The notes below the pieces were generated by a model that saw only the letters and a list, made by a program, of their open reading frames with translations, did no database searches and had not been told where the DNA came from. A stretch of 64,000 nt of DNA. Origin: an uncultured virus (IMG/VR IMGVR_UViG_3300011693_000001) (taxonomy: Duplodnaviria; Heunggongvirae; Uroviricota; Caudoviricetes). The stretch covers positions 62,001 through 126,000 of IMG/VR virus record IMGVR_UViG_3300011693_000001; one strand, given 5' to 3'. The translations under genes and the position numbers were made by a program. Below are positions 1 through 64,000 of this stretch, one piece after another (position 1 is the stretch's first letter; each line of letters opens with the position of its first letter).

Positions 1-1
1 T

Positions 2-103
2 CTGAAAAGATTGCATTTTATGGCCAGCACACATGAACTGCAAAAGACCTATCTTTCCAATCTGGAAAACGAAGCCATGCGGCTGATCGACTACGTGGGG
101 TGA
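2..103 (+). CDS. 3' end of a hypothetical protein truncated by the window start
   Basis: Open frame LKRLHFMASTHELQKTYLSNLENEAMRLIDYVG ending at TGA 101-103, with an overlapping GC hairpin (cgtgggg...ccccacg). Confidence 0.4.
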   Translation: MKRLHFMASTHELQKTYLSNLENEAMRLIDYVG

Positions 104-128
104 TCTGGCGCCCCACGCCTTCCTCTCA

Positions 129-148
129 AAACTGTAAAGATAGGATAC
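129..148 (+). promoter_or_regulatory. Putative phage early/middle promoter motif AAACTGTAAAGATAG
   Basis: Near-identical motif recurs upstream of replication genes at 6993 and 14451. Confidence 0.55.
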
Positions 149-166
149 CGTTGGAGGGTTCTGTCT

Positions 167-3100
167 ATGCAGTTCAAACACTTCGACATAGGCTACCAGT
201 ACAGTTCGATGTTCAAGAACGTACGCGGTGATTTCAACTATGTCCAATCCGCATATCATCGTAACAAAAACGGCAAAGGCAAGATTCTACTGGTCCTCGA
301 CTATATGCCGAAGGAAGACCTAGACTCTGGCATGTTGCTGTCCGGCGATACAGGCAAGCTTCTTAAGCGCTTGCTATTCAACGCCAACAATTTTTACCGG
401 GAAGAGAACACAATCGATGACTTTGATTGGGTTGCTATTTCCTATACTGCCTTCAAAACGAAGGACAAAGCTGATTCATTTGTTGCCGCCGCAGAAGCTG
501 AATTCACCAAGCGGCTGAAAACAGTAATCACGAAATATCAACCTGATGTTGTACTCACTTTCGGTATGGCACCTTATCGTGCCTTGAACGACGAGAAGAT
601 TAAAGAGTACGGCGGCAAGCATCAGCATCTGTACGGTCAAGGTGTACCAACCAAAGTAAAGATTGGTGGTAAAGCACACAGCTTCATTCACGTGCCGACT
701 ATCAGTTTGCAAACTATGTTGAACACTGACTACAAAGGCGGTGCTATCTCTATTGCCGGTTATGTCTCACGTAATCTGACAACAGCGCTTCGTTGTGGTG
801 TACCTCGTTATGGTATGCCGCGCGATCCTAAATATAAAGTTGAGCTAGTAGATACGATTAAGAAGTTTGATCGTATGCTCGATTACCTGCGTAAGCAGAA
901 GAATGTTGCAATCGATACCGAAACGGAAAACCTGTATCGGCGTAAGAACAGAATGTTGACCATTCAGTTCGCAGCAACAAAAGACAAAGCTTATGTACTT
1001 CCCTTCTATCACAAGGATAGTCCTTTTGATGGGAAGGAACTGAACTACATTAGTAACAAGCTCCGCAACTTCTTCGAGTGTGACAACAAGAACAAGTACC
1101 ATGTATTCGCTAACGGGCCGTTTGACCTGACGGTGATCCGTAACGCGATTGGTGTTCGCTACTTCAAAGCGGCCGCTTGGGATATCTTCGCTGGCGAGTT
1201 TATCCTTGACGAGAATATGAAGTTCCTGTCGGCTACTACCGGCGGTTACTACTATAGTCTCGGCAACCTTGTCATGCAGTATGGTTGCGATATCTATTAC
1301 CGATCAGAATTCGGTAAGGATAAACGGAAAACTATCTGGCAAGTCGACCTCGATGAGAAGCTGATTACGTACTGCGCCCTAGACGTAATCACATTGCTAT
1401 ATATCAAAGAGCTTCAGCTACAACGTGCCGCTGATATTGGGCATACCAAGTTTGAACTTATGACTGGCGGGCAAATGTCCGACACCATTCATACGATCAG
1501 TACCTTGGAGTTCAATGGCAGTCGGATCGATATCGAATATCTCTTCCATCTTAAATCGGAAGAATCACCGATCGTTAAGGAACTGCACCGTACCCGCAAA
1601 GCCCTTTACGAGTTCCCCAGCGTAAAGAAAGCCAACAAGATTCTCTGCAAAGGTAAATCCGTTCCTGCGTTGGGTATGTTTGGCAAAGCTGAAGTGCAAG
1701 TCTTCGATATCGGCAAGAAGAAGCACAAGCAAATTCTGTTCTTCGATATCTTGGGACTCAAACCACTCAAGTTCGGCAAGGATGGTGAAGGTAAGGTCGA
1801 TAAGTTTTTCCAGAGCGAGTACAAAGATGTAGAGGAAGTAAAGGCATTCACCGCGATGGTGAAGATCAAGAAACTCTACGACGCTTATGTGAAGTCGTTT
1901 ATTAAGCAGTGGGGTTCCGATGACGATATGCGTTATGATACACGCATTCGTCCACACTTCGGTTACTTGCCTGTAGTTACCGGCCGCTTGTCTGCAACGA
2001 AACCCTCTCTGCATCAAATTCCGAGTAGATCGGAAGCCGGTAAGCACATTAAGCGTCTGTTCATCGCACAGAAAGGCCGTATTATTCTGAAGGTGGACTA
2101 CTCTGCGCACGAAGTTCGTTGCTGGTCTATCATTACTGGTGATAAGAAAGTAGCAGAGGTATTCCGTGTTGGTTACGATCTGCGTAAGGAGTTCCGTTAT
2201 AGGCCGTGCGCCAGTCTGGCCGAACGTATCAAGGTTGAGGGTGACGTTCACAAGCTAAACGCTAGTTACTTCTTCGGCGTTGATATTTCGCAAGTAACCA
2301 AGTCGATTCGTGACGCGGTAAAAGCGGTAATCTTCGGTCTGATCTACCAGCAGGGCTTCAAAGGTCTTGCGCAATCGACTGGCCGTAAGCTGGAAGAGAT
2401 TGAAGATATCGTTGGTCAGTTCCTTGCGCGCTTCCCTGTAGGTGTGAAATGGTTCGATCAGATGAAGAAGTTTGCACGTAAGAATCTTTACGTCGAATCT
2501 CCAATCGGTCGCCGCCGTTATCTGTGGGGTTATCTGCTACCGAAGAGTTGTGAGATATCCGATCAAGTTTATCAGTCGATGGATCGCCGTTCCGTTAACA
2601 GTCCGGTGCAGGGTCTTGGCTCTGACTTCCTAGTGAACGGATCGCGTCAGATTGAACGCTTGAAGTATAAGCACTACGAGAAGACTGGTCACTATCCTGA
2701 TTTCTATCAGGGCAACCAAGTACACGACGCCATCGAATTCTCCTGTGCGTATGAAGATGTTTGGTTGGCTATTGCGATCATCGAGAAAGGATTGACCACT
2801 GCTGTTCAGAAGGTTACGCTGAAACGTCACGGTATCAAGTTTACCATCCCGCTCGAAATTGAGTTCGAAATAGGATCGACACTCAAACAAGCAGATGCGT
2901 GGGATTACGCACTCAAGGGTACGAAGAATAGTTTCGAGACTCTTGTGATGGATGCGTTGAACTTGCAGCGCGATGAACTCAAGTACGATATTAATCCCAA
3001 GAAAGTATACAAGGAGATTATGAGCAACATTCACCTTGGTCCGAAGTGGGCACGTGAGCAAGAATCTTACGTAAACGATTTGGAAGAGAAGGCTGCCTAG
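167..3100 (+). CDS. polA: Family A DNA polymerase with N-terminal UDG-like domain and 3'-5' exonuclease
   Basis: ExoI AIDTETE, ExoII NGPFD, ExoIII YCALD; TGRLS; motif A DYSAHEVR; motif B RDAVKAVIFGLIY; NSPVQG; motif C QVHD. The N-terminal ~210 aa has a UDG-family-4-like pattern (LLSGDTGKLL, PDVVLTFG). Confidence 0.95.
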   Translation: MQFKHFDIGYQYSSMFKNVRGDFNYVQSAYHRNKNGKGKILLVLDYMPKEDLDSGMLLSGDTGKLLKRLLFNANNFYREENTIDDFDWVAISYTAFKTKDKADSFVAAAEAEFTKRLKTVITKYQPDVVLTFGMAPYRALNDEKIKEYGGKHQHLYGQGVPTKVKIGGKAHSFIHVPTISLQTMLNTDYKGGAISIAGYVSRNLTTALRCGVPRYGMPRDPKYKVELVDTIKKFDRMLDYLRKQKNVAIDTETENLYRRKNRMLTIQFAATKDKAYVLPFYHKDSPFDGKELNYISNKLRNFFECDNKNKYHVFANGPFDLTVIRNAIGVRYFKAAAWDIFAGEFILDENMKFLSATTGGYYYSLGNLVMQYGCDIYYRSEFGKDKRKTIWQVDLDEKLITYCALDVITLLYIKELQLQRAADIGHTKFELMTGGQMSDTIHTISTLEFNGSRIDIEYLFHLKSEESPIVKELHRTRKALYEFPSVKKANKILCKGKSVPALGMFGKAEVQVFDIGKKKHKQILFFDILGLKPLKFGKDGEGKVDKFFQSEYKDVEEVKAFTAMVKIKKLYDAYVKSFIKQWGSDDDMRYDTRIRPHFGYLPVVTGRLSATKPSLHQIPSRSEAGKHIKRLFIAQKGRIILKVDYSAHEVRCWSIITGDKKVAEVFRVGYDLRKEFRYRPCASLAERIKVEGDVHKLNASYFFGVDISQVTKSIRDAVKAVIFGLIYQQGFKGLAQSTGRKLEEIEDIVGQFLARFPVGVKWFDQMKKFARKNLYVESPIGRRRYLWGYLLPKSCEISDQVYQSMDRRSVNSPVQGLGSDFLVNGSRQIERLKYKHYEKTGHYPDFYQGNQVHDAIEFSCAYEDVWLAIAIIEKGLTTAVQKVTLKRHGIKFTIPLEIEFEIGSTLKQADAWDYALKGTKNSFETLVMDALNLQRDELKYDINPKKVYKEIMSNIHLGPKWAREQESYVNDLEEKAA

Positions 3101-3130
3101 TGCAGCTTTCCTTCTTTAAGGACTACAAAA

Positions 3131-3532
3131 ATGTTACCTTCTATAAATACAGTGCTCTGCTCAGGGCTAGCTATAATTGTAATGCTAGCTTTGCTTTTCC
3201 TATTTTGCGTTAAAAACATGAGCCATCGTTTGCATGGTACTTCGTTCGATCACCTATGTTTTATCTTACCTTGCGCGTGGTTCACGGCTTACGGTATGAT
3301 CCTCCGCTTACTCCGCAACATAGACTGCCCAGCAGAATACGTAGAAGAATTAGTTGTTGGCTTTTTTATCTACGGTTATACACGTGGGGCCGCAGATGCC
3401 AAGTTAGGTTGTGAAACAAACATCGCTGACTACGTACGTAAGCATCGCTCGGCAAGACCTTTCTTACCGATGAGTACACCTCTAATCGAATTCGCTTATA
3501 AAGAAGGACAAAATAATGTCAGACAATACTGA
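3131..3532 (+). CDS. Hypothetical protein, probably membrane-associated
   Basis: ATG with AAGGA SD; hydrophobic N-terminus. Confidence 0.6.
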   Translation: MLPSINTVLCSGLAIIVMLALLFLFCVKNMSHRLHGTSFDHLCFILPCAWFTAYGMILRLLRNIDCPAEYVEELVVGFFIYGYTRGAADAKLGCETNIADYVRKHRSARPFLPMSTPLIEFAYKEGQNNVRQY

Positions 3533-3920
3533 TCTTCGCCTTTGTACTATCACTGACTTAACATGCAATGCCAGTGCGCCAGTGGGCGATCATGGAACTA
3601 TCAATGCGGAGTTAGTAACAAAAGCCACGAATTCTGTTTGGCAGTCTGCTGCTCCTACTCCACTTGATCGTGCCGTGGAAATTCTTAACGAGGCTATGCA
3701 TACGGTGCCGGGCGTCTCTAGTCACTTGCATTGGCCGCTCCCCATGACTGGCGATGCTGAAAACTCAAGCATTGAATGTTTTATGTCACAGGATGCCGTT
3801 ACAACAAACTTGCTAGGAATTCTAAACGCCATTGTATCCTTCACTAAGGATGGAATTCTTCATCGTATTGAATTCTCCAAGGATGAAAACCGCTACTTCG
3901 TGGCTAGCGTAGTTGTATAA
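3516..3920 (+). CDS. Hypothetical protein
   Basis: AAGGA SD; packed into the operon. Confidence 0.65.
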   Translation: MSDNTDLRLCTITDLTCNASAPVGDHGTINAELVTKATNSVWQSAAPTPLDRAVEILNEAMHTVPGVSSHLHWPLPMTGDAENSSIECFMSQDAVTTNLLGILNAIVSFTKDGILHRIEFSKDENRYFVASVVV

Positions 3921-3931
3921 AGGTAACAGCC

Positions 3932-4282
3932 ATGCTCCGACATAAGAAACCCGGCGATACGCTATATATTGTTTCACGCTTCAAAGACGTACCGCCGATA
4001 ACCACGAAGATCAAAGTAGTCGGTTACATCTACATACACACCGTTAATGGTGAAGTATATCGCCGCGACAATGGCGCACCGCGACTGCACCGTAAAACTA
4101 CACGTGACACCACCATTGATTCTCGCGCTTGGGATTCGAAGGACGTGTATGAAGAATACATGGCTGCTTACATTAGCCATTCTGTCAATGTGCTGAAGTT
4201 CAAACGCAAGGTATCCGAACTTCAAGTCGCTGAGCTTACGCCAGAAAAACTAGAAGCTATTCAAACCATTCTTGCCAGCTAA
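3932..4282 (+). CDS. Hypothetical protein (small beta-barrel-like phage protein)
   Basis: AAGGT SD; KPGDTLYIV...KVVGYIYI pattern. Confidence 0.6.
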   Translation: MLRHKKPGDTLYIVSRFKDVPPITTKIKVVGYIYIHTVNGEVYRRDNGAPRLHRKTTRDTTIDSRAWDSKDVYEEYMAAYISHSVNVLKFKRKVSELQVAELTPEKLEAIQTILAS

Positions 4283-4293
4283 GGAGAACCACC

Positions 4294-5439
4294 ATGCATG
4301 AGTACCTAAAGAACCTACAGCATATCTACCATAATGGTAAGGATCGCGGCGACCGCACCGGAACCGGAACCCGTAGCGTGTTCGGTAAGATCAACATGGA
4401 ATTCGATCTTCATGTTGGTGCGCAGTGGTTGCCTACTATCCCGCTGCTGACTACCAAGCGTATTCACCTGCCTTCTGTGATTCACGAACTGCTATGGATG
4501 CTCAGTGGTGACACTGACGTTCGTTATCTGAAAGAAAACAAAGTGCGTATTTGGGATGAGTGGGTTATTCCAGAAACCGCGAAGTACCGTATGCTACAGT
4601 GGGGCGAGCGTATTCGCCTGATGAGCAAGAAACCTGAGTATGAAGATTTCTTGCATGTTACCGATATGATGCGGGAGGATGGTCGCTCGCAAGAACACAT
4701 CATCCGAGTTCAATCGGATAAGATGGATAGGGCTGGTGTACCAGATAAGGTATTGGTATCAGGTGATCTTGGTCCTGTCTATGGCGCGCAGTGGCGTAAG
4801 TGGCAAGATACACAAATCGTATGGACTGAGAAATACCAGAAAGAGAAAGCCTCTTATGACACTCGCGGTTATCGCGTTCTCGGTGAAGTACCGCTCGACC
4901 TGAACCTTAACGGTACAGTCCTATATCGTGAAGTGGATCAGATCGCTCGACTTGAAGAGCGTCTGCAAAACAATCCTGAATGCCGACGTTTGATTGTCAG
5001 TGCATGGAACGTTGCCAAGCTAGATGAAATGGCACTCCCTCCTTGTCATACGCTTGCACAGTGGTATGTTGAAACCAATGAGGACGGAGAGCAGCTACTG
5101 AGTTGCAAGCTTTATCAACGGAGCGGAGATTTCTTCCTCGGCGTACCATTCAATATCGCCTTCTACTCTACACTCACACATATGCTTGCTGCTGTGCATG
5201 GGATGAAAGCTCACAAGTTTTACCACACCTGTGGTGATGCGCATATCTATCACAATCACTTCGATCAAGTGTCTGAACAGCTCGGTCGGCTGCCTAGTAA
5301 TGAACCTGCTTTTATCGATGTTCGTACGAAAGATGAAGCGAACTATCCCTATTCTAGTATCCTCGATATCAAATATCAAGATATCAATATTACAGGGTAC
5401 AACCCTATGCCGGGTATTGCAGCTCCTGTAGCTGTGTGA
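4294..5439 (+). CDS. thyA: Thymidylate synthase ThyA with internal insertions
   Basis: DRTGTGT, PLLTTK, HELLW, IWDEW, LGPVYGAQWR, MALPPCH (catalytic Cys), YQRSGD, GVPFN, GDAHIY. Confidence 0.96.
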   Translation: MHEYLKNLQHIYHNGKDRGDRTGTGTRSVFGKINMEFDLHVGAQWLPTIPLLTTKRIHLPSVIHELLWMLSGDTDVRYLKENKVRIWDEWVIPETAKYRMLQWGERIRLMSKKPEYEDFLHVTDMMREDGRSQEHIIRVQSDKMDRAGVPDKVLVSGDLGPVYGAQWRKWQDTQIVWTEKYQKEKASYDTRGYRVLGEVPLDLNLNGTVLYREVDQIARLEERLQNNPECRRLIVSAWNVAKLDEMALPPCHTLAQWYVETNEDGEQLLSCKLYQRSGDFFLGVPFNIAFYSTLTHMLAAVHGMKAHKFYHTCGDAHIYHNHFDQVSEQLGRLPSNEPAFIDVRTKDEANYPYSSILDIKYQDINITGYNPMPGIAAPVAV

Positions 5440-5442
5440 CCT

Positions 5443-5937
5443 ATGCATCAGATAGAACAGCAAGAAAAATTACCCCTGTACCGCTCGCACAAGAAAGTGT
5501 GGGCGGCAAAGATCACTGATATCAAAGCATCCGATAATTTCACCGATAGCAGTGTTCTGTACTTCGGTGAAATTGACGATAGCATTATCGTGGATCGTGT
5601 TTGGTTGCAACGTAACGGGCCTGTTAAAGTGGGCGGTTATTACGCCGTCTATGAAGATAACTACCGTTGTTATTTCCCCGGTAAACAGTTTGAAGCTGGT
5701 CATACTCGTATCGATCAAGAACCTATCATAGAGCCTTTATTCAAAATCGAACCTAAAGAGTACGTGTCCCGTAACGGCTACCGTTGTCGCGTTCTCTTTA
5801 CGGGGCATCATGGTCAGGATTGCTCAGTGCCTATGGTTTGCTACATGAACCTCGATCCGACGTTTGATAATCCTCCCGGCAAAATCTGGATGGTGTCTGA
5901 ATCGTTCTTCGCTTCACGCTTTCGGGAGTTGCCATGA
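5443..5937 (+). CDS. Two-domain phage protein (N: YRSHKKVWA...GGYYAVYED domain; C: DUF1653-like)
   Basis: C-terminal Y..RVLFTGHH...MVCY...IWMVSESFFASRF resembles DUF1653; recognised by pattern only. Confidence 0.55.
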   Translation: MHQIEQQEKLPLYRSHKKVWAAKITDIKASDNFTDSSVLYFGEIDDSIIVDRVWLQRNGPVKVGGYYAVYEDNYRCYFPGKQFEAGHTRIDQEPIIEPLFKIEPKEYVSRNGYRCRVLFTGHHGQDCSVPMVCYMNLDPTFDNPPGKIWMVSESFFASRFRELP

Positions 5938-6215
5938 TCTATCTGGTCAGCTTGGTTGTTAGTTTCTGTTCTGTGTTTATGAAAGGGTTTCAGCACAAGA
6001 ACGTTATCGGCAATCACTACAAAGCTACTTTCTTCACGTCGTATGCGATGGCAGCCTTCGACGTAGTAGCGGTTACGTTGATTGTCAAAGGCGGTTTACC
6101 TGTAGCTTTGAGTTCTGGCACTGGTGCTGCTTTTGGTATGGTTACAGCTATGTGGGCACACTCTAAAATCTTTAAGGAAAAGAAAGAAGATGGAAATCAA
6201 CATCCAGCTGCATAA
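5934..6215 (+). CDS. Small membrane protein
   Basis: Three hydrophobic segments; ATGA overlap with the upstream gene. Confidence 0.65.
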   Translation: MIYLVSLVVSFCSVFMKGFQHKNVIGNHYKATFFTSYAMAAFDVVAVTLIVKGGLPVALSSGTGAAFGMVTAMWAHSKIFKEKKEDGNQHPAA

Positions 6216-6657
6216 ACCTATAATCGTCAGTGGATTCCCCGGTATTGGGAAAAGCACACTGGTTAAACAGTACCCTTGGATTCTTGATAGCGACAGCAGT
6301 ACGTTCGATAAAACAGACTTTCCGCAGAATTATATCGAACATATCCGCGAAGTCACTTCTCAAGGAAAAACCATCCTTGTATCTAGCCACTTTGCTGTTC
6401 GTGATGAACTAGAAGAACAGGGCTTTGACTTCGCCCTTGTCTATCCGGGCATCAAGCTGAAAGATGAGTACATGCGCCGTTACCGTGAACGCGGTAGCCC
6501 TCAGAATCTCATTCAACTGATGGATGATAATTGGGATAAGTTCATCAAGCAATGCGAAGAACAAGAATGTATGTACAAGTATGTAATGCGCCCAAATGAA
6601 TACTTGGCTGACTCTTGGCCTGCAATTCTCCGAGATATAAGGACTCTTCAACAATGA
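6190..6657 (+). CDS. P-loop NTPase / nucleotide-kinase-like protein
   Basis: Walker A SGFPGIGKST followed by ILDSDSS; start reassigned to ATG 6190. Confidence 0.75.
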   Translation: MEINIQLHKPIIVSGFPGIGKSTLVKQYPWILDSDSSTFDKTDFPQNYIEHIREVTSQGKTILVSSHFAVRDELEEQGFDFALVYPGIKLKDEYMRRYRERGSPQNLIQLMDDNWDKFIKQCEEQECMYKYVMRPNEYLADSWPAILRDIRTLQQ

Positions 6658-6992
6658 AATATCCACTCTCTCCCGAACGTTTGAAAGAACTGCATGCCTC
6701 CCAACCCAAGCAGGAGACTCTTATCTCCGCTGAGAAAATCCGAGAGCGTATTGCTGACACCATCTTCACTGATGTTGCTGGAACTAACGGTGTTGTGCGC
6801 TGCATCACCTGTTTGATTGAAATGGATAACGGGTTCCAAGTGCTAGGCAAAGCCTTTGTTGCCGATCCTGCGAATTTCAATCGGGAACTCGGTGAGCACT
6901 ACGCTTACACGGATGCCTTTAATCAACTTTGGGGTCCGTTCGCTTTCCTGTTGCGGGAAACAGTATTTTCTACCTATAGTAATCAAGGCTAG
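6654..6992 (+). CDS. N4 gp49 / Sf6 gp66 family protein (candidate nucleotide-signal sponge)
   Basis: TCLIEMDNGFQVLGKAFVADPANFNRELGEHYAYTDAFNQLW matches the family pattern; AAGGA SD before ATG 6654. Confidence 0.8.
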   Translation: MKYPLSPERLKELHASQPKQETLISAEKIRERIADTIFTDVAGTNGVVRCITCLIEMDNGFQVLGKAFVADPANFNRELGEHYAYTDAFNQLWGPFAFLLRETVFSTYSNQG

Positions 6993-7013
6993 AAACTGTA
7001 AAGATAAGTATAC
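6993..7013 (+). promoter_or_regulatory. Putative early/middle promoter motif AAACTGTAAAGATAAG
   Basis: Copy of the motif at 129, located in the intergenic gap before the clamp-like gene. Confidence 0.55.
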
Positions 7014-7033
7014 AAGTCTGATTGGATAAACCT

Positions 7034-8143
7034 ATGATTGCCCTTCATCAAACTGAAGGGTTCTCTTTCACTGTGGACGGCGGCAGCTTGCTGTCCGTCC
7101 TTTCGAAAGTGAACTCGATTGCCGGTGCCACTAAGTCTACAGATGCTGAACGCACCTTTTTGATTTTCGCCTGCGACAAAAAGCTGTACGCGCTTTCCTA
7201 TACCCCGGACACTTTCTGCTACATTCGTGTTGAAGCGAAAGTAAAAGGCGAAGGTTATTTCCAGTTTGATTACGAAACCTTAGCTCGTACGCTAAAGGGG
7301 CGTAAAGAACTAGAAGTAACAGTCGGCAGTCAGATTCAAGTTAAAGCCGGTCGTTACGTGATGAAACTGAATACCAGTGAAGTCCCTGCCAACTTCTTGA
7401 CCGCTATCGAAATTTACCTCAAATCCGGTAAAGCCGATAAGATGAAGAATAGCGATATGCAGAAAATCCGCAGCGCTATTAAGCAGGTTGATATTCAAGA
7501 CATTTACGCCGGCGGTAAAAACTGCTGTTACCTGATGATTCGTGAAGGGAAACTCTTAGCTACGTCGTACGATAGTTTCCACATGGTAATGGTCAAGGAA
7601 AAGGTAGCCTACCAGAATACCCAAGTGGCTTTCCATTCCGCTACTTTCCGCCTGCTGGACAAGTTTATCGGAGACGCTGATGTTGCTCTGTATGTCGGCC
7701 GCAATCTTCGAGTAGAGTCTGAAGACTTTGTTGTGTGTCTTCCTCCTGTTCAAGTAGATGAAGCTCAGTTTGAAATCGTACCAAACTATCTGAAAGGTCT
7801 ATCTGATCCTGTAGCCTCCTTTGAGCTGAACAGCGCTGCGATTAAAGCCTTGCATAACATCAGTGGCATCATTCAAGGCGATGACAAGATGGACATTACC
7901 GTGTCAGATGGTAAGGTAGAGATTTCCATCAAAAGCCAAAAGGGTAGTATCAGTGATAGCTACAAGTGCAAGACTTCTGGTGAGTACAAATTCACTGTTG
8001 ATCCTCGTTTGTTCCTTGATCTGTATCGCAAGGTAACGCTGCCCGCTATTGTTAATCTGCACGGCTCTGCACGCGGCACCAGCAATATCTTCTCGATTAA
8101 ACAAGACAATATTCGAATGGCAGGTTCCTACTATGAAAGCTGA
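7034..8143 (+). CDS. DNA sliding clamp, beta-subunit-like
   Basis: ~370 aa with a three-domain alpha/beta periodicity; LLATSYDSFHM resembles beta-clamp VATDGHRL; FTVDPRLFLD resembles FNxxYLLD; replication context. Confidence 0.6.
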   Translation: MIALHQTEGFSFTVDGGSLLSVLSKVNSIAGATKSTDAERTFLIFACDKKLYALSYTPDTFCYIRVEAKVKGEGYFQFDYETLARTLKGRKELEVTVGSQIQVKAGRYVMKLNTSEVPANFLTAIEIYLKSGKADKMKNSDMQKIRSAIKQVDIQDIYAGGKNCCYLMIREGKLLATSYDSFHMVMVKEKVAYQNTQVAFHSATFRLLDKFIGDADVALYVGRNLRVESEDFVVCLPPVQVDEAQFEIVPNYLKGLSDPVASFELNSAAIKALHNISGIIQGDDKMDITVSDGKVEISIKSQKGSISDSYKCKTSGEYKFTVDPRLFLDLYRKVTLPAIVNLHGSARGTSNIFSIKQDNIRMAGSYYES

Positions 8144-8549
8144 TACATCTACTCCTGTTATGCGGGCAAACTCTTTTAGCGTAGAGTACAATGCAGGAGA
8201 CTGCGAGTCACCGGATTGGAAAACCTACGTTTATGGGATGAGCCTCACTGATTCTCATTTTGAATTGATAGATTGTATTCGTGATCGCAAACCTACTGTT
8301 GCTCAGCTGGTGCTTGTACGGGATGATGGTAACTCACAAGAACGTCGCGTTATCCTTAGCATCGAGCACGGACAATCTATTGACTCTATTCTAGGTTCTC
8401 TGCGCGAACATCTGGACTACATCGAAAACGTATTCTTCGATATCAAAGATAAAGTCAATGAAGCTCAGCGTGAAAAAGAACTTCTTGATGAGCAGTATGG
8501 ATGTTGCGAGCTTGAAATCCACAACGCAGTAAAAGAGTTCACTTTCTAA
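8133..8549 (+). CDS. Hypothetical protein
   Basis: ATG 8133 overlaps the end of the clamp gene; operon packing. Confidence 0.6.
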   Translation: MKADTSTPVMRANSFSVEYNAGDCESPDWKTYVYGMSLTDSHFELIDCIRDRKPTVAQLVLVRDDGNSQERRVILSIEHGQSIDSILGSLREHLDYIENVFFDIKDKVNEAQREKELLDEQYGCCELEIHNAVKEFTF

Positions 8550-8986
8550 TGGACCAGCACAGTCTCATTTTCTCCCTAGCGGACACTATCGTACCTGATG
8601 AGATTGGTGTTAATGCGACACATCGTTTCGTCGATCTAGGTGCGAGCGCTCAAGGGGATCATCACATTATGATCCTCTACCGCGAAGCCTATTATTCGCT
8701 GTTGAGCATAGGACACAAAACCCCTATCCGCATTGGTAAGTTTTGTGTGGCTTACCCTGTATTAAATCAACGTGAAGTCCCATACGGTCATTTATTTTGT
8801 GTGGATCGTTCACGTACTGAAATTGAACCTGACCGACTTGTCGTTCGCAGTCTGAGGATGAAGAGTGATTTCACTGTTTACCCATTCGAGGATAAAAACC
8901 TCAATGTATACAAGGACAGTGCTGGTAACATTCTTATCAAAACTAACGAACCTCCTGTCTGTCAATACCTAGTGGTGGATGAGTAA
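8549..8986 (+). CDS. Hypothetical protein
   Basis: TAATG coupling. Confidence 0.65.
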   Translation: MDQHSLIFSLADTIVPDEIGVNATHRFVDLGASAQGDHHIMILYREAYYSLLSIGHKTPIRIGKFCVAYPVLNQREVPYGHLFCVDRSRTEIEPDRLVVRSLRMKSDFTVYPFEDKNLNVYKDSAGNILIKTNEPPVCQYLVVDE

Positions 8987-9517
8987 ATGTATGCCGAAGA
9001 GATAAAGCGGTTACGCAAACTCATACGCAAGGATTCGCAGTTTAAGAAGGTAAACAAATTCTTTGAACACGTAGCTGAAGATTTGAGTGTAGACGGTTTA
9101 TACAAAGAGATTCAGAACCTACACAAGATGCGAGCTAGCCGTTCACTGGATCGTAGCAATAAAGCTTTCTTAGACCGAGTAGTGGAAGCGAATCTGCAAG
9201 ATCAGTCCTATCGCTCCCGCCTTGCTGAAATTCAGATGGAATGCAGTCGCGTTCTATCAAAGTACGAACCTATCATCGAAGACCTTGTTTTGTTTTTGCA
9301 CGCGCAGTATCTGGAAAGCCTCAAAGGTTTTCTCTCTGCCAAACAAGATCGTTTGGAATTCCTGCAAGGTCTATGTAAGGACCATGTGCGTTTTCTCCGC
9401 GATCTACGTTCAGTAGAAGAAGCTGCGAAGATTGTGATTACTGATATCGACAAGGCCGGTTATATGTTCAAGAACCTAATCGAAGCCGTGAAGATTGTCC
9501 ATGAGCGCAAAGCCTAA
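8987..9517 (+). CDS. Helical/coiled-coil protein, possibly a UvsY-like recombination mediator
   Basis: All-helical and adjacent to a UvsW-like helicase; function inferred from context only. Confidence 0.5.
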   Translation: MYAEEIKRLRKLIRKDSQFKKVNKFFEHVAEDLSVDGLYKEIQNLHKMRASRSLDRSNKAFLDRVVEANLQDQSYRSRLAEIQMECSRVLSKYEPIIEDLVLFLHAQYLESLKGFLSAKQDRLEFLQGLCKDHVRFLRDLRSVEEAAKIVITDIDKAGYMFKNLIEAVKIVHERKA

Positions 9518-11861
9518 GATAATTATTTCGGATCGTATTTATATCCCTTCGCGGGATATCGATCTGGAAGATGTTGCAAAACGGTACGCGCGTCGTCTCT
9601 ACAGTGAAGGCGATTGCCGTAAGTGTGACAATCGCTCCGAACGTCATAACTACTTGTGTGATGAGTGCCCTGCTTATCAGGGGCACATTATTCTGCATAA
9701 AGAGAAAGGTATTGGCTCTGAGCATTATGTTGGTATCCCTCTCGGTGATCGCGCTGAGATAGGCGAACTGTTTGATATCAACTATGACGATTACAAAATC
9801 GTCGATAAGCGTGTAGATAAGGACTTCAAGTACGAAGTAACTACCGATCTTGTCCCACGTCCTCATCAGAAAACATCCATTAAGAAATGGGTGAAAAAGG
9901 GTTACGGTGTGTTGAAGGCACCGCCGCGTTCCGGCAAGTGCGTAGATGGTAACACACTGATTCACACCGACTCAGGCACAATGCGTATGGAAGACCTTTT
10001 TGCGGGTATTCCGTTTGAAGGTGAAGAGCAACTCATTGAACAGAAATTCGGAATCCTCGGTGATGAGGGGCGGAACGTTACCGCTAATATCTACCGCAAG
10101 CGTGTAGATTCTACAGTCGCCATTCGTACTCATAATGGGTTTGTTATCCGAGGCATCGATGAACACCCTCTGCTGGTGCTGACACCTGAGTTGGAATTGC
10201 TCTGGAAATATATGAAGGACATTGAGGAAGGTGACTATCTCTGTATCTCTCGTAAGCACTCCCTGTTCACCGACAAGCGCTTCTCTATTAAACCTGTTTC
10301 TACTAAACACCATAACGAGCGTTCGTTTGACTATCCGCTAATTATCAACGAGAGCTTGGCTCGCGTTCTCGGATATCTAACCGCCAATGGTGATTTCTCG
10401 GGAGACGAAATTTCTTTCACCAGTAATAATCGTCGAGTGCAGAAGGATTTCCTCGCCTGCTTTACTGATTGTTTTGGTGTGACTCCAGATAAGCGTAAGC
10501 AAGATCGTGCAGATAATTTCCGAGTGCATTCTACTTTTATCTGCCGTGTTCTGGAATCCTACGGCTTGAGCTTAACGGTAGCTGCGGAAAAGCAGATCCC
10601 CGTGTCAGTGCTGCGCTCCGATAAGGCTATTCAGACTGCTTTCCTAGAGTCGTATTTTAGCTGTGATGCTTACACTGCAAATAACGCTGTGCAGTTGTGT
10701 TCAGCTAGTCGAGAATTGATCCGTCAGCTTCACGTTGTTTTGGCAAACTTCGGCATCATCGGTAAGCGATTTAGCAAAATGTCGTTCGCTCGTAATAGTG
10801 AGAACGCTATTGAGCGTAGATATTACTACATTGACGTAGGTGGATTGGATAATCAAACTTTCCATGAATGCTTCGATCTGCTGAAAGATGTATCTGTAGG
10901 GAATAACGTTCGTTCTCCGAATGATTTTGTACCTTACATCGGTAAAGCCTTGCGTGACGCTTACGAGGCTAAACGCGATGGGAAAAGTACCGTTGTTGTA
11001 ATAGATGGGGTTCGGCATTTCAATTTCCGCTTGTTCAAATCCGCTAGTATGGATAAGTGCAAGAAAGACTACCTCGGTTATAATATGTTTAACGACATTG
11101 ACACTGAGAATCTTAGGAAGCTCGACGCTAATCTTTTCTCCACCGTTAAACTGCTGGCGCGTAAGGGTTATTACTTCGATCCAGTTGTAGCTAAAACTAA
11201 AATTCAGGAGGAATCCTTTGTCTACGATGTGACTGTACCGAAGGCTCATCACTATATTGGCAACGGCATCGTCTCTCACAACACACCAACTATGCTGATG
11301 ATTAGCGTGCAGCTCGGTAAGCGCACTCTGATGTTGGCCAGTCAGAAAGAATTCCTTGATCAGTTCCTTGATCATGTGGAGAAGTTCACGAACCTGCCTG
11401 AGTTACAAGAGCAGACAGGTAAGAAGCTTTACGGATATATCAAAAAAGAAGAAGATTTGAAGGATTTGCAAATTGCCGTTTCACCTTATCAGAAATTTAT
11501 GTCTGAGAAAGGTCAGAAGCTCTGGAAGAAAGTTTGCAAACACTTTGGCATTCTCTGGATCGACGAATGCTTCCCAGCAGGCACGGGAGTGTTAATGGCG
11601 GATGGAAAAGTTAAACCTATAGAATCACTTACTAAAGGGGATATTGTGCAGTCCTACTCGAAGGACGGTAAAATAGAACCTAATGAGGTGACTCATACAT
11701 TCCATACCGCTCGTGATGTTCTGTATACTTTTCACCTTGACGGAGACAGGACATTCTCGTGCACCCCTAACCAGTTACTGCTTACGGATAGGGGATGGGT
11801 AGCCGCACAAGATATAGCAGAGGGTGATGATATTCTAAGCGTAGAGGATACCGCTGACTAA
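9501..11861 (+). CDS. SF2 (UvsW/SSL2-like) helicase, N-terminal half, with a cis intein and the N-part of a split intein
   Basis: Zn-finger CRKC...CDEC; Q-motif PRPHQ; Walker A APPRSGK|T interrupted by an intein; motif II WIDE followed directly by intein block A CFPAGTGVLMADG; ORF stops after 97 intein residues. Confidence 0.93.
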   Translation: MSAKPKIIISDRIYIPSRDIDLEDVAKRYARRLYSEGDCRKCDNRSERHNYLCDECPAYQGHIILHKEKGIGSEHYVGIPLGDRAEIGELFDINYDDYKIVDKRVDKDFKYEVTTDLVPRPHQKTSIKKWVKKGYGVLKAPPRSGKCVDGNTLIHTDSGTMRMEDLFAGIPFEGEEQLIEQKFGILGDEGRNVTANIYRKRVDSTVAIRTHNGFVIRGIDEHPLLVLTPELELLWKYMKDIEEGDYLCISRKHSLFTDKRFSIKPVSTKHHNERSFDYPLIINESLARVLGYLTANGDFSGDEISFTSNNRRVQKDFLACFTDCFGVTPDKRKQDRADNFRVHSTFICRVLESYGLSLTVAAEKQIPVSVLRSDKAIQTAFLESYFSCDAYTANNAVQLCSASRELIRQLHVVLANFGIIGKRFSKMSFARNSENAIERRYYYIDVGGLDNQTFHECFDLLKDVSVGNNVRSPNDFVPYIGKALRDAYEAKRDGKSTVVVIDGVRHFNFRLFKSASMDKCKKDYLGYNMFNDIDTENLRKLDANLFSTVKLLARKGYYFDPVVAKTKIQEESFVYDVTVPKAHHYIGNGIVSHNTPTMLMISVQLGKRTLMLASQKEFLDQFLDHVEKFTNLPELQEQTGKKLYGYIKKEEDLKDLQIAVSPYQKFMSEKGQKLWKKVCKHFGILWIDECFPAGTGVLMADGKVKPIESLTKGDIVQSYSKDGKIEPNEVTHTFHTARDVLYTFHLDGDRTFSCTPNQLLLTDRGWVAAQDIAEGDDILSVEDTAD
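9939..11282 (+). mobile_element. Cis-splicing intein (448 aa) with LAGLIDADG-type endonuclease domain in helicase Walker A
   Basis: Starts CVDGNTLIHT; block B GIDEHPLL; LAGLIDADG-like LARVLGYLTANG and FLESYFSCDAY; block F VYDVTVPKAHHY; ends VSHN|T. Confidence 0.95.
11568..11858 (+). mobile_element. Split intein N-fragment (IntN, 97 aa)
   Basis: CFPAGTGVLMADGKVKPIESLTKGDIV...CTPNQLLLTDRGWVAAQDIAEGDDIL, then an acidic tail and stop. Confidence 0.92.
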
Positions 11862-12848
11862 TTTGCCTGAATCATAATGCGATTCCCAGACAAACACAAC
11901 GTTAAATCCTTTCCTTATTAAGCGCAGGTGCCTGCGTTGTGTTTCATCGTAAAGCTGTTTAGCTGTCTTTTCGCTGAATGGGGAGCATATCTCGTTGTTT
12001 GAGAATCGCATTAGGTTACCGTGCCAAATATCTCCGTGAAATTCGAAAACAGTGTTTGTTTCCTTGCAGTAGCCATCTGCGAAGATAAAACGTTTTCCCA
12101 AGCTGATTTTCAGTTCACCTCCATTTTCGGCATGCTGTATATCCCATCCTTTCTTTTCCATTATAGCATTCATCCACGCCACAGCTTTTCTCGAATACTT
12201 TTTATTTCCATCTAAGAGTGAACATTTGCCACACCCGTTCCTCGGTGTTTGCAGTAGGGTGTTAGCTACGGCCGTAAATTTATTACCACAAGCACACTTG
12301 AATTTATGTCGCCAACCATCACCGTAGTAGGTATCTCCCACTAGTTTAACTTTGCCACCTGTAGCTTCTTTTAAATCACGTTTAAATCTAGGAAGACTCT
12401 TTCTTTGCTTATCTGCCGCTTGCTTTCTTCCACAATTAGGGCATCCGACTTTTGAGTTTAGGATATTGATTGGTTTAGTTTTCCACTCGTTCCCGCAAGA
12501 GTTGCATAGGAATGTATGATCGGTTTTTCCGCCCTGATATTTTTTCGATATCAGTTTCACCGAATCTGCAAATCTATCTGATAATTCCTGTCTAAATTCT
12601 TTAGTGGTCTTCCTTAAACCTAGTTTAACCCCCATTTTAATTGAACTAAGCCTTTCCTTCTTACATTCAAAGCACCCTCCTGTGGCCGACCTTAGAGTGT
12701 CACTAGGTTTAGCTAAAAACTTATGTTTGTGTTTCTTACATACGAATTCCATCTTTTCAGTAAGCAGGATATGCTTTTTTCTGAACACTGGAGTTATATG
12801 AGGGAAGTTGTCCTTATAAAACCTTCGTATTGTATCGGCTTTGTTCAT
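11835..12848 (-). CDS. Free-standing homing endonuclease: Zn-ribbon repeats plus Vsr-like PD-(D/E)XK domain
   Basis: Three CxxC/H...GCxxC repeats; FADGY...VFEFHGDIWHG...GFNVVFVWE; GAGGA SD before ATG 12848; the only convincing minus-strand gene; AT-richer than its flanks. Confidence 0.88.
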   Translation of the reverse strand: MNKADTIRRFYKDNFPHITPVFRKKHILLTEKMEFVCKKHKHKFLAKPSDTLRSATGGCFECKKERLSSIKMGVKLGLRKTTKEFRQELSDRFADSVKLISKKYQGGKTDHTFLCNSCGNEWKTKPINILNSKVGCPNCGRKQAADKQRKSLPRFKRDLKEATGGKVKLVGDTYYGDGWRHKFKCACGNKFTAVANTLLQTPRNGCGKCSLLDGNKKYSRKAVAWMNAIMEKKGWDIQHAENGGELKISLGKRFIFADGYCKETNTVFEFHGDIWHGNLMRFSNNEICSPFSEKTAKQLYDETQRRHLRLIRKGFNVVFVWESHYDSGKLVSGILYA

Positions 12849-12860
12849 ATCGATTTCCTC

Positions 12861-12910
12861 AAGGTAGATGAGCATTCCGTAAATATAAATTATTATCCTT
12901 CATCTACCTT
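12861..12910. promoter_or_regulatory. 11-bp perfect inverted repeat enclosing divergent promoter-like motifs
   Basis: AAGGTAGATGA (12861-12871) / TCATCTACCTT (12900-12910); the spacer has CCGTAAATATA on + and TAATTTA on - (12886-12892). Confidence 0.6.
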
Positions 12911-12928
12911 AATAATGTCGAGATTATA

Positions 12929-13054
12929 ATGGCTAAAGTACTAAGAATCCAAGTTCAGAAATCCGAAGTTTTAATCCCTACTTACGATATAGAGGTAGCA
13001 AACAATCACAATTTCTTGGTTCAAACCGGAGATAGCTTCATTGTTGCTCACAAT
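12929..13054 (+). mobile_element. Split intein C-fragment (IntC, 42 aa)
   Basis: MAKVLRIQVQK...PTYDIEVANNHNFLV...IVAHN|C: blocks F and G with Cys at +1. Confidence 0.93.
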
Positions 13055-13930
13055 TGCCACAAAGGTAACGCACCTGAGTTCGCCAAGGTTATCAATTCCT
13101 CTCGCGCCCGTTACCGTGGTGCTGTTACTGCAACAGATAAGCGTAAAGATGGCCGACAGTACCTGATGGAACAGATTGTTGGTCCTGTAGTTAGCGAGAT
13201 TAAAGTCCCGCAGATGACAGCTAAGATCATCATTCATATCATGGACTTTGTTAAGACTCGCGCTAAGTACACCGGAAAGGGTGGCTGGAGTTACTGTATG
13301 CGGTTCTTGTCTAAGCATGAGAAACGCAACGAGTTCATGTTTGAAATGATCGGCAAAGACCTTGAGGCAGGGCATAATATAGTTCTACCCCTGTACACCA
13401 AGGAGCATATCGCTTATGTGACAAGGATTATAAATGACCGCTTTGGCAAAGGTACTGCTGAGTCGTTTACCGGAGATCGTAAGTGTGATCGTGACGGTAT
13501 TCTTGATCGGGCACGTGCTGGCAAAACTCGCGTAGTTGTAGGTGTGCGTAGTCTATTGCAGTTGGGTCTAAACGTTCCGGCTTGGACATGCCTATATTAT
13601 TTCATGCCGATGAACAATGAGCCTAACTGGTTTCAGGAATCTTCGCGTATCCTCACACCGGAAGATGGTAAACGCACTCCGGTAATACGTATGTTTGTCG
13701 ACCCTAACATCAAACTAGTGGTTGGTTGTTGGGCACAGACTTACAAACAGACATTGAAATTCAAACATAAGCCTACTGCTCTCGCTGAAGAACGCGCTCG
13801 TGAGCTGTTCAGTAAAATGGGCGGTCGTCATGCCCCATACGATCCAGATGAATTGGACGATGATACTACAGCTGTATCACGTACGAAGAATACAGCATTA
13901 CGTTCGCCGGGCTTGTTTAGGAGAAACTAA
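12929..13930 (+). CDS. SF2 helicase C-terminal half, preceded by the split intein C-fragment
   Basis: After HN comes CHK, completing DE|CH; motif III TAT; LGLNVPAW (motif V); QESSRIL (motif VI). Confidence 0.93.
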   Translation: MAKVLRIQVQKSEVLIPTYDIEVANNHNFLVQTGDSFIVAHNCHKGNAPEFAKVINSSRARYRGAVTATDKRKDGRQYLMEQIVGPVVSEIKVPQMTAKIIIHIMDFVKTRAKYTGKGGWSYCMRFLSKHEKRNEFMFEMIGKDLEAGHNIVLPLYTKEHIAYVTRIINDRFGKGTAESFTGDRKCDRDGILDRARAGKTRVVVGVRSLLQLGLNVPAWTCLYYFMPMNNEPNWFQESSRILTPEDGKRTPVIRMFVDPNIKLVVGCWAQTYKQTLKFKHKPTALAEERARELFSKMGGRHAPYDPDELDDDTTAVSRTKNTALRSPGLFRRN

Positions 13931-14457
13931 TGGAACGTGTACCTACCGAACTGCGCAAGGTACGGCCGGATGAAACACGAGTGATACAGACACCCAGCTC
14001 GCGTTGGGTGTTTGACCACGAACCTGCTAAAATACCTGTGCTGCAATTCCTTTCAATCGACCCGCACAACTCTAATCTGGAGTTTGTGAAGGACAACCTG
14101 TCTGATCTGCTCATTAGCATAGAACGTATCACTCCCTCGCAATCGGCTTTATTGTTTCAAACTTCTGTTTCGGGAGAGTTCGCGTTCTCCAACGTTAGCT
14201 TTTCCTCTATGCCTAACCGCCCTTACTGTCACACGCATACAGAAGAAACACCTAAGCAACGCTGGGAACTTTATCTCCCGGTTAATGAGCAGTTCATTAT
14301 AACCCACATCGAGCATAAAATCGGACAAGGGTTTAGGAAATTCGATTACCGTCATCTGCTGCACACTCGTTATTACGGCGAGCGTCTAGTTGTCGATTTC
14401 GGTAATCCTGTTTCCGGTCGGTTGGTTTACATGCCTTCCCGATTCCGCAATCTGTAA
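13930..14457 (+). CDS. Hypothetical protein
   Basis: AGGAG SD; TAATG coupling. Confidence 0.65.
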   Translation: MERVPTELRKVRPDETRVIQTPSSRWVFDHEPAKIPVLQFLSIDPHNSNLEFVKDNLSDLLISIERITPSQSALLFQTSVSGEFAFSNVSFSSMPNRPYCHTHTEETPKQRWELYLPVNEQFIITHIEHKIGQGFRKFDYRHLLHTRYYGERLVVDFGNPVSGRLVYMPSRFRNL

Positions 14458-14470
14458 AGATAGGTATATC
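14451..14470 (+). promoter_or_regulatory. Putative early/middle promoter motif TCTGTAAAGATAGG
   Basis: Third copy of the CTGTAAAGATA motif, 30-50 nt before a start codon. Confidence 0.55.
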
Positions 14471-14500
14471 GCAATACCGCGAACTCGATAAGGTATAGCT

Positions 14501-15127
14501 ATGAGCAGAGTTCCGCTAAAATTCAAATTTGATACTGCTCGTCAGAAACTGCTGATGAGTCGCGGCGCTGACCGCACTTGCTTTGCGCATGCCCGTGAAG
14601 CTTTTACCGTGGAAGAATCTTTCCTTCGCATCAAGCCTAAGCTAGAGCGTATGGTTATCCGCAAGGCTATCACGGTAAAAACTCAACTATCTGCTCTTGA
14701 GCGGATAATGGCGCATCCAACGCACGGCAGTCCTATTATCGGTATCGGTAGTTTCCCTAGTGATCTTCGAGCGAAGATGCTGGCGATCAATATAATGGAT
14801 CAAGCCATCACTAGCCAGAACGCTAAAGGGCGTCGTAATCCATCGCACTATCCTTTGTGGCATAAAGTGTTTGGCGGCTTTGGTGATCCTCTGTTGGATA
14901 ATCGCCAAGCAATGAGTATGCTCATCATTAGCAATGTTGGTACAGATAGTACGGCACCCAAGATTGAAAAAGTTCGTGACCTGCTCGAACGTTATGACAG
15001 CATTCCACGTATCGTACTCGTACACGGCTCTGATCCCCTAGAGTTCTTTTTGACTAAGCTACGTATGCCTATGAGCTATGGGTTTTATCTAGGGGCTGAC
15101 AGCAAAACCGTGGTGCTAGACATATGA
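14501..15127 (+). CDS. Hypothetical protein, possibly a degenerate DnaC/IstB-like AAA fold
   Basis: MLIISNVG...KVRDLLERYDSIPRIVL resembles the DnaC C-terminal region; no canonical Walker A. Confidence 0.45.
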   Translation: MSRVPLKFKFDTARQKLLMSRGADRTCFAHAREAFTVEESFLRIKPKLERMVIRKAITVKTQLSALERIMAHPTHGSPIIGIGSFPSDLRAKMLAINIMDQAITSQNAKGRRNPSHYPLWHKVFGGFGDPLLDNRQAMSMLIISNVGTDSTAPKIEKVRDLLERYDSIPRIVLVHGSDPLEFFLTKLRMPMSYGFYLGADSKTVVLDI

Positions 15128-15654
15128 TAGAGCTGATCCCATTCTATCAGAACCTTCTCCATGAGGTTCATAGCAAACGTCTTACTACGGATAATCCTCA
15201 ATTCAATCAACGCTACAGTATTAGTGTTTTGAATTCAGTATTGCCTGCTATATTGGAGTACGTCGTACAGAACAATCAGAAATCTATCGTTATCGTAACT
15301 CCCTCTATTAACGAATCGCAGATCATTGTTACGTACTTGATCAAGCAACTTGTAGAGGGGGCCGGCAGAGTTAATGGTTTCTATGACATTAACACCGTAC
15401 GGTTCTTTGATTTGAAACCGTATAAAGTAAACGCCGAGCGTGGCATTCACGTAGGCTCGCTGCCGAATGTTATTACCAATGTGGTTGGTTGCGATAGCCT
15501 GTTGACGTATTACCCGTTCACCTTTGAAGTTCTTCGCCAACTATCAGGCTTGTCTGATTCACTGGTGTTGTTTGATCCAGCGAATAAGAAAGGCAATTGG
15601 TATGCACAATATATCAAGTTGGCCTTACGTAGAGAGAACGGTATAGTGAAATGA
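15124..15654 (+). CDS. Hypothetical protein
   Basis: Overlapping operon packing. Confidence 0.6.
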   Translation: MIELIPFYQNLLHEVHSKRLTTDNPQFNQRYSISVLNSVLPAILEYVVQNNQKSIVIVTPSINESQIIVTYLIKQLVEGAGRVNGFYDINTVRFFDLKPYKVNAERGIHVGSLPNVITNVVGCDSLLTYYPFTFEVLRQLSGLSDSLVLFDPANKKGNWYAQYIKLALRRENGIVK

Positions 15655-15836
15655 AACGTAGAATAGCTAACCGCTGGCGGAAAACATTTGCGTGGTTGCC
15701 TAAACGTATTATTGCGGCTACGGCACAGGGCGACGAAGTTACTATTGAGTGGGTTTGGTTGCGTCCGGTTTTCTATAGGTACAGTGTTTTCCAAGGGCGC
15801 TTCATGGGAATCATCTACAGTAAGTCAGATAAATGA
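15651..15836 (+). CDS. Small hypothetical protein (FAWLP...WVWL motif)
   Basis: Common small phage protein pattern; overlaps both neighbours. Confidence 0.6.
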   Translation: MKRRIANRWRKTFAWLPKRIIAATAQGDEVTIEWVWLRPVFYRYSVFQGRFMGIIYSKSDK

Positions 15837-16411
15837 ATGAACTACTATCGCCCGATGAAGGGCTAGATTCCGCTATTGAGCGGACCCGCCAACACTATTG
15901 GGGTGTTCACGCAGACATTCGCGCGTCATGTATGAGTGTATTCAACGAAATAGAGCAGTTGACCTCGGAACTATCACTGTCCTCTTTGGATATTCCTCAA
16001 CAGTCTGTTGAGAAACGACCGCCCGTTAATAAACAAATCAAAGAGATTTATCATCGCATCTGCCGTCTGTGTCACCCTGATAAGTCTGGAGTTACTGATC
16101 CTGTTCTAGTTGAGTTTATGCAGGATGCAAAAGAATTGTACCGAGAAGGCTCCAGTGCAATTGAAACTCTGTATGTAAATCTGCGCGCTTATCTCAGTAA
16201 CCCGGAAGCTTACACTAAAGCTAAGACGTTAGCGATGAACATGCAAAGAGCCGCAAATGATCCTTGGTATGAAGTGCATCAACACTTTATCAAAGGGGAA
16301 GGCTCTCAAGCTTTTATGAAAAGCAGGCGCCTTCTAGGTTTGCATCTGGTCGGCCTTAAAGGCCAGCGGGATTCTTTGAAGCATAAACTAAACACTAGGG
16401 GAATAGTATGA
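15833..16411 (+). CDS. J-domain (DnaJ-like) protein
   Basis: IKEIYHRICRLCHPDK, i.e. HPD motif after helix II. Confidence 0.75.
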   Translation: MNELLSPDEGLDSAIERTRQHYWGVHADIRASCMSVFNEIEQLTSELSLSSLDIPQQSVEKRPPVNKQIKEIYHRICRLCHPDKSGVTDPVLVEFMQDAKELYREGSSAIETLYVNLRAYLSNPEAYTKAKTLAMNMQRAANDPWYEVHQHFIKGEGSQAFMKSRRLLGLHLVGLKGQRDSLKHKLNTRGIV

Positions 16412-17064
16412 ATCCGATGACAGCTGAGATTAAACCGAATCTGGACATGGAGAAATTTGCCGATAACGATGATGTTCTCAGCCCGTTGGCTGCAATGCAG
16501 GAAATCTCAGCGAAGGCGATTAACCGTATTGCTGAAGACCTAATGCTTGATCCTCAACTTATTGCTGATTCCAAAACTGGCGTTGAAGTAGTCAACTTCT
16601 CACCTAATATGGTTAAAGGTTCTCAGCTGCGTAGTGTGCGTGATAATATCCGCCGCCGGTTAACAGTACGAGAGGCAGGCTCTCCTCTTATCGTAGCGAT
16701 TCGGGAAGAGTTTGAAGTAGCTGCTGTGCAAGCTTATCAAAAGAATTCCATGCATTTGTTTTATCTACGTTCAATGACACTGGCTTTTCTGAACAATCAC
16801 CATATTCAGATTGGTAAAGACGCTGTAGCCTACGAGCTTAATCAACTTGAACGGGAAACGGACGGTATTACTTCTTCCGATAATACCAAACTGAGAATGG
16901 CTTACCATAATGCATTCTCCAATGTAATGCGCTTTCACCCACTTTACGTTTCATATCTTTATGAAATGTCCGGTGATAACGAAAGAGCTGAAACCCTATT
17001 CAATGAAGTGGTCGAACATTACGGTTGGTTAGTACGTAAAGCGTATCCTGATCGCTTCGTTTAA
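16408..17064 (+). CDS. Hypothetical protein
   Basis: GGGGA SD; operon packing. Confidence 0.65.
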   Translation: MNPMTAEIKPNLDMEKFADNDDVLSPLAAMQEISAKAINRIAEDLMLDPQLIADSKTGVEVVNFSPNMVKGSQLRSVRDNIRRRLTVREAGSPLIVAIREEFEVAAVQAYQKNSMHLFYLRSMTLAFLNNHHIQIGKDAVAYELNQLERETDGITSSDNTKLRMAYHNAFSNVMRFHPLYVSYLYEMSGDNERAETLFNEVVEHYGWLVRKAYPDRFV

Positions 17065-17074
17065 AGGAAAGCCA

Positions 17075-17311
17075 ATGGTTAGGAATACCCGCCCCGGTTA
17101 TCGTTATTTTCGTTGCGATGACTGCGGAACTGATTGGAAATCGGCCAGTCGTGATTACCGTTCCGCCTCTGTCGAACATTGCCCGAATGGTGATTGTGAG
17201 TTCCAACCAGCTAATTCACCTAGAGGTAATCAATTCGTAGATTTACCTGTTGATAAAGATGGAAATCTTTTAGATTCGGTTAATCAAGAAGCTATTTTGT
17301 TGCATAAGTAA
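17075..17311 (+). CDS. Small Zn-ribbon protein
   Basis: CDDC...CPNGDC; AAGGA SD. Confidence 0.65.
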   Translation: MVRNTRPGYRYFRCDDCGTDWKSASRDYRSASVEHCPNGDCEFQPANSPRGNQFVDLPVDKDGNLLDSVNQEAILLHK

Positions 17312-17315
17312 TAGC

Positions 17316-17342
17316 AAGGGCGCCTTAAAAAGCGCCCTTTTT
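17316..17342 (+). terminator. Rho-independent terminator
   Basis: AAGGGCGC-loop-GCGCCCTT followed by a T run. Confidence 0.8.
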
Positions 17343-17388
17343 AATGCCTGTGTTTTAATGGTTTTCGTTCCAAAACATTGCCTTATGC

Positions 17389-17395
17389 TAATTTA
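17389..17395 (+). promoter_or_regulatory. Putative late promoter TAATTTA
   Basis: The exact heptamer also occurs at 29174, 40816, 41795, 42526 and 49917, each intergenic before structural or virion-type genes. Confidence 0.55.
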
Positions 17396-17437
17396 GTGTA
17401 GGTAACGCGCGATTACCATTTACAGGAGATTCTCTCA

Positions 17438-19096
17438 ATGGCAAACCCCAACTCGTCTGCCGGAGTATATGAGTATGAAACAGACCTCAGTACCCGAGTA
17501 GAAGGTGAAAGCACTGGCGTCGGTGTTATTGTCGGGCAGTTTGAAAAAGGGCCAATTAATGTGCCTTTTTTCGTTTCTGATACCGGCGACCTCGAAGAAC
17601 AGACAGGCCGTCCGAACATGCGTAAGTATGGTGCGGCGCGTTACTGTGCTGAAATCTTTTTGGAAGAAAGTAAACAACTCTGGCTCTACCGTATCGTAAA
17701 CGGTGCAACTACTGCGGGCGCTTATTTCACGGTCGATGACCTGAATGCACAAACCCCGGTTATTGCTCTGACCAACTTCGACAAAGGGAATAATATTCCT
17801 ACTGGTATTGTCGACCCGTTGGATAATCTGGCGTTCGATCCTACAACGCCCGGTGTAAATAACATTCTCATGTTCTTCTGTGCCGCTAACCCCGGTGCAT
17901 GGAACAACCGCATTTCTGTTCAGGTTCGCCCGTCGAACCCGCTCGGTGTTCCGGTAGGTCAAGCTCACGACGTTTACCAGTTCTGGATCGACGTGTTCTA
18001 TGATTACACTGGACCGAACAATCTTCCTGTCGAATCCCATCTGGTTTCTCGTGTAAAAGAAATCAACGCTGACGGTCGGCAGATGTTTGTTGAAGATGTG
18101 ATCAACAATCGTAGTAAGTACATTCGTGTTCGTAATAACGAATTGTGCCAACCTGTAGCCATTAAGAAAACCGCCTTTGTTACATTTGGCGGTGCAATCG
18201 ATGGCGCTGCTGCAACCCCTAATCAAATCGCCGCTGCTTATGAAGCGTTCGAAGATTATGAAACCCAGCCGGGCAACCTTTTCATTAACTGCGGTCAGGC
18301 GTTTCCTGCTGTGCAGCGTGAAATGGCTCGCGTTTGTGAATCCCGAGGTGATGCTGTACCTCTGCTTGATGTTCCTAATGATCGTGAAGACGTAATCTCT
18401 GCGCGTGCCTATCGTCTGAATGATCTAAACTTGAACACAAGCTATGCTGCTCTCTATGCTGGCAGCGTTCCTTGTTACGATCAGTATAATGATCGTGATG
18501 TTTGGATTCCGCTTTCTGTATTCGCCGCACGTTCTTGTGCTCTGGTTGAGCGTGTACGTTCGGTAGCTCACGCTCCTGCTGGTATGCGTTACGCTAAAAT
18601 TCAATCTGCTCGGTTCCCTGTACGTCTCGATAAGATGCGCGTTTATAAGCAAGGTGATCGTGACGCTCTGGATAAAGTTCAGGTTAACGTAACCCGTCGC
18701 ATTAAAGGCGAAGGTGTCTTCATTAACGGTGAAGAAACGCAGCTGCATGTAGCAAGCGCCTTCCGTAACTTGAGCGTACGTCGTTCTATTTCTTCTGCCC
18801 GCCGAGCTATTGCTAAAGCAACGCTGGTCGGAGTGTTTGATCCGAACGATGATTACCTGCGACTTAGCTTGAAAGGTATCGCAGAATCGTATCTGATCCC
18901 GCTAACCTCTGGCCCTGATCGTAGCTTCTACAATGCGGAAGTTGTTTGTGAAGAACGAAACAACACGCCGGAAGTAGTAGCAGCTGGCAATCTGAAAATC
19001 GATATCTTCCTTGATCCGGTTATTAGTGCCAAGCGTATTCATCTAACTGCATTCATTCAGGGACCGGGTAGCGTGTCCGTGGAAGAGAACAATTAA
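17438..19096 (+). CDS. Tail sheath protein (paralog 1)
   Basis: SAGVYEYETD, GQFEKGP, NPGAWNN, SYAALY, APAG, VRR, FDPND, VCEERNNTP motifs. Confidence 0.92.
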   Translation: MANPNSSAGVYEYETDLSTRVEGESTGVGVIVGQFEKGPINVPFFVSDTGDLEEQTGRPNMRKYGAARYCAEIFLEESKQLWLYRIVNGATTAGAYFTVDDLNAQTPVIALTNFDKGNNIPTGIVDPLDNLAFDPTTPGVNNILMFFCAANPGAWNNRISVQVRPSNPLGVPVGQAHDVYQFWIDVFYDYTGPNNLPVESHLVSRVKEINADGRQMFVEDVINNRSKYIRVRNNELCQPVAIKKTAFVTFGGAIDGAAATPNQIAAAYEAFEDYETQPGNLFINCGQAFPAVQREMARVCESRGDAVPLLDVPNDREDVISARAYRLNDLNLNTSYAALYAGSVPCYDQYNDRDVWIPLSVFAARSCALVERVRSVAHAPAGMRYAKIQSARFPVRLDKMRVYKQGDRDALDKVQVNVTRRIKGEGVFINGEETQLHVASAFRNLSVRRSISSARRAIAKATLVGVFDPNDDYLRLSLKGIAESYLIPLTSGPDRSFYNAEVVCEERNNTPEVVAAGNLKIDIFLDPVISAKRIHLTAFIQGPGSVSVEENN

Positions 19097-19115
19097 GGAG
19101 GCTTCGGCCTCCTTT
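19095..19115 (+). terminator. UUCG hairpin, terminator-like
   Basis: AAGGAGGC-TTCG-GCCTCCTT with a short T run. Confidence 0.55.
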
Positions 19116-19126
19116 CGGAGAGAAAC

Positions 19127-19759
19127 ATGGAACTTCGCCTTGAACAAATGATCGCCTCGCTGGAAACAGTGAGTGAGATTCGCAATCTGCAACCGAACAA
19201 CCCAATCGTTGTTCGTCTGAGCCACCCAACAAACAGCACAGTTCACGTAATCGTTTGTGCTTATACCGAGCCACATCAGCAGGTACTTCCGCTGAATGTC
19301 ACTTGGTTTGACTTCAATCCCATGTCGGTCAACTACCGTCGAGCTTTGCGCCGCGTTAGTAAAACACCGACCGGAAATATGAACCATGAGTGGCGTGTGA
19401 TCGACACTTATGATGAAGTATTCGTAACACAAGAGTACGACGCTGCTGATACGGAGTACCTGACTAACGTACAAAGTGTTCCGCCGGCATCTGTGACCGT
19501 ACTTGGTACAGTAAAACTGAGTTATACTCCCACTGATCCTGCCAACCCTGTAGTAGTGGTTGAAGGTGATCCTCGTTTGTCTGATGCACGTGTACCGAAA
19601 GCACACTCGCATCCGCAGCAACCCGCACGTCAATTAAAAACCTCAACTGGTGTTGTTACCATTGAGGGTTCCGCCGCCCCCGAGTCTGGAGCTGTACTTG
19701 TTGCTACCGGACCTAATGCTGCTGTATGGCGCCGTCTGACTACTACGGACATTAAGTAA
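19127..19759 (+). CDS. Virion/tail fibre-associated protein
   Basis: DPRLSDARVPKAHSHP fibre motif; paralogous to the N-terminus of the next gene. Confidence 0.65.
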   Translation: MELRLEQMIASLETVSEIRNLQPNNPIVVRLSHPTNSTVHVIVCAYTEPHQQVLPLNVTWFDFNPMSVNYRRALRRVSKTPTGNMNHEWRVIDTYDEVFVTQEYDAADTEYLTNVQSVPPASVTVLGTVKLSYTPTDPANPVVVVEGDPRLSDARVPKAHSHPQQPARQLKTSTGVVTIEGSAAPESGAVLVATGPNAAVWRRLTTTDIK

Positions 19760-22700
19760 TGACTACATTGGTAGAATTTGTCGAACAATCTCTATCGCTT
19801 GCTGATCTTCGAAATCTGAGCGTAGAGAACCCGATTGTACTTCGGGTTAATGCTCCGGCTTCTTTGGAAGAATTCCAAATCGTCGTTGCCCATAAAGAAC
19901 CTAGCTTTAGCATCTTGCCTTATAACGTGACTTGGATCGTTGCTGATTCCGCATCCGCTAACTACAAGCGTGCTATGCGTCGCGTTACTAGTCTTCCTTT
20001 TGCTGGCTATCGTAATACGTGGGAAATTCTCACCACTGTGGAAGATATCTTTGCTGTTCCTCAGTATTATGAATACAGCGGTAGTTTCCAACTCGGTGAA
20101 GTAGAGCTGAATGGTATCACTCAAGCTACCATGAAAATGCGCGGCACCGTAAAGCTGCTGAACAATCCAGTCGATACTGATCCAGAAGCTGATATTAACA
20201 ACCCTGTTGCTATCAGTAGTAATGATCCGCGCATGGATGATGCTCGTGATCCTCTGCCACATACTCATCCGCTGACCGCTGCTGAAATGTTGGCTGGTTC
20301 TACTGGCGCCAATGAATTCTATGTAACTATCAAAGATGGTGCTCCGCCGCAGGCTGGACAGGTTCTTATCCTGACAGGTGCTGGCGATGAGCCGAACGAA
20401 ATGATTGGTTACTGGCGTAATCTCAACCGTAGTGACGTTGACTACAACGGTCCTACTTTTGATGCTCTGGAAATTTACACCAGCGCCGCCGAGTTCAACG
20501 AGAAGCAGACATACGTGTTCCGCGCTAATGCTGTTTTCTCTGATGGTACTAAGCAGAACGATGTTCCAGCACTCTGGTCTATCGTAGTTGGTAAAGAGTA
20601 TTCGAGTATCAGTGCCACCACCGGTACTTTTAGCAGCAGTGAAATCGTCGGTGACAAACCTGTACGTATTCAAGCTACTTGGACTCATGCTATTTCCGGC
20701 CAAACCCGTAACAAGACCTTTGAGTTCACTCTCAAGGACGTTACTGTTTATCGTGTACTGGATCGCATCACTATCGATGGTCCGGTCACAGTTAACGAAG
20801 GTGGTTCTGTAACTTACGGTGTGACCGCTCACTATGATGACGGCACTTCGCAAGGTGTTGTTCCTGCTACCTTCCTGAATAGCAACGCTACTGTTGGTTC
20901 TTTGAATCCGACTACTGGCGTATTTACCGCTGCTCAGATCGCTGGTGGTAATGGTGCAACTACTCTGAGTGCTTCCTATTCGGAAGGTGGTATCAGCCGC
21001 TCTGCGTCGTTGAATATTACTGTAGTGGATACCACTGTTTATCCGGTGTCTGCTGTTATTAACGGACCTAGCACCGTTGATGAGAACAAGAGTGCTACCT
21101 ATAGCTTCGTTGTTAGTTTCTCTGACGGTACATCCCGTGCAGTGTCTATCAACAATTGGACTAGCTCTCGCACTTCTGTTGCTACCATTAGCCCGGTATC
21201 CGGCGCATTGAATGCTAACGAAGTAAACGGTAATCAGGCCATTGTGGTTTCCGGTAGCTACACTAGCGAAGGCGTTACCATTAATGCCACCCGTGATGTG
21301 ACCGTTCGTGATCTAACTGTTTATCCGACTTCAGCGAATATCCTTGGTGCTGCATCTGTTAACGAGGGAACTACCTCGACTTATCAGTTCCGTGTGAATT
21401 TCTCTGACGGCACCAGCATGATCGTTCCGGTTTCGAACTGGACCTCTAGTGATACGACTGTTGCTACTATAAATGCTGCCACCGGTGTTCTTACTGCCGC
21501 CGCTGATATCAAGCCGAGTAAGACTACTGTTATCGCAGCTAGCTACACCAGTGAAGGTACTACTGTTTCTGACAACCGTACTATCACTATTGCCGACATT
21601 ACTCCGTATCCGCAATCTGCCTCTATTGTTGGTGCTGCGAATATTGATGAAGGCACAACTGTTACGCTTCAGCTTCAGGTAACGCTGACTAACGGTACGC
21701 AAACAACTGTTAACGCTACTAAGTGGACTTCCAGCAACACCGATCTGGCTACAGTTTCGGCAGCTGGTGTTGTTACTGCTACCGCTAACGTTGTCGGTAA
21801 TCAGCAGTTCACTATAACTGCGGAATATACTCTGAATGGCGAAACCATTACTCAACAGAAAGTATTCACCATTGTTGACCGTACCTCCTATCCTGTTTCG
21901 GCTACTATTAACGGACCTAGCTCTGTTAACGAGGGTGTCGATACACAATACGAGTTGAATGTAACCTTCGCGGATAGTACTACCCGTATTGTCACAGCTA
22001 GCTCTTGGGCCTTTAGCAACGCTGCTGTTGGTTCCGTTAGCTCCAGCGGTTTGTTCTCTCCGATTGCAAACATACAGGGTAATAAGTCCGGCAGCTTGAG
22101 CGCTAGCTATACGTTGGATGGTGTTACTGTTAATGCTAACCGCACATTGACCATTGTCGATATCACTAAGTATCCGCAGTCTGCTGTTATCTCTGGTCCG
22201 ACCACGGTGAACGAGAATACCACAACTGATTATCAGCTGTCGGTTACGTTCTCGGATAACTCTACCAGCTTCGTTCCTGTAACGAATTGGGCAGTTACTG
22301 TAGGCGACGATATCGCTACTATTAGCGAGACTGGTATTCTTACCGTAGGTGAAGTGGGTATTGGTGATAAGCCTGTACGCATTACTGCTTCGCATACTGT
22401 TGACGGTGTGACCGCTACTGCTGAGTTGAATATCACTGCGAAAGACCTGACTGTTTATCCGCAGTCTGTTCAGATTGCAGGTAGCTCTACTGTCGATGAA
22501 GGTACTACTGGTATCTTTGCCGCACAGGTTACTTTCACTGACGGTTCCGTTGATGACAAAACCGCAGATGCTGTTTGGACATTGAGTGATGAAACTCATG
22601 CGACTATCAGCAACGGTAATCTTGTCGTCAAGCAGATTATTGGTGGTAATAAAACAGTTACCATTAACGTTTCGTATGAAGAGAACGGTGTTACCCGCAC

Positions 22701-24885
22701 TGCCACTCGCAACGTAACTCTGCGGGATAGCACTGTTTATCCGCAGTCTGCTGAAATCGTCGGTCCTGCTACGTTTAACGAAGGTGATGCTGAACATCAG
22801 TTCATTCTTCGCGTTACCAAAACTGATAACAGCACGGAAGACGTTATCGTAAATACTTGGTCGAGCAGCAACCCGTCTGCTGGTACTCTGTTGAATATCG
22901 GTGCGTTTACTCCGGCAGCTTCTGTAACTGGCGATGACTTGGTAACTACCATTACCGCCACTTACACTCTGGATGGTGTTACTGTAACCGGAACCAAACA
23001 AGTTAGCGTTAAAGACGCTACTGTTTACCCAGTTAGCGCTGTTATCCTCGGCGCTAATGCTGTCGATGAAAATACTTCTGCTACCTATGAGCTTGAAGTT
23101 ACTTTCACCGATGGTACTGTAGCTAAACGTGCTGTTAATAGCTGGTCTTTGGAAGATAGCACTCATGCTTCCATCGATGCTGCTGGTGAACTGATCGCAG
23201 GTGAAGTAACTGGTAATCAAACCGTTAAGATTATGGTTGATTACACAGATGCCGGTCGTACTATTAATGCCACTAAGACTGTTACCATTACCGATACGTC
23301 GGTTTATGTTTCCAGTCTGGCTATCGGTGGCCCAGCACAAGTTACTGAAGGTTCTTCGGTTAACTTCCTTGCTACCGCTACATACACCGATGGTAGTACT
23401 CAACCCGTTACCGCTTCGTGGTCTGTAACTCCGACTACGTACGGTACTATCGATAGCACCGGTGCTTTTACTACTGCCGGTAACATCGTAGGTGATCCTA
23501 CTGTTACAGTTAATGCTTCTTACACAGAAAATGGTGTTACCCGTACTGCTACTGCGCAGCTTCTGATTAAGGATGCTCAACTGTATCCGACCGATACTGC
23601 AATTATTGCTCCGGCTTCGCTCAATGAAGGTCAGTCTTCGACACTTCAACTGCGCGTTACTTACAGCGATGGCAGCACAGTTACAGCTAACTCTGGTGTT
23701 ACTTGGAGCGTAGACAACGGCTCGTATGGTTCTATCACTACTCAGGGTGTGTTTACTGCTGCCCAAGTTGCTGGTGGAAACAAAGTGATCGTTGTTACCG
23801 CAGCTTATACCGAGAACGGATTGAACTTCTCTGAGACGGCTAACATTACAGTTGTTGATACTACTCTGTATCCGCAATCGTTGGCTATCACTGGACCTAA
23901 TCAGGTTAACGAAGAAACTTCCGGTCATCAGTACACTGCAACTGTGACTTATCAGGACGGTTCTACTGCTAACGTAACTACTGCCTCTGGTATTACGTGG
24001 TCTGTATCTAGCGGAACCATCGGTGCGCAAACAGGTTCGTTTACCGCTCCTACCGTAAGCGCTAACCAAAACGTTACCGTGACAGCCACTTATGTTGAAG
24101 CTGGCCAAACTGTATCGAAGACGTTTACTGTTCAAGTGATGAATGTGGTTATTGTTCCGCAGTCTGTAGCTATCACTGGTCCCGCTAGCGTAGCTGCTGG
24201 CGGCACAGCGAACTACGTTGCTACTGTTACATACAGCAATGGTACTACCGCTGTTCGTACAACTGCTGGTACTTGGGGTCGTAGCAATGCGGCTGCTGGT
24301 ACAATCGGTACGGCTACTGGTGTGTTCTCCGCAGCGTCGGTTAGTTCGAATACTGCAACGAACATTACCTATAGTTTCACTGAGAACGGCGCCACTGTTA
24401 CAGCTAGCTATCCGATTAACGTAACGGTTGCTGTTGTTCCGACTGCTCGTTTCGGTATCGGTCAGTTCTCTGGACCTGATCTGACTGGCGGTAAGAACGA
24501 TGGTCAGAATGGTGGTATGAACCTTGAAGGTAAGCCTTACGAGCAGTGGACTGGGCCTCAAGACTTCTTCACTAAAGTGCTGAAGAATCAGATGCCGTCG
24601 AATAACAACGGTGAGCGACTGTCTCTGAACTTGGTAACTGGTGCTGATTACGGTTACTTTGCACATCCGTCTTCGCTGGGTACTGCTGTGCATACCGATC
24701 TTGCTACTGGATGGCCGGGCGGTTGGGACGGTATTACTTGGGAACAAGATGGTAACTTCGGAGATACAAGCGGGCCTATCGAAGTAATGGTTGATGATGG
24801 TAGTGGTCCGCGTCTGTGGAAAATCTACCGCACCGACTTCTCCGGTATTGGTCAGTATGCTTGGACTATCACTTACGTGAAGTAA
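19759..24885 (+). CDS. Large Ig-like-repeat virion protein (~14 tandem ~95-aa domains)
   Basis: Repeats YPxSAxIxGxxxVxE...FxDG...W...G...Y; C-terminal GGWDG domain. Confidence 0.85.
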   Translation: MTTLVEFVEQSLSLADLRNLSVENPIVLRVNAPASLEEFQIVVAHKEPSFSILPYNVTWIVADSASANYKRAMRRVTSLPFAGYRNTWEILTTVEDIFAVPQYYEYSGSFQLGEVELNGITQATMKMRGTVKLLNNPVDTDPEADINNPVAISSNDPRMDDARDPLPHTHPLTAAEMLAGSTGANEFYVTIKDGAPPQAGQVLILTGAGDEPNEMIGYWRNLNRSDVDYNGPTFDALEIYTSAAEFNEKQTYVFRANAVFSDGTKQNDVPALWSIVVGKEYSSISATTGTFSSSEIVGDKPVRIQATWTHAISGQTRNKTFEFTLKDVTVYRVLDRITIDGPVTVNEGGSVTYGVTAHYDDGTSQGVVPATFLNSNATVGSLNPTTGVFTAAQIAGGNGATTLSASYSEGGISRSASLNITVVDTTVYPVSAVINGPSTVDENKSATYSFVVSFSDGTSRAVSINNWTSSRTSVATISPVSGALNANEVNGNQAIVVSGSYTSEGVTINATRDVTVRDLTVYPTSANILGAASVNEGTTSTYQFRVNFSDGTSMIVPVSNWTSSDTTVATINAATGVLTAAADIKPSKTTVIAASYTSEGTTVSDNRTITIADITPYPQSASIVGAANIDEGTTVTLQLQVTLTNGTQTTVNATKWTSSNTDLATVSAAGVVTATANVVGNQQFTITAEYTLNGETITQQKVFTIVDRTSYPVSATINGPSSVNEGVDTQYELNVTFADSTTRIVTASSWAFSNAAVGSVSSSGLFSPIANIQGNKSGSLSASYTLDGVTVNANRTLTIVDITKYPQSAVISGPTTVNENTTTDYQLSVTFSDNSTSFVPVTNWAVTVGDDIATISETGILTVGEVGIGDKPVRITASHTVDGVTATAELNITAKDLTVYPQSVQIAGSSTVDEGTTGIFAAQVTFTDGSVDDKTADAVWTLSDETHATISNGNLVVKQIIGGNKTVTINVSYEENGVTRTATRNVTLRDSTVYPQSAEIVGPATFNEGDAEHQFILRVTKTDNSTEDVIVNTWSSSNPSAGTLLNIGAFTPAASVTGDDLVTTITATYTLDGVTVTGTKQVSVKDATVYPVSAVILGANAVDENTSATYELEVTFTDGTVAKRAVNSWSLEDSTHASIDAAGELIAGEVTGNQTVKIMVDYTDAGRTINATKTVTITDTSVYVSSLAIGGPAQVTEGSSVNFLATATYTDGSTQPVTASWSVTPTTYGTIDSTGAFTTAGNIVGDPTVTVNASYTENGVTRTATAQLLIKDAQLYPTDTAIIAPASLNEGQSSTLQLRVTYSDGSTVTANSGVTWSVDNGSYGSITTQGVFTAAQVAGGNKVIVVTAAYTENGLNFSETANITVVDTTLYPQSLAITGPNQVNEETSGHQYTATVTYQDGSTANVTTASGITWSVSSGTIGAQTGSFTAPTVSANQNVTVTATYVEAGQTVSKTFTVQVMNVVIVPQSVAITGPASVAAGGTANYVATVTYSNGTTAVRTTAGTWGRSNAAAGTIGTATGVFSAASVSSNTATNITYSFTENGATVTASYPINVTVAVVPTARFGIGQFSGPDLTGGKNDGQNGGMNLEGKPYEQWTGPQDFFTKVLKNQMPSNNNGERLSLNLVTGADYGYFAHPSSLGTAVHTDLATGWPGGWDGITWEQDGNFGDTSGPIEVMVDDGSGPRLWKIYRTDFSGIGQYAWTITYVK

Positions 24886-24899
24886 ATACCAATGGAGGT

Positions 24900-24928
24900 A
24901 AAGGGTGGGGGAAACTCCACCCTTTTTT
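24900..24928 (+). terminator. GAAA-tetraloop hairpin with T run, lying between the SD and the start of the fibre gene
   Basis: AAAGGGTGGGG-GAAA-CTCCACCCTTT, then TTT. Confidence 0.65.
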
Positions 24929-24933
24929 CATAT

Positions 24934-27609
24934 ATGGCGCTATATCTTTCGTCATTTCTTTTGCCAGCTTCCGCTGGTGTACCGTTCCTTTTAGAAGATA
25001 AATATTTGAGGGGCGGTTTTCGAATCCTGTCTACTATCGCAGAACGTGATGCTATACCTACAGCAGCACGTAAAATTGGAATGCGTGTATTAGTAGCAGA
25101 CGACAACCTTATTGAATACACGCTTGCTGGTGGTACTGCAAATACGGATTGGGTACAGTCTACGTATGTTCCCGCTGAGCATAGTCATGGGATTGATTCG
25201 ATAACAGGTCTGAGTGCCGCTCTTTCCGACAAAGCCTCCGTACTTCATAGTCACGCTGTTTCAGAAGTAACTGGATTGCAAACTGAGTTAGAGGCTAAGG
25301 CTTCTCTTGAGCACGACCATCCAATCAGTTCCGTAACCGGATTAGTCGACGCCTTAGCTAATAAATCCGATACTCTGCACACTCACGCAGTAAACGATAT
25401 TGATGGTTTAGCTATTGCTCTAGCCGATAAGGCAGACACTAATCATCTGCATACTGTCGCAGACATTTCGGATTTACAAATAGCTTTAGATGGTAAAGCG
25501 GATGACGTTCACCTTCACGCTATTTCCGATGTTACCGGCCTACAAGACTCTTTAAATTCCAAAATATCGTCGGCTCAATTGACTGACGCTTTATCGTCCA
25601 AGGCTGACGCCGAGCACGCACATGGTATCGTCGATATAAATGGCTTGAGCGATGCTCTTGCTGGAAAAGCCGATGCTATTCACGGACACGGTATTTCTGA
25701 TGTTACTGGTTTGCAATCAGCACTCGACAGCAAGTCTTCAACTGATCACAATCACGCAGTCGCAACTGCTGCTACCTCTGGTTTTATGTCAGCTGAAGAT
25801 AAAGCAAAACTAGATGGTATTTCCGGTGGTGCTAATAGCTATGAACATCCAACAGGTGATGGTTATCAGCACGTCCCCGCAACAGGTACTACCTCTAACG
25901 GTAAAGTTCTGAAAGCTGGTGCGACTGCCGGTTCTGCTGCATGGGGCAATGTTTCGTTTACTGAATTAACTGATTTACCGTCTTCTTTCACACCAGCTGC
26001 GCACAATCACGCCGTCAGCGAGATAACCGGTTTACAGGATGCTTTAAACGATAAACTGTCTAAGTCTGGCGGTACTGTAGACGGTAACTTGACTGTCACT
26101 GGTAATTTTGTTGTGCAGGGTGGTTATACCGTTCTCAATACAACAGAATTGGAAGTTGATGATCCCGTTATCACAGTAGCTCGTGGGAATACGTCCGGTA
26201 TTGTACCTTACGCTGGTATCAAAGTAGAACGCGGCTCTGCTGATGCTTTCCTCGTATTCAACGAAGCTACTGATCGTTGGACGGTGTACACCTCTTCGGA
26301 TGATTTAGCCACAGCAGGGACATTAGCTGCTATTCAAGCTGATACTTTTTATGGAGCGTTATCAGGTAACGCTGATTCTGCTACAGTTGCTGATAGATGG
26401 TCTACGCCATGTGCTGTCAGTTTTACAGGAGACGTTACCGGTTCCACTTCAATAGATGGTTCCGCAGATGTTTCTGTATCTTTGACCGTAGCAGATGATT
26501 CACACAATCATTCCATTAGCACTGTTGTCGGTTTGCAGTCAGCTCTGGATGGAAAATCCGCAACAGGACATACTCACGCAGACGCCACTATTTCTGCTTC
26601 TGGTTTTATGTCCGCAGCTGATAAGACCAAGTTGAATAGTGTTGCTTCTAACGCAAACAATTATTCTCACCCAACAGGCGATGGGTATCAGCATGTGCCA
26701 GCAACAGGTACTACCTCTAACGGTAAAGTTCTGAAGGCTGGTGCAACTGCTGGTTCTGCTGCATGGGGTACTGTGAATTACGCTGAGCTGTCAGGTTTGC
26801 CTGCTACTTTCCCGCCTGCAAACCACAGCCATATCATAGCTGATATAACAGGTCTGCAAAGCGAACTAGATAGTAAATCGAATACATCGCACACTCACGC
26901 AGACGCTACTACCTCGGCTTCCGGTTTTATGTCGGCCTCGGATAAAACAAAGCTGAATGGTGTCGCAGCAAATGCGAATAACTACACTCACCCAACTAGT
27001 GATGGTAGTCTTCACGTACCAGCAACCGGAACAACTAATAACGGTAAAGTTCTGAAAGCAGGTGCAACCGCAGGCTCTGCTGCGTGGGGAACCGTTAGTT
27101 ACACCGAACTCACGAATGTACCATCTACATTCGCACCATCGGCTCACAGTCATGCCATAGCTGATGTTACTGGCTTACAAACGGCATTGAATGGTAAACT
27201 GGCTACTACAGGAAAAGCCGCTGATAGCGATAAGCTGGATGGTTTCGATTCAGCTACCGCAGCTACCGCTAATACCGTTGTAGTCCGAGACAGTACCGGT
27301 AATGTCAATGCTACCGATATAACCATCGTTTCTGATATGAACAAGAAAACACTTGTTAGTCATATCAGCGATGATCATGCGTTGGCGACTGTTTTACAAT
27401 GGGAATCTATACTTTATACATTGGATGATGATCCAACTCGACGTGTCATGCCTGGACATTCTGCACAACAGATGCTAAGTGTTACACCCGAGTTGGTAAC
27501 TGTACGCGAGGATGGATCGCTTGGACTTTCTTACGCACTAACCTCAGCGTACTACGCTGCTGCCTTACGTGCTGTTATGAAACGTTTGGACGATTTAGCT
27601 TCTCGTTAA
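24934..27609 (+). CDS. Tail fibre protein with HxH repeats and a C-terminal intramolecular-chaperone-like (S74-type) domain
   Basis: Many HxHxIxDVTGLQxAL repeats; three HPTGDG...AAWG repeats; SDMNKK...PEL C-terminus. Start set by alignment with the paralogous N-terminus at 29208. Confidence 0.85.
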   Translation: MALYLSSFLLPASAGVPFLLEDKYLRGGFRILSTIAERDAIPTAARKIGMRVLVADDNLIEYTLAGGTANTDWVQSTYVPAEHSHGIDSITGLSAALSDKASVLHSHAVSEVTGLQTELEAKASLEHDHPISSVTGLVDALANKSDTLHTHAVNDIDGLAIALADKADTNHLHTVADISDLQIALDGKADDVHLHAISDVTGLQDSLNSKISSAQLTDALSSKADAEHAHGIVDINGLSDALAGKADAIHGHGISDVTGLQSALDSKSSTDHNHAVATAATSGFMSAEDKAKLDGISGGANSYEHPTGDGYQHVPATGTTSNGKVLKAGATAGSAAWGNVSFTELTDLPSSFTPAAHNHAVSEITGLQDALNDKLSKSGGTVDGNLTVTGNFVVQGGYTVLNTTELEVDDPVITVARGNTSGIVPYAGIKVERGSADAFLVFNEATDRWTVYTSSDDLATAGTLAAIQADTFYGALSGNADSATVADRWSTPCAVSFTGDVTGSTSIDGSADVSVSLTVADDSHNHSISTVVGLQSALDGKSATGHTHADATISASGFMSAADKTKLNSVASNANNYSHPTGDGYQHVPATGTTSNGKVLKAGATAGSAAWGTVNYAELSGLPATFPPANHSHIIADITGLQSELDSKSNTSHTHADATTSASGFMSASDKTKLNGVAANANNYTHPTSDGSLHVPATGTTNNGKVLKAGATAGSAAWGTVSYTELTNVPSTFAPSAHSHAIADVTGLQTALNGKLATTGKAADSDKLDGFDSATAATANTVVVRDSTGNVNATDITIVSDMNKKTLVSHISDDHALATVLQWESILYTLDDDPTRRVMPGHSAQQMLSVTPELVTVREDGSLGLSYALTSAYYAAALRAVMKRLDDLASR
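25770..27200 (+). repeat. Three dispersed copies of a ~75-aa module within the tail fibre
   Basis: SGFMSAxDKxKL...HPTxDGxxHVPATGTTxNGKVLKAGATAGSAAWG starting near 25770, 26590 and 26910; DNA near-identical in the core. Confidence 0.8.
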
Positions 27610-27647
27610 TGGTTAATGACAGGGAAGTCATCTTTGAGGGTAATAAC

Positions 27648-29129
27648 ATGCTACCTACCTCTGGTACTCTGAAGCTTTCGCAAGTTGCTGCGGAATTCAG
27701 TGAGCCTCTTCCTGTGAAGTTTAGTAAGTTCTACGGGGTGGCTGACGGTATTCCATCTTCCGGTACTATGAAGCTATCTCAGTTCTACGGAAAATATAAA
27801 CTGTTGGCGCAAATCGACGCTTACCTGTTCGACAGTACAGCACAGCTTGATAGTTTTAAAGCAACAAACGTTCCTCCGACTATGCAGAGCGTGTTCAATA
27901 CGTGGGGCCGATTTTCAGATAACGCTTGGTATCCTTCCGGTACTACTCCGGGTGGAGAGGCTGCGTCATGGGCATACGAAGAAGGTTCGACTTCAACTAC
28001 AACACAAAAACAGAATCTGCCTATATTTGGCGTGAAACCAATCGGTATCAATACGGCTGCTGAGTTGTCGCAGTTAGATATCGAATACGCTGACACCAAT
28101 AATCGCAGAATATCTTTTACTGGTAATGATCAGTATGCCTATTTCTGTCATCCGGTAGAACTAGGTATCGCTACGTTCGTTGATGTTGCCGCTGGTTTTC
28201 CCGGCGGATGGGATGGCGCTAGTTGGCCTGACAATGGCGATTTCGGAGATACCTATGGACCTCTGACTATTACTCGGACTATCGGTAGTACAACTAGTCA
28301 ATGGTATTTGTATCGCACTGATTTCCCCATGACAGGCAGCTATCAGTTTGATGTTACGTTCCCTAATCCCGGTTTGCAGAGTTATAGTACGGTAATCACT
28401 ACGGTTCCCGGCGGTGATGGAAAGATTGTTACTACCACTAACTCTAGTACACGCATTGGTTTCATTAGTAGTGAAAAGCTGGACAACTATACGTTCGAAG
28501 CTACTTTGGCTTCAACCAACCCCGATGATGACTTAATAGGGTTAGTGGTTGCGCATAAACACGATGGAACTAATAACATTATATTGATGGCATATCGTGC
28601 GAACTACACTGCGAGCAATTGGGTTCTTCAGTTATATGATGGTTCCTTGGCCACACCCCAAGTTATTTTGGTTAATGGTAGTAATTCGATTACAACTGGT
28701 TTTCAAAATAGCACTTATAGGGGTTGGGTAACTAGTGGTCCTACTCGTATCCGTATTCAAAGAACTGGTGATATCATTAAAGCTTGGTGTTCACCATTCG
28801 GTTCTACGGTAATTGATTCCACTACGCTCATTCAATTCGATTTGAATTCAAATGCTTCGACAGCTAAACTGAAAGGACCGCAATCTTACGGTTATATGGC
28901 ATATAGTCAAGCTAGTTCTTCCTTCACTGATATCAAACTTACTGGTGGTTTGGTTTCTGACACCATTTATAACACAAATGGACAAGTATGGAAGTATAAC
29001 GGTAGTTCGTGGTCTTTAGATGGAGAATCCTCTTTATTGGGTAGCTTAGGCTATCCGCGAAGAGTTCGTAATCCTTCAACGGGTTATGTATTTAACATTG
29101 ATCCCAATGGTGTTATCACTCGCGTTTAA
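27648..29129 (+). CDS. Putative fibre-tip adhesin / lectin-like protein
   Basis: N-terminal LPTSGTLKLS...FYGK attachment-type motif; internal GGWDG domain; DDDLIG lectin/TSP-C-like motif; GAGG SD. Confidence 0.65.
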   Translation: MLPTSGTLKLSQVAAEFSEPLPVKFSKFYGVADGIPSSGTMKLSQFYGKYKLLAQIDAYLFDSTAQLDSFKATNVPPTMQSVFNTWGRFSDNAWYPSGTTPGGEAASWAYEEGSTSTTTQKQNLPIFGVKPIGINTAAELSQLDIEYADTNNRRISFTGNDQYAYFCHPVELGIATFVDVAAGFPGGWDGASWPDNGDFGDTYGPLTITRTIGSTTSQWYLYRTDFPMTGSYQFDVTFPNPGLQSYSTVITTVPGGDGKIVTTTNSSTRIGFISSEKLDNYTFEATLASTNPDDDLIGLVVAHKHDGTNNIILMAYRANYTASNWVLQLYDGSLATPQVILVNGSNSITTGFQNSTYRGWVTSGPTRIRIQRTGDIIKAWCSPFGSTVIDSTTLIQFDLNSNASTAKLKGPQSYGYMAYSQASSSFTDIKLTGGLVSDTIYNTNGQVWKYNGSSWSLDGESSLLGSLGYPRRVRNPSTGYVFNIDPNGVITRV

Positions 29130-29173
29130 GCACCTTTGTCTGTTTATTTCGAATGATTAATTCATATAAACAG

Positions 29174-29180
29174 TAATTTA
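29174..29180 (+). promoter_or_regulatory. Putative late promoter TAATTTA
   Basis: Intergenic copy of the motif. Confidence 0.55.
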
Positions 29181-29207
29181 GAACAGGCACAGAACAGGAG
29201 AACTGAC

Positions 29208-30239
29208 ATGCCTCTTTATCCAACTTCTTTCTTTATTCCGCCGGCCGGTGTACCCTTCATTCTTGAAGATAAGTACATGCGTGGCGGTTATCGCGTTTTA
29301 GCTACATTAGCTGAACGTGATGCTATTGCAGTCGCCGCACGTAAAGCCGGTATGATTGTCCGCGTTACCGAAGACAATACTCTGTATGAACTCGTTGGAG
29401 GTACAGGTAATGCTTTCTGGAAGCCTATCGATTTGATGAAGTATATCAAACTCGGCGCTCCTATTATTCTGTCCGAAGATGGTTCCCTTACTTTGGACCT
29501 AGGTTCTTCCTTTAACCTTACCGAAGGAAAACTTAGCATTAACGTTACCGAGTTACTCGGCCCGACGTTAAAGGACTTCTTTTCTGCCACTTCCGCTGAT
29601 AACGGTAAAGTGCTGACTTATGATTCGACAAGTGGTACTTTCATCCTGAAAGCGGTAACTGCCGGTACGAGCGGTCCTACCTACAGAGCACTTGCACCTA
29701 TCACTATTAACGCACAAAATGAGATCGGTGTTAACTTCACCAACTTGTTCAGCAACAGTATGGTTACTTTCTTCTCCGCTGTTGCCGCAGATGACGGTAA
29801 AGTGCTGACCTATGAACACGCCACTCAGAAGTTTGTTCTGAAAGCTCCGGCTGCCGGGGGTACTACGCTTGCCCGTGCCTCCAACTCTTATAACCGTGGA
29901 AGTATTGCTGCTGGTGCCACTAGTGACTTTATTGTTCCTACCGGTAAAACAGCAATGGTTATCTCACTTAGTGTTAACGCAGCTGATGTTACTGTAGAGT
30001 GCCATTCTACTCCGACTCGTACGGATGTTAACCCGTATAAGTTTAAGTCTGCCACGGGTAAACTGCTGGATGACGGTACAAGTATTCTGGAAGATGGTTC
30101 CACTCAATACAATCGACGTTATGCATTCGTAGCCAATCTTGAAGCAACTCCTGGCAGTAACACTTATTGGCGCGTAACCAACAATTCCGCTTCCGCTCAA
30201 AGTATTACTGTAAATATTACATACCTGACGTACGAGTAA
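29208..30239 (+). CDS. Virion fibre-related protein, N-terminus paralogous to the 24934 fibre
   Basis: GVPFILEDKYMRGGYR...AERDAI shared; duplicated FFSAxxADxGKVLTY. Confidence 0.7.
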   Translation: MPLYPTSFFIPPAGVPFILEDKYMRGGYRVLATLAERDAIAVAARKAGMIVRVTEDNTLYELVGGTGNAFWKPIDLMKYIKLGAPIILSEDGSLTLDLGSSFNLTEGKLSINVTELLGPTLKDFFSATSADNGKVLTYDSTSGTFILKAVTAGTSGPTYRALAPITINAQNEIGVNFTNLFSNSMVTFFSAVAADDGKVLTYEHATQKFVLKAPAAGGTTLARASNSYNRGSIAAGATSDFIVPTGKTAMVISLSVNAADVTVECHSTPTRTDVNPYKFKSATGKLLDDGTSILEDGSTQYNRRYAFVANLEATPGSNTYWRVTNNSASAQSITVNITYLTYE

Positions 30240-30245
30240 TCCACG

Positions 30246-31397
30246 ATGGAAGAGTTGATTCCGGGTATGATGATAAGCCTATCTGCGGACCACGACCTGA
30301 GCGACTTTGATTGGTACACATTTAACGGCGAGCGTTCTGTTACGTTAAAGGGTCACAATCAACGTCACGACTTCAAACTTGAAAAAGGCGATGTGTACGG
30401 TGTTCGTTCCACTCGACAGCTTGGTAAGATGCAAGCTGTTAAGCGTGATATGACTCATGTACTCTTCCGCAATATTGAAGAGTCGAAGTTAGATAAGATC
30501 ATCGAGAAATCGAAAGCTTATCGCGGCCCTGCTGTTAAGCACCCTGAATTGGAAGGTCGCAAACGTGCTCCGAAGGTAGCTATCAAAAGTACCGAGATTA
30601 AAATGCCGAATCGTTTGGTCGACGCTTACTTCACACCGAAGAATGTTATCGAGCGTACAACATACAACCGGCAAGATTACCAATGGCGCAAGGTTGGAAA
30701 ACAAATCCGCGTTATCACTAAGAAGATGGGTAAAGCTCGAAAGCCTCTCGAACTTGGCGATATGATTGGTATGCGATTTGTCACTCAAGCTAAGGGTGGC
30801 TATATCATCATGCCTAATCAGGAACGGGTCAACATTCCTACCGAAATTTACAAAGAGATTGTCGAGAATTCTCGCATTCTCCCACGCGCAGAACAGCTAT
30901 CCGGTGAAATCAATATGCTGGATATCAAAGAGCAAGTTCTGCAAGATCGTCCAGAGGCACGTAGAGCAACGATTAAACGTCGTGGTGGAAACGCTATGAC
31001 TAACTTGCGTCGTCGCTTGGCTAATGATCCTCTTCTTCACGATGAGGATGATCACGATGACTTCGAAGATGAAACCAATCTTGAAGCTGAGACAGTTCGA
31101 GAAATGTTGAGTCCGGGTAGTATCATCAAGATCAGCCGTGCCCGCGATCGGCGTGTAATGGTTTTCCGTATGAAAGTAGATGAGACAAAACATCAGATGA
31201 CGATGTATTTCCTCGGTCTGCTGGATGGCGATAAACCTAACATCGAAGAAGTATACTTCACCAAACTTGATTCTCGCACTCGCGTATCTGACGTGAAATC
31301 GAAAATCACCGTCGAAGGTCACTATCCGACAGCTAAGCTGAAGCGCATTACTGGCGTCGAATTGTCGGATGCTAAGACTATTTCCCTAACGAGGTAA
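30246..31397 (+). CDS. Hypothetical protein, possibly virion-associated
   Basis: Long ORF with normal codon usage. Confidence 0.65.
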   Translation: MEELIPGMMISLSADHDLSDFDWYTFNGERSVTLKGHNQRHDFKLEKGDVYGVRSTRQLGKMQAVKRDMTHVLFRNIEESKLDKIIEKSKAYRGPAVKHPELEGRKRAPKVAIKSTEIKMPNRLVDAYFTPKNVIERTTYNRQDYQWRKVGKQIRVITKKMGKARKPLELGDMIGMRFVTQAKGGYIIMPNQERVNIPTEIYKEIVENSRILPRAEQLSGEINMLDIKEQVLQDRPEARRATIKRRGGNAMTNLRRRLANDPLLHDEDDHDDFEDETNLEAETVREMLSPGSIIKISRARDRRVMVFRMKVDETKHQMTMYFLGLLDGDKPNIEEVYFTKLDSRTRVSDVKSKITVEGHYPTAKLKRITGVELSDAKTISLTR

Positions 31398-31400
31398 ACC

Positions 31401-33311
31401 ATGAACTATAAGGCTTTAATCAGGAACCCTCGCGCTTATGCCGAGTCGCTTACTATCAAAGCAGCTGTTGATATGGCGAAGGAATTGGATCGTCTGTATC
31501 ACGAAGACGCAAACTCTCCGGTTCCTGATGAAGTCTATGATGTTCTGGTTAAGGTGATTGCCGAGCGTTCGCCTAATAACAAGTACCTCAAGAAGATCGG
31601 AGCGAAAGTTAGCAGCGGTATTAAAGTGCGCTTGAATACACCTATGCCTTCGTTGGACAAGCGCTTTCCCGGCACTAAAGAGCTTACTAAGTTCCTAACG
31701 CCGGGAACGTTTGTCGTATCTGATAAGAAAGACGGTCAGAGTCTTACATTAGGTTATCCCTCCGGCACCCTGAGTTATGCATATACTCGGGGTGACGGCG
31801 TTATTGGACAAGATGTTTCCGGTATCTGTCCTGCATTAAAAGTCCCACAATCCATTGGTAAAACAATGGAAGTGCGGGTTGAATTCATTATGTCTAAGGC
31901 ACGTTTTGAATCTAAGTTCAAAAGCGATGAGTATAAAGTGGCCCGGAATATGGTCGCTGGCTTAACCAAACGTAATGAGCCTTCTCGCCACGTAGCTAAC
32001 ACTGATGTTGTCGCTTTCGAAATTCTCAGTGGTTATGGTAGTGATAAACCACAATCACAACAGTTGAAAATCCTTGAACGTCTAGGCTTTCAAGTCGTCG
32101 TCCATAAGGTGATGAAAAATCTCACCGAGAATCAACTGGTCACTTACTACCATGAGCGTAAAAAGAAAGCGAAGTATGAAATTGATGGTATCGTGGTAGC
32201 GAAGGATGTTCCTTATCGTCATACCGCTGATAACCCGAAACACGCTATCGCCTTTAAGATCAATAGTATCGAGGATGCTCAGGTAACTAAGGTCATCGAT
32301 ATTGAGTGGAAACAAAGCCGCCACCGTAAACTGGTTCCTACTATCTGGATCGAACCAATCTTTATTAACGGTGTGGAAATCAATAAAGTCACCGGTCATA
32401 ACTGGTTCTTTATTCAAAACGGCTTCCGCTTTAAAGACCGTGCCAAGAAACCTCCTGTGCGGCCGATCAACATCGGTTCTGTAGTGAAGGTGTCTCGTCG
32501 CGGCGAAGTTATCCCGCATATTGAAGAAGTTGTAAAACCCTCTCGCCGGCCTTCCGTCCCTGCCCAAGAACACCTTGTTTCTGGTGTAGACGCTATGGCT
32601 GTAGATAAGACCGCTTCTGTAGAGCAGAAGATCAAACACTTCTTCACCGTGATGGAAGTAGAAGGTATTAAGCTGGGTACTATTCGTAAACTGGAAACGG
32701 TTGGCTTGAATACTATCACAAAGATTCTACGTGCAGGCTCAGCCGATTTCATGCAGGCTGAAGGTATTCAACATACCAGTGCAGTACGTCTGTACAAAGG
32801 AATCCAAGAGCTTAAAACTAAAGGTTCCTCTTTTGCTAAACTCGGTCACGCCTCCGGTGTTTTCGGAAACAAGATTGGCGAAACAAAACTCCAAGCAGTA
32901 TATGACCACTATCCGCGCATTATGTCTTGGGCTGACAAGGACACTGGTTGGTTGACTGCGAAGTTGGAGCAAGTAGCTGGTCTGCAAACACTAGCCGCAG
33001 TCATAGCTAAAAAATTGCCCGCGTTTGTTCGCTTCGTAGAACGTAACGATCTGAAGATAATCAAACCGAAGGTCGTAAGAGCGACAGGCACTGCGATGAA
33101 AGACCGTTCCGTATTGTTTACCTCTGTACGCAATAAGGAACTTGAGGATTGGATCAAAGCTAACGGCGGTAAAGTAGCTACTACCGTGAAGCAAGCGAAT
33201 ATTCTCATCGTCAAAGACGTAGGCGCCTCTAATACGAAGATTGATTACGCTCGGGAAAACCGTATCCCGATTTTTACCGTCGATGGATTCAAGAAAAAAT
33301 ATGGCATTTAA
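31401..33311 (+). CDS. ligA: NAD-dependent DNA ligase
   Basis: YD..L, MPSLDK, KKDG adenylation motif, TRGDG, RNMVAG, EIDGIV, AFK, GEVIP, C-terminal BRCT. Confidence 0.95.
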   Translation: MNYKALIRNPRAYAESLTIKAAVDMAKELDRLYHEDANSPVPDEVYDVLVKVIAERSPNNKYLKKIGAKVSSGIKVRLNTPMPSLDKRFPGTKELTKFLTPGTFVVSDKKDGQSLTLGYPSGTLSYAYTRGDGVIGQDVSGICPALKVPQSIGKTMEVRVEFIMSKARFESKFKSDEYKVARNMVAGLTKRNEPSRHVANTDVVAFEILSGYGSDKPQSQQLKILERLGFQVVVHKVMKNLTENQLVTYYHERKKKAKYEIDGIVVAKDVPYRHTADNPKHAIAFKINSIEDAQVTKVIDIEWKQSRHRKLVPTIWIEPIFINGVEINKVTGHNWFFIQNGFRFKDRAKKPPVRPINIGSVVKVSRRGEVIPHIEEVVKPSRRPSVPAQEHLVSGVDAMAVDKTASVEQKIKHFFTVMEVEGIKLGTIRKLETVGLNTITKILRAGSADFMQAEGIQHTSAVRLYKGIQELKTKGSSFAKLGHASGVFGNKIGETKLQAVYDHYPRIMSWADKDTGWLTAKLEQVAGLQTLAAVIAKKLPAFVRFVERNDLKIIKPKVVRATGTAMKDRSVLFTSVRNKELEDWIKANGGKVATTVKQANILIVKDVGASNTKIDYARENRIPIFTVDGFKKKYGI

Positions 33312-34124
33312 ATGCAAACAACCACTGGCACGACAGCGGCCGGCGATTTATTAGTTAATCTGGTCAAAGCCCCTGTCTTAACATTTGAAAAAGATTATGC
33401 GATGTGGAATACAGAACCTCATCGCACTGGAATTGTTTTACGTAGAAGTGCCGAACCTTGTGATGAGCGTTGTATCTTCCAAGGTGATATTCAGCAACAT
33501 GATACATTCATTGTCCCCAACGAGCATGAGCCGTATCAAGGGGCCATAACCCGCGCCCGTTTGCTTAATGCAGATCAAGTCAACCTTTATGGTATCAGCA
33601 CTTATGATCAGCATCGTTCTTTGATCGCCGAAATGTACAAGGGCGACACTGTAATCGATAGTCACCTTTACGATAAGTATCAGTTAAGTGATGCTCGGGG
33701 TACAGGGGAAGTCTCTCTGTACTCCGATCTTGCTGTATCTTATACTGATATAGGTCATGTCTTGACTAGGGGCTACAGCTCTCTTCGCTTAAAAGATGTG
33801 TCACGCATCGGTAGTATCTACGCGCTTACTCTTGAACCAAAAGGCACCCGCGTTCGCTTCGCTATATCTTTCGATGGTCATAAGAGTTACAAGGTGTTCC
33901 GCCGAAAAGAATTAGTGGACATTTATGATGATCCCGCTGCTATTGCTGAATACGGTAACAATAGTACCGATCTTTGTTATGGTTTTCGCAATATGAAACC
34001 TGATGATCGAACCGTCGTAGACTTCAAAATAGTTTTACAATCTGATAACACTGATGCCACTCCCGTGTTCTACGGATTCCGGTGCAGCTTGTATAGTACC
34101 ATTACTTCACAATCCGAGGGATAA
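33312..34124 (+). CDS. Hypothetical protein, probably structural
   Basis: RFAISFDG...LQSDNTDATPV pattern typical of virion beta-rich domains. Confidence 0.55.
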   Translation: MQTTTGTTAAGDLLVNLVKAPVLTFEKDYAMWNTEPHRTGIVLRRSAEPCDERCIFQGDIQQHDTFIVPNEHEPYQGAITRARLLNADQVNLYGISTYDQHRSLIAEMYKGDTVIDSHLYDKYQLSDARGTGEVSLYSDLAVSYTDIGHVLTRGYSSLRLKDVSRIGSIYALTLEPKGTRVRFAISFDGHKSYKVFRRKELVDIYDDPAAIAEYGNNSTDLCYGFRNMKPDDRTVVDFKIVLQSDNTDATPVFYGFRCSLYSTITSQSEG

Positions 34125-34128
34125 TCCC

Positions 34129-34329
34129 ATGCAGCGCTTTCAGCAGATAAGCATCAGTTTGGCGACACCATCACCAAACATCGATGAGCTTATCAAAGAG
34201 TTTTTTATCACCAATTCCAGTCCGACTGATGAGCAAGTACATGCCTTAGCCGAATCGCTCGCTATTACACCTGAGCGTCTGGAAGAGCGTATCTACCAAT
34301 TGTTTTCCGCACTCCTTCAAGGAAAGTAA
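34129..34329 (+). CDS. Small hypothetical protein
   Basis: GAGG SD before ATG 34129; PTDEQVHALAESL helical motif. Confidence 0.6.
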   Translation: MQRFQQISISLATPSPNIDELIKEFFITNSSPTDEQVHALAESLAITPERLEERIYQLFSALLQGK

Positions 34330-34330
34330 G

Positions 34331-35470
34331 ATGAAAGTAGCAGTATACAGTATCTGCAAAAATGAAGAGAAGCACGTAGCTCGTTGGTTAGACTCAGTTC
34401 GTGATGCCGACGCTATTTATGTACTGGATACAGGAAGCACCGACAGTACACGTGAGTTGCTGGAGCAGGAACCGAAAGTTCAGCTGCATACTGCTAACTT
34501 CATCCCATTCAGATTCGATGTTGCCCGGAACATGATCGCTAATCAAGTGCCGGAAGATTTCGATATCTGTTTGTTCCTTGATTTTGACGAAGTTCTGGAA
34601 CCCGGCTGGCGTAGGAAACTTGAAGAAATTCAAGAACCCTTCAATGGTCTGTGGTTCCGCATGATATTCTCGCGTGATGCTTCCGGTGAACCTGATGTAG
34701 TCTACCAACGGCTCATGGCTCATCGGCCGCACCATTACGTTTGGATGTATCCAATTCACGAAGTTCTAGTCCCTATTGAACTCGGAATGACAGAATTGAA
34801 TGTACCTATCACGGTAGAACATTTACCTGATATGGATAAGCCTCGCTCTGACTATCTCGATATGTTGAAAATGGCAGTTGACGAAATGCCGCAAGACCCG
34901 CGCATGCGTCAATATCTAGGCCGTGAGTTCATGTACCGGGAAGAATGGGCTAATGCTATTTTGCACTTCGAAACACATGTGCTACTAAAGGATAGTCCTG
35001 CGTGTATTGCTGAATCGTATCGTTATATCTCTCGATGCCATGAAGCGATGAACCATCTTACCGAAGCAGAGCATGCTTTGTTGCGAGCTATCGCTGTATC
35101 CCCTGATCAACGTGAAGCCTACGCGGAATTGAGTGCTCTGTATCAACGCTGTCAGGAAATTGAACGCTGCTTGGCCTTTGCCCTAACCTGCGCTTCTATT
35201 CCTGAGAGTGCTAGCTATGTGATTCGTGAGCGCCGTTACTACCGCGAATGGCCGCATCACATGGCAGCTTGGTGTTATAATCAATTAGGTGCGTTGGAGT
35301 TAGCACAAAAGCATATACGTTATGCTTTCAATTTGAACCCCGACCATCCTCAAGTGATTGCAGACCTCATTAGCTTGACCGGTGAAGTTCCCGTAGAGCT
35401 AATGAATAAGATTAACAGTGGTGATTTGAGTATTTCTTATGAAAGCCGAAGCAGCGGGCATCAGCCGTAA
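34331..35470 (+). CDS. GT2 glycosyltransferase with C-terminal TPR repeats
   Basis: ICKNEE, DTGSTDST, FDVARN, LDFDE (DxD), HE; TPR helices. Confidence 0.9.
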   Translation: MKVAVYSICKNEEKHVARWLDSVRDADAIYVLDTGSTDSTRELLEQEPKVQLHTANFIPFRFDVARNMIANQVPEDFDICLFLDFDEVLEPGWRRKLEEIQEPFNGLWFRMIFSRDASGEPDVVYQRLMAHRPHHYVWMYPIHEVLVPIELGMTELNVPITVEHLPDMDKPRSDYLDMLKMAVDEMPQDPRMRQYLGREFMYREEWANAILHFETHVLLKDSPACIAESYRYISRCHEAMNHLTEAEHALLRAIAVSPDQREAYAELSALYQRCQEIERCLAFALTCASIPESASYVIRERRYYREWPHHMAAWCYNQLGALELAQKHIRYAFNLNPDHPQVIADLISLTGEVPVELMNKINSGDLSISYESRSSGHQP

Positions 35471-36935
35471 GCAGTTTCTTGCTCTGAGTCCATCCAAACG
35501 TAAAAAGTATCTTAAGCAGTTTCCTCAATCTAGCCATCGTTTTCTTGATGGTGAGGGCGGGTCTAGCGAGGCTCCTGAAGAGAAACTTAAAAAAGTTAAG
35601 AAGGGAGATAAGCCTAAGAAGGGTGATAAGCCTAAGAAAGAAAAGAAAAAGAAAGAAGCGGAGATTGAACAGGACGAAGAGAAAGAACCTGAAGTAAAGA
35701 AGCGTCCATTTAGTCGCTTTATGACCAAGGCTCAATTCGCCATTCTTTCTGACGAAGAGAAAGCCTCTTATCTTGACCAGTTCCCCGGTAGCTCTCATAA
35801 GGAGCGTCCACCTCGCATTAAGCCACGTCCAAGCCGTATGGAACATAATCTGGATTTCACTGATGAAGAGCTGGCTTCTATGCATGAGGAAATGCAACAA
35901 GAGCTGGCTAATATGAGCACGGAAAATCGAGCTAGCATTAACCGGGAAAGTATCGGCCACTTAAATGATGTATCCACAGATGATATGCGTGAAGTGAGCG
36001 AAGATGTTCGCCACCACAGCGAAGAAATCGCAGAAGACGTCGCTAAGCGATTTCAGCGTCACCCTAAACTTTTCGGAGCTGGTTTATCCGGTATACGTAA
36101 GTTGTGGGGAGGTGAGGATGAACCCTCTCGTGCAGAAAAGAAAGCAGCCGATAAAGTTCTCACGCAGGCCACCAAATACGTAATGTTAGGGGCCGGTGTT
36201 GTAGCTCTAGCCGCTGCTGCTTCTCCTGTAGCGATGGTAGTAGGTGCGCTTATCCTAGACGCTTATGCCTCTAAATTTCTTGAGACTAAAGAAAACAAGA
36301 AGGAAGAGCAACTAGATAAGCTCAAACAAGAAAACTCTTTGATGAAGCAGAAGGAAAAGGAACGCCAAGAGCAATTGCGTGCCAAGATTCGCGCGCAGAA
36401 GGAAGAAGAAAAACGACTAGCTGAGCAGAAAGAAGAAACAGAGGAACGTCTGGAAGAATCTGCGGAAAAGGATCAGGCTGAATCCGAAGAAGAGCTTGAA
36501 CCTAATGTTCAAGAAGATGGAGATAGCGGAGAGGCTGTCTCTGACGAAACAGATGACGATGAAGAACCTAAGAAGAAAAAGAAGAAAAAGAAGAAAAAGA
36601 AAGGAATGAAATCGGAATCGGCATATCATAAGAATGATCTAGGTACTGGTATTGAGTTCACGCACGAAGATGATTTTGATACTATCCATGAGGTAGTTAA
36701 AAACATCGGTCAGTTCTTCGAGGATAACGATGCCGATACTTTACGCGATCATGCACGTGTTGCCTACGGTAAGCTAGCCAGCCATCTTGTATCCGAATCT
36801 TCTGCTACCTATAACAGTATCGACGATCTTGCTCAAGCAGTCTCCGGTCAGGTAGAAGGTAATTTTGTAGTAACGGCATCTGCCCGTTACGAATATAACG
36901 AAACGACTGGACGTTACGGTCATGCAAAAGATTGA
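35439..36935 (+). CDS. Highly charged hypothetical protein with a central hydrophobic segment
   Basis: Poly-K and acidic tracts; two copies of an F..LS...K..YL..FP.S.H motif. Confidence 0.7.
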   Translation: MKAEAAGISRKQFLALSPSKRKKYLKQFPQSSHRFLDGEGGSSEAPEEKLKKVKKGDKPKKGDKPKKEKKKKEAEIEQDEEKEPEVKKRPFSRFMTKAQFAILSDEEKASYLDQFPGSSHKERPPRIKPRPSRMEHNLDFTDEELASMHEEMQQELANMSTENRASINRESIGHLNDVSTDDMREVSEDVRHHSEEIAEDVAKRFQRHPKLFGAGLSGIRKLWGGEDEPSRAEKKAADKVLTQATKYVMLGAGVVALAAAASPVAMVVGALILDAYASKFLETKENKKEEQLDKLKQENSLMKQKEKERQEQLRAKIRAQKEEEKRLAEQKEETEERLEESAEKDQAESEEELEPNVQEDGDSGEAVSDETDDDEEPKKKKKKKKKKKGMKSESAYHKNDLGTGIEFTHEDDFDTIHEVVKNIGQFFEDNDADTLRDHARVAYGKLASHLVSESSATYNSIDDLAQAVSGQVEGNFVVTASARYEYNETTGRYGHAKD

Positions 36936-37668
36936 TATCCAAATGGAAGCTACCTCTTTCTCAATTGGTAGCGTTCCGACAGCTCTAAACAAAGCTAGCA
37001 AAACAGGTGCTTTGCATCTAGGCGCTAAAGTTGCCGGTGGCGAAGCTCGTAACCTAGAGGTGCATAACCTGTTAGCGGGTGCCTCAGAAGTATACCTAAT
37101 CAGCCCTGATGTTAGAGACTACATCATCATCCCTACTGTTAGTATGATTTCCGATATCCCTAATACAAACGGGGATAGTCTAAGTAAGCGGGAATTGCTG
37201 CGCTTTAACCCTAAACGGGGTTGCTTGACATATGAAACTTGGAAAGGTATGCCTACATTTGTTGAGCACGACAATAAGGATCATACCAAAGCCAAAGGGA
37301 TTATCTTAGATAGTTATCTAACTACTCTTCGTGGATTCCAAGGTGATTTGGTCAAAAGCGTCAAACTGCTAGCTTTTGACCGTACGAAAGACCCAGCTCT
37401 ATGCGAGCGCCTTCTTCGTAGGGAAGTGAACACATTTAGTCTTGGTTTTCTTTTCTCCGCATATGAGTGTAGTATCTGCGGTCACGTGTCCACAGGTCAA
37501 ACTTTCTGCGGTCATACTCGTCCTAAGCAGCGTACTTATAGGATGAACGATGGTCGCTTAGCTTACCGTCGTTGTATGTATGCAAACGGCTTTGAAGAGT
37601 CGGTTGTAAACGATCCCGCATACGTTTCTAACCTTAGTGACATTCTTCTCGACCCACGAAAGCTGTAG
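36922..37668 (+). CDS. Putative prohead (capsid maturation) protease
   Basis: PNTNGD, FVEHDN, KGIILD, FSLG, CSICG, S.V.DPA pattern typical of this phage protease type. Confidence 0.65.
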   Translation: MQKIDIQMEATSFSIGSVPTALNKASKTGALHLGAKVAGGEARNLEVHNLLAGASEVYLISPDVRDYIIIPTVSMISDIPNTNGDSLSKRELLRFNPKRGCLTYETWKGMPTFVEHDNKDHTKAKGIILDSYLTTLRGFQGDLVKSVKLLAFDRTKDPALCERLLRREVNTFSLGFLFSAYECSICGHVSTGQTFCGHTRPKQRTYRMNDGRLAYRRCMYANGFEESVVNDPAYVSNLSDILLDPRKL

Positions 37669-37705
37669 GCTTGAAACTGTGTTTAGTAAACTGTAAATAA
37701 CCAGT

Positions 37706-37794
37706 ACCTGAGAGGAAAAGCGCCGGCCAGCGCGGGAAAAGCCTATCACTTTTCCCTTACTCTCAGGTTTCTTTTTATCTGATAGGGATAAATC
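37706..37794 (+). ncRNA. Candidate cis-regulatory RNA leader, copy 1 (three-way junction plus pseudoknot to the RBS)
   Basis: P1 37706-14/37760-68; P2 GCGC-CGGCCA-GCGC; P3 GGGAAAAG-CCTATCA-CTTTTCCC; the P3 loop is complementary to TGATAGG 37780-86, overlapping the SD. Confidence 0.7.
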
Positions 37795-38895
37795 ATGGGA
37801 AACAACAGTCGTAAAGCAAGCGAAACAAAATTCGCAAATTCACCTGCTAGGATGCAACGCCGTCTGGATGAAAAGTTCGGCGGACATATACGCATCCACA
37901 GCGGTTACACAGGTTTTCGGTTTCCTGCTGTTTTTCATTGCAGTAAACACAACGAAGTTTTTCAGGTTCCTCGCGCAGAAGCGATGATCCATGATCGCGT
38001 AGGTTGTCCTACGTGTGCGACTGAGAGTAAACGAAAGTTAATGCAACGTGCTGGTAACGCTTACACTACAGCTATTTACCGTCAGGCTGTTCGTGAAAAG
38101 TATGGTCGCAAGATTACCGTTGTTGGTGAATACGGTGGTTACGAGTACAGGCATAAAGGCGCAGTTAAAACACTTCACAAGTGCAGCAAGCATGGTGAAT
38201 TTGAAGCGTGGCCTTCTGCTGTGCTTCAAAGACCTACTGGTGGTTGTCCCGAGTGTGCGTTAGATACGCGCCGTGTGAGAGTCAACACACTGACTGGCCC
38301 TGAATTCCGTAGGCAATTAAAAGCCATAGCTCCGCGTGTTCGACATATCGGTGAGTATGGCGGTAAAACAGTTCGCACTGAGTTCCGTTGCCGTGACTGC
38401 GCTCACGGATGGAAAACGACCCCTGATTCTGTACTGGCTGGTCATGGTTGTCCTGCATGCGGACTTGAAGCAACGTTCGCCAAACGTCATCACGGTTCAC
38501 GATTGCGCCCCTACAAGCTAGGCCGTCGTGAAGTAATGGTACAAGGGTTTGAACCACAAGCTCTTGATTACCTACGTTCAGTTGGCTACCGGCCTGAACA
38601 GATTTTCGTAGGCTCTGATGTTCCCAAGGTACGTTACAACTATCGTGGAAAGAACAGAACCTACTACCCTGACATTTGGATTCCGCATGAGAATTTAATC
38701 GTCGAGGTGAAATCCCTCTATTTCTTCGGCGCTACTGATATCAATTTGTTCCGTAGTGTGAAAGCTAAAAGAAATGCTACCTTGCAACATCATAACTTCG
38801 CATTGCTGGTTATGTCAGACGACGGTAAGAAGATAAGCATACCACAAGGTTGGCACAACCTTCCTCATGCAAAATTAAAAGCTGCCATCCTGTAA
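37795..38895 (+). CDS. Free-standing homing endonuclease: Zn-ribbon repeats plus PD-(D/E)XK domain
   Basis: CSKH...GCPTC, CSKHG...GCPEC, CRDC...GCPAC; QGFEPQAL; YYPDIW...IVEVKS. Confidence 0.85.
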   Translation: MGNNSRKASETKFANSPARMQRRLDEKFGGHIRIHSGYTGFRFPAVFHCSKHNEVFQVPRAEAMIHDRVGCPTCATESKRKLMQRAGNAYTTAIYRQAVREKYGRKITVVGEYGGYEYRHKGAVKTLHKCSKHGEFEAWPSAVLQRPTGGCPECALDTRRVRVNTLTGPEFRRQLKAIAPRVRHIGEYGGKTVRTEFRCRDCAHGWKTTPDSVLAGHGCPACGLEATFAKRHHGSRLRPYKLGRREVMVQGFEPQALDYLRSVGYRPEQIFVGSDVPKVRYNYRGKNRTYYPDIWIPHENLIVEVKSLYFFGATDINLFRSVKAKRNATLQHHNFALLVMSDDGKKISIPQGWHNLPHAKLKAAIL

Positions 38896-38899
38896 TACC

Positions 38900-38931
38900 A
38901 AAGCCCAATGGAGAAATCTGTTGGGCTTTTT
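38900..38931 (+). terminator. Rho-independent terminator
   Basis: AAAGCCCAATGGA-GAAA-TCTGTTGGGCTTT plus T run. Confidence 0.8.
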
Positions 38932-39081
38932 CGTTTATGGGATAAAACTGTAAAAACAGACAACGATTTGGTACTAAGCACTAGCCGGTGCATTACAGCG
39001 AATATAAAACTGAATCGTAAGGGCTACCGAATAAAGTACGGCATATCGGTATTAGACAACTCCACTTGGAATCTTCACCTA

Positions 39082-39540
39082 ATGGGTTTCCTTTTCAGTA
39101 CAGCGTTTTCCGAACCGCACGCTATAAATACAGACAGTGCTCGGACTATAAGCAATACCCTAAGCTATAAAACAGCTAGTTTGCTTTCCCCTAATCGACT
39201 CGACCGCTTGGCTACCTTGCTAGAAACTCCAGATAATTGGAACAGCCAAGGTGCTAAAGCCCTTAATCTCGATTCGATTCAATGTTTGAACCGCTTCTGT
39301 GACTACCTCGCTTCGTTTAATGACAGTGAGCCAGCTATGACTCTCACTGACGACGGCGAGTTGGAACTCACCCTGTTCTTTCCGAGCATGGATGTTTGTC
39401 TACTATTCCGGCCCGATATGACTGTAGGCGTACACATAGAAGATATCTCTAGTGATTTTCTTTTCGCTAATGTTGACCGCCTCGACTTCTTTAAGAGCAT
39501 GCTTCAAGCTCGCCACTTTGTGAGTTTCAAAAATGACTGA
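39082..39540 (+). CDS. Conserved hypothetical protein (NWNSQGA...DDGEL family)
   Basis: The ORF-track start at 38908 lies inside a terminator, so a later ATG is preferred; exact start uncertain. Confidence 0.55.
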   Translation: MGFLFSTAFSEPHAINTDSARTISNTLSYKTASLLSPNRLDRLATLLETPDNWNSQGAKALNLDSIQCLNRFCDYLASFNDSEPAMTLTDDGELELTLFFPSMDVCLLFRPDMTVGVHIEDISSDFLFANVDRLDFFKSMLQARHFVSFKND

Positions 39541-39901
39541 TAACTACGCACCACAATTTCAACGCGCGTACCGCAATGATCTGTTTGATATCACTATCAC
39601 TCCTGCTGATGGTTCAAACAGTACACTTAGTTTCCACGCAGTAGGTTTTGAATCCATCCATAACCTACGCGGTGGCAAGCAGGTTAAGATCATTTTCGTT
39701 GAAAACGACACCAGTTATCCTGAACTGGAAATGATCCCAATGATCCGCGAATACAACGTCCGCGTTGATCAGCTCAATGAAGCTGCGCGTCCTGTGTTTA
39801 CCCGGCATGATAGCAAAGTCACGTGGGTAGAGAGTCGTTTTGAAATCTCCTACGATGCACGTGGTATTGCTCGCCGTGTTGTCACATTCGAGGTAGTGTG
39901 A
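39533..39901 (+). CDS. Hypothetical protein
   Basis: Operon packing. Confidence 0.6.
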   Translation: MTDNYAPQFQRAYRNDLFDITITPADGSNSTLSFHAVGFESIHNLRGGKQVKIIFVENDTSYPELEMIPMIREYNVRVDQLNEAARPVFTRHDSKVTWVESRFEISYDARGIARRVVTFEVV

Positions 39902-40416
39902 TGGAGATAGTCATTCCAATGCAAGCAACAGCTGCCGTTAAGCTTGAACAAGCTCCCTATACAGGAACCAAAGGTCTGTATGCTTCGTTACTTCCTCAGT
40001 ATACCGACTCCATTATTAGTCTAGCGGAAGAACTTGGCATTAAGCTGGATTCCAATAAGGTTCACGTAACAGTCTGCTATAGCAAAACGGCAATTCATCC
40101 AGAAACTCTACCAGTGGCCAGCACCTCTCAAGTTTACCGGGCACTGTGTAATCACGTAGATCATTGGAAAGGCCACAAAGGTCAAACCTGTATCGTAATG
40201 AAGCTTACTTCGTACGATATCGTTGCCGCCAATGCTGATCTACAAGGGCGTGGAGCTGTACACACGTTCACGCCTTATTCTCCACATATCACACTTACCG
40301 ATGAAGGTACGGTTGATGCAGAAATGCAGGAACGTATCGATAAGATTAATAAGCGTCTGGCGTATGCTCCTATGTGGCTGAAGTTCGACCGTTATCATAT
40401 TGGTGATTTAACATGA
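39901..40416 (+). CDS. 2H phosphoesterase, Acb1 / T4 gp57B-like (candidate anti-CBASS nuclease)
   Basis: GLYA...HVTVCYSK and YSPHITL: two HxT motifs with gp57B-like spacing. Confidence 0.8.
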   Translation: MEIVIPMQATAAVKLEQAPYTGTKGLYASLLPQYTDSIISLAEELGIKLDSNKVHVTVCYSKTAIHPETLPVASTSQVYRALCNHVDHWKGHKGQTCIVMKLTSYDIVAANADLQGRGAVHTFTPYSPHITLTDEGTVDAEMQERIDKINKRLAYAPMWLKFDRYHIGDLT

Positions 40417-40763
40417 TGTTTGTTTTACCTGCGCATAATACAGTAGTAGTTCAAGGTGAATCTGCTAAGCTACGCGCTACCGAAATGATCCGTGGTCATC
40501 TGGATGCTGCTGAAAGTAACCGTGTGCTGTTTGTCGGTAATGAGCCTTTCGAAGAGCTAGGTAATACCGCGAATGATGCACGTATTGCCTATGCGGCTAC
40601 CGCTAGTAAAACTCAACGGTATACACTGGTCGTTGTTTATCAGCGAGCGCAAGGCAACTACAACAACGGTGTATTCTCCATCGAGCTAGATGAGGAATTA
40701 GTTACTAAATTAACGCAGATGCATTTAGATTTGCTCTCCAACTTTGTTGGTGTAATAGATTAA
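40413..40763 (+). CDS. Hypothetical protein
   Basis: ATGA overlap; followed by a terminator. Confidence 0.6.
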   Translation: MMFVLPAHNTVVVQGESAKLRATEMIRGHLDAAESNRVLFVGNEPFEELGNTANDARIAYAATASKTQRYTLVVVYQRAQGNYNNGVFSIELDEELVTKLTQMHLDLLSNFVGVID

Positions 40764-40765
40764 AC

Positions 40766-40800
40766 AAAGGGCGTTCTCTTAACCGGGATCGCCCTTTTTT
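40766..40800 (+). terminator. Rho-independent terminator
   Basis: AAAGGGCG...CGCCCTTTTTT. Confidence 0.8.
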
Positions 40801-40815
40801 ATTGCCTGAAAAACG

Positions 40816-40822
40816 TAATTTA
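40816..40822 (+). promoter_or_regulatory. Putative late promoter TAATTTA
   Basis: Intergenic, after a terminator, followed by the hairpin GTACTTAGC/GCTAAGTAC. Confidence 0.55.
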
Positions 40823-40878
40823 CACGTACTTAGCGGTGATGCTAAGTACCGCTTACATTTATCATAAGGAATTCCGTC

Positions 40879-41715
40879 ATGGCAAAAGCTAAACGGGGCA
40901 AACTTGCTCACCTGAAACAGATGCTTGGCATTAATGCTAAAAAAGCTCCTTCCAATTCCGATAAGGCTCCGGTGCCTGCGGAAAAGAATAAAGCTCGTGT
41001 AGCTGCAAAGAAGCCAGCTGCAAAGAAGCCAGCTGCAAAGAAGCCAGCTGCAAAGAAGCCAGCTGCAAAGCCTACAGGTAAAGGTGATCATTGGTTTGAA
41101 AAGATGACACCTGCTCAACAGAAAGCATACATTAAGAAGCATCCTACTTCTAAATATGCGAAGATGGTAGGTAAAGGCGCTGGCGCTGCGAAACCTGCGA
41201 TTAATCTGAAGAAGAAAGCTGTTCTCGATGGTATTCGTGCTGAACTAGCTGCACTGCAAGCTAAGAAAGGTAAGATAGACCCTGCGACTTACAAAGCTAA
41301 TCTGCAAACCATTCGGGCTAAACTGGCTCATGCTACAGGTGTTGCTAAGCCCAAGGTCGGCGCTAAGAAAACAGCTGCTAAGAAAACAGCTGCTAAGAAA
41401 ACCGCTGCGCCTCGTAAATCTGTTCATCACGTGAATGCCGAAGCTAAAACTAAAGCAGCTGCCGCAGCTCGCAAAGCGCACCATGAAGCTTTGAAAGATA
41501 CGACAGCTAAGTTGAAAGAAGCTAAAGCTGCTAAGCGGCCTAATGCGAAAAAGATTGCGGCTTTGGAAAAAGCCCTCAAAACACACACCACTAATAAGAA
41601 GAAAGCAACTGCTCAACATGCTGCCGCAAAAGCACGCTTAGCTGCTCATGCAGCTAAGCATAAAAATAAGGTAGCTAAACATAAATCTCCTAAACCCGGT
41701 CGTAAAGAAAACTAA
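40879..41715 (+). CDS. Histone H1-like Lys/Ala-rich basic protein
   Basis: AAKKP and AAKKT repeats; WFEKMTPAQQKAYIKKHPTSKY motif. Confidence 0.8.
   Translation: MAKAKRGKLAHLKQMLGINAKKAPSNSDKAPVPAEKNKARVAAKKPAAKKPAAKKPAAKKPAAKPTGKGDHWFEKMTPAQQKAYIKKHPTSKYAKMVGKGAGAAKPAINLKKKAVLDGIRAELAALQAKKGKIDPATYKANLQTIRAKLAHATGVAKPKVGAKKTAAKKTAAKKTAAPRKSVHHVNAEAKTKAAAAARKAHHEALKDTTAKLKEAKAAKRPNAKKIAALEKALKTHTTNKKKATAQHAAAKARLAAHAAKHKNKVAKHKSPKPGRKEN
41001..41070 (+). repeat. 15-bp tandem repeat AGCTGCAAAGAAGCC x4.7 (encodes AAKKP)
   Basis: Perfect tandem copies read directly from the sequence. Confidence 0.95.
41362..41406 (+). repeat. 15-bp tandem repeat GCTAAGAAAACAGCT x3 (encodes AKKTA)
   Basis: Read directly; the third copy has one substitution. 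Confidence 0.9.
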
Positions 41716-41754
41716 GTCCACTACGAAAGTAAAACGTAGAGTGTCTTAAACAGG

Positions 41755-41782
41755 AAAGGGTACTTCGGTGCCCTTTTCTTTT
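41755..41782 (+). terminator. Rho-independent terminator (UUCG loop)
   Basis: AAAGGGTAC-TTCG-GTGCCCTTT followed by a T-rich tail. Confidence 0.85.
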
Positions 41783-41794
41783 ATCTGAACTACG

Positions 41795-41801
41795 TAATTT
41801 A
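41795..41801 (+). promoter_or_regulatory. Putative late promoter TAATTTA
   Basis: Intergenic copy after a terminator. Confidence 0.55.
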
Positions 41802-41840
41802 AACTCAGTACAGTTCGTACTCTTTAATAGGAACAAAACA

Positions 41841-42467
41841 ATGCCACGTACCGCTGATTGGTTTAACAGCCTTACTAAGAAGGCTCAAAAAGAATACATT
41901 GCTAAACATCCGAACTCGAAGTATGCGAAAGGCGCTAAGGGTAAAGCTCCTAATCCTAATACAGATGCGGCCAGAATAGCAACTAGGGCTAATCAGTATA
42001 GTTCTATAGCTAGCAAGTTGATTAAAAGTGCAAAAGAGAAAATAGAGGCGGCTAAAACTCCTGCTACCAAAGCTAAATGGAAAGCCGAAGTGGCCCGTCT
42101 TAGCGCAATTAAGAAAGACTTAAAGGAAATCGGAGCTAAAGGTAAAGGGATTTCCGTTAAAATGAAAGCGGGAACGATTGAATCCGTTTCTACTTTGGGC
42201 GGTAGTAAACCGTCAACCACTCGAAAACTCTCTATTGCAGCTAAAACCAAAGCTCACGATAAGAAACGCATTGCTGATAAGAACAAAGTGGTTGCTAAAA
42301 CCCCTAGCGCTTCTAATAAGAAGGTGAAGATCGCCGAGCTTAATGCTCAAAAGAAAGAAATCCGTGAAACCATGCGCGGTTTAACTCGTGGCGGAACCAT
42401 GCGTAGACAGTATGAACAACGTATATATGTTATTGATAAAAAGATAGCTGCATTGAAAGCTAAGTAA
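41841..42467 (+). CDS. Lys-rich basic protein
   Basis: WFNSLTKKAQKEYIAKHPNSKY motif shared with the 40879 protein. Confidence 0.75.
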   Translation: MPRTADWFNSLTKKAQKEYIAKHPNSKYAKGAKGKAPNPNTDAARIATRANQYSSIASKLIKSAKEKIEAAKTPATKAKWKAEVARLSAIKKDLKEIGAKGKGISVKMKAGTIESVSTLGGSKPSTTRKLSIAAKTKAHDKKRIADKNKVVAKTPSASNKKVKIAELNAQKKEIRETMRGLTRGGTMRRQYEQRIYVIDKKIAALKAK

Positions 42468-42525
42468 TAGCTGTTTGTCACCATTGGGATGACTAGTGGT
42501 TTTTGCAGGGATTTTTTGCACTTCC

Positions 42526-42532
42526 TAATTTA
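42526..42532 (+). promoter_or_regulatory. Putative late promoter TAATTTA for the head operon
   Basis: Intergenic copy of the motif. Confidence 0.55.
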
Positions 42533-42610
42533 ATCACAGCACCGAATAGGGGCTACCCCATACTGGTTTAAATAGCGGTTATAACAGGTCAACCAAATAG
42601 GAGTTGCCGA

Positions 42611-44383
42611 ATGAAAATCCGTGGTATTACCGTAACGGGCAATTCCCGGCATGAAGCCGAGGAAGCGTACCGTGCAGTTGCCACCGGCAAATCGGTTACA
42701 GCTTATGCAGATGCGAATAACGAGTTCGTTATCCTCTGCTCTGGCGAAACCGAAATCACTCCGTTCAATCCCCTGACCGGGGATGCGGACATGGTTGAAG
42801 CCGGTTCCAAAGTCATTGATCAGATTGAATTCCAGTCTGAATCTAGCGATAACGTACAGCAAACTAACTACGTCGTTTGTTCGAGTGGTTGTGGTGCTCA
42901 CGTTATCTCTGATGACGTTGAAACCCGTTTCTGCCCTGCCTGCGCGGAGTCGCTGCCGGACGACGACTGCCCTGATTGCGACGAGCAATCTCAAAACACT
43001 GTTCAAGCTTCTGCAATCGAATCGCAACAGATTCTGGTAGCAGCAACTAGCTTGGATGAAGCAATTGATGCTTTCCGTGCCATCGCTAGCTCCGGTGCAA
43101 CTACCGCCCGTGCTTGTGGTGACATTGCTGTAGCAACCAATCTTGACGAAGACGGTTTCCGTTTCAGCCCGTTCCTCGGTGATGAAAACGTTGGTACTGT
43201 TACCGTAGCGATGGCTGCTGTAGCTTCCGCTGATTCTGAAGAGAAAGTCGCCGTGCATCATTTTGAATGCATGAACGACGAATGCGGTTTGCATGTTGTT
43301 GCCTCTACTGATGATCCTGTGTTCTGCCCTAGCTGCTCTAGCGGCCTGATCGAACCTGCTGATCAAACTTCTCTGTCTGGTGATGACGAAGAGGAAGACC
43401 TCGACGATATCGACGACATGGAAGAAGAAACCGAAGAATCTGAAGATGATTCGGATGAAGAATCTGAAGACGACATGGACGAAGAAGAGTCCGAAGAGTC
43501 TGAAGAAACTGAAGAAGAAGACCTCGAAGATATGGACGAAGAAGACGAAGAATCTCTTTCGGCCGCTACGGTAACAACTAAGGTTGATACTGTTGCTGTT
43601 GGTCGCCCGATGCTTGTTTGTGTAGCTGGTGCTGAACCTGCCGCGAACAAACTTCATGCTGCCTACGCTGGTGTTATCAAAGGTCAGAAGACTGTCGTAG
43701 CTTTCTATGATGGTACTCCGGTAGCCGTAGCTAATAGCGAAAGCTCTCCTGAGTTTGCTGATATGCTTGATAGCCCGAACTTCGGTCGCGCTCTTTGTTC
43801 TGCTGCCGGTGAAATTGGTGTTGGTCCTGCTCTGAATCAAATGGGTTTTGTTGATATCAAACCTGAAGTAGAAGTGGAATCGATTGTTCAGCAGCAAGTA
43901 GCTGAACAAATAGAAGCCCAAGTATCTCAAGTTCGTGCAGCTGCTGAAACTGAGTCGAAAGACCTCAGCAATCGCATGACTGCTGCTCTGGCAACTGCGG
44001 CTCAAGGTATCAACAGTGGTTTCTTCAAAGACACTAACAACCCTGTGATTTCCGCTCTAGCTTCTGCGCTTACCTCTATCGGTATGCAAGGTGCTGAGCA
44101 ACTGGTGCGTAATGTGTTTGCTGAGCATAACGATGCGTACATTCGTAATATGATCGCTAAAGCGTCTCAGATTATGAACTACGATCTGCAAGTTCAGAAC
44201 GAACTGGCTGAAGTTGTAGCAGGTACTGCTCCTGCGAAAGAAACTCTGCCGATTGGTAAGCCTGTGCAGATTGCTGCACCGCAACAACAGCAACCCGTTC
44301 AAGAACAGGAAGCTACTGCTTCTTCGGATAATTTCCAATCCGTTCTTGATACTGCTCTTCTCTCCCTTGGCAAACGCCGCTAA
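42611..44383 (+). CDS. Prohead core/scaffold-like protein with two Zn ribbons and an acidic tract
   Basis: CSSGC..FCPAC and CMNDEC..FCPSC; ~60-aa D/E tract; lies upstream of the capsid genes; strong codon bias. Confidence 0.6.
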   Translation: MKIRGITVTGNSRHEAEEAYRAVATGKSVTAYADANNEFVILCSGETEITPFNPLTGDADMVEAGSKVIDQIEFQSESSDNVQQTNYVVCSSGCGAHVISDDVETRFCPACAESLPDDDCPDCDEQSQNTVQASAIESQQILVAATSLDEAIDAFRAIASSGATTARACGDIAVATNLDEDGFRFSPFLGDENVGTVTVAMAAVASADSEEKVAVHHFECMNDECGLHVVASTDDPVFCPSCSSGLIEPADQTSLSGDDEEEDLDDIDDMEEETEESEDDSDEESEDDMDEEESEESEETEEEDLEDMDEEDEESLSAATVTTKVDTVAVGRPMLVCVAGAEPAANKLHAAYAGVIKGQKTVVAFYDGTPVAVANSESSPEFADMLDSPNFGRALCSAAGEIGVGPALNQMGFVDIKPEVEVESIVQQQVAEQIEAQVSQVRAAAETESKDLSNRMTAALATAAQGINSGFFKDTNNPVISALASALTSIGMQGAEQLVRNVFAEHNDAYIRNMIAKASQIMNYDLQVQNELAEVVAGTAPAKETLPIGKPVQIAAPQQQQPVQEQEATASSDNFQSVLDTALLSLGKRR

Positions 44384-44399
44384 TTCGAGGCTTTAAAAA

Positions 44400-45095
44400 A
44401 TGATCAATCAAAAGTACACTCGTCAGTTTCTGACTGAACATCGCCCGGTAGCTCCCGGCGTCTCCATTAACGAAGAAGGTGTAGCTCTGGTTTACACCCG
44501 TGTTGCTGGCCAAGGTGAACTGGCTGTAACCCCTTCGACTGGCGCCGCTGGTGAAGTCTTCGCTGGTTTCTCTTGGACCCGTAACCATCCGCCGGCCTAT
44601 CTGCCGCTGGTTATGGAAGGTGTTGTTCCGGCTGACGGCATCATCGAACTTGAGCGTCTGCCTGTAACCGGTCAACTGTCCGTTTCCGTTGCTGGTACTC
44701 CGGTTGAAGTTGTTGCTGCTGCTCCTGTCGACGCTACTGAAGCTCAACTGTCCGTTCAAGAAGTAACTTTCCACGCTGATGCTATTGGTAAGAACTACTT
44801 CATCGTTATGCAGTTCGAACCGACTATGGTTGAAGCTCGCCAAATCCTCGGCGATATGCCGATTGGTGGTCTGGCCTCTAACCATGAAAGCATCATCGGT
44901 GTTCTGACTCGCGCTGATGTTGCCACCAGCATGTTCGATGCTGCTGCTAACTGGAATTCCGGTGAACTGCATCCGAGCCTCGGCGCTGATGGCCGTCTGA
45001 CTATTGGTGGTAACGGCACTAAGCTGACTAACGTCGTTATCGTTGCAACCCCTACTGCTGACGTTCCTTTCCTGACCGTTCGCGCTAACGTCTAA
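44400..45095 (+). CDS. Head structural protein (decoration/minor capsid)
   Basis: Immediately upstream of the MCP; high-expression codon bias. Confidence 0.65.
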   Translation: MINQKYTRQFLTEHRPVAPGVSINEEGVALVYTRVAGQGELAVTPSTGAAGEVFAGFSWTRNHPPAYLPLVMEGVVPADGIIELERLPVTGQLSVSVAGTPVEVVAAAPVDATEAQLSVQEVTFHADAIGKNYFIVMQFEPTMVEARQILGDMPIGGLASNHESIIGVLTRADVATSMFDAAANWNSGELHPSLGADGRLTIGGNGTKLTNVVIVATPTADVPFLTVRANV

Positions 45096-45121
45096 ATAAC
45101 TACGATTCTGGAGTAATAAAC

Positions 45122-46216
45122 ATGAAACAACATCTGACTGGCGCGAAGATGCAACTGCGCAACGGCGATCCTATCGAAGCTCTGCGTTTCGGTAACAGCA
45201 ATCAACTGGCTCTGAGTTCTGCCACTGGCGAATTCAACGCTTACGATAAGAAAGACCTCGCTCACGCCATCACTCAGCTGATGGGCGCTTTTGCTTCCGG
45301 TCAAATCGTTCAACAGCAAGAAGCTACTGCTGCTGATATTCAAGAAGCCAAGCGTGAAGCTCTGGCCGCTGCTCTGGCTGATCCGAGCGGTGCTAAGTGG
45401 ATGGCTCTCGGTTCCGGTCTGGCTCGCCAAATCGACGAACAAGTTGAGCGTCAAGGTTTCCTGCGTAACATCGCTGTAGGTAACACTCTGCGTCAGGGCG
45501 AAATCGCTCGTATCCCGATGCCGACTCACGATGCTCTGGCCGTTGTTGCTACTTCTAGCGCCAACGTTGGTTTCCAGACTATTCGTAATCGTGTGTTCAC
45601 TCCGCAAGAGTTCGAAATCATCGCCAACGTTCGCGTTGAGTCGCTTGATCTGGAACAAGTAAGCGGCGATCTGCTGGAGTTTGCGTACAACCAAGGTCTT
45701 GAGCAAATCATGACCAAGGAAGACCAAATCTGGAAGAAAGCAGCCGACCAAACTGTTGGTGTTGTGAACCCGCTGGAACTGATCGCTGGTGAACTGACCA
45801 CTAAGAACCTCGGCAATCTGCGTCAAGCTGTTGCTAAGCATAACCTGCCGGCACAAACTGCAATCATCGCCAACGATTATTGGGCTGACATTATCGGTTC
45901 CAATGACTTCGCTACCATGCTGGACCCGATCACCAAGTATGATCTGGCTCTGAATGGTCAGCTGGGTACTCTGGTTGGTATGAACCTGATCACTGACGCT
46001 TTCCGTCAGCCGAACCAGAAAGTTCTGAATCCGGGCGAAATCTACATCGTTGCTTCTCCTGAGAACCATGCAGCTTACACCACTCGCGGTGGTATCCGTT
46101 CGCAGCCGACTTCCGGTGCGGATCAAGGTTCGACCAACCGTGGCTGGCTGATGAGCGAGCCGTTCTCCTTCATTCTGGCTAACGCCCGTTCGGTAGCGAA
46201 GGGCCAAAGAGTATAA
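45122..46216 (+). CDS. Major capsid protein (HK97-like)
   Basis: Size, extreme codon bias, IMTKEDQIW, GQLGTLVGMNLITD, GWLMSEPFSFILANARSV. Confidence 0.85.
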   Translation: MKQHLTGAKMQLRNGDPIEALRFGNSNQLALSSATGEFNAYDKKDLAHAITQLMGAFASGQIVQQQEATAADIQEAKREALAAALADPSGAKWMALGSGLARQIDEQVERQGFLRNIAVGNTLRQGEIARIPMPTHDALAVVATSSANVGFQTIRNRVFTPQEFEIIANVRVESLDLEQVSGDLLEFAYNQGLEQIMTKEDQIWKKAADQTVGVVNPLELIAGELTTKNLGNLRQAVAKHNLPAQTAIIANDYWADIIGSNDFATMLDPITKYDLALNGQLGTLVGMNLITDAFRQPNQKVLNPGEIYIVASPENHAAYTTRGGIRSQPTSGADQGSTNRGWLMSEPFSFILANARSVAKGQRV

Positions 46217-46254
46217 GCGACAGGATATCTTGATTGCTAAATAATTGAGTTAAC

Positions 46255-46353
46255 ACAAACATGTTTGGGGAAAAGCCGGCCAGCCTTCTCGGTTTCGCAC
46301 AATCGAGATACCTAAACCTGTTTGTTCTTTCCCGTGCGAGGGAGCATCCCAAA
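46255..46353 (+). ncRNA. Candidate cis-regulatory RNA leader, copy 2 (same fold as 37706)
   Basis: P1 46255-69/46311-25; GAAAA linker; GC-CGGCCA-GC; P3 TCTCGGTT-TCGCAC-AATCGAGA; the loop is complementary to GTGCGA 46334-39, abutting the GGGAG SD. Confidence 0.7.
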
Positions 46354-47175
46354 ATGTATTACGTCTACGTTCTTCTTGATCCTAGGCGACCCGGTAACTT
46401 TCGATTCGGTAAGTGGAAATTCGACTACGAACCTTTCTATGTTGGAAAGGGTACAAAAGATCGAGCGATATGCCACTGGCGTTCTTTCATAAACCATTTG
46501 GATAATCCTAGCTACGTACATCGTAAGCATAATCCATTGAAAGATAAGCGGTTTCAACATCTCTATAAAGCTGGTGTTGAGCCAATAGTAGTGATAAAGA
46601 AGCGGAATCTTACAGAAGAAGAATCTTGCTTAATTGAAACTGCGCTGATCGAAACTATAGGTCGTGTTAGATATGGTGGTCCTCTGTTGAATTTAGCCGC
46701 TGGCGGTAAAGGTGGCGGTAGTATGCTTGGTAGAAAACATTCTGCTGAATCTATTGAAAAGAACAGAGAAAGCAATAAGCAAACATCTGCAAGAATTGAT
46801 CCTCAGATCGTAAAGAAACGCACTGCTGCCAGATTAGCTACTATGGCCGCTAAGAGCGACGCAGAGAAGTTGATCATATCTAATCAGAATAAGAACGCCG
46901 CGCAAACATTTTGGGATGGTCCCTCGGAAAAGGTGGAAGCTCGCAATGCGAAAGTGAGAGCCTACGCGCGAAACCGATACGCAACAATGAGTGAATCGGA
47001 CTTGGCTAAACTGCGGGCTAAACAAGCCGTAGGTCATATCACGAAGCATCTACCTGATCGGACAAAGGAAAAGATTAAAGCCGAACTCAAAGCATATATT
47101 GATCGTAGCTCAATCACTAGCGTAGATAAGTTATGTAAGATGGTGCGGAATCGGTTTTATCGGATGGTTTCTTAA
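46354..47175 (+). CDS. GIY-YIG homing endonuclease (LEM-3-like) with NUMOD3-like motif
   Basis: YYVYVLLDPR...PFYVGKG..R, E..LI, LLNL; GRKHSAESIEK; start reassigned to ATG 46354 after the GGGAG SD. Confidence 0.88.
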   Translation: MYYVYVLLDPRRPGNFRFGKWKFDYEPFYVGKGTKDRAICHWRSFINHLDNPSYVHRKHNPLKDKRFQHLYKAGVEPIVVIKKRNLTEEESCLIETALIETIGRVRYGGPLLNLAAGGKGGGSMLGRKHSAESIEKNRESNKQTSARIDPQIVKKRTAARLATMAAKSDAEKLIISNQNKNAAQTFWDGPSEKVEARNAKVRAYARNRYATMSESDLAKLRAKQAVGHITKHLPDRTKEKIKAELKAYIDRSSITSVDKLCKMVRNRFYRMVS

Positions 47176-47266
47176 TTAGATCGCGTGAGGCTGATGAAGG
47201 AGTAGCGCCCGACTGATTCGCTTCACGCAGTCACTTGCAATCCGGATAAGTGTTAGCGAGGATATC

Positions 47267-47782
47267 ATGGATAAAGTCAAAAATTGTTTGGCTGTAGCCT
47301 GCCTCGCTTATGGTCGCGGCGATACCGAAACTGCAATTCGTGCTTTCCTTCAAGGTATGGAAGCATGTGGGCAAGAAGGTTTAGAACAGGTGGTGCAGTT
47401 CTTGCGTCCGCCTGTCGCTGCTATCAACAGCGATGTTCCTGCTGCTGAAAATACACTCGCACCTGCTCTTCACACGGCGGACAACGTTAACTCCATTGGT
47501 ATTAAAAAGCCGGTTGAATCTAACCCGGTAGTTACTCCAGTGAGTGAACCTGTTCCGTCTACAATTACCTCGTTGAGTAGTTCTTTACTTGACGATGGTG
47601 ATGAAGAGTTTGAATCGCGGGCAGAAGCCGAAGATGACCTTGACGAAGACGACGAACTCGAAGACGAGGACGAAGACGACGAAGAGGAATCGGAAGAGGA
47701 TGAGGACGAAGGTAGTGGTTTCCAACTGTCTATCTCGTCGGCAACTCCTGTACGACTGAAAAAGGTCGAAAAACAGAAGTAA
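47267..47782 (+). CDS. Acidic hypothetical head-associated protein
   Basis: GAGG SD; D/E tract; located downstream of the MCP. Confidence 0.65.
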   Translation: MDKVKNCLAVACLAYGRGDTETAIRAFLQGMEACGQEGLEQVVQFLRPPVAAINSDVPAAENTLAPALHTADNVNSIGIKKPVESNPVVTPVSEPVPSTITSLSSSLLDDGDEEFESRAEAEDDLDEDDELEDEDEDDEEESEEDEDEGSGFQLSISSATPVRLKKVEKQK

Positions 47783-48519
47783 TGGCACAGAAAAACGCTA
47801 TTGGTATCTCTGCCAGTGGCGTTTTTCTGCATCTAGGGTCGAAAATCATGTTCATCAAATACGCCGAAAATGCTACCGATGTAAGTTTGCCTGCGATGGC
47901 GCTGTATGGCTTTCGTAAGATTCTTGAAGGGCACCTGCAAAAAACGCACTTCCCTAAAAAGAGTCTACCAATCGTATTCACCGAAAACCGCAAGCAGATT
48001 CTTAATATCGAGCAGTGGCGGAAAGATGGATATGATTGCGCGTATCCTTTCCCGTTCGTTGAAATCAATTCTCTTACGGGTGATCTTACGGATGCCTCAA
48101 TCGTAGGTAATCCGAGGATGGCTTTGAAACGACACGGCACTGGATATGGCGGAGTTACCAACGCAACCATATTGAAAAACTTCCTAATCGATCTTCAGTT
48201 TGATTTAACCTTTCATTTTATGACTGATGATCCGATGAGCGCTGTAGCTCTAGCCAACGACGTTATCATCATGGCGAAAGCCGACGTGTTTACTTCACAG
48301 ATTCGTGATGATTTCGGTGAACGTCTGTTGAGTATTTCCGCAGATACAACCATTAGTTGGCCTAAGCCTGCTTTGGAAGATGGTGCAGCTCCCGGTGTTT
48401 TCGATCTGGAAATTCCATTCCGTCTACGCTTCAAATCTGGTAGTCAGAAGCACGTACCTAAGATCAATAATCAAGGTCGTGTTGATGTAGGCGTAACGCC
48501 ATCGGAGAATAACCAATGA
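47782..48519 (+). CDS. Putative neck / tail-completion protein
   Basis: Position between head and sheath genes; YPFPF motif; function inferred. Confidence 0.45.
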   Translation: MAQKNAIGISASGVFLHLGSKIMFIKYAENATDVSLPAMALYGFRKILEGHLQKTHFPKKSLPIVFTENRKQILNIEQWRKDGYDCAYPFPFVEINSLTGDLTDASIVGNPRMALKRHGTGYGGVTNATILKNFLIDLQFDLTFHFMTDDPMSAVALANDVIIMAKADVFTSQIRDDFGERLLSISADTTISWPKPALEDGAAPGVFDLEIPFRLRFKSGSQKHVPKINNQGRVDVGVTPSENNQ

Positions 48520-49916
48520 GTGATTTCAAACCGACGGAGCGCACAGTTGTCACCGAGACTAGAACATTCTTAGTAGATAAACACAGCAAAGCACCGATCA
48601 ATAGAGCGAATCAATCCGCTTATCTTGGTCTGAATGAGCTACAGGTTATCGACGTTAATGTGACGGATACGGAACACTATACCGCTCGCGTCAAGAAGCA
48701 CCTGACAATCGTAAGCCCTGAGCCTGTGCAGCTAACACTTACAAGTACCGGGCCTATTGTTCAACCAGACATTCCATCTACCGGTTACACCGATGCTGTT
48801 ATCGTAGCTAACGATTTCATTATCGGAGAAGACTTGGTAATAACCGTTGTTGATGACACACCGCTGCAAGCTATCACAGTGGTGATCCTAAACATCAGTA
48901 CGGGTGAAACAGAAAACATTACGTTGCTCCGACAGGACAATGTGTTCGTCGGACGTATCTCTACTTCTTTGGAAGGTGCATGGGCATCGTTCGACGGTAT
49001 TTTGCATCCGGCCAATGGTAACTCTATTAGTCTGATGTATGTAGACAATCGTAGTCAAGCAGGTAAGCCTAAACAAATTCGCGTGGACGTTAAGGCTATT
49101 TCGCCGTACACAGATGCTGTTGTTACTGCTCCTGCTATGTGTCGAGTAGGAAACCCGATAGGTATTGTCGTAGAGGATCGTGACTTAGATGATTCTATCG
49201 GCGAAGTAAGTGTGGATGTTATTGTCGCCTCAGATAGCGGCGTCACTAGTAGTTCACTGCAATTGATGCGAGCTGAACGCCCGTACGGTGTGGTCTTTGT
49301 CGGTAGTATCGATACTGCTGCTATGGGGTTGCAACCTAGTGATGAAGTTCAGTTCGTCTACAACGATCCAATGGATGCCAATGGTTTCCCTAAAACCATA
49401 GAAGCAGTAACTTTGATCGTACCTTACGCAAACACCGACAGCGAAATAGAAATACCTGAGTTCTGCGGTTACGGAAAATACTTTCTACGCCTCAGAGATT
49501 TCGATATCGCTGGCACTACTGTGCAGATGATTGCGCGCAATGAGCGTACGAATAAGTACATGGTTATCCAATGTAATGAAACCGCTTTGGGTTCCGGTGA
49601 CTTTATCGGTGAGCTTCTTTTATCAGAAGTCCAACAAGACGGTCATCTAGTGGTTTTACCCGACGATGTTATTCGCGTAACCTATGTCGATCAAAACACT
49701 AGTAACGGTAATAGTGCGTTAGTTGAATCACGGAAACCTTTCTGTGCAGCACCAGATGTTGTAGAAACGCCAGTTGTAGAAGAACCTGTATTTATCCCCG
49801 GTTCTATTGATATGGTAGTGGATGGTTTATTCACGCTATACGGTAGCTTTGTTGGGACCGTAACTATCAAAGCTATTTCTTCTACGGCTGTAAGGTGTAA
49901 CGTCATTGTTGCATGA
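48516..49916 (+). CDS. Virion protein with three internal beta-sandwich-like repeats
   Basis: Repeated I.V.D...E...L...G.F.G...D.I...Y.D units. Confidence 0.55.
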   Translation: MSDFKPTERTVVTETRTFLVDKHSKAPINRANQSAYLGLNELQVIDVNVTDTEHYTARVKKHLTIVSPEPVQLTLTSTGPIVQPDIPSTGYTDAVIVANDFIIGEDLVITVVDDTPLQAITVVILNISTGETENITLLRQDNVFVGRISTSLEGAWASFDGILHPANGNSISLMYVDNRSQAGKPKQIRVDVKAISPYTDAVVTAPAMCRVGNPIGIVVEDRDLDDSIGEVSVDVIVASDSGVTSSSLQLMRAERPYGVVFVGSIDTAAMGLQPSDEVQFVYNDPMDANGFPKTIEAVTLIVPYANTDSEIEIPEFCGYGKYFLRLRDFDIAGTTVQMIARNERTNKYMVIQCNETALGSGDFIGELLLSEVQQDGHLVVLPDDVIRVTYVDQNTSNGNSALVESRKPFCAAPDVVETPVVEEPVFIPGSIDMVVDGLFTLYGSFVGTVTIKAISSTAVRCNVIVA

Positions 49917-49923
49917 TAATTTA
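49917..49923 (+). promoter_or_regulatory. Putative late promoter TAATTTA
   Basis: Directly before the second sheath gene. Confidence 0.55.
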
Positions 49924-49951
49924 AACATAGGTTCAACTGGAGTTGCCTGAA

Positions 49952-51535
49952 ATGCCTTTGAATAATGGTGACAGTTCGTCTGCTGGTGTGTATACCGGCG
50001 AACGCGACAACAGCATTACAGCCCGTGGTATTCCTACGTCTATCGCTGGTACTGTTGCTCGATTAACACGTGGCCCTGTAATGGTGCCTACATATACAAT
50101 TCAAACAAATGAGCTTACTTCTATTTGGGGTAAAGCTGATCCACGTCGTAGCTTAATGCAGCATTGTATGTATCCGGTTCTTCAACAAACCGCAGCTTAC
50201 ATTGTCCGCGTTGCTCCGAATGCAATCTATGGTGGCCTTCGTATTACCACCGTAGATAACTTTGCAACTATCCAACAGTTCTCTTCCGGTGTTGCAAACC
50301 CGAAGGATATCATCTTTGACACTAATGATATTCTTGTTGTTTACGGTGCCAACCCCGGCTCTTGGAACAACGATCTTCGCGTTATCGCCTACCCTGATTC
50401 TGGTGATATCTCCGAAGAACAGTTTATCCTGCAAGTATACGAAGGTACTTCTCAAGTCCCGGTAGCTACTTACCGTGGTACGCTTTGGGAAAAGAAAGAC
50501 GGTTTTGGTCGACAGCTCTTCATTGAAGAAGTTGTTAAGAACAGTCCCTACATTCGTGTAATGGTTAACGAAGCTCACCCTCTGCTGACCAACATTAATC
50601 GTAACCTAGTGAACTCTGTTATCTCCGGTTCGCTTAGCGGCGGTGATGATGGTGAAGATGCTACCGATGGTGAACTGATGCAAGGTTGGGAACTTCTGGA
50701 AGACCCGGAAGAGCTTGATGTTAACCTGCTCGTTCAGTGTGGTATAGAGTCTACCGCTATTCAGCAACAGATGCTGCTTATCGCAGAAAAGCGCGATGAT
50801 TGTTTCGCTATTCTCGATGTACCTAGCGACCAGCAAGAAGCTCAGATGGCTGTGAACTTCCGCCGTAATACTCTGAACGTTAACACCTCGTATGGTGGTT
50901 TGTACTCTCCTGATATTCTGGTACGCGATCCGTACTCCGATGGTCAGTTGTATGTGCCTCCGTCCGGTGATATTGCAGCATCGTTTGCCAAGTCCGATAA
51001 CGGCTTCGGTATTCAATACGCTGCGGCTGGTATTGTTCGCGGTCAGATTCAACGCGCCTTGGGTGTACGTCATGTGTACAAACTCGGTCATCGTAATCTT
51101 CTGACTGACAACCAAGTTAACGCTATTCGTGTTATCTCTGGTGGTGGTATCTGTACGTGGGGTGTTGATACTCTGCAATCGTTCCGTAGTGCGCTTTCCG
51201 ATATCCCAATTCGCCGTATGATCAGTCACCTCAAGGTGAGTATTGCTCGTACTGCCGTTTCCGGTGTATTCGAACCTAACGACACTACTCTGCAACTTGA
51301 ACTGACTCGCATCGCCGATGGTTATCTGCGTCCGTTCTTGGCTCGCGGTCTGAAACGTTACGAAGTTATCTGCGATGAACGAAACAACACGCCTGAGCGC
51401 GTCGCCTCCGGTGACGTAATGCTGGACGTGTATATCTGGCCGACCTACGTGACCCGTCAGATTCACCTTAATGCAATCGTGCCGAAGACTGGTCAGGTGC
51501 AGTTCGCCCTTGATCTGATGTACGGCGGAAACTAA
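49952..51535 (+). CDS. Tail sheath protein (paralog 2)
   Basis: SAGVYTGERD, RGP, NPGSWNN, RDDCFAILD, SYGGLY, PPSG, IRR, FEPND, ICDERNNTP. Confidence 0.93.
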   Translation: MPLNNGDSSSAGVYTGERDNSITARGIPTSIAGTVARLTRGPVMVPTYTIQTNELTSIWGKADPRRSLMQHCMYPVLQQTAAYIVRVAPNAIYGGLRITTVDNFATIQQFSSGVANPKDIIFDTNDILVVYGANPGSWNNDLRVIAYPDSGDISEEQFILQVYEGTSQVPVATYRGTLWEKKDGFGRQLFIEEVVKNSPYIRVMVNEAHPLLTNINRNLVNSVISGSLSGGDDGEDATDGELMQGWELLEDPEELDVNLLVQCGIESTAIQQQMLLIAEKRDDCFAILDVPSDQQEAQMAVNFRRNTLNVNTSYGGLYSPDILVRDPYSDGQLYVPPSGDIAASFAKSDNGFGIQYAAAGIVRGQIQRALGVRHVYKLGHRNLLTDNQVNAIRVISGGGICTWGVDTLQSFRSALSDIPIRRMISHLKVSIARTAVSGVFEPNDTTLQLELTRIADGYLRPFLARGLKRYEVICDERNNTPERVASGDVMLDVYIWPTYVTRQIHLNAIVPKTGQVQFALDLMYGGN

Positions 51536-51548
51536 TTGGAGCGCTATA

Positions 51549-52055
51549 ATGCCGAAGCCAAATTATGACGACGTACAGTCGATCAAAGACCCAATGTTGA
51601 ACGATAACTTCGACATTACATTCCCGAACATTCCGGGCGGTGGTGATGGTCGTGCTCTACGTCTGCAATGTAAGACAGCAGTAAAGCCGGGTACTACTCT
51701 GGCAGAAGTCGAAGTTGAACTGTTCGGCCACAAGTTGATGCACGCTGCTCGCCGCACGTGGAGTAACGAAGTGTCCATCGAGTTCATCGAAGACAACACC
51801 GGTACTATCACTCGTGCTCTGGAAGCATGGGCTGAAATTACCCGCCGCACTCGTACTCAACACGGTGAATTTAAATCTACCTACGCTGTTGATGCTGTTA
51901 TGCGGATTTACGATCAGCCCGGTAACGTAGTGATGACGTATACGCTTCGTCGTTGCTGGCCGAGCCAAGTTCCTGATCTGTCCTTCGATGGTAGTGGTGG
52001 TGCCATCATTACTCTCGGTGCCTCGTTCAAGTTTGATATCGTCGAGCGCACTTAA
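51549..52055 (+). CDS. Tail tube protein (T4 gp19-like)
   Basis: Follows the sheath gene; YDQPG...CWPSQV..LSFD. Confidence 0.85.
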   Translation: MPKPNYDDVQSIKDPMLNDNFDITFPNIPGGGDGRALRLQCKTAVKPGTTLAEVEVELFGHKLMHAARRTWSNEVSIEFIEDNTGTITRALEAWAEITRRTRTQHGEFKSTYAVDAVMRIYDQPGNVVMTYTLRRCWPSQVPDLSFDGSGGAIITLGASFKFDIVERT

Positions 52056-52062
52056 TACAAAT

Positions 52063-52097
52063 GGCCCCGTTGGAGTTTCGACTTCACGGGGCTTTTT
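52063..52097 (+). terminator. Rho-independent terminator
   Basis: GGCCCCGT..GGAGT-TTCG-ACTTC-ACGGGGCT plus T run. Confidence 0.8.
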
Positions 52098-52115
52098 CGT
52101 TTGGAGTACAGCATC

Positions 52116-52628
52116 ATGGCTATGGGGATTGATTTTGACGAATTCCTAAATAACCGAAGTGGCGACCGCGAACCGCTGCTTAGTTTTAAGTGGTTGTGTA
52201 CTGAACTCCCGTTTGGCTTCGAAAAGAAGTACGTTGAATCAGTTGATCTTCCGTTTCCATCTATCAACATTAAGCAAGGTTTATTCGGCGCTGGTACGTT
52301 CACTTACTACCCCGGCTTCGAAGAAATCTCCGCTTTCGATATGCAGTTCTACGAAGACAGTAGAGCACGCACGTTGAAGTGGTTGAAAGGCTGGAAAGAG
52401 AAAATTCGTGATCCGCGCAACGGTGCGTTCTACCTACCAACCAATTACAAATACGATATAGGTTTTCATCTGCTAGATACTACAGGTAGACCTATTCTGA
52501 AAGCTACATGTCTTAACTGCTGGCCGACCACCAAAGGAAATTGGTCTTTGAACTATCAAGGTGGCGGTGAAGCACTTAAGGTACATCAAAACTTCTCAAC
52601 CGACGGCCTAGAATTAGAATGGCTCTAA
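52116..52628 (+). CDS. Tail tube-like protein (second tube-fold paralog)
   Basis: FYED...W...YK...LLDTTG...NCWPT. Confidence 0.7.
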   Translation: MAMGIDFDEFLNNRSGDREPLLSFKWLCTELPFGFEKKYVESVDLPFPSINIKQGLFGAGTFTYYPGFEEISAFDMQFYEDSRARTLKWLKGWKEKIRDPRNGAFYLPTNYKYDIGFHLLDTTGRPILKATCLNCWPTTKGNWSLNYQGGGEALKVHQNFSTDGLELEWL

Positions 52629-52639
52629 GGGGAACAACC

Positions 52640-53413
52640 ATGCACATCGAACTTCCTTCTCGTTATATCCCGTACAACTTTAAAACGGTAACTCTTCTTC
52701 CGTTCTCCCCTCTGTGTATTCCTCCTATGGCACGTTGCGTAGAGAACGACGATCTGCAACCTCTGCTAGATGCTGTCGGCCGTTGCATAGACGTAGATGT
52801 TAATCAACTTACCGAAGGCGATTTCTACTACGTACTTACCATGATGCGTCTGCATGCATTTAAGCGTAATCCTCTTGTAGCTCGTTGGACCTGTAACGGC
52901 GGCATGGTATTCCGCCGTATGGATACCAATGAAGTATGGTCTGAAGAAGAAATGAATGCCTATGTGAAAATGTGGCATGAGGCAGAAGATCGTGAAGGCA
53001 TGGTTGACCCTGATACCATTCAAGTTGAACCGGAGCTGTGCAATCATCATAACGAAGAGAACGTAACAGATGAAAATCTGATCGTTCATTATCTTCCTGA
53101 TCCGCAAGAGAGTCCTTTCCAGCTGGAGCCTCGACTGGATTTCCCTCGCGCGCGTTTGATTCCAGAAGCTTACGAGCTATCTGATGATGAAGACCTCGGA
53201 CCTATGGTTCGTGTTGCTAAGTGGGTTCGTGCTGGTGATACCCTGATCGAGAAAATTGAACTGGTATCTCGTGATATGGACCTGTACGAAGCGGCACTCG
53301 AAGCAGAAAGAACTTACCGTCACGGCGTTACCAAATACGTTGTAAAAACATGCCGCGCTTGTGGTAACGATAACACCCTACAGATGGAAGTGTCGGCAAT
53401 GTCCTTCCTGTGA
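52640..53413 (+). CDS. Baseplate hub assembly protein (T4 gp26-like), paralog 1
   Basis: IELPS, LTEGDFYY..LR, FPR, CRACG. Confidence 0.65.
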   Translation: MHIELPSRYIPYNFKTVTLLPFSPLCIPPMARCVENDDLQPLLDAVGRCIDVDVNQLTEGDFYYVLTMMRLHAFKRNPLVARWTCNGGMVFRRMDTNEVWSEEEMNAYVKMWHEAEDREGMVDPDTIQVEPELCNHHNEENVTDENLIVHYLPDPQESPFQLEPRLDFPRARLIPEAYELSDDEDLGPMVRVAKWVRAGDTLIEKIELVSRDMDLYEAALEAERTYRHGVTKYVVKTCRACGNDNTLQMEVSAMSFL

Positions 53414-53420
53414 GGCGCGT

Positions 53421-54401
53421 ATGCTCCAAGATATCTACGCTGACCCGCGATTCAAGTTCATTGGTGATCTTCCCTCCGGTTCTTTTGTTTACGACTGGAG
53501 GGAACTCTACATTCGACCCTTCGATGTTATTGAACTTCCTTTGCTGTCTCTCGGTGCTCACGCTCGCTATAATGGTGTTACTCATTTGCTTCGTGCAGTT
53601 GATATCGTCATTAATCAAAACGTGCGTGAGCTTACCGACGGTGACTTTGAATTCATTCTTGGCTGGTTACGTAAATTCAGTTTCCCAGCCACTCCGCTAG
53701 TCGTTTCTTATCACTGTGATAATCCTATTTTTACGCTCCCTTCTGGTGCCGTTTATGTGGATGAAGAGAATCCGAAACCGGATTACAGAGCACAACGCGA
53801 TCTGAAACTTAAAGCTACGAAGTGTGATACCAGAAACAATGAAATCGTGCATAACGTACGTATGCAGATTGACGCTTTGGATGATGACTGGACCAATGAT
53901 GATCCTGAACTCGATCTTCCTCGCATGGCAACGTACAGCGACTATTACGAGCATGTTCAAGCTAAACCGGAATACCGTTTGCTAGGTATGGTTGCTCGGT
54001 ATGTAAAAGCCGGTACTACCTATCGAGAAAAGCTCGCTCTTATCGAGCAAGATGGTACTCCGCAAGAGCGCGCACGTGCCCTTGATTTGTACGAACGTGC
54101 CTACGCTCTAATGGAAAGATCGAAGCATGGGATTTACGAAACCATGACTTTGCGTTGCCGTAGCTGTGAGAATAAAGTTCCGTACACCGCTTATCCAAAC
54201 TACAGAACGTTCTTCCCTGAATCATCCGAGAAAGAAATCTCTGATGTTCAGTATAACTTAATGAGCCGTTTCCATACACAGCCAAATGATCGTATGCCTG
54301 CTATGAAGCTGCTATACCATCACTCGTGTCTGGTGCGTGACATTAAGGAAGAGGAACAGCGTCGTTCCACGCAACGTTCTGCTCAGCGAGGCAGAAGATA
54401 A
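53421..54401 (+). CDS. Baseplate hub assembly protein (gp26-like), paralog 2 with C-terminal extension
   Basis: LPSG, IRPF, LTDGDFEF..WLR, LPR, CRSC..FFP. Confidence 0.65.
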   Translation: MLQDIYADPRFKFIGDLPSGSFVYDWRELYIRPFDVIELPLLSLGAHARYNGVTHLLRAVDIVINQNVRELTDGDFEFILGWLRKFSFPATPLVVSYHCDNPIFTLPSGAVYVDEENPKPDYRAQRDLKLKATKCDTRNNEIVHNVRMQIDALDDDWTNDDPELDLPRMATYSDYYEHVQAKPEYRLLGMVARYVKAGTTYREKLALIEQDGTPQERARALDLYERAYALMERSKHGIYETMTLRCRSCENKVPYTAYPNYRTFFPESSEKEISDVQYNLMSRFHTQPNDRMPAMKLLYHHSCLVRDIKEEEQRRSTQRSAQRGRR

Positions 54402-57190
54402 TGGCTAAAAAAGACCCAACATTCGAAGAGCTTATTGCAATGGTCGATAAGCTTCCGAATGATATGCCGCAAGACTACAGTTACCGAAAGAAAGGTAAAC
54501 AGAAGAAAACAGAAGAGCGTGCTCCTGTTAAGGTAAACGCCCCTTCTGCCGTGGAGTCGAAGATTAGTGCCACAGTCAACAACCTGATGGAGACTAATAA
54601 TAAATTCCAGACTACACAGAACACAATCACTAATCAGCAGCTCGAAACCAATAAGGATCAGCTACAGGAAGATCGTAAGCAGACAGGTCTGTTGCAACAA
54701 CAGCAATCTATTTTGACTGACGTTAGCAACACGATGAGCAAGCTTTATCTGATGATGAAGCGCCAAGCCGAGAAGCTTACTCCTAAGATTCAAGAAAAAG
54801 CTCAGCGAAAAGAGCCTACTGTCAGCCCGTTGAATCAGAACCAAAACCAAAACAATGATGGTATGACTGGTTTGTTTGGCGAGCTGACAGATATGATCGG
54901 CGGTAAGAAACGCCGGCGGCCTATTAAACCTTCTCGCCAAAAGCGTGCAGATGCTCGCCGTCAGAATCGTGCAAGGGGTGGTGGTACTCCTAGTGGTAAG
55001 AATCCTTTTTCTGCAAGACTTGGCGGTCCTGCAAGCGCTAGTTTTTTCAGCAAAGTAAAAACAGCAGGCAAAGGCGCTTGGGAAGCAGTAAAGAAAACTA
55101 AAGGAAGTAAGTGGGCTAAGCTTGGCGCTGGTGCTGCCGCATCAGGTGCTGCTGTATGGGGAGGTTCCGAACTACTAAAAGGTGGTTTCGGTTCTGTAGC
55201 AGAGAAATATGAATCCGGCGGTCGTGGTGTCGGCACTATCTCTACGGGTAGAGGTGATCACGGCGGCGTTAGCTACGGTAAGCATCAGCTGTCTACCAAA
55301 TCAGGAACAATGAATACGTTCTTGAATTCGCCGGAAGCTCAACAGTTCGCTCCGTACTTTGAAGGTCTTACTCCCGGTTCCGCTGAGTTCAACTCGGTAT
55401 ATTCTAAAATCGCTAAGGATATGCCTGAGTTTGAAATTGCGCAAAAGCGTTTCATTGAGCGTACACACTATGAACCTGCGATGGAGAAGTTACAGAAGAA
55501 CGGTATCGATTTTTCTGAACGCAGTCGTGCTTTGAATGAACTTGTGTTTAGCACATCTGTTCAGTATGGTGCCAGTGGTGCTAATAGTAAGATCATGCGT
55601 GCCTTGGAGGGTCAAGATGTTTCCAAGCTTACCGATGCGCAACTGATCGAACTGATTCAAAATGACAAAGGCGCTAACGTAGGTACAGATTTCAAATCGT
55701 CATCTTATGAAGTTCAACAGAGTGTAGCCGCTCGTACTCAGAGAGAAAAAGCAGACCTGCTGGCTATGTTGCAAGCTGAAGAGGATGCAGCCAAAGGTAT
55801 TGATCGTGAATACCTAAATAGTGTTCGCGGTGATAACAAAGAAGGCGAAGTAGTAGCTGAGGTTCAACCGGCCACTATTGACGGTACTACCATAGTCTCT
55901 GCTAATGAAGCGCCTGTAGGTATTTTTCCCATCGGTGAAGTTAAACCCTCCACTGATCCTACTACAGCAGCCTTAGCTCTTGGTGGTGCTGCGGCAGTAA
56001 CAACAGGTGCCGTTGTTGCGAATAAAAGACGCGGTGCAATGCCTATCGATGGCATGAAAGGGAAAGAGGCGATTCCTGTTAAACCCTCCGTGACCGAAGG
56101 TATTAAAGGCTCAGCGGATGATGCTGTGAAAGCTGGAGCGAAAGGTGCCACGAAAGGAATGCTTAAAGGCGCTCCTGTTATCGGTACTGTGTTAACAGCA
56201 GCAGAAGCTGTTTCCATCGCAACCGACGATACCATGACTGGTAAAGAAAAAGCCCGTGCAGGCACCGGACTGGCCGGTGGTACTGCTGGCGCTATAGTCG
56301 GAGCTAAAGCCGGAGCCGTTGGTGGTGCTGCCCTCGGGACCATTATATTCCCCGGTGTTGGTACTGCTGTTGGTGGTGCAATTGGCGGTCTTGCTGGTTC
56401 TATTGGTGGTTATTTCGGCGGAGAATACATTGCTGAGGAAGGTTTCGATGTTATCGATGGAGCTGTTAGTCAGAAAGATAATGCTCCTGCTTTCGACCCA
56501 TCGGTTACGCCTCCTGTATCGTTGTTGGCTCCCGGTAAGCAAGCTGATGCTACAGTAGTTGCGGATAAACCAACCGCTACTCCTCTTGTTGCCGGAGAAA
56601 CCAAGTTACTTGTGGTTCCAGTACCTACCGCGCCAAAGGTAGAAACAAAATCTCCTGCTTCCAATATAGCTTCCGTTCCTAAAAAGACGGAGCCGGTTCT
56701 AGCAGAACAAGAACCTTTGGTTGTAAATCGTGGCAATACTCCGGTTGCGGTACAACCTGCTTCGGCAGCTAGTGTTCCAAAAGCACAAGTGGCTTCGACT
56801 CAGAAGATGATTCAGCAATCTCCGGTAGCCAGTAATGTTGCCCCGTTGATGCAATCGCCTGTTGAAGAGGTGTCACCGATATCTACACCTACTGTCAGCT
56901 TGGCGCCGAAGCATACACAGGCATCTTGGTCTTCGCTACCGCAAGCTACTCCGCAGAAAGTTGCAGAAGTATCTACGCAGCACGACACTCCAATGCAGCG
57001 GGAAGCTTTCACTTCTGTCACTCCTGTTGATGTACAGAATCCAACTAGTACCACTAGCGTTTCCGGTAATCCTCAGCGTATCCAAGGTTCAGGTGTTGCC
57101 GAGTCAAACTCGGTGCGGCCTGAATTGAAAGATGTTGCTCCGATGATAACTGATTTCGGAATCATCTTTATTAACACAGGGATTATTTAA
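54401..57190 (+). CDS. Tape-measure-like / tail lysin protein with a VgrG3-like peptidoglycan hydrolase domain
   Basis: KYESGGRG..TIS.G.GD.GGVSYG.HQL, STSVQYG; glycine-zipper segment; P/S/T-rich C-terminus. Confidence 0.75.
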   Translation: MAKKDPTFEELIAMVDKLPNDMPQDYSYRKKGKQKKTEERAPVKVNAPSAVESKISATVNNLMETNNKFQTTQNTITNQQLETNKDQLQEDRKQTGLLQQQQSILTDVSNTMSKLYLMMKRQAEKLTPKIQEKAQRKEPTVSPLNQNQNQNNDGMTGLFGELTDMIGGKKRRRPIKPSRQKRADARRQNRARGGGTPSGKNPFSARLGGPASASFFSKVKTAGKGAWEAVKKTKGSKWAKLGAGAAASGAAVWGGSELLKGGFGSVAEKYESGGRGVGTISTGRGDHGGVSYGKHQLSTKSGTMNTFLNSPEAQQFAPYFEGLTPGSAEFNSVYSKIAKDMPEFEIAQKRFIERTHYEPAMEKLQKNGIDFSERSRALNELVFSTSVQYGASGANSKIMRALEGQDVSKLTDAQLIELIQNDKGANVGTDFKSSSYEVQQSVAARTQREKADLLAMLQAEEDAAKGIDREYLNSVRGDNKEGEVVAEVQPATIDGTTIVSANEAPVGIFPIGEVKPSTDPTTAALALGGAAAVTTGAVVANKRRGAMPIDGMKGKEAIPVKPSVTEGIKGSADDAVKAGAKGATKGMLKGAPVIGTVLTAAEAVSIATDDTMTGKEKARAGTGLAGGTAGAIVGAKAGAVGGAALGTIIFPGVGTAVGGAIGGLAGSIGGYFGGEYIAEEGFDVIDGAVSQKDNAPAFDPSVTPPVSLLAPGKQADATVVADKPTATPLVAGETKLLVVPVPTAPKVETKSPASNIASVPKKTEPVLAEQEPLVVNRGNTPVAVQPASAASVPKAQVASTQKMIQQSPVASNVAPLMQSPVEEVSPISTPTVSLAPKHTQASWSSLPQATPQKVAEVSTQHDTPMQREAFTSVTPVDVQNPTSTTSVSGNPQRIQGSGVAESNSVRPELKDVAPMITDFGIIFINTGII

Positions 57191-57907
57191 ATGGCAACAA
57201 GTACCTTAAACGTTCAACGTCCTGTAGGGTCTAACCCTATAGGGCGTGTCGGCAAAGTTAAACCTCAGATTTCCGATCTTTATCAAGCTACACTGATTGT
57301 AAAGCGCGACGGGCGGAACGTCGTAAATTTAACGACTCCACTTCCCGAGAACTATCAGTTTAGTTTGGCCAGTAACTTTGACACGCCTTTTAACCAACCA
57401 TTATCCGATTTGTTTGGTCGCGCTAGTGGTGGTAAAATCAGCCAGCGTGCTTCGCAGGGTGCCACAGCTGTTACCGGTTTGACTACGCTACACAAGTATA
57501 TGTCAGCTGCTGTTTGGACGGGTGGTTCTGCTTTGCAGCTTACTATTCCATTTGTTCTTCAAGCATATGAAGACCCTAAAACAGAAGTCTTGATGCCTAT
57601 GAAGAAACTTATGCAAACTGTAGCTCCTTCTGAGACTCTAGGGATGCTTCGCGCACCCGGCCCTCATTTGTTAAATAACGGTGAAGAAGGCTTACTTGGT
57701 GGGGATGACATAACTGTAAAGATTGGAAGATTCTTTAAACTTAATCCCTGCATTATTACTAACGTCGATGAATCATTCGATACTCAATTCGATCACAATG
57801 GTGATCCTTTAGGTGTAGTGATTAACGTTAGTATCCTTAGTTACTTTACTACGACTAAGCAGGACTTGGATAACTGGTTCTTAGGTATTCCCCCGACTGC
57901 GGGTTAA
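57191..57907 (+). CDS. Baseplate / tube-initiator-like protein
   Basis: Position after the tape-measure-like gene; P...V.IG...CIITNV pattern. Confidence 0.55.
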   Translation: MATSTLNVQRPVGSNPIGRVGKVKPQISDLYQATLIVKRDGRNVVNLTTPLPENYQFSLASNFDTPFNQPLSDLFGRASGGKISQRASQGATAVTGLTTLHKYMSAAVWTGGSALQLTIPFVLQAYEDPKTEVLMPMKKLMQTVAPSETLGMLRAPGPHLLNNGEEGLLGGDDITVKIGRFFKLNPCIITNVDESFDTQFDHNGDPLGVVINVSILSYFTTTKQDLDNWFLGIPPTAG

Positions 57908-57940
57908 CGATATCTCAACAGTTATCGTGAGGCGATACAA

Positions 57941-58276
57941 ATGGCTAATGAAATAAACAAACGTCGCACCTTCGCTGTAATAGATGAGTTAGGTGTTGAC
58001 CCGCTTCGTGATAAAAGTATCGATGCCATTCTGTCAGTTGAGAACTTTACTTGGTTTCAAGTAGATCAATCATGTGAATTCAACCTGCCACTAATCGCAG
58101 ACTTGCACTATGCTGATGCAAATATGTGGTGGGTTATTCTCATCTATAACGGAATCACTGATGCTTTTTACGTTGAACGTGGAACACGGCTCCGCATGCC
58201 GGATATCGCGGAACTGACTAGTCTCCTCAGTGACGTTAATCTGAGGGTTGATAAACCTAGGATTGTTTCTATATGA
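57941..58276 (+). CDS. Baseplate wedge protein (gp53 / LysM-like)
   Basis: LIADLHY....WWVILIYNGI.D...G..LRMP. Confidence 0.8.
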   Translation: MANEINKRRTFAVIDELGVDPLRDKSIDAILSVENFTWFQVDQSCEFNLPLIADLHYADANMWWVILIYNGITDAFYVERGTRLRMPDIAELTSLLSDVNLRVDKPRIVSI

Positions 58277-60735
58277 AAGCTAACCTAACTGTTGAAGGGT
58301 TTGCCTACTTCGAAATCGATATCGAGAACTCTGGTGTTCCGCCTACGCTAAACCTTATCGATAGTGTATTCATCCATGAAGGTATTGGTATAGCTATACC
58401 TACATTGCATATGGTTTTCTATGACCAGAAAGGTACACTATCACGCGACTTGAACCTTACCAACATGACTAAAATCACGATCAGTATGGCCCGTGATCGT
58501 AACATGATGGAACGTCGTCGTTTTCGCGTATTCGGTTTTCGAAAAGAAACCACACATGCTGGCCCTAAGCTGGTTGTTGATTCTCTGTTGGATGTGCCGA
58601 AGTGGAGTACAGGTAGTTACTGTGAGCCATTTGTTGGTACTTCTGATTCTGCCATATCAGGTGCGGCTGCTGCTGCGGGTTTACGTTATGATGGTCCACG
58701 TGTTCCACCAAAGGACACTATGAACTGGCTTAACGTAAACCAGACCCGTAGTGCGTTTTCAGAAGATGTTGCTATGCGCGGTTACGTAGATGATGGTTCT
58801 GCTATGTGCCGTGTGCTTTTAGCAAATCAAACAGTTCGCTATCGTGATCTGATGGATGCTATTCAGCAAGAACCTGAGTGTGTTCTCTTGCAGAACGTTC
58901 CTGCATCTGCGGCAGGCGGTAAAAAGCCATATATGATCCGAGAGACAAAAGACAGCACAGTGAGTGGATTCTTCACGCACTATGTAAACTTCGGGTGGAA
59001 ACTGGCGCATCACAGCTTGGACAATAACGGTCAACAAGTCATTGATCGTTACCAAGCACAGTTGTTGGGAAAAGCTTTACCTATTAATGAAGAAGTTAAG
59101 GCTATGTTGGAAAATGCTCGGATCAGTTATGTTGCTGATGATCCGGGCACGATGCCTAATCCTGCTTCCAATATCCATCAGTTTTACGAAAAAGCTTTCT
59201 ACCAGAATCTTCGAGGTCTTGGTTTATTTTCTGAAAAGGTTACGGTGCTCACAGACTGGCTTACAGAAATAGACGTATTGGATTCGGTAGACTACAAGCA
59301 TCACGAGTTGCAATCTTACAACTTCATTGACCTACCTGCATTATCCGGTCGTTGGCTAGTCGCAGGTAAAACTATGTTCTTGAAACAAGGACATAAATAC
59401 AGCGAAGTGTTTGATCTTATCCGTCCGTTTATTAATGAAACAGGTTCAACTCAGATGACGGGTGGTGCGCCTGCGGGTCAACCTGCACAGCAAGCGACGG
59501 CTAACGAAGGCACTAACCTTACGGGTAATGTGCAATCTACTGTTCAGGACAACACTAGTAAAACACTCGACCAGCAAGTTGGTATTTCCGAGAAGCCGGC
59601 CGTTGTTGCAGCAACAGATACCATGAAAGCTCTACAGGAATACGATAAGGTCAATCCATCTATTCCTGTAGTTGCTGCTCCTACAGGAAACGGTAGTTAT
59701 CCGACGCAGGTTCTGCAATCGCAAGATAATCTACGGCAATCGGTAAATAGCTTAAGTGCAGCTAACCATCCAGACATGCCTGTTGTCAAAGGCGGAACCT
59801 TGGATGGTTACAAGATTATCAAGAAGATTAGTGCTCCACTTTTGGAGACACTAGCCAACATAGGTAACAACCCGCAGGAGGCTGTGTATCTCGCACAGAA
59901 TCTGAAAAATGATCAATGGGTTAAAACAGCCGCTATTGAGCGTGCAACAGCTGTGGGTTCGGATATCACTGGAATTCAACTACGCAATATCGTTTCTGCT
60001 GCAACCGGTGGCTACTATTCTCCCGGTGCTATTGTGGGTGATGTTCTTGGTGGTGGTGTTTGGAGCAGTGATCTTTCTGCTGCTGGTGTCCCTATTCCTG
60101 ATGTTGACATTCCAGTTGTCAATGAGGCTTTGGACTTTGGCGGTAAAATGCTATTCGAGGCTACAGGCGTCGGACTTAGTGGTTCAAATATCCTCATTGA
60201 TCCCTACAAAACTGCGCGTGCTGTTGAAGCGTTCGCTAGCGGGACTACACCAGAATCCTACCTAGCAACGTACGGTGTGGATGCTTTCATTCAAACCTTC
60301 GGTACTATGGCACCTGATCATGCACAAGGAGCCTTGAATAATCTAGCGTACCTAGCGCGTGATGTAATGTATCGTTATTCTCAGGATGAAGTTCTTACTG
60401 ATAGTAGCCTTACCAATTCGCAAATGATTAATGCCGGTCGAGATATTGCATTCTTGTTCGGCGATCCAAACGTGATTCCTGTCGTGGATAAAGTGGTTGA
60501 CATTGCCAACATGGCCAACTACACAGAGGTAGACACTGATAGGAAGCTCGTAACTTGGGCGCAGTATTACGCTATGGGTGCTACTGCGGCTCAATCGGTT
60601 GGAGCAGTTCAATGGAAATTCCCCTTCGACTTCCCATCTAACGCTATTACGCCTACGGGGTCTACAGGGGGTTATCCGAACTACTTCGATGATAAGACCC
60701 AAAACTGGCAAAACGCCAAAGGCAACATCGCATGA
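58273..60735 (+). CDS. Baseplate hub protein (gp27-like N-terminus) with long C-terminal extension
   Basis: Position in the baseplate cluster; LSGRWLV motif near aa 360. Confidence 0.55.
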   Translation: MKANLTVEGFAYFEIDIENSGVPPTLNLIDSVFIHEGIGIAIPTLHMVFYDQKGTLSRDLNLTNMTKITISMARDRNMMERRRFRVFGFRKETTHAGPKLVVDSLLDVPKWSTGSYCEPFVGTSDSAISGAAAAAGLRYDGPRVPPKDTMNWLNVNQTRSAFSEDVAMRGYVDDGSAMCRVLLANQTVRYRDLMDAIQQEPECVLLQNVPASAAGGKKPYMIRETKDSTVSGFFTHYVNFGWKLAHHSLDNNGQQVIDRYQAQLLGKALPINEEVKAMLENARISYVADDPGTMPNPASNIHQFYEKAFYQNLRGLGLFSEKVTVLTDWLTEIDVLDSVDYKHHELQSYNFIDLPALSGRWLVAGKTMFLKQGHKYSEVFDLIRPFINETGSTQMTGGAPAGQPAQQATANEGTNLTGNVQSTVQDNTSKTLDQQVGISEKPAVVAATDTMKALQEYDKVNPSIPVVAAPTGNGSYPTQVLQSQDNLRQSVNSLSAANHPDMPVVKGGTLDGYKIIKKISAPLLETLANIGNNPQEAVYLAQNLKNDQWVKTAAIERATAVGSDITGIQLRNIVSAATGGYYSPGAIVGDVLGGGVWSSDLSAAGVPIPDVDIPVVNEALDFGGKMLFEATGVGLSGSNILIDPYKTARAVEAFASGTTPESYLATYGVDAFIQTFGTMAPDHAQGALNNLAYLARDVMYRYSQDEVLTDSSLTNSQMINAGRDIAFLFGDPNVIPVVDKVVDIANMANYTEVDTDRKLVTWAQYYAMGATAAQSVGAVQWKFPFDFPSNAITPTGSTGGYPNYFDDKTQNWQNAKGNIA

Positions 60736-60902
60736 AAAACTATAAACTTCTGGAAGAAAAACCAGCCCCAATCTCCGAAGATGAATTGGAGAAAGCCAAG
60801 GCTGCGTTCTTTGCTTCCGGCGGGACCATACAATGTCGGCAAGAGTGTCCGGTGAAATCCCGTAAAACAAAGAAAATCGTCAGTAAGTATTTTCGTACAT
60901 AA
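60732..60902 (+). CDS. Small SutA-like (RNAP-binding domain) protein, 56 aa, absent from the ORF track
   Basis: ATGA overlap; MKNYKLLEEKPAPISEDELEKAKAAFFASGGTIQCRQECPVKSRKTKKIVSKYFRT; fills the gap between neighbouring genes. Confidence 0.65.
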   Translation: MKNYKLLEEKPAPISEDELEKAKAAFFASGGTIQCRQECPVKSRKTKKIVSKYFRT

Positions 60903-60923
60903 CACAGCACTGGAGAATATAAA

Positions 60924-62030
60924 GTGGAACGTAAACCTGATCTGATTGTTGTTCGTGGTGCAGGCGCACCTGATGCATTCGCTTCCATCGCCGTAGCTAA
61001 CGCTGTTTATGCTGCTAGCGCTGAGAATCGTGAAATCTCTTTGTTCCAAGCACGTACTGGTCGCGGTGGTCGTACCGGAGGCGCAGCCTTTGTGCAGAAC
61101 CCCAGCATGCTAGCTTATAGCGAAATGGGTAATCACTTCCGCTATGTGTTTGGTTACAACAACGCTCGTTCCTCTCAAGTCATCATGCAAGAGGCTGAGA
61201 AATCTAATCTTGTATTCTTCTTTGGCTACTGCCTTGTAGAAGAAGAAATGGAACAGCTGCTCGCCATTAACCCTAATGTGTATGTCTTTGACTATCACAG
61301 CAATCAGCTGCATCCGCGCGTTCGTAAGAATTTGCGCATGTACCAGCATGATCCTGAAAAGTGTGCCGCTCAGTTTGCTTGGGACTTTTTTGTACCAGCA
61401 TTAGCTGGACAGTATCCCCTGTTGATTAATGAAGTAGCTTACAGCATCTTCAACAACAAACTTCGTGGCCGCGAGCTTTTCTTTGGGTTGACAGCCGCTC
61501 CCTTCCAAGCAATGCATTGGGTTAAACTGCTTGGTAGTGCGATGCAAACTGAGATTCGCCACATCATCGAGCGCGGTCGCTTCTTTATCGAGTTCCACCA
61601 AGTTCTCCAGTCGCAGTATCTGGATTCGGCTACCATCGTTCGCTTCGAAGGTGGACAAGCTATCCAGAAACAAGGTTTGACGAAAAACGAACGCTCTGAC
61701 AGTACACTAGTAGTATATATGTTCCAATGCCCGCAACCGAGCGCGCATTACTTTATGCGGAACATTAAAGACCTGCCTATTGCTAAACGCAGCATCATCA
61801 TCACTTACAATCATCATATCCGCGAGCGTCTATATCATTATGCGGTTGCTAGTAACTGCGAACCGACTGCTCAGGAAATTGTTGGCCACGACGCGGATAA
61901 TGATCAATGTATTTCTCGCAATGGTGCGTTCCTCAATGGGCAAGGTTGGTTTACCACTAACGTGAAACCTACCACGCTACTTAATCATGTAGTGAATCGA
62001 ATTCCTACCCTGACAAGTGATCCTGAATAA
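60924..62030 (+). CDS. Degenerate DHH-phosphoesterase-like protein
   Basis: PDAFAS, VFDYH, KCAAQFAWDFF, PLLI; GTG start with GGAG SD. Confidence 0.55.
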   Translation: MERKPDLIVVRGAGAPDAFASIAVANAVYAASAENREISLFQARTGRGGRTGGAAFVQNPSMLAYSEMGNHFRYVFGYNNARSSQVIMQEAEKSNLVFFFGYCLVEEEMEQLLAINPNVYVFDYHSNQLHPRVRKNLRMYQHDPEKCAAQFAWDFFVPALAGQYPLLINEVAYSIFNNKLRGRELFFGLTAAPFQAMHWVKLLGSAMQTEIRHIIERGRFFIEFHQVLQSQYLDSATIVRFEGGQAIQKQGLTKNERSDSTLVVYMFQCPQPSAHYFMRNIKDLPIAKRSIIITYNHHIRERLYHYAVASNCEPTAQEIVGHDADNDQCISRNGAFLNGQGWFTTNVKPTTLLNHVVNRIPTLTSDPE

Positions 62031-62338
62031 TGCAAATACACAAACTGGCACCTACGCACATCGCTCAAGTTCTTTATTCTGCCATTCGTGCCGCCGATGA
62101 TGCTAATGAGATTATCGAGTCTATTACTCTTACGGATGATGAATTCGCACAGCTGGTAAACTGCGAAACTGTAAAGAGTACCAAGAGCAAGTGGTATGGC
62201 TCTAATGAAGGCGGCTTCGTTATGACCGATATCCTAATGCGTGATATCACCATCAGCGAAGGCGGAAAGAATCGTGTCGAGCGTCTTCCTGTTTCCTGCT
62301 ATTTCTGTGGCGTTAAAATAACTAGGGGTTCCATTTAA
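62030..62338 (+). CDS. Hypothetical protein
   Basis: TAATG coupling at both ends. Confidence 0.65.
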   Translation: MQIHKLAPTHIAQVLYSAIRAADDANEIIESITLTDDEFAQLVNCETVKSTKSKWYGSNEGGFVMTDILMRDITISEGGKNRVERLPVSCYFCGVKITRGSI

Positions 62339-63117
62339 TGTTTACTCGTGAAATGCTGATCGAAATGCTGACTATTCAGAATGAACTGAATTGCGGCATG
62401 GCTGGTACATCTTGGCTGACCTCTGATAATCGCACTCGCCCTTTCTATCGAGCCGCTTATCTGGAATCTGCTGAAGGTATCGATCACTACGGTTGGAAGT
62501 GGTGGAAGCGTTTTGATCGCTCTGCCAACATCGGCCAAGTGAAACTGGAAGTCGTGGATATGCTGCTGTTCGTTCTCAGTGACGAACTGCGTGATGTTTT
62601 CCAAGCTCAAGTTTCCGCTGCTGAAGATGAAGGCAAGAGCATCGAATGTTATGAAGATGGCATGCCTACTCAGGCGTGCGTCAATCAGATCATCGAATTG
62701 ACCGCTCAGCGTATCATCGAGAAAGGTATCATCGATCTACCGGAAAGCACGGATGAAGACCTGTTCGTTCTGGTGTCTGAGCAGTTCATCGCACAAACTA
62801 TCATCCGTCGCAGTGCAACTGTCCGTAATTGGGGCGCACTGGCGGATGCGCTTAACCTCACTCTTGAAGAAGCTGGCTTGTGGTATATCGGCAAATGCTG
62901 CTTGAACTTCCTGCGTGACGGTAACGGCCAGAAAGAAGGCACCTACGTTAAAAATTGGTGGGGTGTCGAAGACAACATTTATCTGGAGAGACTTATCAAT
63001 GCTATTCGCACTGGTAGTTATCCTATTCAAGATGGTGATCTTCGTGGAACAATCTTTGCTCATCTGCAAGAGCAATACCGTCGGCTTATGTCCGGCGAAC
63101 CTGCACTGGAAGTCTAA
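62338..63117 (+). CDS. dut: Dimeric (all-alpha) dUTPase
   Basis: Q.ELN, E.AE.IDH.GWKWWK, LEVVD, Y.GK..LN..R..G.KEGTYVK.W.G.EDN. Confidence 0.88.
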   Translation: MFTREMLIEMLTIQNELNCGMAGTSWLTSDNRTRPFYRAAYLESAEGIDHYGWKWWKRFDRSANIGQVKLEVVDMLLFVLSDELRDVFQAQVSAAEDEGKSIECYEDGMPTQACVNQIIELTAQRIIEKGIIDLPESTDEDLFVLVSEQFIAQTIIRRSATVRNWGALADALNLTLEEAGLWYIGKCCLNFLRDGNGQKEGTYVKNWWGVEDNIYLERLINAIRTGSYPIQDGDLRGTIFAHLQEQYRRLMSGEPALEV

Positions 63118-63134
63118 CTTCTGGTGATGCAGTA

Positions 63135-63173
63135 GAAAAGGGCGAGCTTCTTTACCGAGGCTACGCCCTTTTC
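63135..63173 (+). terminator. Rho-independent terminator
   Basis: GAAAAGGGCG...CGCCCTTTTC. Confidence 0.75.
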
Positions 63174-63211
63174 GCGTTTCTGCCTTACGTTCACAAACTT
63201 ATCTCAAGTTA

Positions 63212-63381
63212 AACTACGACCGGAACCCTTGAGCAGTTTCTATATACTCGGCAACTGGCGTGCGGTGATCCCTGAAGAAAAATGTTGCCTTCCGTTTCCT
63301 GTTGTGGTAAACTGGTGCCAAGGAAAACGCCGGGAGAACGGCTATATGGTTCTTCCCGTAGTTAAGGTTCCAGTCGTAGTT
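63212..63381 (+). ncRNA. Candidate multi-branched structured RNA / leader
   Basis: 16-bp closing stem (63212-27/63366-81, one mismatch) enclosing three hairpins. Confidence 0.45.
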
Positions 63382-63397
63382 AAACAACGAGGTAAGT

Positions 63398-63658
63398 ATG
63401 GCAAAAGTATCCCACGCTCTTGTTCGCCCGCTGGCTCAACTTGTCTGCGATGGTTGTCTCGACATAACCAGCTTCGTCGACGAACTCAAACGAAACAGGC
63501 TTATTGTTTCTTCCGTTGAATTGTCGACAGCTCCGTTGCTCGATCATATGTCACGCGCAGTAGAGGTGAAGCCTTATATCGTTGCCTGTATCGTGCATGA
63601 AGATGCGCCGCACTCGGAGCCTGTGTGTTACGCTCTACAAACACCGCAACCTGTTTAA
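63398..63658 (+). CDS. Hypothetical protein
   Basis: GAGGT SD. Confidence 0.55.
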   Translation: MAKVSHALVRPLAQLVCDGCLDITSFVDELKRNRLIVSSVELSTAPLLDHMSRAVEVKPYIVACIVHEDAPHSEPVCYALQTPQPV

Positions 63659-63716
63659 ACAAAATCTGAGGCCGGGCAACTGGCCTTTAACTCTCCGAAT
63701 AAGTTAAGGCGAGAAA

Positions 63717-64000
63717 ATGCTGAACCACATGATAACAGAGCCTGATATTTTCCAGAAAGCTGTTGCTCGCTCTTTGGATTACGCGGCCCAAGGATTTCCC
63801 GGTTGCGATAGTGAGCTGATCGATATCCTGCCTAAACTAAATGCGCTGCCCGGTATCGCTACGCTGTGGAGTTGTGCGAGCCATGTAGAAGTTAGCGGTT
63901 CGGATAATCAGTTCTACATCGCCGTGGCTGTAACGGAAGAAGGTATGCGCCACATGGTTAGCATATACGAGGAACTTTCTCGCATCGCGCAGCCGAAACT
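63717..64000 (+). CDS. 5' part of a hypothetical protein (LNxLPGIxTxxSCxxH motif), truncated by the window end
   Basis: Open to the window end; motif resembles TYW3-like N-terminal domains seen in phages. Confidence 0.55.
   Translation, partial: MLNHMITEPDIFQKAVARSLDYAAQGFPGCDSELIDILPKLNALPGIATLWSCASHVEVSGSDNQFYIAVAVTEEGMRHMVSIYEELSRIAQPK

Follow-up and report, generated by a model that had tools for sequence, protein, structure and literature searches.

The window, as we call the whole stretch of 64,000 nucleotides analysed here, is part of the 259,605-bp genome of an uncultured virus of the Caudoviricetes. It contains two homing endonuclease gene (HEG) cassettes, each of which begins with a structured RNA leader directly 5′ to the coding sequence (Table 1). 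Both cassettes lie behind structural genes for the head protease and major capsid protein, and comparison with PaBG, Lu11, HRDY3 and L130 marks them as insertions. The site of HEG1 is present in PaBG with no HEG in it. HEG2 has the major head protein gene (45122-46216) on one side and the native post-capsid hairpin of the clade on the other, at a point where the HEG is absent in 13 of 17 loci of relatives; a leader together with a GIY-YIG HEG is found in 4 of 17 loci of major-capsid relatives. Two further HEG-like genes of the same genome have no leader.

Table 1. Coordinates of the leaders, their component helices and loops, and the associated genes in the window (all on the + strand; loops in parentheses).
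Feature	Position	Strand	Sequence or description	Basis
Promoter-like motif	37688..37699	+	AAACTGTAAATA; 6 nt upstream of copy 1 P1	
Copy 1, whole leader	37706..37797	+	Architecture as in the first-pass annotation	
Copy 1, three-way junction	37706..37768	+		Sequence, minimum-energy fold, models R1 and R2
Copy 1, P1	37706..37714 with 37760..37768	+		Sequence
Copy 1, J12	37715..37719	+	GAAAA	Sequence
Copy 1, P2	37720..37733	+	GCGC(CGGCCA)GCGC; loop 37724..37729	Sequence
Copy 1, P3	37734..37756	+	GGGAAAAG(CCTATCA)CTTTTCCC; loop L3 37742..37748	Sequence
Copy 1, J31	37757..37759	+	TTA, then T-rich linker	Sequence
Copy 1, expression platform	37769..37797	+	Linker 37769..37773; P4 37774..37792; start codon 37795..37797	
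Copy 1, L4 (P4 loop)	37780..37786	+	TGATAGG; exact complement of L3	
Copy 1, Shine-Dalgarno	37784..37788	+	AGGGA; overlapped by TGATAGG; 8 nt before ATG 37795	
HEG1	37795..38895	+	366 aa; DUF723 and zinc-ribbon repeats, C-terminal DUF7487 nuclease domain (PD-(D/E)XK-like)	Pfam, PHROGs endonuclease families
Copy 2, whole leader	46255..46357	+	Architecture of copy 1, other stem sequences	
Copy 2, three-way junction	46255..46325	+		Models R1 and R2
Copy 2, P1	46255..46269 with 46311..46325	+	Bulged	
Copy 2, J12	46270..46274	+	GAAAA	
Copy 2, P2	46275..46284	+	GC(CGGCCA)GC	
Copy 2, P3	46287..46308	+	Loop L3 TCGCAC 46295..46300	
Copy 2, J31	46309..46310	+	TA	
Copy 2, expression platform	46326..46356	+	Linker 46326..46330; start codon 46354..46356	
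Copy 2, P4	46331..46342	+	CCC(GTGCGA)GGG; loop L4 46334..46339 complements L3	
Copy 2, Shine-Dalgarno	46338..46344	+	GAGGGAG	
HEG2	46354..47175	+	273 aa; GIY-YIG homing endonuclease	Pfam LEM-3_GIY-YIG, E = 6.8e-11

HEG1 had been read in the first-pass annotation as a PD-(D/E)XK homing endonuclease, and a PD-(D/E)XK-like nuclease is moderately supported. In its C-terminal domain all 14 sequences of alignment A6 share the residues P68, D69, E80 and K82, of which we take D69, E80 and K82 to form the catalytic D…(D/E)-x-K motif. The fold is less clear. In VIA-align the structure model (pLDDT 91.5) was matched to TnsA (Z = 7.8, rmsd 3.6, 109 aligned residues), Vsr (Z = 6.6) and I-Bth0305I (Z = 5.8), all below the level of Z = 8 that the tool regards as clear, and Foldseek gave no match at E ≤ 0.001, the weak top rows being PA-N, T7 endonuclease I and RecE. 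The sequence of HEG1 had no match in the PDB and NCBIfam returned nothing useful, while the relatives of HEG1 and HEG2 found by single-protein searches were too distant to be informative.

The leader of HEG1 (copy 1) can be folded as a three-way helical junction of P1, P2 and P3, in which the GAAAA strand (J12), the CGGCCA loop of P2 (L2) and the TA-containing strand (J31) are all located as originally described. This junction is the minimum-energy structure calculated by RNAfold (−35.3 kcal/mol, z = −3.17), a stability matched by 3 of 200 shuffled sequences. An alternative fold using the second of two GGAAAAG copies had also been suggested. When forced, it has an energy of −26.4 compared with −34.6 kcal/mol, 8.2 worse, and it has no counterpart in other members of the family, whose P3 sequences differ; we have therefore discarded it. 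The same architecture recurs with different stems at 46255 (copy 2), as proposed, both by inspection of the sequence and by its match to a covariance model, R1 (E = 4e-4, compared with 4.9e-5 for copy 1); with model R2 the values are 9.9e-13 and 1.3e-13 for copies 2 and 1, respectively. Taken alone, copy 2 folds no better than shuffled sequences (z = −1.44).

The P3 loop (L3) of copy 1 is the exact complement, over 7 nt, of the TGATAGG that overlaps the Shine-Dalgarno (SD) sequence, confirming the earlier observation. RNAfold also predicts a local hairpin, P4, that had not been noted and that has TGATAGG as its loop (L4), and thus the contact with L3 runs loop to loop. The L3:L4 duplex comprises 7 bp in copy 1 (−7.7 kcal/mol) and 6 bp in copy 2 (−7.9 kcal/mol). 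In searches 6-15 nt downstream of the 3′ strand of P1 (P1′), a perfect complement to L3 of at least 6 nt was found in 22 of 24 copies, compared with 25 of 552 cross-pairings of loops with downstream regions. All of seven further members follow the same rule, and in PaBG and BCSR5 the complement is 7 nt in each. By raw count, L4 is enclosed by a P4 stem in 22 of 23 copies. The partner of L3 always ends in the GG of the SD sequence; its distance from the start codon is 7-14 nt in 22 of 23 copies and 3 nt in L399. The SD sequence is located in P4 and L4 and is paired with L3. At the level of sequence analysis the pairing with the ribosome-binding site (RBS) holds, L3 covarying with the loop that bears the SD sequence, but its partner is not the simple single strand first envisaged, and a kissing-loop interaction, made with a small hairpin that holds the SD sequence, describes the contact better than a loop-to-single-strand pseudoknot does. 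Natural kissing complexes include ColE1 RNA I/RNA II and the L2-L3 contact of purine riboswitches, where fully complementary loops of 6-7 nt pair in a compact contact, either tertiary or between two molecules, and in riboswitches a three-way junction can organise such a loop-loop contact. The likeness is one of mechanism and implies no homology; in contrast to those examples the leader contact is made in cis, between an arm of the junction and an external SD hairpin.

How widely is the leader distributed? The window has two occurrences of the core shared by its copies, GAAAAGC(N0-4)CGGCCAGC, where 100 shuffles predict 0.00, and the rest of the 259,605-bp genome has none. The four copies used to build model R1 (alignment A2) all come from other phages, the window copies being left out; a cmsearch of the 64-kb window with this model ranked the two window copies first and second. 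The model search likewise counts two copies in this genome, and while the same type of search missed the second copy of L133, which was found by cmsearch, the count agrees with the motif scan of the genome and the cmsearch of the window. Among viral_contigs loci with the exact 16-mer core, 29 of 59 are members (20 full-length, 8 with a short P1 and 1 cut by the end of the locus), as are 16 of 25 metagenome loci with the 20-mer core; the leader is found in 4 of 76 GIY-YIG HEG loci. It is present in three cultured phages, namely Burkholderia phage BCSR5 (E = 1.4e-8), Erwinia phage pEa_SNUABM_22 (E = 3.1e-8) and Pseudomonas phage PaBG (E = 8.3e-8), and relatives are carried by many uncultured phages. 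In Rfam 15 the window had 0 matches at the gathering score, the best near the leader reaching 15.4 bits against a cut-off of 76, and the leader was unmatched at E ≤ 1 in 16 member loci, in keeping with the original failure to assign a named family. We found no description of a three-way-junction HEG leader in the published literature that we searched.

Other candidates were set aside. When the locus was used as a DNA query against the phage collection, at near and distant settings, nothing was found, and the 20-mer core in bacterial genome_contigs gave seven loci with no full member, L420 and L425 being coding look-alikes. Early exact-motif scans of viral_contigs yielded, among the matches listed, mostly chance occurrences in GC-rich coding DNA, and three copies of GAAAAGCCGGCCA at 254.3 kb of the genome are coding repeats (AEKPAK). 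Weak matches to R1 and R2 (window 57146-57193 and 7031-7121, L138/L139/L129, Lu11 and BcepSaruman) are plain hairpins with an SD sequence. MAFFT gave no structural alignment of the two window copies. A hammerhead or other ribozyme was rejected because the junction strands lack a CUGANGA-type core and there is no Rfam match.

Dozens of phages preserve the fold despite extensive compensatory changes, bearing out the view that this is a conserved RNA element. Pairing is found in 94.7% of the 543 pair cells from 25 aligned copies, compared with 55.6% in shuffles, and none of 500 shuffles reaches the observed value; 214 cells are changed on both sides, compared with 60 in shuffles. The pairing counts are inflated because the alignment (A5) was fitted to the model structure. 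Partners slid out of register are paired in 33-45% of cells. Of 23 base pairs 21 covary. No stem position of P1 or P3 is constant. Two of the three P2 pairs show no variation, and the support for this helix comes mainly from its energy and one A-U swap in PaBG. The single-stranded elements are near-invariant. J12 is G-A-(A/C)-A-A in all 25 copies (A in 20, C in 5) and L2 is CGGCCA in 23, an invariance that is partly a matter of ascertainment since 14 of the 25 were found through the exact 16-mer core; J31 has U in 24 and A in 22. The departures in L2 are UGGCCC in L137 and ACCGUA in the degenerate second copy of L133, while CGGCCA is retained in the copies found without the 16-mer, these being both window copies, L133, L134, L136, L275 and PaBG.

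The leader lies directly 5′ to genes of at least three unrelated nuclease families; an association with endonuclease genes had been proposed. Nuclease or HEG-associated Pfam families are present in 13 of 16 proteins encoded downstream of the relatives, and include GIY-YIG, HNH, NUMOD3 and DUF723/DUF4379/DUF7487 types. No intact nuclease lies behind the copies at L133:5361-5467, L384 and L368.

The expression of a homing endonuclease must suffice for its spread yet spare the phage that carries it, and to our knowledge the control of free-standing homing endonucleases outside the T4 model is largely unexplored. We consider it probable (about 0.7) that both copies represent a family of 5′ leader structures, widespread but uncatalogued, that travel with phage HEG cassettes, acting as portable mRNA elements that mask the RBS and throttle translation of the nuclease. 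Judged from sequence and comparative data, the P1-P2-P3 junction, with its near-invariant GA(A/C)AA and UA strands and CGGCCA hexaloop, would serve as a scaffold that offers the 6-7 nt of L3 to L4 of the small downstream hairpin. As the first G residues of the SD sequence fall in L4 and the remainder in the 3′ strand of P4, the kissing complex and P4 would jointly bury the RBS, and translation of the nuclease would be weak even where the transcript is abundant. An RNA-level action of the element on the mRNA strand, repression of translation and the part played by P2 are our inference. Such a throttle would be relevant here because the cassettes are placed behind the head-protease and major-capsid genes; carried within the cassette, it could allow an endonuclease to enter highly expressed operons without poisoning the phage. 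A fixed throttle, however, has no obvious need for an invariant hexaloop and junction.

This last point is where a regulated switch has its attraction. The junction strands and the CGGCCA loop might bind a small-molecule ligand, a protein of the host or of the phage, or another RNA, and binding might then stabilise or break the L3-L4 contact and so time the synthesis of the nuclease; we regard this as possible but doubtful. J12, L2 and J31 are near-invariant while every P1 and P3 stem position varies, the loop persists in copies found without the 16-mer, and no other partner for GGCC is visible in the flanks inspected. The GGCC core is self-complementary, so that two leaders could kiss. Against this, no candidate ligand, protein or partner RNA was identified, there is no match to an Rfam riboswitch, three unrelated nuclease families cannot all serve as the binding protein, L137 and the degenerate copy of L133 deviate in the loop, and the conservation, partly one of ascertainment, could equally reflect tertiary packing of the junction. 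If it were true, the sensor would be a new riboswitch-like class for selfish genes, and unrelated homing endonucleases would share a single timing riboregulator. Timing might instead follow the scheme of T4, in which the inhibitory structure exists only on read-through RNA and a promoter within or just after it gives translated late transcripts lacking L3. We think this unlikely. The scheme is established for I-TevI, I-TevII, I-TevIII and segB of T-even phages and mobE of Aeh1, where leader RNA structures sequester the RBS and limit translation (PMC2988022), and both window cassettes follow strongly expressed structural genes. In this genome CTGTAAA and TGTAAAG are enriched 5.8- and 6.3-fold in intergenic DNA, and there are about 21 sites of the longer form AACTGTAAA(G/T) by manual reading of the list, many at distances of 11-75 nt upstream from a gene start. 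The putative promoter AAACTGTAAATA of copy 1 nevertheless lies upstream of the entire structure, so a transcript starting there would include the complete leader. A TGTAAAG-like motif is equally placed in L133, L134, L136 and pEa_SNUABM_22, and none was seen between P3 and the SD sequence.

It is more unlikely still that the element acts primarily on the transcript, as a terminator or insulator for the capsid genes (P1 with a U-rich tail) or as a site of processing or 5′ stabilisation, the pairing with the RBS being of lesser importance. A U-rich tract had been described after the leader, and in copy 1 T indeed occupies seven of the eight positions after P1′ (TTCTTTTT, 37769-37776). This does not extend to the family, in which just 2 of 24 copies have at least six T in those 8 nt (mean 3.7) and the linker is G-poor rather than U-rich. 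While copies follow highly expressed genes, and a 5′-terminal helix would be expected to protect the RNA if transcripts begin at P1, no co-oriented gene precedes the copy in PaBG, a terminator scan of the + strand called neither window site, and termination leaves the covarying L3/L4 pair unexplained. The conserved pairs could in principle belong to an antisense RNA of the opposite strand or to a signal in the DNA, as Watson-Crick covariation is by itself strand-neutral and the core of many copies holds GGCCGGCC, an 8-bp palindrome. This we hold to be very improbable. GGCCGGCC is absent from both window copies, L137 and PaBG, and a loop partner that ends in the GG of the SD sequence makes sense only on mRNA. 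On the strand of the gene G•U cells outnumber A•C cells by 23 to 8, which favours the mRNA strand, although the test is weakened because the alignment was fitted to that strand.

The masking of the RBS that we favour is akin to that of the T-even HEG leaders, in that the leader RNA of a mobile nuclease gene occludes the SD sequence. Those structures are simple gene-specific hairpins whose logic is tied to an internal late promoter (PMC2988022). The present leader differs in its conserved three-way junction, its invariant junction and loop nucleotides and the anti-SD loop presented to a second hairpin; it is also common to unrelated nuclease families in distant phages, with its promoter-like motif upstream of the fold. 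A second likeness is found in the ‘fractured genes’ of marine metagenomes, where Dassa et al. (2009) report 5′-UTR hairpins before free-standing endonucleases, with RNA structure just upstream of the start codons of GIY-YIG and Vsr-like (PD-(D/E)XK) HEGs in 15 of 16 UTRs (PMC2677866). Control of translation was proposed there, and one locus retains the hairpin after loss of the HEG. The position immediately upstream of HEG starts is shared with our leader, but these are described as single hairpins with a T4 late-promoter box. In supplement file 1 of that study, motif 1 is AT-rich, unlike the leader core, and neither CGGCCAG nor GGCCGGCC is present (PMC2677866).

A single leader common to GIY-YIG, HNH and PD-(D/E)XK-like nucleases in distant phages would constitute a portable control module that moves along with selfish genes or passes from one to another. 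As a structured-RNA family it would be new, and its tertiary contact unusually clear, given that the kissing loop covaries in nearly every copy. The leader can be tested directly since it is present in cultured phages, PaBG growing on P. aeruginosa PAO1, pEa_SNUABM_22 on Erwinia amylovora and BCSR5 on Burkholderia. In phage annotation the leader model could serve to flag nuclease cassettes and their true start codons. The start of HEG2 at 46354 (MYYVYVLLD…) was chosen from alignment with relatives; an in-frame ATG at 46261 falls within P1 of copy 2.

The leader is built on a three-way junction of helices P1, P2 and P3, followed by a short hairpin, P4. In copy 1 all the helices and linkers described by the first-pass annotation are found in the sequence, and the RNAfold prediction is exactly this junction (-35.3 kcal/mol; z -3.17; matched by 3 of 200 shuffles). 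An alternative fold through the other GGAAAAG, also proposed there, is 8.2 kcal/mol costlier, and the other copies lack any counterpart of it. The annotation further suggested a pseudoknot between the P3 loop (L3) and the ribosome-binding site (RBS). The complementarity of L3 to the Shine-Dalgarno (SD) region stands, but TGATAGG is predicted to be the loop (L4) of P4, a local SD-containing hairpin TTTATC[TGATAGG]GATAAA, and the contact would therefore be an L3-L4 kissing interaction. Copy 2 shares the plan, as had been noted, with stems unrelated to those of copy 1; its L3, TCGCAC, lies opposite L4 GTGCGA within CCC[GTGCGA]GGG. Taken alone, copy 2 is not distinguished from shuffles by its folding energy (z -1.44). 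The window has two occurrences of the common core GAAAAGC(N0-4)CGGCCAGC, where 0.00 are expected, and no more are present in the whole genome (259 605 bp with terminal repeats), of which the window is bases 62001-126000. Three partial core matches at genome 254.3 kb are chance, falling in coding AEKPAK repeats.

Features of the window and, where marked, of the wider genome
Feature	Position	Strand	Remark
TGTAAA[GT] starts	133, 6997, 14453, 30209, 37692, 57715, 62170		motif listing
HEG1-related zinc-ribbon endonuclease-like gene	about 12216-12848	-	no three-way-junction leader; plain hairpin AAGGTAGATGA...TCATCTACCTT ends just before its SD
Head maturation protease	36922-37668	+	directly before leader copy 1
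Leader copy 1	37706-37797		
HEG1, 366 aa endonuclease	37795-38895	+	behind copy 1; DUF723, zinc ribbons, DUF4379, DUF7487
Gene matching Pfam Acb1 (anti-CBASS 2H phosphoesterase, E 3.5e-17)	39898-40416	+	also matches PHROGs 'RNA ligase' (LigT-like); PaBG counterpart annotated RNA ligase LigT
Major head protein	45122-46216	+	before leader copy 2
Leader copy 2	46255-46357		
HEG2, 273-aa GIY-YIG endonuclease	46354-47175	+	behind copy 2
Native post-capsid hairpin	about 47183-47228		after HEG2
Hairpin, linker and SD like 3' half of leader model (R1, E 0.029)	57146-57193	+	no three-way junction
HEG1-related zinc-ribbon endonuclease-like gene	genome 24726-25729	+	outside window; no three-way-junction leader
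Lysine/alanine-rich protein, tandem AEKPAK-type repeats	genome 254100-254630	-	outside window; histone H1-like composition

The fold is supported by covariation in an alignment of 25 distinct copies, which carries two biases: the copies were aligned to the model, and the exact core served to retrieve 14 of them. Standard pairs fill 94.7% of 543 pair cells (55.6% in shuffles), and both sides differ in 214 cells, compared with 60 in shuffles; when partners are slid, 33-45% are paired. Covariation is present in all 13 P1 pairs and all seven P3 pairs. Since P2 is nearly invariant, its support comes from energy, together with one G-C to A-U swap in Pseudomonas phage PaBG. The conserved unpaired parts, in this set with its 14 core-retrieved copies, are the junction strands J12 (G-A-A/C-A-A) and J31 (U-A), and the P2 loop CGGCCA (23/25). 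G.U cells outnumber A.C cells by 23 to 8, which points to a structure formed on the mRNA strand.

For the kissing interaction each L3 was compared with the 60 nt downstream in the same copy. In 22 of 24 copies this stretch holds a perfect 6-10 nt complement that starts 6-15 nt after the 3' strand of P1, whereas of 552 cross-pairings between an L3 and another member's downstream region only 25 reach 6 nt. The two exceptions are L137 (5 nt by eye, mis-registered in the alignment) and a degenerate second copy in L133 with no gene behind it. The same rule holds for seven further members, PaBG and Burkholderia phage BCSR5. The last bases of the complementary stretch are the SD's GG, and a short stem surrounds it in 22 of 23 copies (a raw count).

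How general is the leader? That it fits no named RNA family agrees with a search of Rfam 15, which gave no match even when the cut-off was relaxed from gathering scores to E <= 10. In four of 17 capsid-relative loci (L133, L134, L136 and L137) a post-capsid GIY-YIG gene has a leader of this architecture, built from different stem sequences, in front of it; the other 13 have no endonuclease at this site. A covariance model (R1) built from these four, with the window copies excluded, has its two best hits in the 64-kb window at the window copies (E 4.9e-5 and 4e-4), and finds a copy between the capsid and GIY-YIG genes of the cultured Erwinia phage pEa_SNUABM_22 (E 3.1e-8). The rebuilt model (R2) returns only the two window copies from their own genome. 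It finds leaders in four of 76 GIY-YIG loci of viral_contigs, and members at 29 of the 59 viral_contigs loci with the exact 16-mer core (20 full-length, 8 short-P1, 1 truncated) and at 16 of 25 metagenome loci with a 20-mer core; seven bacterial-genome loci carrying the 20-mer core yielded no full member. BCSR5 and PaBG also have copies, that of PaBG preceding gp297, annotated as an HNH endonuclease. In L352 a leader and GIY-YIG gene come ~150 nt after a group I intron core (650-939; Rfam RF00028, 83.8 bits); thus the leader also occurs with intron-associated endonucleases.

The genes behind the leader are consistently of endonuclease type. Of 16 downstream proteins tested, 13 have Pfam matches to GIY-YIG, HNH, NUMOD3, I-HmuI-like, DUF723, DUF4379 or DUF7487, and both window proteins likewise carry families of this set. 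The earlier PD-(D/E)XK label for HEG1 is likely rather than proven: the P-D...E-x-K residues of the C-terminal domain are invariant and its model is confident (pLDDT 91.5), but the best likenesses (TnsA, Vsr and the homing endonuclease I-Bth0305I) reach only Z 5.8-7.8.

The major head protein of the window phage shares 64% identity with those of the Pseudomonas phages PaBG and Lu11. A hairpin with a GGAGCGCCCC apex occupies the post-capsid site in most of the 13 endonuclease-free loci, and in PaBG, Lu11 and HRDY3. In the window this native hairpin is displaced to the 3' side of HEG2, so that, on sequence comparison, HEG2 together with its leader is an insertion. In PaBG the protease gene directly adjoins the next gene, in contrast to the HEG1 site. 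Wastewater contigs carry leader-plus-HEG1 relatives at 90-95% identity; among the 40 substitutions listed (of 70) none lies within 37636-38006. Two indels touch this region, one before the promoter-like motif and one in the linker, and a third is a 1-nt deletion at 37931, inside HEG1.

That motif, AACTGTAAA(G/T), is over-represented, with about 21 genome sites (counted by reading the list), many of which closely precede genes; TGTAAAG is 6.3-fold enriched in intergenic DNA. The longer form AACTGTAAA(G/T)A, commonly with (N3-4)GTAT behind it, may be a phage promoter. In copy 1 the motif directly adjoins P1, and the nearest relatives have a TGTAAAG-like sequence at the corresponding position; the leader thus probably forms the extreme 5' end of its own, dedicated transcript.

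We have high confidence that the element is real. Most simply, it would be a translational throttle carried by the cassette: the junction would place L3 to kiss L4, and the kiss and P4 together would bury the SD. A terminator reading fails for the family, a U-rich tail being found in only two of 24 copies. A passive throttle gives no explanation for the strict conservation of the junction and P2 loop, and this keeps in play a regulated switch, operated by ligand, protein or GGCC-mediated RNA pairing. RBS-masking structures that control homing endonuclease translation are established (PMC2988022). In the T4 scheme outlined there the RBS becomes free because late transcription starts from a promoter within the structure, whereas here the promoter-like motif adjoins P1 of copy 1, which would place the full leader at the transcript 5' end. 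For marine 'fractured genes', Dassa et al. (2009; PMC2677866) reported that 15 of 16 endonuclease 5' UTRs contain hairpins; the motif in one supplement file of that study is unlike the leader core. Our full-text literature searches did not turn up any endonuclease leader with a three-way junction or kissing loop. The mode of control is thus known, and its use by this leader is inferred.

Some further observations concern the capsid region and cassette decay. A long capsid-trailing hairpin with the conserved apex GGAG(N0-2)GCGCCC is found throughout the phage clade (also L127-L132 and L138-L144). In Lu11, HRDY3 and the L138-L142 group, the capsid stop codon is closely followed by ATCTCC, a complement of the next gene's SD (GGAGAT); the potential pairing suggests translational coupling or masking. 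The degenerate L133 copy (5361-5467) follows the GIY-YIG gene, with a P2 loop ACCGUA and a 17-nt P3 loop, and may be the relic of a lost cassette; L384 (a 26-codon ORF) and L368 (a truncated GIY-YIG) look like comparable stages of decay.

Follow-up and report, generated by a model that had tools for sequence, protein, structure and literature searches.

A conserved leader RNA of phage homing-endonuclease cassettes and its probable role as a lock on nuclease translation

Introduction

Among the selfish genes of phages, homing endonucleases are the most common. They leave their mark on recombination boundaries and have found use as tools, but to our knowledge the restraint of their expression is hardly understood outside T4. 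The window analysed here comprises 64,000 nucleotides of the genome of an uncultured jumbo phage (positions 62,001 to 126,000 of IMG/VR record IMGVR_UViG_3300011693_000001). It contains two endonuclease genes of different families, each preceded by a short leader of the same predicted fold. We asked what this RNA is, whether it belongs to the phage or to the nuclease genes, and what it might do to their translation.

Results

Architecture of the leader of the GIY-YIG gene

The leader that raised the question, copy 2, lies directly 5' of a GIY-YIG gene and has the following features.

46217..47254, + strand: the complete mobile cassette with copy 2, comprising a 38-nt AT-rich 5' flank, the RNA leader, the GIY-YIG gene and a 3' flank
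46238..46244, + strand: TAAATAA in the AT-rich box 5' of P1, seen in the sequence
46255..46269, + strand: 5' arm of P1, pairs with 46311-46325
46270..46274, + strand: GAAAA junction strand (J1/2), invariant or nearly so in the alignments
46275..46284, + strand: P2, GC[CGGCCA]GC, with an invariant hexaloop and a 2-bp stem
46285..46286, + strand: CU junction strand (J2/3), CCU in most members of the family, conservation at least 90%
46287..46308, + strand: P3 hairpin TCTCGGTT [TCGCAC] AATCGAGA, present in the minimum-energy fold
46309..46310, + strand: UA junction strand (J3/1), columns invariant (25/25)
46311..46325, + strand: 3' arm of P1, pairs with 46255-46269
46329..46344, + strand: P4 mini-hairpin TTCCC [GTGCGA] GGGAG, in the minimum-energy fold
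46354..47175, + strand: GIY-YIG homing-endonuclease gene of 273 aa (PF22945, residues 2-104, E 6.8e-11)

All pairings that an earlier note had listed for this copy were present in the sequence. P1 comprises 15 positions, including one A/C mismatch and one G-U pair, and the arms of P3 (46287-46294 and 46301-46308) enclose the loop TCGCAC at 46295-46300. What had been described as a U-rich tail proved to be a 3-nt spacer, TCT, followed by the 5' arm of P4, a hairpin that had been overlooked. P4 has 5 bp (TTCCC/GGGAG) and the loop GTGCGA at 46334-46339, and its 3' arm, GGGAG at 46340-46344, is the Shine-Dalgarno (SD) sequence. The proposed pairing of TCGCAC with the GTGCGA directly 5' of GGGAG was borne out, and these loops covary across the family described below. 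Since GTGCGA is the loop of P4, the contact is a loop-loop contact, a kiss of 6 nt in which each base of the P4 loop has its complement in the P3 loop.

The gene had been listed with a start at 46261, inside the leader, which the earlier note held to be wrong in favour of ATG 46354. Four points support this revision. The Pfam GIY-YIG domain begins at residue 2 of the shorter protein. The homologous gene located 3' of the major head gene in phage pEa_SNUABM_22 (34% identity over the full length, E 1e-45) also aligns from residue 2. The GGGAG SD and P4 end 9 nt upstream of the ATG. Finally, an in-frame stop codon separates leader and start in 16 of 30 members of the family, including the GIY-YIG relatives L279, L250, L063 and L268.

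The second leader and the search of the genome

Copy 1 (37706-37791) follows the plan of copy 2 with other stem sequences.

37694..37700, + strand: TAAATAA box 5' of copy 1, seen in the sequence
37706..37768, + strand: three-way junction of P1, GAAAA, P2, P3 and UUA, found in the minimum-energy fold and by covariance-model matches
37775..37791, + strand: P4, TTATC [TGATAGG] GATAA, its loop complementary to the P3 loop CCTATCA
37795..38895, + strand: endonuclease gene of 366 aa with DUF723, DUF4379 and DUF7487 domains

Its P1 arms are ACCTGAGAG/CTCTCAGGT; P2 is GCGC[CGGCCA]GCGC with a 4-bp stem and is followed by P3, GGGAAAAG[CCTATCA]CTTTTCCC. The kiss extends over 7 nt, P4 has 5 bp, the SD sequence AGGGA spans the P4 loop and 3' arm, and the ATG follows 3 nt after P4. 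The gene matches PHROG families annotated as HNH endonuclease and as endonuclease. TAAATAA precedes both copies, at 37694-37700 and 46238-46244, as had been noted.

The core sequence GCCGGCCAGC occurred twice in the genome of 259,605 bp, both times in the two leaders, and a reversed control pattern gave 0 occurrences. A covariance model, R1, was built from 7 elements of other phages without the window sequences. When the 259.6-kb jumbo phage genome was searched with R1, exactly both copies were returned over the full model (E 9.3e-6), and the next match had an E-value of 1.19. Copy 1 reached E 1.8e-7 with model R2, a score that is not independent, since the R2 alignment includes both window copies. 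Neither model detected a copy beyond the two in the genome. A loose motif had also picked out GAAAAGCCGGCCA three times at G000:C1:254150-254520(-); these candidates are a coding repeat of the AEKPAK type and were rejected.

In absolute terms, both window copies scored 28.8 bits under R1 versus at least 42.9 bits for the other 28 members, and chance loci carrying the exact core reached up to 35.8 bits. As the R1 score of the window copies does not exceed that of chance loci, their assignment to the family depends on other features: P4, the kiss, the SD, the gene context and the E-value within the genome. Both copies have the three-way junction with GAAAA, the CGGCCA-loop hairpin, C(C)U and UA. 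In both, a kiss connects to an SD-bearing P4, the start codon follows within about 12 nt and a homing-endonuclease-like nuclease gene lies downstream.

The folding energy was compared with that of shuffled sequences. The z value was -0.15 for the 141-nt stretch, -2.49 for the 71-nt core of copy 2 and -5.03 for the core of copy 1, where 0 of 200 shuffles folded as well. Because shuffled versions of the 141-nt region were as stable, folding energy by itself was taken as weak evidence and covariation was used in its place.

A family of leaders supported by covariation

Separate core-motif scans of the sequence collections yielded 107 viral, 48 metagenome and 23 viral loci. Exact duplicates were collapsed before counting, and L067, which is cut by a contig end, was excluded. 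The full architecture was found in 31 distinct sequences from viral and metagenome contigs, namely 30 members and additionally L303. Their common order is a variable P1, GAAAA, P2 with the CGGCCA loop, CCU, a variable P3, UA, the 3' arm of P1, a spacer and P4.

In the 30-member alignment, 94.8% of the cells pair, compared to 59.4% after shuffling and 23-57% in slid controls. The covariation score was 0.857 versus 0.197 for shuffled alignments and was reached in 0 of 500 shuffles. Changes on both sides were observed for 8 of 8 modelled P1 pairs and 6 of 6 modelled P3 pairs, and P1 helices of up to 18 bp occur. The claim that the stems differ and still pair, made from the two window copies, thus holds for the family, where the stems change their sequence and keep the pairing.

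The kissing loops behave in the same way. A complete Watson-Crick match of 6 or 7 nt between the P3 and P4 loops was found in 25 of 30 members. All 163 loop positions of the 25 members with loops of 6 or 7 nt are Watson-Crick paired, which none of 2000 permutations equalled, and 21 distinct loop sequences are used. When a P3 loop was compared with the downstream regions of other members, the match averaged 3.4 nt and reached 6 nt or more in only 10 of 854 pairings. The members L238 and L248 have identical P1 and P3 stems; four changes in the P3 loop are accompanied by four compensating changes in the P4 loop. P4 has arms of 3-5 bp in 26 of 30 members, and 20 distinct arm pairs occur among the 27 members counted for the kissing tables, from which L242 (a bulged kiss that the parser mis-placed), L024 and L235 (kiss below 5 nt) were omitted. 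The start codon follows P4 after 2-11 nt in 29 of 30 members, the remaining row being the mis-parsed L242, and the region before the start shows the pattern NNNNGG|AG or similar.

Only the unpaired junction strands and the P2 loop are strictly conserved in sequence; all other helices vary freely. The sequence GCCGGCCAGC was invariant in 25 of 25 aligned members. The CGGCCA hexaloop and the two inner pairs of P2 were identical in 30/30, and the P2 stem has 3 bp in most members, L303 being the second member with 2 bp. Such a pattern, with conserved junction and loop nucleotides between variable helices, is typical of ligand pockets. Either a small molecule or some widespread host factor might bind the junction and the CGGCCA hairpin. 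Binding would then fix the angle between P1 and P3, and this angle would decide whether the kiss forms and the SD is hidden. Any such factor would have to be widespread, because the leader occurs in phages of different hosts. A common factor reading the CGGCCA loop, as suggested in the earlier note, fits the invariance of this putative recognition site. The gene context points to no ligand or protein, however, since nuclease genes, and no metabolic genes, follow the leader. Nor was a mutually exclusive alternative pairing found when GAAAAG was compared with the pyrimidine-rich spacer (complementarity 3.03 versus 3.32 for shuffled sequences, i.e. no better), and no Rfam riboswitch matched. We regard a sensor function as a tentative proposal that is rather unlikely; it would refine the reading of the leader as a translational lock and does not exclude it.

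In databases of known RNAs the leader found no counterpart. The Rfam 15 scan of the whole window gave 0 family matches at or above the gathering score, with only two sub-threshold chance matches (mir-375 and COG3860 RNA) around copy 2. Among 17 member loci, the sole real Rfam match was a group I intron in L005, outside the leader. Neither locus had a match when compared by megablast with 50,697 phage records. Short-query blastn found intergenic matches in two isolates only, Burkholderia phage BCSR5 and Erwinia phage pEa_SNUABM_22; the remaining matches were coding sequence or unannotated short records. The hosts of the relatives are Pseudomonas, Erwinia and Burkholderia. In bacterial genomes the exact 17-mer is present at no fewer than 120 loci. 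When 100 of these were scored with R1, the best reached 29.0 bits and none the 42.9 bits of true members, and none of 20 others had the full architecture in the parser check.

The leader travels with the nuclease genes

The genes downstream of the leader matched nuclease families in 21 of 30 members. Five families were represented: GIY-YIG, I-HmuI-like HNH, DUF723/DUF7487, EndoVII-like and ParB-like. The proposal that one RNA module serves the two nuclease families of the window therefore holds and extends to five families in other phages. The leaders of L102 and L103 are about 97% identical, their homology stops at the start codon and the nuclease genes that follow are unrelated. As nearly identical leaders stand before unrelated nuclease genes, the leader is modular. 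Two observations speak against a simple lock on every nuclease gene. Behind the intact leader of L238 there is an ORF of only 19 codons, and two other endonuclease-like genes of the same jumbo phage genome have no leader, so that not all endonuclease genes require it.

The origin of the leader was followed by comparing alleles. In a contig of run X3, position 46216, the last base of the capsid stop codon, is joined to 47255, and 63 other letters replace the 1038 nt in between. The contig comes from a near-identical phage whose allele lacks the endonuclease gene. In pEa_SNUABM_22, the leader and the GIY-YIG gene form an insert of about 985 nt directly 3' of the capsid stop codon; in phage Alexandra, whose flanks are about 95% identical, a 52-nt spacer is located at the insert site. 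The phages PaBG, Lu11 and HRDY3 have no such gene 3' of the major head gene. In PaBG, an unrelated gene lies within 2 nt 3' of the head-protease gene, and therefore the copy 1 gene and its leader are an insertion. Alleles that have the nuclease gene could be compared in two cases with alleles that lack it, and both show that the leader moves as part of the cassette and does not belong to the phage backbone.

The sharp border between leader and ORF raises the question whether the core acts as DNA. The palindrome GCCGGC / GGCCGGCC could be a recombination or cleavage site at which incoming nuclease genes take the place of resident ones behind a shared leader. It is seen as a perfect palindrome in the core sequence, and the homology of related loci stops exactly at the leader/ORF border. 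A DNA site would leave the covariation in four helices and the link to the SD unexplained, and the palindrome measures only 6 bp in both window copies. We know of no nuclease that cuts at the leader core and consider this explanation very improbable.

Transcription signals and RNA processing

The leader might also serve the capsid or protease gene 5' of it as an intrinsic terminator or insulator. The sequence TTTCTTTTT follows P1 in copy 1, and in the Erwinia phage pair the cassette took the place of a hairpin-containing spacer. The terminator scan, however, gave no site on the + strand at either copy, the spacer after P1 is pyrimidine-rich without U runs in the family and thus not U-rich, and the leader is part of the insert rather than of the backbone. 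This makes a terminator the kind of explanation we would hardly expect to be correct.

Promoter and terminator scans of the region were not above shuffles, and inside either copy no sigma-70-like sites were detected, where the phage group's own promoter type may differ. A box related to TAAATAA, of the TGTAAAT or CAATTT type, is located 5-17 nt 5' of P1 in about 20 of 30 members and may be the -10 element of a promoter. The RNA-library contigs that map to the region cover the capsid gene only and have no bearing on the expression of the leader or on transcript starts.

Since the leader directly follows structural genes that are highly expressed and share its strand, it could instead be a processing element, either a self-cleaving ribozyme or an RNase site that frees the nuclease mRNA from a long late structural-gene transcript. 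The lariat-capping ribozyme of twin-ribozyme introns would be the model for such a role. The conserved junction core and the long P1 helices would be compatible with this. None of the Rfam 15 ribozyme families matched, and the junction strands presumably do not fit a hammerhead core. Processing would also leave unexplained that the SD is always within the kiss and P4, and we consider it improbable.

Discussion

A model for the closed leader

We favour, with a probability of about 0.6, the reading that the element is a conserved, cassette-borne leader RNA that acts in cis as a lock on nuclease translation. On comparative sequence evidence, the leader has the pairings that covary, holds the SD within them, belongs to the cassette and is associated with nuclease genes. 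The repression of translation by this structure is likely in our model.

P1, P2 and P3 would form a Y-shaped three-way junction, and the apical loop of P3 would join the loop of P4 in a loop-loop helix of 6-7 bp. The SD would begin with its first purines in the last positions of the P4 loop and continue as the 3' arm of P4, and the closed structure would hold the SD out of reach of the 30S subunit. With the 30S subunit kept from the SD in the closed state, the nuclease would be translated at a trickle, or only once the lock opens. Loop-to-RBS pseudoknots can also activate translation, as in the case of IncI-alpha repZ. As a simple hairpin would suffice to hide the SD, the invariant 19-nt core suggests a further function. 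The junction strands GAAAA, CCU and UA and the CGGCCA hexaloop may fix the geometry in which P3 folds back along P1 and meets P4, or may alternatively bind something that controls this geometry.

Comparison with known systems

SAM-II, preQ1 and guanidine-II riboswitches are platforms that hide the SD by a pseudoknot or a loop-loop contact, and in the purine riboswitch kissing loops are placed on a three-way junction. Like these, the leader combines conserved junction nucleotides and variable helices with a tertiary loop contact that involves the SD. It differs in that selfish nucleases, not metabolic genes, are located downstream and in that Rfam gave no match. The kissing loops of the leader are not the binding site, because they vary freely and covary.

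A close parallel is found in the T-even phages, where hairpins that sequester the RBS control I-TevI, I-TevII, I-TevIII, segB and Aeh1 mobE (PMC2988022). As in the cases described there, the leader is a cis RNA structure directly 5' of a phage endonuclease ORF that pairs the SD, and the gene is on long transcripts from upstream genes (PMC2988022). The SD of the leader is likewise paired in the predicted RNA structure 5' of the endonuclease ORF. The T-even hairpins, in the account given in PMC2988022, are single and lineage-specific and have a late promoter inside. The leader, in contrast, is a four-helix fold with an invariant core of about 19 nt and no recognised internal promoter, and its conservation extends over unrelated phages and no fewer than five nuclease families.

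In twin-ribozyme group I introns, the GIR1 lariat-capping ribozyme (PMC2219692) is located 5' of endonuclease genes. Like the leader it is a structured three-way-junction RNA directly 5' of a homing-endonuclease ORF, and it serves the expression of this ORF. GIR1 is roughly 190 nt long, related to group I introns and found in eukaryotic nuclear introns, whereas the leader has about 90 nt, is phage-borne and shows neither intron similarity nor a sign of catalysis.

From IMG/VR, Fremin et al. 2023 (PMC10690425) catalogued unnamed candidate structured RNAs, some of them within 25 bp 5' of HNH or GIY-YIG genes, among them DNAVirus_8377 with mixed HNH_3, NUMOD4, AP2 and GIY-YIG genes downstream. 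The main text of this catalogue discusses no endonuclease-linked motifs, and the core sequence does not occur in those of its tables that were compared (PMC10690425). Full-text literature searches, by motif sequence as well as by structured RNAs linked to endonucleases, turned up no account of the leader, and a 2026 preprint on coevolutionary mining had no endonuclease content. The leader is apparently an undescribed, conserved family of 5' RNAs of free-standing homing-endonuclease cassettes.

Implications

The leader resembles a portable brake carried by selfish nuclease genes. More speculatively, and with rather more doubt than confidence on our side, it might represent a new, portable class of riboregulators of such genes. 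In these, an invariant sensor core that reads a host metabolite or host factor would be combined with a reprogrammable kissing-loop address that locks the SD of any nuclease gene placed behind it. If this were true, the infected cell would have to be in a particular physiological state for homing to start, and the module would pass between different endonuclease families through recombination at the leader/ORF border. The invariant core may represent a new RNA motif that binds a ligand or a protein, and the leader would be a naturally occurring case of an SD locked by a programmable kissing loop. It can serve as a search handle for endonuclease cassettes and their true start codons in metagenomes. 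Free-standing endonuclease cassettes would gain their first general regulatory signature in a conserved fold that is backed by covariation and is shared and carried along by at least five nuclease families.

Genome setting and fold of the leader

The phage genome comprises 259,605 bp with direct terminal repeats, and the window spans bases 62001-126000 of it. Its major head protein shares about 63% identity with its counterparts in the Pseudomonas jumbo phages Lu11, PaBG and HRDY3. The two copies of the leader and their surroundings are located in the window as follows.

36922-37668: head maturation protease gene, 5' neighbour of copy 1
37694-37700: TAAATAA box upstream of helix P1 of copy 1
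37706-37791: leader, copy 1
37795-38895: gene of 366 aa, 3' of copy 1, with DUF723, DUF4379 and DUF7487 domains and matches to PHROG endonuclease families
45122-46216: major head gene, 5' neighbour of copy 2
46238-46244: TAAATAA box upstream of helix P1 of copy 2
46255-46344: leader, copy 2
46354-47175: GIY-YIG gene, 3' neighbour of copy 2

At 38896-38940, directly 3' of the copy-1 endonuclease stop, lies a terminator-like hairpin of 13 bp with TTCGTTT behind it. It overlaps the ORF-track start of the next gene at 38908, which makes this start doubtful.

The helices named in the earlier note were all found in the sequence where it had placed them. With ViennaRNA, the three-way junction of P1, P2 and P3 was the minimum-energy fold in both copies. 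Taken alone, the junction of copy 2 had a z-score of −2.49 (2 of 200 shuffles were equally stable) and that of copy 1 a z-score of −5.03 (0 of 200). A longer stretch of 141 nt was not more stable than its shuffles (z −0.15) and folding energy was therefore not used as an argument. The parts of the leader, including a small downstream hairpin P4, are listed from 5' to 3'.

P1: 8-18 bp, sequence free
Junction strand after the P1 5' arm: GAAAA
P2: GC stem of 2-4 bp with an invariant CGGCCA hexaloop
Junction strand from P2 to P3: C(C)U
P3: 5-8 bp, loop mostly of 6-7 nt
Junction strand after P3: UA, followed by the P1 3' arm
Spacer after the P1 3' arm: pyrimidine-rich
P4: mini-hairpin of 3-5 bp, then 2-11 nt to the start codon

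The P3 loop had been proposed to pair with the bases just 5' of the Shine-Dalgarno (SD) sequence. This pairing exists, but the bases in question are the loop of P4, which had been overlooked, as had the fact that the SD itself is the 3' arm of P4. The hairpin reads TTCCC[GTGCGA]GGGAG in copy 2 and TTATC[TGATAGG]GATAA in copy 1. Since the P3 loop is partnered by the P4 loop and the SD is the P4 3' arm, the two loops would form a kissing complex in which all of the SD is buried.

Covariation of the helices and the kissing loops

In an alignment of 30 members fitted to a covariance model, a procedure biased toward the structure, 94.8% of the cells were paired, compared to 59.4% after shuffling and 23-57% when the 3' partners were slid. 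Changes on both sides of a pair occurred in all 8 pairs of P1 and all 6 of P3, and the P2 pairs were constant except for one G-U.

The statistics for the kissing loops were computed on the raw sequence. A perfect Watson-Crick pairing of 6 or 7 nt was observed in 25 of the 30 members. When a loop was matched to the downstream region of another member for a control, the mean was 3.4 nt and at least 6 nt were reached in 10 of 854 pairings. All 163 loop cells were paired; the loops comprised 21 different sequences, and none of 2000 permutations did as well. The P4 arms showed 20 different complementary pairs. Between the loci L238 and L248 the P1 and P3 stems are identical, and four changes in the P3 loop are matched by four in the P4 loop. 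The kiss was weaker in L024, L235 and L242. At L024:1580-1696 a stop interrupts the GIY-YIG ORF after 39 codons, and P3 and the kiss are weakened, so that the locus looks like a decaying cassette.

Membership of the RNA family

The shared 10-mer GCCGGCCAGC occurs twice in the whole genome, both times inside the two elements, and its reversed control does not occur in it. Looser motif matches elsewhere in the genome were rejected as further copies. They belong to a Lys/Ala-rich coding repeat (AEKPAK type) outside the window at G000:C1:254150-254520(-), where the core-motif look-alike GAAAAGCCGGCCA occurs three times, unrelated to the RNA.

A scan of IMG/VR with GAAAAG-N(0-2)-GCCGGCCAGC returned 107 loci, the majority chance matches in GC-rich coding DNA and about a quarter built throughout like the window elements. 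A 19-mer scan of metagenomes gave 48 loci, and the core form of copy 2 gave 23, with one true member (L303). After duplicates were collapsed 31 distinct members were obtained, both window copies counted. A covariance model built from seven members, none from the window, recovered the two window copies from the phage genome at E 9.3e-6, with the next match at E 1.19. The other 28 members scored 42.9-74.9 bits. The window copies scored 28.8 bits, within the 20-36 bits of chance loci preselected for the exact core, so that the score by itself does not establish their membership, which rests on P4, the kiss, the SD, the gene context and the within-genome E-value. When 50,697 deposited phage genomes were searched by short-query BLAST, BCSR5 and pEa_SNUABM_22 were the only two with the core between genes; in both, the gene 3' of it is annotated 'hypothetical protein'. 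No family matching the leader was found in Rfam 15.

Genes downstream of the leader

GIY-YIG genes follow 9 of the 30 leaders, DUF723/DUF7487/DUF4379 genes, classed in PHROGs as HNH or homing endonucleases, follow 6, I-HmuI-like HNH genes 3, EndoVII-like genes 2 and a ParB-like nuclease gene 1. Two more genes are GIY-YIG-like by eye only, one truncated where its contig ends and the other interrupted by a stop. The remaining seven comprise genes truncated at a contig end, very short ones, ones that match no family, and that of L244, which lay outside the family search. The earlier suggestion of one regulatory module common to two nuclease families is thus supported and extends to at least five. 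The phage itself has two further endonuclease-like genes without a leader, both outside the window, which shows that the leader is common among such genes and not obligatory.

G000:C1:24725-25783(+): DUF7487 paralogue, starting 16 nt beyond the stop codon of the gene before it
around G000:C1:207851-207979(-): HNH_3 gene

On the contig of L005, shared with L268, a leader and its GIY-YIG gene are preceded at a distance of about 160 nt by a complete group I intron (L005:1040-1329, Rfam RF00028, 83.8 bits), which may be an example of an intron that has a free-standing endonuclease gene as its neighbour.

Start codon of the copy-2 gene

The earlier claim that the ORF-track start at 46261 is wrong is supported; this ATG falls within the P1 5' arm. 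ATG 46354 is preferred because the GIY-YIG domain starts at residue 2, homologues begin there, the SD spacing is correct and 16 of the 30 members have an in-frame stop between element and start. The frame is open through the element in the other 14, copy 2 included, so openness alone decides nothing.

The leader belongs to a mobile cassette

The Erwinia phage pEa_SNUABM_22 and phage Alexandra share about 95% identity in the region of the major head gene. Directly after the capsid stop codon pEa_SNUABM_22 has an insert of about 985 nt, whereas Alexandra has a 52-nt spacer at that place. An AT-rich flank of 36 nt, the leader and a GIY-YIG gene of 282 aa make up the insert, and its GIY-YIG protein is homologous over the full length to that of the window (34% identity, E 1e-45). 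The full-length homology and the same post-capsid site indicate one cassette lineage in two distant jumbo phages. In a near-identical phage, a contig of sequencing run X3 joins 46216 to 47255 via 63 other letters (single contig, shorter side 46 letters); it is an endonuclease-free allele, and the leader is absent too. Since it rejoins the window at 47255, most of the spacer 47176-47266 between the copy-2 endonuclease stop and the next gene is cassette; this spacer has an imperfect hairpin (GCGTGAG ... CTTCACGC). No endonuclease gene follows the head gene in PaBG, Lu11 and HRDY3, or the protease gene in PaBG.

The leaders of L102 and L103 are about 97% identical, closer than their upstream coding flanks. 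Past the start codon no homology is left, the ORFs being an I-HmuI-like HNH gene in one case and an unrelated EndoVII-like gene in the other. L238 carries a solo leader, intact and with compensated kissing loops, followed only by a 19-codon ORF; it has 88 nt versus 426 nt in L248 with a 130-aa EndoVII-like nuclease gene (L238:1250-1650(-) versus L248:620-1020(-)). The leader is thus modular as well as part of the mobile cassette. In about 20 of the 30 members P1 is preceded, at a distance of 5-17 nt, by an AT-rich box of the TGTAAAT, TAAATAA or CAATTT type, which could be the −10 element of the cassette's own promoter or part of the RNA.

A probable lock on translation initiation

Terminator, ribozyme and DNA site were weighed as alternative readings; the best-supported is a cis-acting lock on translation initiation of the nuclease gene. 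Once P4 and the kiss have formed, the SD would be double-stranded. P3, the kiss and P4 would make a stack of about 15-20 bp folded back alongside P1. The P1-to-P4 distance has a narrow range across members, and this geometry, deduced from sequence, appears compatible with the lock. The invariant GAAAA, CGGCCA hairpin, CCU and UA may set the junction angle or bind a partner. No alternative pairing able to open the lock was found when the complementarity of GAAAAG to the spacer was compared with shuffles.

It is already known that the SD of a phage endonuclease gene can be concealed in RNA structure. According to PMC2988022, this was demonstrated for I-TevI of T4 and suggested for segB and for Aeh1 mobE, with single hairpins and an internal late promoter. 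The leader differs from these in its several helices, its conserved fold and its invariant core. Such a fold, carried by a cassette and shared by at least five nuclease families, was absent from Rfam 15 and from full-text literature searches. Fremin et al. 2023 (PMC10690425) compiled a large catalogue from IMG/VR that includes candidates without names 5' of HNH and GIY-YIG genes; compared by their descriptions, these may already include the leader as an uncharacterised entry. In conclusion, the earlier observation is confirmed: the leader represents a genuine RNA family that has apparently not been described before, and its role is most likely the throttling or gating of homing endonuclease translation.
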